From a virus, in the IMG/VR virus record IMGVR_UViG_3300045988_123230, positions 1 through 13,404 of that record: 13,404 bases of DNA; one strand, written 5' to 3'. Made by a program: the position numbers and the translations under genes. Under the pieces are notes generated by a model. That model had not been told where the DNA came from and searched no databases. It was given only the letters and a program-made list of their open reading frames with translations. Of this stretch, positions 1 to 13,404 are shown in pieces (position 1 is the first letter of the stretch; each line of letters starts with the position of its first letter).

Positions 1-249
1 GGGCCGCAGTGACATTATTATACTTTCATAACAATTCCCCTATACTTATATAATTATATTTCATAACAATCAGTTTACACCCGCTAAACTCCTGTTTACT
101 CATACCAAACCCATTCAATTCACACTAACTAAACTCTAGTTTACCAACACTGAACCGAAATTTGTTTCAATTTTTTCTCAAATTTTTTTAAAAAACCTCT
201 TGATTTTTCGGCGCGTTGTGGTAAAATAATCACGTCGGAAGGGGTGAGA
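1..249. repeat. Left inverted terminal repeat (ITR-L), 249 bp
   Basis: Bases 1..249 are the exact reverse complement of 13156..13404, base by base to the window ends. Identity stops at 250 (a) versus 13155 (complement t). The 5' end begins GGG. Contains internal repeats, phased A/T tracts, a promoter and an SD. Confidence 0.97.
200..227 (+). promoter_or_regulatory. Early promoter inside ITR-L (sigma-A/sigma-70 type, extended -10), reading inward
   Basis: TTGATT (200..205), 16-nt spacer, TGgTAAAAT (219..227). An A/T-rich UP-like tract lies upstream at 158..195. Predicted +1 is near 234, followed by the SD GGGGTGA (241..247) and ATG 252. Confidence 0.7.
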
Positions 250-251
250 AT

Positions 252-446
252 ATGAATACCGAATACATTATCAATGTGATTTTCACAGCAGCTTTAGCGT
301 ATGAGAGAGGACGTGCAATTGCAGATGATTTGGATTCGTACATTGTGCAATCAGAAGGTTTTAACGCTGTTATGAGTATCATTCAGTGTTTAGGTTTAGT
401 GCTTGAATACAATGAATGGAAAGAACAACATATTATAAGGAGGTGA
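252..446 (+). CDS. Hypothetical early protein, 64 aa
   Basis: First ORF after the ITR promoter, with ATG 4 nt after the SD GGGGTGA. Tightly packed against the next SD-led ORF. No recognisable motif. Confidence 0.6.
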   Translation: MNTEYIINVIFTAALAYERGRAIADDLDSYIVQSEGFNAVMSIIQCLGLVLEYNEWKEQHIIRR

Positions 447-450
447 TTAT

Positions 451-537
451 ATGTTATGGATTGTAATTTCTCTTTCGTTGTTTTTTGTTGCAGTTGTTCT
501 TCCGTTCATTCAGTATTCTAGATATTATGATGAATGA
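451..537 (+). CDS. Hydrophobic micropeptide, 28 aa (MLWIVISLSLFFVAVVLPFIQYSRYYDE), single predicted TM helix
   Basis: Below the ORF-track cutoff; read by hand. Strong SD AAGGAGGTGA (438..447) sits 3 nt before ATG 451. The stop TGA (535..537) overlaps the next ATG (534) as ATGA. Confidence 0.5.
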   Translation: MLWIVISLSLFFVAVVLPFIQYSRYYDE

Positions 538-620
538 AGGTGTGTAGTGTGTTTGAAGTAATATGGAAGGTGTTGTTGGTTGCTATGTTGTTTGTTTGGT
601 TGACAGATGTGAGGGATTAA
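534..620 (+). CDS. Second hydrophobic micropeptide, 28 aa (MKVCSVFEVIWKVLLVAMLFVWLTDVRD)
   Basis: ATG 534 overlaps the upstream stop (ATGA). Its own stop TAA (618..620) directly abuts ATG 621 of the next ORF. It has no SD of its own, so translation would depend on coupling. Confidence 0.35.
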   Translation: MKVCSVFEVIWKVLLVAMLFVWLTDVRD

Positions 621-866
621 ATGAGAACTGTAAAAATGAAGATTTGCCGTTTGCATCTCGGAAGGGTTGTAAACGGTGAGGTAGTTGCCGCATGGCAAGA
701 GGATGTTTTGAAGCATATGACACCTGAACAGGCTGCTAAATACGTCCGGAGAACAAAGAGTTTTGATATTGTTATGCTTGGAAGTGAAAACATTATCGAT
801 TCTCTTGATGTCGAAAAAGCCTATTATAATCAGAATAAGAAAGTTGAGGAAATGAAGAATGAATGA
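621..866 (+). CDS. Hypothetical early protein, 81 aa (possible small DNA-binding/regulatory protein)
   Basis: SD GAGGGA (611..616) precedes ATG 621. The stop overlaps the start of the next gene (859). It occupies the position that phi29 p6/p4-type small early proteins hold upstream of the SSB and TP. Function is inferred only. Confidence 0.6.
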   Translation: MRTVKMKICRLHLGRVVNGEVVAAWQEDVLKHMTPEQAAKYVRRTKSFDIVMLGSENIIDSLDVEKAYYNQNKKVEEMKNE

Positions 867-1245
867 ATTGGTAGTATTTAATGATAGCAACGTTTATCTT
901 TCTCTTGACGCGGAGAAGGAACGCAAAGTAGTAGCTAACGCGATTGTCTCGGCTGATTATAAGATTGGAGATTTTATCAATCAGCGTATTCAGCTCAAAG
1001 ATTTGTATATTGAGCCGATTGAATTTACGAACAAGGAAACCGGCGAAGTTGAAGCGGGTCATAGAATTATCATGTTTGACGTGGATAAAAAATCCTATGA
1101 AACCTGTTCGTCTGGTATTTATAACGCGCTCAAGCGAATTTGTAGCGTGTACGGGATGCCCACTTGGGAAGAACCGATTACGGTTGAAGTTAAGCAGGTA
1201 CAGCGTAGCGCAGACAGAAAGATGCTTACGCTGAAAATCGTTTAA
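859..1245 (+). CDS. Candidate single-stranded DNA-binding protein, 128 aa
   Basis: SD GAGGA (846..850). Size and position match phi29 gene 5 (124 aa), just upstream of TP and polymerase. The pattern LYIEPIEF..ETGE....RIIMFD.D..SYE..SSGIY..LKRI....G.P.WEEPI.V resembles, from memory, the small phage SSB family described in lactococcal phages. Not verified by search. Confidence 0.4.
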   Translation: MNELVVFNDSNVYLSLDAEKERKVVANAIVSADYKIGDFINQRIQLKDLYIEPIEFTNKETGEVEAGHRIIMFDVDKKSYETCSSGIYNALKRICSVYGMPTWEEPITVEVKQVQRSADRKMLTLKIV

Positions 1246-1255
1246 GAAAGGAGTG

Positions 1256-1289
1256 CCGTGGAATTGAGTAAATTCCACGGCTATTTTGT
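1256..1289 (+). terminator. Stem-loop with U-tract (attenuator or partial terminator) between the SSB candidate and TP candidate
   Basis: Perfect 10-bp stem CCGTGGAATT (1256..1265) / AATTCCACGG (1271..1280) with loop GAGTA, followed by CTATTTTGT. It lies between an SD (AAAGGAG, 1247..1253) and ATG 1290. Confidence 0.5.
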
Positions 1290-1922
1290 ATGAATGAAGC
1301 AAGGGCTGAATATCAGCGTTTACGTCATAACATATTAAGGCGCGTAAAAAGAATAGAATCAGCTGGATTGTCAAAATACGCGCCCCGTGTTGATTTGCCT
1401 GATAGTAGAGGGTTGACAGATAATGATATACAGAAATATTTGCGCCGCGCTCAGAAGTATGAAGAATCTGTAAGAATATCAGTTGCGAAAGCAAAACGTG
1501 AAGCAAAGCTGGAAGCAGAACGGCGATATAAACGCGAGAAACGCGCGGTAAAAAAGCTAGACAAAAATATACAGAATTATATTAGTGGTATTAAAAAATG
1601 GTTGAAACGTCAAGGCAAAAATCCTTCTTTAATTAACTCAAATAATTATTATGAATGGATTGGATATATAGAATATCGCAAGGCAATTGAAGCATCAAGC
1701 GATAAATACAAATTTGATAAGTATGTATCCGATGCAGAAGAAGAACTTACAGATGATAAACGGCAGATTGACGCAGATGAAGTTTTAGCTGATTACATTG
1801 ATTATGTTAAAGAGCAATCTCAGTTTATCGAACAGTCAAAAACCGCATTGAACGCGCAAAAAGGTGCATATAGTAGTGACGTTATAGCGAACAAATTTAG
1901 CACAAAGAACAAAAGAAGGTGA
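1290..1922 (+). CDS. Candidate terminal protein (TP), 210 aa
   Basis: Lies immediately upstream of the protein-primed polymerase, the conserved TP position in phi29, Cp-1 and PRD1. The centre is very basic (KAKREAKLEAERRYKREKRAVKK) and the C-terminal half acidic, with Ser/Tyr-rich GAYSSD near the C-terminus as possible priming residues. No sequence family recognised. Confidence 0.5.
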   Translation: MNEARAEYQRLRHNILRRVKRIESAGLSKYAPRVDLPDSRGLTDNDIQKYLRRAQKYEESVRISVAKAKREAKLEAERRYKREKRAVKKLDKNIQNYISGIKKWLKRQGKNPSLINSNNYYEWIGYIEYRKAIEASSDKYKFDKYVSDAEEELTDDKRQIDADEVLADYIDYVKEQSQFIEQSKTALNAQKGAYSSDVIANKFSTKNKRR

Positions 1923-1926
1923 TTAT

Positions 1927-3981
1927 ATGGAGCTGGAAGCAGTTAAAAAATTAATAAAGAATGCTTCACTAGTTCCACATAAGAGACGACGTGCAAGGCG
2001 GGAAATAATTGATTTAGTGTGCGCTTTTGACATTGAAACAACAACCATCATGCATAAAGACGAATATCACGCTTTTATGTATGTTTGGCAATTTTCAGCG
2101 AATAATGAGGTTATCATTATAGGAAGAACATGGGAAGAATATCAAGAGTTGGTCGGCGTAATAGAAGAAAGTCTGAAAGAGCTTAAAGAAGAATACAATT
2201 TAAAAGAAATGCCATTGTTAGTTGTATATGTGCATAATTTGGCATTTGAATTTCAATATTTATCTGGAATATTTGATTTTATGCCGGAAGATGTTTTTTT
2301 ACGTGGCGCACGAAAACCTATATATGCCCGTACTGGATGTATAGAATATCGGTGTAGCTATATTCAATCTAATATGAGTTTAGCACGATTCTGTCAAGCT
2401 ATGGGCGTGAAAGAGCAAAAAAAGAGCGGACAAAAATATGATTATACAAAAACAAGATATCCTTGGACAGAGTTGTCAAATGATGAAATTGAATATTGCC
2501 GAATGGATGTTATAAGTGTTGTTGCATGTATTAAAAAGGAACTTGAGAAAGAGAATGATACACTTCTGAGCATACCCTTAACTAGTACCGGATATGTTAG
2601 GCGCGAATGTTATAATGCACTCAAGCCGAAAATGAAAACGTTGCAAAGTATCATGCCGTCGCTTGAAGAATATACGCTGTTGCGTAAAGCGTTTAGGGGC
2701 GGCAATACTCACGCAAACAAGTATTATGTTGGTAAAGTTATTGAGAATGTATTGTCTGATGATAAAGCTAGTAGTTATCCAGCACAGCTTGTAAATGAGA
2801 AATACCCATATAAATTTAAAAAAATAGATAGCACAGTTGAAGAAGTGCATAGATTTATTTCATACGGTTGCGCAGTTGTATTTACAGTTATTTTTAAAAA
2901 TCTTGAGCTTAGGCGTGAAAAAGAAGCATGCCCGTATATAAGTTTAGCAAAAACACGTTCAGCTGGCGGGCAAAGTTGCGGTGATGGTTATCTTGATTTG
3001 ATATTGGATAACGGCAGAATACTGAGTGCAGGAATAAGTGAAATGACAATTACGGAAATTGATTATGATATTATAAGAAATCAATATCAATGGGAAGATA
3101 TGACCATAACAGCGGCGATGTTTGCTGAAAAGGATTATTTGCCGAAAGAGTTTATAGAGGTTATTTTGGAATATTATAGTAGAAAGACAAAATTAAAAGG
3201 TTTGGAGGATGAAGAAAACCAATATTTTTACATGAAAGCAAAGAATTTATTGAATAGTCTTTATGGTATGTGCGCAACTAATCCTATACAAGATACGATA
3301 GAGTATATTGATAATGATTATATAGAGCGTCCACATACGGATGAAGAAAATAAAAATCTGCTGATGAAAGCAAAGTTGCCGTATCAATGGGGCGTATACT
3401 GTACAGCATACGCGCGGAAAGCGTTGCAAGATGGTATTGACGCTGTTGGAAATGCTCTTGTATATTGTGACACAGATAGTGTCAAGTATGTTGGTGATGC
3501 TAATTTTGACAAAGTAAATAAGAGTATCATGATACAGGATAAAAAGCGCGGCGGATATGCAGTAGACGGAAAAGGAACGACACATTATTTAGGGATATTT
3601 GAACCTGATGGAAAGTATGAGAAATTTATTACGCAGGGCGCAAAAAGATATGCTTATATAACTAACGGGAAATTAAAAGTTACTGTTTCCGGCGTAACAA
3701 AGAAAATCAATGAACAAACAGGAAAACCGTTTGCAAGTGAAGAATTAAAGGACATTGAGAATTTTAAAGTCGGCATGATATGGAAGGACGCAGGCGGAAC
3801 AAGAGCAGTATATAATGATAACGATAATTTTGATATAGATGTAGAAGGAAAGACCTTACATATAAGCAAAAATGTCGTAATTGTGCCAACAACATATGAG
3901 CTTACATATAGTAAGGATTATGACGAGTTGTTGAATCGTATTAGTCTATATGGCAGATGGAGAAAGGATAAACGTGTATGA
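1927..3981 (+). CDS. Protein-primed family-B DNA polymerase (phi29-type pPolB), 684 aa
   Basis: SD GAAGGTGA lies 5 nt upstream. Motifs seen: ExoI FDIETT, ExoII HNLAFEFQY, ExoIII YCRMDV, motif A DDKASSYPAQ (Dx2SLYP-like), motif B KNLLNSLYG, motif C YCDTDS, and KxY as GAKRYAY. Confidence 0.93.
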   Translation: MELEAVKKLIKNASLVPHKRRRARREIIDLVCAFDIETTTIMHKDEYHAFMYVWQFSANNEVIIIGRTWEEYQELVGVIEESLKELKEEYNLKEMPLLVVYVHNLAFEFQYLSGIFDFMPEDVFLRGARKPIYARTGCIEYRCSYIQSNMSLARFCQAMGVKEQKKSGQKYDYTKTRYPWTELSNDEIEYCRMDVISVVACIKKELEKENDTLLSIPLTSTGYVRRECYNALKPKMKTLQSIMPSLEEYTLLRKAFRGGNTHANKYYVGKVIENVLSDDKASSYPAQLVNEKYPYKFKKIDSTVEEVHRFISYGCAVVFTVIFKNLELRREKEACPYISLAKTRSAGGQSCGDGYLDLILDNGRILSAGISEMTITEIDYDIIRNQYQWEDMTITAAMFAEKDYLPKEFIEVILEYYSRKTKLKGLEDEENQYFYMKAKNLLNSLYGMCATNPIQDTIEYIDNDYIERPHTDEENKNLLMKAKLPYQWGVYCTAYARKALQDGIDAVGNALVYCDTDSVKYVGDANFDKVNKSIMIQDKKRGGYAVDGKGTTHYLGIFEPDGKYEKFITQGAKRYAYITNGKLKVTVSGVTKKINEQTGKPFASEELKDIENFKVGMIWKDAGGTRAVYNDNDNFDIDVEGKTLHISKNVVIVPTTYELTYSKDYDELLNRISLYGRWRKDKRV

Positions 3982-5009
3982 GTGATTTGTATCTTGATAA
4001 TGGTTATGTTAATTTTGATTATCTATGGAATAAGAATCAGAGTTTTATGCTGCTAGTCGGCGGATGGGGAACAGGTAAGACTTACGGCGCATTAAAAAAG
4101 GTGCTTGAGACCGGAAAGAAGTTTATATATATGCGCCGTCTTGAGACTGCTCTTGAGATTTCAAGTGACGCTGACGGAAACCCCTTTAAAAAACTTAATA
4201 AGGATTTAGGTATGAACATACAGCCGATTATTAAAAAGAATCTAGTTAAGTATTATGAATGTGATGTTGACGACAACGGAAGGAATATCCCGAAAGGCTT
4301 GCCTATTGGTTTAGGCGTCGCGCTTTCAACGTTTTCAAAAATGCGCGGCGTTGATTTTTCCGATATTGATTATATCATTTATGATGAGTTTATAGCTATG
4401 AGTGGCGAAAGAACTATCAAAGATGAGTTTTCAGCATTTTTGCGATTTTACGAGACGGTGAATCGAAATCGCGAATTATCGGGCGAATCTGCTGTAAAGT
4501 GTTATATGCTGGGAAATCCGAATACAATGGGCAATGCCTACTTTTTGGGTTGGGACTTAGTCAAAAAGTGGCAAGTGATGGATAGGAGTAAACAAAATAT
4601 CTACACAGATATGAAATCCGGTATTACGCTGATTAGGCTTAATGATAGCCCCATCTCCAAACGAAAGCAGACTGAAACAGTGCTGTATAAAACCGATGAT
4701 GAATACATGTACGAGAATGGAATTATAGCGCAGTTCGCACAAAGCACACAGAATATCAAATCGCTGAATATGCGTGAATGTTATCCGATTGTAGGAGTGG
4801 GAAGAATCGGTATATATGGGTTGAGGTCAAGAGATGGGTTATATGTATCGTCAAAGGGAATAGGCAACCCATATTATATGAACAGAGATGACGACTTAAA
4901 GAATTTTAGGATTATGTATGGATTGCTTAAGGTTAGTTATTTCCGGAAAACCATTATTTTTGAAAATTATGATTGTGAATTACGCTTTAAGGAGTATTTC
5001 GGTCTATAA
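3978..5009 (+). CDS. DNA encapsidation ATPase (phi29 gp16-like), 343 aa
   Basis: Walker A GGWGTGKT and Walker B DYIIYDEF. Size is close to phi29 gp16 (332 aa). The start ATG overlaps the polymerase stop as ATGA (3978..3981). No small terminase or nuclease-type large terminase is seen anywhere. Confidence 0.8.
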   Translation: MSDLYLDNGYVNFDYLWNKNQSFMLLVGGWGTGKTYGALKKVLETGKKFIYMRRLETALEISSDADGNPFKKLNKDLGMNIQPIIKKNLVKYYECDVDDNGRNIPKGLPIGLGVALSTFSKMRGVDFSDIDYIIYDEFIAMSGERTIKDEFSAFLRFYETVNRNRELSGESAVKCYMLGNPNTMGNAYFLGWDLVKKWQVMDRSKQNIYTDMKSGITLIRLNDSPISKRKQTETVLYKTDDEYMYENGIIAQFAQSTQNIKSLNMRECYPIVGVGRIGIYGLRSRDGLYVSSKGIGNPYYMNRDDDLKNFRIMYGLLKVSYFRKTIIFENYDCELRFKEYFGL

Positions 5010-5027
5010 TGTTTCACGTGAAACATT
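5008..5027. promoter_or_regulatory. 20-bp perfect palindrome AATGTTTCACGTGAAACATT (candidate operator/activator site)
   Basis: Perfect dyad centred at 5017/5018. It overlaps the ATPase stop codon and the first 2 nt of the -35 hexamer. Its 16-bp core TGTTTCACGTGAAACA recurs exactly at 7903..7918. Confidence 0.55.
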
Positions 5028-5053
5028 GACAAATCGCGCTTATATGATATAAT
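5026..5053 (+). promoter_or_regulatory. Candidate late promoter (near-consensus, extended -10)
   Basis: TTGACA (5026..5031), 16-nt spacer, TGaTATAAT (5045..5053). Predicted +1 is near 5060. Confidence 0.65.
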
Positions 5054-5057
5054 AGAT

Positions 5058-5130
5058 GTGGGCGGTGGTTGTGCAACGCAAGCCCCTGAAGGGCGCACAG
5101 TGTCGGCGGACAAATGAGACTGCCGCCTGC
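5058..5130 (+). ncRNA. Candidate structured RNA (three-helix junction) at the 5' end of the promoter-5026 transcript; pRNA-like packaging RNA or stabilising leader
   Basis: Hand-folded. P1 pairs 5058..5066 with 5122..5130 (GC-rich, GGGCGG/CCGCC core, with G-U pairs). P2 pairs 5070..5074 with 5095..5099 and 5082..5085 with 5091..5094 (loop CUGAA). P3 pairs 5100..5104 with 5116..5120 (one mismatch). It starts at the predicted +1 and is much more GC-rich than the following 300 nt. Confidence 0.35.
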
Positions 5131-5148
5131 CAATTAAGGAGTGATTTG

Positions 5149-5289
5149 ATGTATCGAACTATAGGATTTGAAGTATCAGCGAAAGCAGTTGTTCTTATTT
5201 TATGTGAGAGAACAGACGGCAATAAATTTTCTGATAATATGCATTTTTTTAACTATAAAAAACGAATATATAGGTATCTTATCCGCTAA
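5149..5289 (+). CDS. Possible small ORF, 46 aa (MYRTIGFEVSAKAVVLILCERTDGNKFSDNMHFFNYKKRIYRYLIR)
   Basis: Good SD AAGGAG (5136..5141) lies 7 nt before ATG 5149, the internal Met of track ORF 5056..5289. Composition is AT-rich, the sequence is unremarkable, and it is not tightly packed with its neighbours. Confidence 0.3.
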   Translation: MYRTIGFEVSAKAVVLILCERTDGNKFSDNMHFFNYKKRIYRYLIR

Positions 5290-5309
5290 TAGATTTTCAT
5301 ATCAAAGAG

Positions 5310-5338
5310 TTGGCAACATGCTAATAGGCAGATATAAA
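5310..5338 (+). promoter_or_regulatory. Weaker second promoter candidate upstream of the lysis genes
   Basis: TTGGCA (5310..5315), 17-nt spacer, TATAAA (5333..5338). Supported by sequence match only. Confidence 0.25.
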
Positions 5339-5439
5339 CTATATCCTTATGAGTATGAGGCTGATAAAAAATATTTAGAATTGGGTGATTATCGGTTACC
5401 ACCGAATTTTGAACACGGTAATAAAAGGGGGTGTATGTA

Positions 5440-5667
5440 ATGGAAACTTTCATTCAATTCATTCAAACGCTTGGCTTCCCGATTGCAATTGCAGTCTATC
5501 TCTTGTATGACAGGTCTAAGGCAGACCAGCTCCATAAGGATGAGATGGATGCAATGCGCAAAGAGATGGAAAACAGCAATGCAAAGATGACAGAGGCGTT
5601 GAACAACAATACCAATGTTTTGTCGCGAATCTTGGAGGTGTTGCATGTTGGTAACGGTGAAAGCTGA
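5440..5667 (+). CDS. Holin, BhlA/UviB-like, 75 aa
   Basis: SD AAAGGGGG (5424..5431) precedes ATG 5440, preferred over the track's GTG 5431. One N-terminal TM helix (LGFPIAIAVYLLY) is followed by a charged coiled-coil tail (DRSKADQLHKDEMDAMRKEMEN), the architecture of BhlA-type holins. Lies directly upstream of, and overlapping, the endolysin gene. Confidence 0.65.
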   Translation: METFIQFIQTLGFPIAIAVYLLYDRSKADQLHKDEMDAMRKEMENSNAKMTEALNNNTNVLSRILEVLHVGNGES

Positions 5668-6151
5668 TGCTTTGGTTAAGGCGGCACAAAAGACAATTGG
5701 TTGGGACTATGTATACGGCAAAGCCGAAACAGGACAGGTAGATTGTAGCGGGCTGATTGTGTATCTGATGCGAGGGCTTGGTGGCAGAATTCCGTTTCAC
5801 GGTAGTAATAGCATGTACCGCGCAGATTGTGAAGGACAGCATTTGCCCATGTCGCAGGCGAAAGCCGGATATCTGTGCTTTAAGCATCGACCGTGGGGCG
5901 AATCACAGAAGGCAAACAGATATTACGGGAAAGAACCCGCTGATATTTACCATGTCGGCATTATGGGTTTTGACGGAAAGGTTATCAACGCGGCAAATAA
6001 AAAGAGCGGCGTTATCAAGTCAAGTCCCGAAATGTGGGATTCATGCGCAAAACTTAAAGGCGTGGAATATCCCGATGCGCTCAGCACGTCAAAACTTGAT
6101 GAGCTGATTGCATCACTTGACGCATTGCTTGACGAGTATAGAGGTGATTAA
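5645..6151 (+). CDS. Endolysin, NlpC/P60 family cysteine peptidase, 168 aa
   Basis: SD GGAGGTG (5634..5640) precedes ATG 5645, the internal Met of track ORF 5615. Catalytic-type motifs are DCSGLI (Cys) and YHVGI (His). Overlaps the holin 3' end by 23 nt. Confidence 0.75.
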   Translation: MLVTVKADALVKAAQKTIGWDYVYGKAETGQVDCSGLIVYLMRGLGGRIPFHGSNSMYRADCEGQHLPMSQAKAGYLCFKHRPWGESQKANRYYGKEPADIYHVGIMGFDGKVINAANKKSGVIKSSPEMWDSCAKLKGVEYPDALSTSKLDELIASLDALLDEYRGD

Positions 6152-6153
6152 CA

Positions 6154-6294
6154 ATGGCGACAGCAACGCATACCTTTGTGCGGCTGGATTTTGTAGAATC
6201 CAACGGCACAGTGGATAAAGAGGAATTTGAGTTTGCTCAGGATGTAAAGCCTATCGGTGTGACAGTAACAAAAAAGGAGGTAAATGTACCTTGA
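6154..6294 (+). CDS. Hypothetical small protein, 46 aa (MATATHTFVRLDFVESNGTVDKEEFEFAQDVKPIGVTVTKKEVNVP)
   Basis: Read by hand. SD GAGGTGA (6141..6147) lies 6 nt before ATG 6154. The stop TGA (6292..6294) overlaps the TTG start (6291) of the next gene. Confidence 0.45.
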   Translation: MATATHTFVRLDFVESNGTVDKEEFEFAQDVKPIGVTVTKKEVNVP

Positions 6295-6662
6295 AAATTA
6301 ACGATATTATTGCATTGACTAATGCTGGATGGAGCAAAGATGAAATTATCAGAATGGCGGGTATTGAATCGCCATCTGCACCGCCTGCTCCTGCACCTGC
6401 TCCCGCTCCCGCTCCTGCTCCTGCACCTGCTCCCGCTCCCGCTCCTGCTCCTGCACCTGCTCCTGCTCCCGCTCCCGCTCCCGCTCCCGCTCCCGCCCCT
6501 GCTCCCGCCCCTGCTCCTGAACAGGCTCAGGAGAACGAAACGATTAAGCTGCTGAAAGAGTTGACAGGAATGGTGCGAATGGGCAACATTAACAACATCA
6601 ATCAGCCAAACTCTCAGCCCGAAGATGCCGCCGAATTGCTTGCAAAAATCATGAATCCGTGA
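6291..6662 (+). CDS. Candidate scaffolding protein with a (Pro-Ala)22 linker, 123 aa
   Basis: TTG start lies 10 nt after AAAAAGGAGG (6271..6280). Sits immediately upstream of the capsid gene, the position of phi29 gp7. A small N-terminal helical module and a C-terminal helical/acidic tail are joined by PSAP(PA)22P. Confidence 0.55.
   Translation: MKINDIIALTNAGWSKDEIIRMAGIESPSAPPAPAPAPAPAPAPAPAPAPAPAPAPAPAPAPAPAPAPAPAPAPAPEQAQENETIKLLKELTGMVRMGNINNINQPNSQPEDAAELLAKIMNP
6372..6518 (+). repeat. Hexanucleotide (CCNGCN) tandem repeat tract encoding PSAP(PA)22P
   Basis: Includes a perfect 30-bp tandem duplication, CTGCACCTGCTCCCGCTCCCGCTCCTGCTC, at 6391..6420 and 6421..6450, followed by degenerate copies. 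Confidence 0.95.
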
Positions 6663-6672
6663 GGTGATAGTA

Positions 6673-7860
6673 ATGGCTAACAGTTACACGTTTAATCAGA
6701 TTGCTACAATCCTTAATCAGATTGTAGCTGACGCGCAGGGCAGAACCGTTGATATCGCGACAACGCCGCGCGATACCAGCCAGTTTATCACAATGGCGCA
6801 AACCGCGTTGAGCGCGGGAACTGACCCCATCATGCACAGCATTTCTCAGCTGATTAACAAGAGCATTTTTGTCGCGCGCCCGTATAAATCGACGCTCGAT
6901 ATTTTGGAGTGGGATAACGTCACTTGGGGCAATGCTGTTCGCAAACTTACGCCTATTTTTAGTGACAGCGCGGCAGAGAATCCCGAATATGATGACGCTC
7001 CAGCAGACGATGGAAGCGCAGACCAGTGGAAAGTGAAACGTCCCAAAACGTTGCAGACGAATTTTGTCGGCGCGGAGCAGTATTCGGTGCAAGAACCCAC
7101 TGTATTTGAACATCAGCTGAATTCGGCTTTCCGCAGTCCGGACGAGCTGGCACAGTTTCTGAGCATGCAGAGAACTGCTGTTATCAATGATATCGAACAG
7201 CAGAAGGAACAGCTTGCGCGAATGACTGTTTCCAGTTTTATCGCAAGTAAAATTTCGGCAGATTCGGTGAACGTTATCCATCTGTTGAACGAATACAATG
7301 CCGCAACGGGGTTGAAGCTTGACGCGCAAAGCGTTTATCAGCCCACTAATTTTGAAGCGTTTATCCGCTGGACGACTGCCCGAATGCGAGAAATCGGTAT
7401 GATGATGACCGAACGCTCCATCAAATTCCACCAGAATCTAACAGAAACGAACATCATGCGCCATACTCCGCGGGAGTATCAGCGTTGTATCATTTACAGC
7501 AAAGCAATCGGGCAGATTGACGCGATGGTCAGAAACAGTCTGTTTAATGATTGGCTTGCATTGCCGAATCATACGGAAATCAATTTCTGGCAGAATATCA
7601 ATCAGCCTGATGCAATCAACATCAAGCCGCCCGTACTGTCGGCTACTGGAAATGTCGCGGCGGCTTCTGCCGCTGTTAGCAAGTCTAATGTATTTGCCGT
7701 GCTGTATGACCGTGATGCGATGGGCTACAGTGTGTTTAACGAGGGCATGAATCAGACTCCGATGAACGCAAAATCCCGTTATTACAACACGTTCCATCAT
7801 TTTATCAAGCGGTACATGCTTGACATGACGGAGAATGGCGTTGTGTTCCTGCTCGACTAA
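6673..7860 (+). CDS. Major capsid protein (phi29 gp8-like, HK97 fold expected), 395 aa
   Basis: SD GAGGTGA (6661..6667) precedes ATG 6673, preferred over GTG 6664. It is the largest ORF after the scaffold candidate and is followed by a terminator hairpin. C-terminal segments FAVLYDRDAMGY and RYYNTFHHF resemble, from memory, phi29 gp8 AVLVDKDWFMVY and YWNYYYHVW. Confidence 0.7.
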   Translation: MANSYTFNQIATILNQIVADAQGRTVDIATTPRDTSQFITMAQTALSAGTDPIMHSISQLINKSIFVARPYKSTLDILEWDNVTWGNAVRKLTPIFSDSAAENPEYDDAPADDGSADQWKVKRPKTLQTNFVGAEQYSVQEPTVFEHQLNSAFRSPDELAQFLSMQRTAVINDIEQQKEQLARMTVSSFIASKISADSVNVIHLLNEYNAATGLKLDAQSVYQPTNFEAFIRWTTARMREIGMMMTERSIKFHQNLTETNIMRHTPREYQRCIIYSKAIGQIDAMVRNSLFNDWLALPNHTEINFWQNINQPDAINIKPPVLSATGNVAAASAAVSKSNVFAVLYDRDAMGYSVFNEGMNQTPMNAKSRYYNTFHHFIKRYMLDMTENGVVFLLD

Positions 7861-7871
7861 ACATTTTTCAA

Positions 7872-7897
7872 GCAACCGCGAAAACGTGGTTGCTTTA
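7872..7897 (+). terminator. Stem-loop after the capsid gene (partial terminator or mRNA-stabilising hairpin)
   Basis: 9-bp stem GCAACCGCG (7872..7880) / CGTGGTTGC (7885..7893) with one G-U pair and an AAAA loop. It is followed by only TTTA, so the U-tract is short. Confidence 0.5.
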
Positions 7898-7902
7898 TAA
7901 AG

Positions 7903-7918
7903 TGTTTCACGTGAAACA
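7903..7918. promoter_or_regulatory. Second copy of the 16-bp palindrome TGTTTCACGTGAAACA
   Basis: Exact repeat of 5010..5025. It lies between the capsid-gene hairpin and the SD AAGGAG (7919..7924) of the tail-knob gene. No -35/-10 pair is associated with it here. Confidence 0.5.
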
Positions 7919-7930
7919 AGGAGTGATATT

Positions 7931-9313
7931 ATGGCAGTTAACATTAAGTTTTGGCAATTTGCCAAAAAGGAAAACAGCACAAAAAAGCCGGAAACCGACG
8001 GAACGGCGTATTCGTGCCTGCTCAAAGAACCCGTGAATTTGATGAACCCTATTATTACATTACAGCATGATAATCCGGTTGGCTATAATTATGCGTATAT
8101 CAACACTTTCGGGCGTTATTATTTTGTAACGAACTGGACGTATGAGCGTGGATTGTGGTATGCAGAGTTAAGGGTTGATGTGCTAGCAAGTTGGAAAGCA
8201 GAAATCGGTGAATCTACACAATATGTGTTAAGGTCATCTAATACATGGGATAGCTTAATCACGGATAATTTATATCCGATGAACGGCACAATCACCCATC
8301 AGCAAACAACGGCAGAAAATCAATGGAGTTCCGCGCTTAATGCTGGAAGCTATATAGTCGGTATTGTAAACAGCGATGTACACAATCAGGGGGCTATATC
8401 TTATTATTCTTTCACGGATGCACAATTTAAAGTATTGTGCGGTTATTTGCTGGGAGACCCGTCAACATATTTAGCAATTGACGAGATAAGCGATAACTTG
8501 CAGAAAGCACTTTTCAACCCGCTACAATATGTTGTTTCCTGCAAGTGGTTTCCATTTCCTATAACGGGTACAAAAATCACAACGCTGAAATTCGGCTGGT
8601 GGAAATTCTCAAATTGTGAATGCTTTCGTTTGAGTGCAACAAAGAAAGTGTTTGTTTACAATTTTGACATTCCAAGGCATCCACAAGCAGTTATAAGAGG
8701 TGGGTTTTGCAATTTGTCGCCGTACAGCAAATACACGCTTTTCTTTCAGTGCTGGGGGACGATTCCTCTTGACAATTCTTTTCTGTCAACAACGGCTAGT
8801 TTCAGCTGTTCCACCAATGTAGACCTTGTTTCCGGTATTGGCATTCTGCGAATTCTAAGCAACGAGGCAACAGAAATTGCACAATATCCTGCTAATGTTG
8901 GTGTTGATATCCAGCTGGCGCAAATCAACAACAACCCGTTGCAGATTGGAGTTACTGCCGTAAACACAGTGGCGAGCGTTGCGACATCTTTTTTCGGCGG
9001 GTTGATTGGAGTTGCACAGTCAGTGGCTAATGGTATAGCGAGCGTTGCTGATGCAACACGCCCACAACTTCAGGTTTCGGGGGCAAACGGAAGCACAATC
9101 GCGTTTCTTTTTGAGCCGACATTGACGGCTGAATTTTTCAATCTAGCTGAGGAAAACGTTGCAGAACACGGAAAACCGCTATGCAGTAGAGTGAAGCTGA
9201 ATACAATTCCGGGTTACATAATGTGTGAAAATGCACATATATCTATAACATGTACTGTAACTGAGCAGAATGAAATTATAAGATACTTGAACGGGGGATT
9301 CCACTATGAGTAA
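7931..9313 (+). CDS. Tail knob / distal tail tube protein (phi29 gp9-like), 460 aa
   Basis: SD AAGGAG lies 6 nt upstream. The N-terminal pattern YNYAYINTFGRYYFVTNW...LWYAELRVDVLASWK resembles, from memory, phi29 gp9 SYIMFQN..YGNKWFYAFVT...FEIDVLQTWMF. Contains a long Gly/Ala/Val-rich hydrophobic segment (aa 337..376). Confidence 0.55.
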   Translation: MAVNIKFWQFAKKENSTKKPETDGTAYSCLLKEPVNLMNPIITLQHDNPVGYNYAYINTFGRYYFVTNWTYERGLWYAELRVDVLASWKAEIGESTQYVLRSSNTWDSLITDNLYPMNGTITHQQTTAENQWSSALNAGSYIVGIVNSDVHNQGAISYYSFTDAQFKVLCGYLLGDPSTYLAIDEISDNLQKALFNPLQYVVSCKWFPFPITGTKITTLKFGWWKFSNCECFRLSATKKVFVYNFDIPRHPQAVIRGGFCNLSPYSKYTLFFQCWGTIPLDNSFLSTTASFSCSTNVDLVSGIGILRILSNEATEIAQYPANVGVDIQLAQINNNPLQIGVTAVNTVASVATSFFGGLIGVAQSVANGIASVADATRPQLQVSGANGSTIAFLFEPTLTAEFFNLAEENVAEHGKPLCSRVKLNTIPGYIMCENAHISITCTVTEQNEIIRYLNGGFHYE

Positions 9314-9938
9314 CGAGCCACCCGCATATGCGCATGAATACCGTGTAAGCTATGTTGGAATAGGCGGTGCAATTACAGAGCAAGGAGCAATCAATTCCAC
9401 TTGGTTTGCGTGGTGGTTGTCGGGACTTGGTTGGACAAAAAATGCCATATGCGCCGCCTTGGGAAATTGGGAAGTCGAAACACTGCTGAATCCCAACTAT
9501 CCGGAAAAAGCAACATTTCCACAGACGCAGACAGGCGGATTCGGTATGCCACATTGGACGCCATGGTTTAAAAAATTCGGACAGTGGGCGCTTGACAATT
9601 ATGGATTGACAGCAACTGCGACAGATGATAACCCACTAGCCGACTTCAAGCTACAAATGGAGTATCACGAGTATGAGTGTACACACGGTTACGATGGTGG
9701 TGCAACGTGGTACAGCAACGGCGGATATTCGTACAAATGGAGTGCTTGGAAAAAATCGCTTGATGATGTGCAGGAATTGACCAAAGCGTATTATTGGCAA
9801 TATGAGAGATCGGGAGCAGGAAACCCGGGGGACAGACCAGACAGAGCACTAAAATGGTTTGACTATTTTACAGAGCATCCGTACCCAGCGCGATTGGGAA
9901 TTCCAATTTGGATGTTATTTAAATTTGGAAGGAAGTGA
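9306..9938 (+). CDS. Tail-associated lysozyme-like protein (phi29 gp13 N-domain-like), 210 aa
   Basis: The motif AICAALGNWEVETLLNPN....TGGFGMPHWTPW matches the remembered signature of the phage tail lysozyme domain (GN..ES..NP...GG.G..QWT). The start overlaps the upstream stop by 8 nt. Confidence 0.55.
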   Translation: MSNEPPAYAHEYRVSYVGIGGAITEQGAINSTWFAWWLSGLGWTKNAICAALGNWEVETLLNPNYPEKATFPQTQTGGFGMPHWTPWFKKFGQWALDNYGLTATATDDNPLADFKLQMEYHEYECTHGYDGGATWYSNGGYSYKWSAWKKSLDDVQELTKAYYWQYERSGAGNPGDRPDRALKWFDYFTEHPYPARLGIPIWMLFKFGRK

Positions 9939-9942
9939 TATT

Positions 9943-10875
9943 ATGAATCCACCTTTTAGTTATAAGGTGCTTAATTCCGTTGACGGGACTATACACCCAT
10001 CATTCCTGCACATTCACAACACATCTTTAGCAAGGTTCTTCAAAAACTATCTTTTGCAAGATTCGCTTTCAGTTTTTAAATTTACTTTGCCCGATTGGTG
10101 GGATGCCGATTATTTCCGCTATTGTCTTTTGGGTTTCGGCTTTGTGTCGATTTTTAAGACAGATAAATTCGGCGTTATCCCACAGCATTGCTCACTTTCG
10201 GGCTTTAACGTTTTTTATCGTCCCACAACATGCGTTATATCAAACCCGCTTATCGGGGCAGAAACGCTTAAAATTGGGCGGAACTGCGAAATTATTAAAT
10301 TACAGCCGGACTATAAGGGAATCGCAGACATAGTAGACTATTATGGTGACTTGATGGCGTTGACTTGGGAGGGTATCACGACAAACATACTTAACAGTAA
10401 ATTGGCTTTTGTCGGTTACGCGAACGACAAAGCGGAAGCCGAAACCTTTAAGAAACTCTATGATGAGGTTGCAAGCGGCGTTCCCGCGGTCGTAACCCGC
10501 AAAAGAGGTCAAACATTAAACGATTCTTCATCTTTCCAGCTTTTTTCACAAAATCTTGCACAAAACTATGTCGCGCCCGAAATGTTTGAATCACTCAGAA
10601 ATATACAAACTATGTTCCGCGCGGAAATCGGTATTCCGGATTTGAGCGTGCAGAAAAAAGAAAGATTGATTACGGCAGAAGCAACAAAAACCGATATTTA
10701 CACCCGCGCTAAAAGTATGCTTTGGCTTGAAACCATGCGGGAGGGGATTGAAAGAGCGAAAGCAAGATATCCGGAAATCAGCATGCTGAAAGTTGAATTC
10801 CGTTTTCCGCTGGAAGGTGGTGAAGATGATGCAAGCGAAACTCTCGATTCTGGGAATGAGCCTATGGGATTCTAA
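9943..10875 (+). CDS. Portal / upper collar connector protein (phi29 gp10-like), 310 aa
   Basis: SD GGAAGGAAG precedes ATG 9943, the internal Met29 of track ORF 9859, which avoids an 80-nt overlap. Size is 310 aa against 309 aa for phi29 gp10. The C-terminal QKKERLITAEATKTD and KVEFRF resemble remembered gp10 segments (KKERMVTDE, KVKFRY). Confidence 0.7.
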   Translation: MNPPFSYKVLNSVDGTIHPSFLHIHNTSLARFFKNYLLQDSLSVFKFTLPDWWDADYFRYCLLGFGFVSIFKTDKFGVIPQHCSLSGFNVFYRPTTCVISNPLIGAETLKIGRNCEIIKLQPDYKGIADIVDYYGDLMALTWEGITTNILNSKLAFVGYANDKAEAETFKKLYDEVASGVPAVVTRKRGQTLNDSSSFQLFSQNLAQNYVAPEMFESLRNIQTMFRAEIGIPDLSVQKKERLITAEATKTDIYTRAKSMLWLETMREGIERAKARYPEISMLKVEFRFPLEGGEDDASETLDSGNEPMGF

Positions 10876-11425
10876 AATTTTGGATGATTTTAGTTTACCT
10901 GATAGCGTTGACCCTGAAACATTGAAAACGTTGATTTTTTCAGAAACCGCCGAATTGGAAGTATTGTATTCTGAACCTTCAACTTTTAAGACAATCCTTA
11001 AAATTTGGTCAAAATCGCGTCTATCCGACTGGAAAAGAATTGAACTTGCACTGAACGCTGAATACAACCCGATTGAGAACTACGACCGGACAGAAACGCA
11101 CAACGACGTTTACACACGGAATCTAACTGAAAGTGGAGAAAGCACGTCCGAAAGCACCAGCGCAGATACCGCAAAAAAAGCCGCTTTTAACGCAGATACC
11201 CTTGTTAATACTGACAGTACCAGCGGCAACGCAACCGGAAAAGACAATCACAGCACGGCATACAGTGGGGGAGATAGTCGTCAAATCACAATCAATGCAC
11301 ATGGCAACATCGGTGTAACCACTAACCAGCAGATGATTGCGGCAGAATTGGAAATCAGACGAAAAAACCTATATGATATTATCCTTAATGAGTTTATTGA
11401 TAAGTTTTGTTTGGGGGTGTATTAA
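10826..11425 (+). CDS. Candidate lower collar / head-tail adaptor protein, 199 aa
   Basis: SD GGAAGGTGGTGA precedes ATG 10826, the internal Met12 of track ORF 10793. Its position directly after the portal gene matches phi29 gene 11. Contains the motif NAEYNPIENYDRTE and a Ser/Thr-rich centre. Function rests on synteny only. Confidence 0.35.
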   Translation: MMQAKLSILGMSLWDSKILDDFSLPDSVDPETLKTLIFSETAELEVLYSEPSTFKTILKIWSKSRLSDWKRIELALNAEYNPIENYDRTETHNDVYTRNLTESGESTSESTSADTAKKAAFNADTLVNTDSTSGNATGKDNHSTAYSGGDSRQITINAHGNIGVTTNQQMIAAELEIRRKNLYDIILNEFIDKFCLGVY

Positions 11426-12622
11426 ATGCTTGAACAATACCCGTATACTGATTTGCATAATCTTAATCTTGATTGGATTATTGCAACAGTCAAAAATGTA
11501 GCTGATACAATGAAATTGACGGCTGATACAATGAAATTGACGGCTGAACAGATTTCGGCATTGGAAACAAGCGTCAAAAAACTTGAAAGTATCGTTGACT
11601 ACGACGCGTCGCTGATTGCTCAAATTTTGGATGAACTTAACAAAAATGGTATCCATATCGAGACGCAACCCGCGTATATCACCGTTGGCAAACGTGGCTG
11701 TATGTATACCACAATCAACGACGCGGTCAATGCCGCGAAAGCATATTGCACAACTACACGCCGTGTTGCAATCCAAATTTATCCTGGGACATACACTGAG
11801 TCAATCAACCTTGCACCAAATCCGGGCATTGATTTGATGGGCATTGGTGATGTAACAATCATCAAGCCTACTGATACGGCATATCCTAATATGTGTCTGT
11901 TTACTGCTGGGCAGGGCAAATTTACGGGATTGACGTTCAAAAATAACGACGCGAATGCACCGTATTGTGTACACTATGATGTGCAGACGCTGGAAGACCA
12001 GTGCCGGAATACGACTTGTGAATTTATCAACTGCACTTTTTACAACACGGCTACTGGCGCAGGCGTAGGTTGTGGCGGTGGATGTGTGGACAGTCTTAGA
12101 TTTATCAATTGCACGTTCCGCACTATTTACGGCACAAGCGCATATTTCCACAATCATCCTGTAAACGCCGAGCAATTTGAGCTGACGCTGAAAAACTGCT
12201 ATTTTGAGAGTGTATCAAATACCGCCTTGACAATTGATTGCTACAGCAAAGGTTATTTTGTGCTGTCGGCTACTGGTAACGGATATTATCCAGCGCAAAA
12301 AACGCTTATACTCAACACGCTAGCCGCATTCGGCGCAACGCCTGTTGTAACCAGCTATATCCCCACTGACAGCTATATTGTGCCGCGCGGATGCGGCGGA
12401 AACAGCAGTCGGTGCCTTGACAGCAAACCAATGTATTTAGCTATCAAGGGCGACATGACGGGCGGTGAGTACACATATCCGGTTGACAACGTCAAACAAG
12501 ATATGACGGCTGTTATTCTTGAATCGGGGTACACGGCAACTTTCAGCCAAACAACCATGACGCTTAAAAATTCAAGCATCACAGGTGCTTTCACAACTGC
12601 AATGCAAATTGGATTCATTTAA
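11426..12622 (+). CDS. Tail appendage / tailspike with a right-handed beta-helix (receptor-binding, possible depolymerase), 398 aa
   Basis: The N-terminal anchor motif YPYTDLHNLNLDWII is followed by a heptad coiled coil. Repeating rungs (FINCTFYNT, FINCTFRTI, LKNCYFESV, GLTFKNN) are typical of pectate-lyase-like parallel beta-helices. It is the last late gene, the phi29 gp12 position. Confidence 0.6.
   Translation: MLEQYPYTDLHNLNLDWIIATVKNVADTMKLTADTMKLTAEQISALETSVKKLESIVDYDASLIAQILDELNKNGIHIETQPAYITVGKRGCMYTTINDAVNAAKAYCTTTRRVAIQIYPGTYTESINLAPNPGIDLMGIGDVTIIKPTDTAYPNMCLFTAGQGKFTGLTFKNNDANAPYCVHYDVQTLEDQCRNTTCEFINCTFYNTATGAGVGCGGGCVDSLRFINCTFRTIYGTSAYFHNHPVNAEQFELTLKNCYFESVSNTALTIDCYSKGYFVLSATGNGYYPAQKTLILNTLAAFGATPVVTSYIPTDSYIVPRGCGGNSSRCLDSKPMYLAIKGDMTGGEYTYPVDNVKQDMTAVILESGYTATFSQTTMTLKNSSITGAFTTAMQIGFI
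11501..11542 (+). repeat. Perfect 21-bp tandem duplication (GCTGATACAATGAAATTGACG x2) encoding ADTMKLT-ADTMKLT
   Basis: Copies at 11501..11521 and 11522..11542 are identical. The next 5 nt (GCTGA) begin a third copy. Confidence 0.95.
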
Positions 12623-12655
12623 AAAAAGGTGGGCAATGCCCACCTATTTTATTTC
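12621..12655. terminator. Bidirectional rho-independent terminator between the convergent late and right-early operons
   Basis: An A7 run (12621..12627) precedes the stem GGTGGGC (12628..12634) / GCCCACC (12638..12644) with loop AAT, followed by TATTTTATTT. It sits between the stop at 12622 (+) and the stop at 12649 (-). Confidence 0.8.
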
Positions 12656-12921
12656 CAGTTACTAATAATTTCACCATCAATAACCACTTCGCGATAATTA
12701 TTAGGTGCATCTTCTTCATCCGCGAAATCGCCTTCACAATTAACCCAGTCCCGCATATAATCAATGCAGTATTGGGCATCCTCAACAAACAACTCATCTT
12801 CTGGGACCTCGAACCAATCATTGATAATGTCTTCACCTCTATCAAATCCTGTAAACTTATCGTATTGCGGCGTGTACATATGCACATCAACCTTTTTCCC
12901 GTTACCGTCTCTAATAATCAT
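12649..12921 (-). CDS. Highly acidic small early protein, 90 aa (hand count 24 D/E, about 8 K/R)
   Basis: SD AAGGAG (complement of 12930..12935) lies 8 nt before ATG 12921, the internal Met9 of track ORF 12649..12945. It is the second gene of the right-end operon. No family recognised. Confidence 0.65.
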   Translation of the reverse strand: MIIRDGNGKKVDVHMYTPQYDKFTGFDRGEDIINDWFEVPEDELFVEDAQYCIDYMRDWVNCEGDFADEEDAPNNYREVVIDGEIISNWK

Positions 12922-12938
12922 GATTATTCTCCTTTCTC

Positions 12939-13106
12939 TCAGCAACCGGCGGCGATAACGTGCTCACAGCTATCGCCGGAATACAAGCAGGCACTCTCAT
13001 CCTGACCCAAATTGAGCAGGACGAGGTTAAACATCTCAAGAGCAAATTCAGCGTCCACCTCAACCAATCTTACGCAGACGCCCGCAGAAAAAATCTTAAT
13101 AATCAT
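12939..13106 (-). CDS. Hypothetical early protein, 55 aa (MIIKIFSAGVCVRLVEVDAEFALEMFNLVLLNLGQDESACLYSGDSCEHVIAAGC)
   Basis: Below the ORF-track cutoff; read by hand. SD AAGGAGG lies 9 nt before ATG 13106. It is the first ORF downstream of the ITR-R promoter, and its stop is 17 nt before the next start. Confidence 0.5.
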   Translation of the reverse strand: MIIKIFSAGVCVRLVEVDAEFALEMFNLVLLNLGQDESACLYSGDSCEHVIAAGC

Positions 13107-13155
13107 TTTTCTTTTCCTCCTTAAATACCGTAGTTGCTATACAACTCTCCGTTAA

Positions 13156-13404
13156 TCTCACCCCTTCCGACGTGATTATTTTACCACAACGCGCCGAAAA
13201 ATCAAGAGGTTTTTTAAAAAAATTTGAGAAAAAATTGAAACAAATTTCGGTTCAGTGTTGGTAAACTAGAGTTTAGTTAGTGTGAATTGAATGGGTTTGG
13301 TATGAGTAAACAGGAGTTTAGCGGGTGTAAACTGATTGTTATGAAATATAATTATATAAGTATAGGGGAATTGTTATGAAAGTATAATAATGTCACTGCG
13401 GCCC
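13156..13404. repeat. Right inverted terminal repeat (ITR-R), 249 bp
   Basis: Exact reverse complement of 1..249. Confidence 0.97.
13178..13205 (-). promoter_or_regulatory. Early promoter inside ITR-R, reading inward (mirror of 200..227)
   Basis: Identical sequence to the left promoter by ITR symmetry: TTGATT, 16 nt, TGgTAAAAT on the - strand. It drives the 13106..12649 operon. Confidence 0.7.

What the first reader, a model, noticed from the sequence alone, without database searches (positions are those of the whole stretch)
5008..5439. Only large gene-poor interval holds a near-consensus promoter firing into a compact GC-rich three-helix RNA, a pRNA-like candidate next to the packaging ATPase gene
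Genes elsewhere in this genome overlap or lie fewer than 10 nt apart, yet 5010..5439 (430 bp) has no convincing gene. It opens with TTGACA-16-TGaTATAAT. At the predicted +1 (about 5060) begins a GC-rich segment of about 70 nt that I can fold by hand into a three-way junction. P1 pairs 5058..5066 with 5122..5130. P2 pairs 5070..5074 with 5095..5099 and 5082..5085 with 5091..5094. P3 pairs 5100..5104 with 5116..5120. About 300 nt of AT-rich sequence follows. phi29-group phages need a pRNA, built on a three-way junction with paired 5'/3' ends, to dock the gp16 ATPase on the connector. To my knowledge such RNAs are documented only in Bacillus phi29 relatives. This phage has the same gp16-type ATPase and no terminase, so an RNA adaptor is a reasonable expectation, and this is the best locus for it. 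The alternatives are a stabilising or regulatory 5' leader of the late operon, or a leader for small ORFs (5149..5289, with a good SD; 5318..5440, whose stop overlaps the holin ATG as TAATG). A second GGCGG (5105..5109) competes with 5061..5065 for CCGCC (5123..5127), so alternative folds are possible.
Basis: partly seen in the sequence, partly recalled or inferred. Interest (0 to 1): 0.7.

Follow-up and report, generated by a model that had tools for sequence, protein, structure and literature searches.

The report
Conserved structured leader RNA, late operon
A small phi29-like phage starts its late (lysis and particle-building) transcript with a 70-base, tightly folded RNA that is conserved by compensating mutations in well over 60 related phage genomes, matches no catalogued RNA family, has the layout of the phi29 packaging RNA in miniature, and has no known job.

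Summary
A perfect TTGACA-16-TGaTATAAT promoter (5026-5053) fires into a real structured RNA (about 5058-5130).

Its P3 is mis-drawn: the true P3 is 5101-5104/5109-5112 with a GGCG loop. That loop pairs with the P2 bulge (5077-5079) as a pseudoknot.

A covariance model built only from distant relatives finds the window element at 56 bits. Across 52 sequences, 97.6% of cells are paired and compensatory changes are massive. The pseudoknot swaps as a block among about 11 sequence combinations.

The "gene-poor" claim is half wrong. 5149-5440 is a frameshifted copy of an accessory ORF that sits in a variable cassette slot.

The RNA always sits at the 5' end of the late operon. In rearranged genomes it follows that operon, not the ATPase gene. 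Most relatives, though not the window, have a U-tract right after P1.

No Rfam family matches it. The pRNA model finds nothing here but does find B103 pRNA.

Best reading: a new cis-encoded leader module of the late transcript, recognised by a protein, acting as attenuator or 5' cap. A miniature pRNA-like packaging adaptor is not excluded (about 0.2). A cultured carrier (Amedibacillus phage AD70P3) makes it testable.

The parts
3978..5009 (+). gp16-type DNA encapsidation ATPase gene, the last gene of the early/replication block
   Evidence: Pfam PF05894 at 2.6e-14 and PHROG 2150 at 5.6e-31. More than 1000 homologues were found.
5010..5025 (.). Perfect 16-bp palindrome TGTTTCACGTGAAACA abutting the -35 box, probably an operator for a regulator
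   Evidence: Read from the sequence. The same palindrome recurs in L009 (twice), in L080/81/82/92, and as a variant in L083. In those relatives it lies between the RNA and the first late gene.
5026..5053 (+). Late-operon promoter: -35 TTGACA, 16-nt spacer, extended -10 TGaTATAAT. The predicted start is about 5059-5061.
   Evidence: It scores 12/12 and is the best site in the window. A promoter scoring >=9/12 lies within 25 nt upstream of the element in 92% of 51 unique relatives, against 4.8% at random positions.
5058..5130 (+). The structured RNA element as a whole: a three-way junction plus a pseudoknot
   Evidence: CM R1 hit at 5061-5127, 56.4 bits, E about 1e-12, from a model built without window-clade sequences. 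Covariation is shown. There are 74 G-U cells against 11 A-C cells, so the fold is strand-specific.
5058..5069 (+). P1 5' strand, which pairs with 5119-5130
   Evidence: All 9 modelled P1 pairs carry double changes, and 96.8% of cells are paired. The P1 sequences are entirely different in L002, L005, L007 and L008.
5070..5074 (+). P2a 5' strand, which pairs with 5095-5099
   Evidence: All 5 of 5 pairs show compensatory changes.
5075..5081 (+). 7-nt 5'-side bulge AACGCAA. C5077-G5078-C5079 pair with G5108-C5107-G5106.
   Evidence: The pseudoknot columns were not in the model, yet 100% of cells pair: CG 40 / UA 8 and GC 47 / UA 1. Block swaps appear in divergent members.
5082..5094 (+). P2b hairpin, GCCC-CUGAA-GGGC, with a near-invariant apical loop C-N-G-A-A
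   Evidence: The G, A and A of the loop are invariant in A2 and A3. The stem covaries among GCCC/GGGC, CUCC/GGAG, GGCC/GGCC and GGGC/GCCC.
5095..5099 (+). P2a 3' strand
5101..5112 (+). P3 hairpin UGUC-GGCG-GACA. Its loop is the pseudoknot partner.
   Evidence: All 5 of 5 pairs show double changes, and 99.6% of cells are paired. The RNAfold MFE structure agrees.
5113..5118 (+). J3/1 strand AAUGAG, with G5116 and A5117 conserved
   Evidence: G and A are invariant in A2 and A3.
5119..5130 (+). P1 3' strand. In the window it is followed by CAAUUAAGGAG and has no U-tract.
5137..5142 (+). Shine-Dalgarno AAGGAG of the first downstream ORF, 6 nt after P1
   Evidence: Read from the sequence. Across the family the SD begins 5-23 nt after P1.
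5149..5440 (+). Frameshifted accessory ORF (5149-5289 in frame 1 and about 5189-5440 in frame 2), sitting in a variable cassette slot
   Evidence: tblastn of the L002 98-aa ORF gives 3e-10 and 2e-20 in two frames. L097 has a non-homologous intact 94-aa ORF at this position, and L005, L008 and L098 have none.
5440..5667 (+). Holin, the first conserved late gene
   Evidence: PHROG 4898 holin at 2.7e-07, plus a weak YvrJ match.

Best explanation
The element is a new family of structured RNA that forms the first roughly 70-90 nt of the late (lysis and morphogenesis) transcript in a large clade of small phi29-like, Guelinviridae-like phages.

PROPOSED MECHANISM
1. Host RNA polymerase starts at a near-consensus promoter.
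2. The nascent RNA folds into P2a, a bulge, P2b and P3.
3. The P3 loop pairs with the P2 bulge, most simply within one molecule, because P2a (5 bp) and P3 (4-5 bp) place the two at the same height.
4. A long P1 closes the fold by pairing the very 5' end with the strand just ahead of the first ribosome-binding site.
5. The invariant C-N-G-A-A apical loop and the conserved GA in J3/1 are displayed for a trans-acting factor, most likely a protein.
6. In most relatives, P1 plus an adjacent U-tract makes an intrinsic-terminator-like attenuator at the head of the late operon. This is analogous in logic to lambda pR'-tR' or nut leaders: a strong constitutive promoter with read-through set at the RNA.
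7. In the window, which lacks the U-tract, the same fold remains as a base-paired 5' cap on the late mRNA. That cap would also protect against 5'-end-dependent decay.

SHOWN
- The promoter.
- The fold, the pseudoknot and the strand specificity.
- The position at the head of the late operon in all arrangements.
- The U-tract enrichment.

INFERRED
- That the pseudoknot forms in cis.
- That a protein binds the loop.
- That the fold controls termination or stability.
For: FOLD AND PSEUDOKNOT
- 97.6% of cells are paired. There are 454 double-change cells against 117 in shuffles. The covariation score is 0.88 against 0.20 for shuffled and 0.10-0.15 for slid controls.
- RNAalifold on a MAFFT-only alignment recovers the same junction, with 18 of 21 pairs compensatory.
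- The pseudoknot changes as a block: YGC/GCR, CUC/GAG, GGA/UCC, GUC/GAC, AGAC/GUCU, GGUC/GACC, GGCA/UGCC, AACC/GGUU, UGUGC/GCACA and GCUCA/UGAGC.

LEADER POSITION
- There is one copy per genome, on the sense strand, downstream of a promoter scoring >=9/12 in 92% of members.
- The SD begins 5-23 nt after P1.
- The first gene downstream varies (holin, scaffold-like protein or accessory ORF), but it is always the late operon.
- In L089/L090 and MT835998, whose late module is inverted, the RNA moved with the late operon and not with the ATPase gene.

TERMINATOR-LIKE FEATURE
- At least 5 of 8 U directly after P1 in 78% of 51 members. The figure is 9% genome-wide and 31% in upstream intergenic DNA.

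RNA RATHER THAN DNA
- 74 G-U cells against 11 A-C cells in paired columns.

NOT A KNOWN FAMILY
- No Rfam hit at E<=10.
Against: - No experiment bears on function.
- The window and L005 lack the U-tract, so attenuation cannot be the universal role.
- P1 of 11-20 bp is too stable to be switched easily.
- No candidate RNA-binding regulator was identified among the small early proteins. They have no Pfam or PHROG hits and no arginine-rich motif.
- A plain hairpin would suffice as a 5' stabiliser, so stabilisation alone does not explain the conserved core.
- The features that argue for a leader (the 5' end at +1, the long terminal helix, complementary loops) are equally those of a discrete pRNA-like molecule released from the transcript.
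Confidence: 0.45

Rival explanations
1. Miniature pRNA analogue. The leader is released from the late transcript, either by termination at the U-tract or by cleavage in or after P1. It assembles on the portal vertex through bulge-to-loop pairing between neighbouring molecules, hand in hand, and docks the gp16-type ATPase through P1.
For: - It occurs essentially only in phi29-like phages with gp16-type ATPases. All IMG/VR relatives with >=39% ATPase identity were hits (41 of the 59 loci searched), and divergent members extend to about 30% identity.
- None of the first 80 loci stored from the scan of bacterial and archaeal genomes scored above the value that the hairpin alone gives.
- The topology is that of pRNA domain I: a terminal helix made of the 5' and 3' ends, a three-way junction, a 5'-side bulge followed by an apical hairpin, and a second hairpin whose loop is complementary to the bulge.
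- That complementarity is hypervariable between lineages, like the pRNA CE/D loops (PMC5066667).
- The apical loop is invariant, as expected for a protein contact.
- The U-tract would define a discrete 3' end.
- The AD70P3 ATPase is about 30% identical to the pRNA-dependent gp16 of B103 and Nf.
- pRNAs share only about 12% sequence identity, so failing a sequence-based model is expected (PMC5066667).
Against: - RF00044 finds nothing at E<=10 but does find B103 pRNA.
- The element is half the size of pRNA, and P1 carries no conserved bulges.
- It is always fused to the late mRNA, with the SD 5-23 nt away, and it follows the late operon rather than the ATPase gene.
- The equal heights of P2a and P3 suggest a pseudoknot in cis.
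- By my own rough geometry, a ring of about 10-bp arms would be too small to encircle a phi29-type connector.
- The window portal has no basic N-terminal segment like the RKR of phi29 gp10.
- asccphi28 shows that gp16-type motors can work without an evident pRNA (PMC7823558).
Confidence: 0.2
2. Trans-acting small RNA, a decoy or sponge. An abundant short transcript from the strong promoter titrates a host or defence protein through the exposed CNGAA loop. Late mRNA arises by read-through.
For: - The promoter is near-consensus.
- A terminator-like U-tract follows P1 in 78% of members.
- The exposed loop is invariant.
- In L009 and L080-L083 an operator palindrome lies downstream of the RNA, so the RNA could be made even while the late genes are blocked.
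Against: - No target is known.
- The window lacks a terminator.
- The strict position ahead of the late genes is not required for a trans-acting RNA.
Confidence: 0.12
3. Riboswitch. The junction and pseudoknot form a ligand pocket that tunes termination or translation of the late operon.
For: - It has a compact three-way junction with a tertiary pseudoknot in a 5' UTR, next to a U-tract and an SD.
- Some junction nucleotides are conserved, namely the GA in J3/1.
Against: - P1 is 11-20 bp and perfectly paired, far more stable than switchable riboswitch P1 helices.
- There is no alternative (anti-terminator) pairing and no expression platform between P1 and the SD.
- Few junction nucleotides are conserved; the best-conserved bases sit in an exposed apical loop.
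- No Rfam riboswitch matches.
- The motif was not found in the sampled bacterial chromosomes.
Confidence: 0.07
4. Self-cleaving ribozyme that processes the 5' end of the late mRNA.
For: - It has the size and architecture typical of small ribozymes: a three-way junction with a loop-to-bulge tertiary contact, as in the hammerhead.
- It is phage-borne.
Against: - There is no match to the hammerhead, twister, twister-sister, pistol, hatchet or HDV models.
- The junction strands are short (0-1, 1-2 and about 5 nt), with only GA conserved.
- No conserved candidate cleavage dinucleotide is evident.
Confidence: 0.04

Closest known systems
phi29-family prohead/packaging RNA (pRNA; Rfam RF00044)
   Same: - It is encoded by a phi29-like, protein-primed podovirus with a gp16-type ATPase.
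- The 5' and 3' ends pair in a terminal helix.
- It has a three-way junction.
- One arm carries a 5'-side bulge followed by an apical hairpin.
- The other arm is a hairpin whose loop is Watson-Crick complementary to that bulge, and the two covary between phages.
- The helices have little sequence conservation.
   Different: - It is 61-91 nt against 120-174 nt for pRNA, and it has no domain II.
- P1 has no conserved bulge such as CCA.
- The junction has no U-rich strand; it has a 5-nt J3/1 with a conserved GA.
- There is no hit to RF00044.
- It is transcribed as the leader of the late operon, not from an early promoter at a genome end.
- Whether the loops pair between molecules is unknown, and prohead binding is untested.
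Lambdoid late and early leader control RNAs (pR'-tR' '6S' leader; nut boxB; HK022 put)
   Same: - A strong constitutive promoter sits directly ahead of the lysis and morphogenesis genes.
- There is a short structured leader, often ending in a terminator-like stem plus a U-tract.
- It carries a small hairpin with a conserved purine-rich pentaloop (GCCC-CUGAA-GGGC, compared with boxB GCCCU-GAAGA-AGGGC).
- Its length of about 70 nt and its promoter-proximal position resemble put.
   Different: - There is no sequence or CM relationship.
- It has a closed three-way junction with a pseudoknot, rather than one or two open hairpins.
- No N-, Q- or Nus-type partner was identified.
- The late operon has no strong internal terminators that would need processive antitermination.
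5'-terminal stabiliser stem-loops of Firmicute and phage mRNAs (ermC, aprE or SP82-type), and exonuclease-resistant three-way-junction pseudoknot RNAs (flavivirus xrRNA)
   Same: - The helix begins at or within a few nt of the transcription start.
- It is a compact three-way junction with a pseudoknot of about 70 nt.
- It lies ahead of a long, heavily used mRNA.
   Different: - Stabilisers need only a simple hairpin.
- The pseudoknot topology differs from xrRNA (bulge to loop here, 5' end to junction there).
- No evidence on decay is available.

Membership tests
phi29 pRNA (Rfam RF00044) | Scores against the family covariance model | tested here: not met
   No hit at E<=10 on the whole window or on 5040-5150. 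As a positive control, the B103 pRNA was found at 50.2 bits, E 5e-10, in the same mode. It is missed at the 100-bit gathering score.
phi29 pRNA (Rfam RF00044) | Host genome is a phi29-like phage with a gp16-type ATPase, a protein-primed PolB and terminal repeats | tested here: met
   PF05894, PF03175, the Phi29 SSB and MCP families, and 252-nt ITRs.
phi29 pRNA (Rfam RF00044) | The 5' and 3' ends pair in a long A helix that joins a three-way junction | tested here: met
   P1 is 11-20 bp and fully covarying, and it joins a three-way junction. It is shorter than the A helix and has no conserved bulges.
phi29 pRNA (Rfam RF00044) | A bulge loop (CE) and a hairpin loop (D) are complementary and covary | tested here: met
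   The bulge-to-P3-loop pairing is 100% maintained, with about 11 different sequence combinations.
phi29 pRNA (Rfam RF00044) | That loop pairing is intermolecular and builds a multimeric ring | not testable with these tools
   Sequence cannot distinguish cis from trans pairing. The equal heights of P2a and P3 favour cis (inference).
phi29 pRNA (Rfam RF00044) | Size of about 120 nt (domain I), or 174 nt with domain II | tested here: not met
   The element is 61-91 nt across 51 members and 73 nt in the window.
phi29 pRNA (Rfam RF00044) | A separate early transcription unit at a genome end | tested here: not met
   It is always the 5' leader of the late operon, with an SD 5-23 nt downstream.
phi29 pRNA (Rfam RF00044) | Binds proheads, and packaging is RNase-sensitive | not testable with these tools
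   This needs experiments. Amedibacillus phage AD70P3 is a cultured carrier.
Intrinsic-terminator attenuator leader | A stable stem immediately followed by a U-tract, between the promoter and the first gene | tested here: inconclusive
   This holds in 78% of the family at >=5/8 U, against 9% and 31% in controls. It does not hold in the window, which has CAAUUAAGG.
Riboswitch | A marginally stable P1 with a mutually exclusive alternative pairing or expression platform | tested here: not met
   P1 is 11-20 bp. There are only 5-23 nt to the SD and no alternative helix was seen. No Rfam riboswitch hit was found.
Known small self-cleaving ribozymes (hammerhead, twister, twister-sister, pistol, hatchet, HDV) | Match to the family model or to its conserved catalytic core | tested here: not met
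   No Rfam hit at E<=10. The junction strands lack the hammerhead CUGANGA/GAAA core, as read from the sequence.

The most novel reading that the evidence does not exclude
This is the first packaging-RNA analogue outside the Bacillus phi29 group. It would be a roughly 70-nt 'mini-pRNA' cut or terminated from the head of the late transcript. It would oligomerise through its lineage-specific bulge-to-loop pairing and bridge the portal vertex and the gp16-type ATPase in a large clade of gut and rumen Guelinviridae-like phages.
Probability: 0.2. Interest if true: 0.92.

Novelty: new variant of a known kind. Interest (0 to 1): 0.72.

Why it matters
pRNA is the only RNA known to be an obligatory part of a viral DNA-packaging motor. 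By current reviews it is confined to Bacillus phages (PMC11476376, PMC5066667). Whether other phi29-like phages use an RNA is an open question.

What was found:
- An uncatalogued RNA with very strong covariation support.
- It is present in nearly every member of a large, mostly uncultured clade of 12-15 kb phi29-like phages.
- Its topology is pRNA-like, but its genomic role is different: it is the leader of the late operon.

Both outcomes are informative. One would be a minimal pRNA, useful for motor mechanism and RNA nanotechnology. The other would be a new RNA-based control or protection module for late gene expression in protein-primed phages.

A cultured carrier, Amedibacillus phage AD70P3, makes both readings directly testable.

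Tried and rejected
- megablast of the whole window against GenBank phages gave no match.
- Rfam gave nothing in the region, on the whole window or on the 111-nt region at E<=10.
- The single-sequence folding z-scores are not significant, so thermodynamics alone is no evidence.
Model R2 was run on the first 80 loci stored. All scored <=27 bits, about what the hairpin alone gives and below every full-structure member, so no chromosomal members were found in that sample. The remaining stretches were not examined.
- My own descriptor scan is imprecise, with some false positives and some misses. It still revealed the members in L089/L090, MT835998 and AD70P3.
- Clostridium phage phiCP7R and Eggerthella phage LE1-1 (Guelinviridae) and Bacillus phage B103 gave no convincing hit with R2, even with filters off.
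- Pfam and PHROG searches of the small early and right-end ORFs, and of the 104-109 aa ORF that precedes the RNA in the large clade, found nothing. No arginine-rich candidate partner was seen.
- The hammerhead and twister ideas were rejected on core sequence and on Rfam.
- A coding explanation was rejected because the variation is compensatory rather than codon-like. This covers the ATG at 5056 and the minus-strand ORFs over the element.
- A DNA-level structure was rejected because of the excess of G-U over A-C cells.
- The metagenome-contig scan was not used, because the existing sample was sufficient.
Full report
WHAT THE WINDOW IS

The 13,404-nt window is a complete linear genome with perfect 252-nt inverted terminal repeats. 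It encodes a phi29-type SSB, a protein-primed family-B polymerase, a gp16-type encapsidation ATPase (3978-5009), a holin (5440-5667), an NlpC/P60 lysin, a phi29-type major capsid protein and an upper-collar connector. No close relative exists among GenBank phages. The ATPase, however, has more than 1000 homologues on 12-15 kb contigs from gut, rumen and other metagenomes. The nearest cultured relatives are the Amedibacillus phages AD70P2 and AD70P3 (Guelinviridae), at 33% ATPase identity.

CHECKING THE OBSERVATION

The promoter is real as a sequence feature. TTGACA-16-TGaTATAAT (5026-5053) scores 12/12 and is the best promoter-like site in the window.

Thermodynamics alone therefore proves nothing.

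The decisive evidence is comparative. In four relatives with 70-80% ATPase identity, the same roughly 73-nt element follows the ATPase gene. The P1 sequences are completely different but always complementary.

In the 45%-identity clade the element lies after one extra small ORF and directly ahead of the holin gene.

A covariance model built from nine sequences of that distant clade only finds the window element at 56.4 bits (5061-5127, E about 1e-12). It finds exactly one sense-strand copy per genome.

On 52 aligned members:
- 97.6% of cells are canonical pairs.
- 24 of 26 pairs have double changes.
- 454 cells are compensatory, against 117 in shuffles.
- The covariation score is 0.88, against 0.20 for shuffled and 0.10-0.15 for slid controls.

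RNAalifold on a MAFFT-only alignment, not fitted to any model, gives the same junction, with 18 of 21 pairs compensatory. Paired columns hold 74 G-U cells but only 11 A-C cells, so the structure belongs to the transcribed strand and is RNA.

CORRECTED ANATOMY (window coordinates)

| Part | Coordinates | Note |
|---|---|---|
| P1 | 5058-5069 / 5119-5130 | closing helix of the 5' and 3' ends |
| P2a | 5070-5074 / 5095-5099 | |
| Bulge | 5075-5081 | AACGCAA, on the 5' side |
| P2b | 5082-5085 / 5091-5094 | loop CUGAA |
| J2/3 | 5100 | G |
| P3 | 5101-5104 / 5109-5112 | loop GGCG |
| J3/1 | 5113-5118 | conserved GA |

That loop pairs with C5077-G5078-C5079 of the bulge. This pseudoknot was not part of the model, yet it is 100% maintained (CG 40 / UA 8; GC 47 / UA 1).

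In divergent members the pseudoknot is replaced as a block:

| Bulge / loop pairing | Where seen |
|---|---|
| CUC/GAG | L071 |
| GGA/UCC | L010, AD70P3 |
| GUC/GAC | L079 |
| AGAC/GUCU | L080-82, L092 |
| GGUC/GACC | L084 |
| GGCA/UGCC | L085/86 |
| AACC/GGUU | L094 |
| UGUGC/GCACA | L083 |
| GCUCA/UGAGC | L089/90 |
| GGG/CCC | L087/88/91 |

These are documented. The most conserved nucleotides are the C-N-G-A-A apical loop, the A residues flanking the pseudoknot segment, and the GA in J3/1.

THE 'GENE-POOR' CLAIM

Only 5010-5148 is non-coding.

The stretch 5149-5440 matches the intact 98-aa ORF of L002 in two frames. Residues 1-37 match at 3e-10 and residues 16-96 at 2e-20. The frame change lies near the T7/A6 runs at about 5244-5263. 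It is therefore a frameshifted gene, or a sequencing error in a homopolymer.

A genome whose ATPase is 99% identical (L097) keeps the promoter and the RNA, with three substitutions in the RNA. Two of them, at the outer end of P1, preserve pairing. That genome carries an unrelated intact 94-aa ORF in the same slot. L007 has yet another ORF there, and L005, L008 and L098 have none. The AT-rich 300 nt is thus an accessory-gene cassette slot and not part of the RNA.

CONTEXT ACROSS THE FAMILY

- **Promoter.** One scoring >=9/12 ends within 25 nt upstream of the element in 92% of 51 unique members, against 4.8% at random positions. P1 therefore begins at about +1.
- **Downstream spacing.** The SD of the next gene begins 5-23 nt after P1.
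- **Next gene.** It is the holin in most genomes, a coiled-coil scaffold-like protein in some (L084, L094, AD70P3), and an accessory ORF in a few. It is always the head of the lysis and morphogenesis operon.
- **Rearranged genomes.** In L089/L090 and MT835998 the late module is inverted relative to the ATPase gene. There the RNA lies kilobases from the ATPase gene on the other strand, still as promoter-RNA-SD-holin-capsid.
- **U-rich tract.** One follows P1 directly in 78% of members (>=5/8 U). The figure is 9% genome-wide and 31% in upstream intergenic DNA. P1 plus this tract looks like an intrinsic terminator in most relatives, but the window itself has CAAUUAAGG.

DISTRIBUTION

The element is found in all IMG/VR relatives with >=39% ATPase identity. 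Divergent forms extend to about 30% identity.

It was not detected in phiCP7R, LE1-1 or B103.

A context-free pattern scan of viral contigs returned 19 phi29-like genomes, five hairpin-only chance hits and one full-structure outlier. The outlier is in a 48-kb high-GC contig (L016, 38.7 bits), next to an ArdC-like gene.

The 80 loci that were searched with the model gave only hairpin-level scores of <=27 bits.

COMPARISON WITH KNOWN SYSTEMS

Rfam 15 has no match at E<=10. The Phage_pRNA model works in this mode: it finds B103 pRNA at 50 bits, E 5e-10. It does not reach its own 100-bit gathering score there.

Topologically the element is pRNA domain I in miniature. It has a terminal helix, a three-way junction, a 5'-side bulge followed by an apical hairpin, and a second hairpin whose loop pairs with the bulge through a lineage-specific sequence.

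It differs from pRNA in several ways:
- Its size is 61-91 nt.
- P1 lacks conserved bulges.
- The junction composition is different.
- It sits as the late-operon leader rather than as a separate gene.

The literature states that pRNA is known only in Bacillus phages (PMC11476376, PMC5066667). It also reports that the phi29-like asccphi28 has no evident pRNA and has a self-assembling ATPase (PMC7823558). A gp16-type ATPase therefore does not by itself predict an RNA adaptor. The window's connector also lacks a basic N-terminus like the RKR of phi29 gp10 (the phi29 detail is from my own knowledge).

MECHANISM

I rank a cis-encoded leader module first, at 0.45. It would be recognised by a protein and act as an attenuator or 5' cap.

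The reasons are:
- The invariant linkage is to the late promoter and the late operon.
- The SD is immediately adjacent.
- P1 plus the U-tract forms a terminator-like unit in most members.
- The best-conserved bases sit in an exposed apical loop, as in boxB-type protein sites.

Its logic resembles lambda pR'-tR' or nut leaders, although there is no homology.

The pRNA-like adaptor remains a live alternative, at about 0.2. Every structural hallmark that can be read from sequence is present. The family is essentially confined to gp16-type phages. Being the leader of the structural operon would deliver the RNA together with the prohead proteins.

A trans-acting decoy (0.12), a riboswitch (0.07) and a ribozyme (0.04) are less likely, for the reasons given in the rival entries.

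Whether the bulge-to-loop pairing is in cis or in trans is the pivotal unknown, and it cannot be read from sequence. The matching heights of P2a (5 bp) and P3 (4-5 bp) make cis the simpler reading (inference).

VERDICT

Part of its drawing and part of its premise were wrong. The element is an uncatalogued RNA family with a defined anatomy, a clear genomic rule (the head of the late operon), a striking resemblance to pRNA topology, and a cultured phage in which to test it.

Noticed in passing
window 1-252 and 13153-13404: There are perfect 252-nt inverted terminal repeats, so the window is a complete linear phage genome. Promoter-like sites lie symmetrically inside both repeats (25-54 + / 13380-13351 -, and 200-227 + / 13205-13178 -).
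   Followed up: partly
window 5010-5025; L009 about 4577-4627 (two copies); L080, L081, L082 and L092 after the RNA; L083 about 5243-5260 (variant ATGTTCCACGTGGAACAT): A perfect 16-bp palindrome, TGTTTCACGTGAAACA, recurs in several lineages of this phage family. In the window it abuts the -35 box of the late promoter. Elsewhere it lies between the leader RNA and the first late gene. It looks like the operator of an unidentified regulator of the late operon, acting as a roadblock or repressor.
   Followed up: partly
window 5149-5440: This is an accessory ORF split by a frameshift near the homopolymer runs T7 (5244-5250) and A6 (5258-5263). The slot between the leader RNA and the holin gene holds unrelated ORFs or nothing in close relatives (L002, L007, L097, L005, L008, L098). 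It behaves as a recombination or cargo hotspot at the head of the late operon.
   Followed up: yes
window 6291-6662: This 123-aa ORF contains a long perfect (Ala-Pro)n repeat of about 25 dipeptides, between a short N-terminal domain and a C-terminal tail. It lies just upstream of the capsid gene. Similar Pro/Ala-rich proteins occupy the same position in L089 and MT835998, so it may be a scaffold or linker protein.
   Followed up: no
window 12627-12645: A strong bidirectional terminator hairpin (AGGTGGGCAATGCCCACCT, flanked by A and T runs) sits where the rightward late operon meets the leftward right-end genes. It is the source of all the weak Rfam 'hits' in the window.
   Followed up: no
window 1255-1281: An 11-bp perfect hairpin (GCCGTGGAATT...AATTCCACGGC) followed by TATTTTG lies between the SSB gene and the putative terminal-protein gene. 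It is terminator-like and sits inside the early block.
   Followed up: no
L012 about 4425-4460; L044; L071; L009 about 4450-4480: In many relatives the terminator hairpin that ends the early operon carries the -35 box (TTGACA) of the late promoter in its loop. This is an extreme compaction of a terminator and a promoter.
   Followed up: no
L016 2490-2565 (-), IMGVR_UViG_3300045996_002476 (47.9 kb, high GC): This is the only full-structure instance of the motif outside small phi29-like genomes (38.7 bits with R2; pseudoknot GAUG/CAUC). It is intergenic. Its P1 3' strand overlaps the SD and the AUG of an unknown Cys-rich ORF, and an ArdC-like gene lies nearby. It may reflect horizontal transfer or convergence.
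   Followed up: partly
L224 (Bacillus phage B103) 172-287 (-): The Rfam Phage_pRNA model scores a genuine pRNA at only 50 bits, against a gathering score of 100 bits. A gathering-threshold scan therefore misses known pRNAs, and absence at 'gathering' is not evidence of absence.
   Followed up: yes
L009 4123-4437; L010 4111-4434; L012 4083-4412: A conserved 104-109 aa ORF of unknown function lies between the ATPase gene and the late promoter in the large clade. Copies are 37-46% identical to each other and have no Pfam or PHROG hit. It is absent at that position in the window clade.
   Followed up: partly
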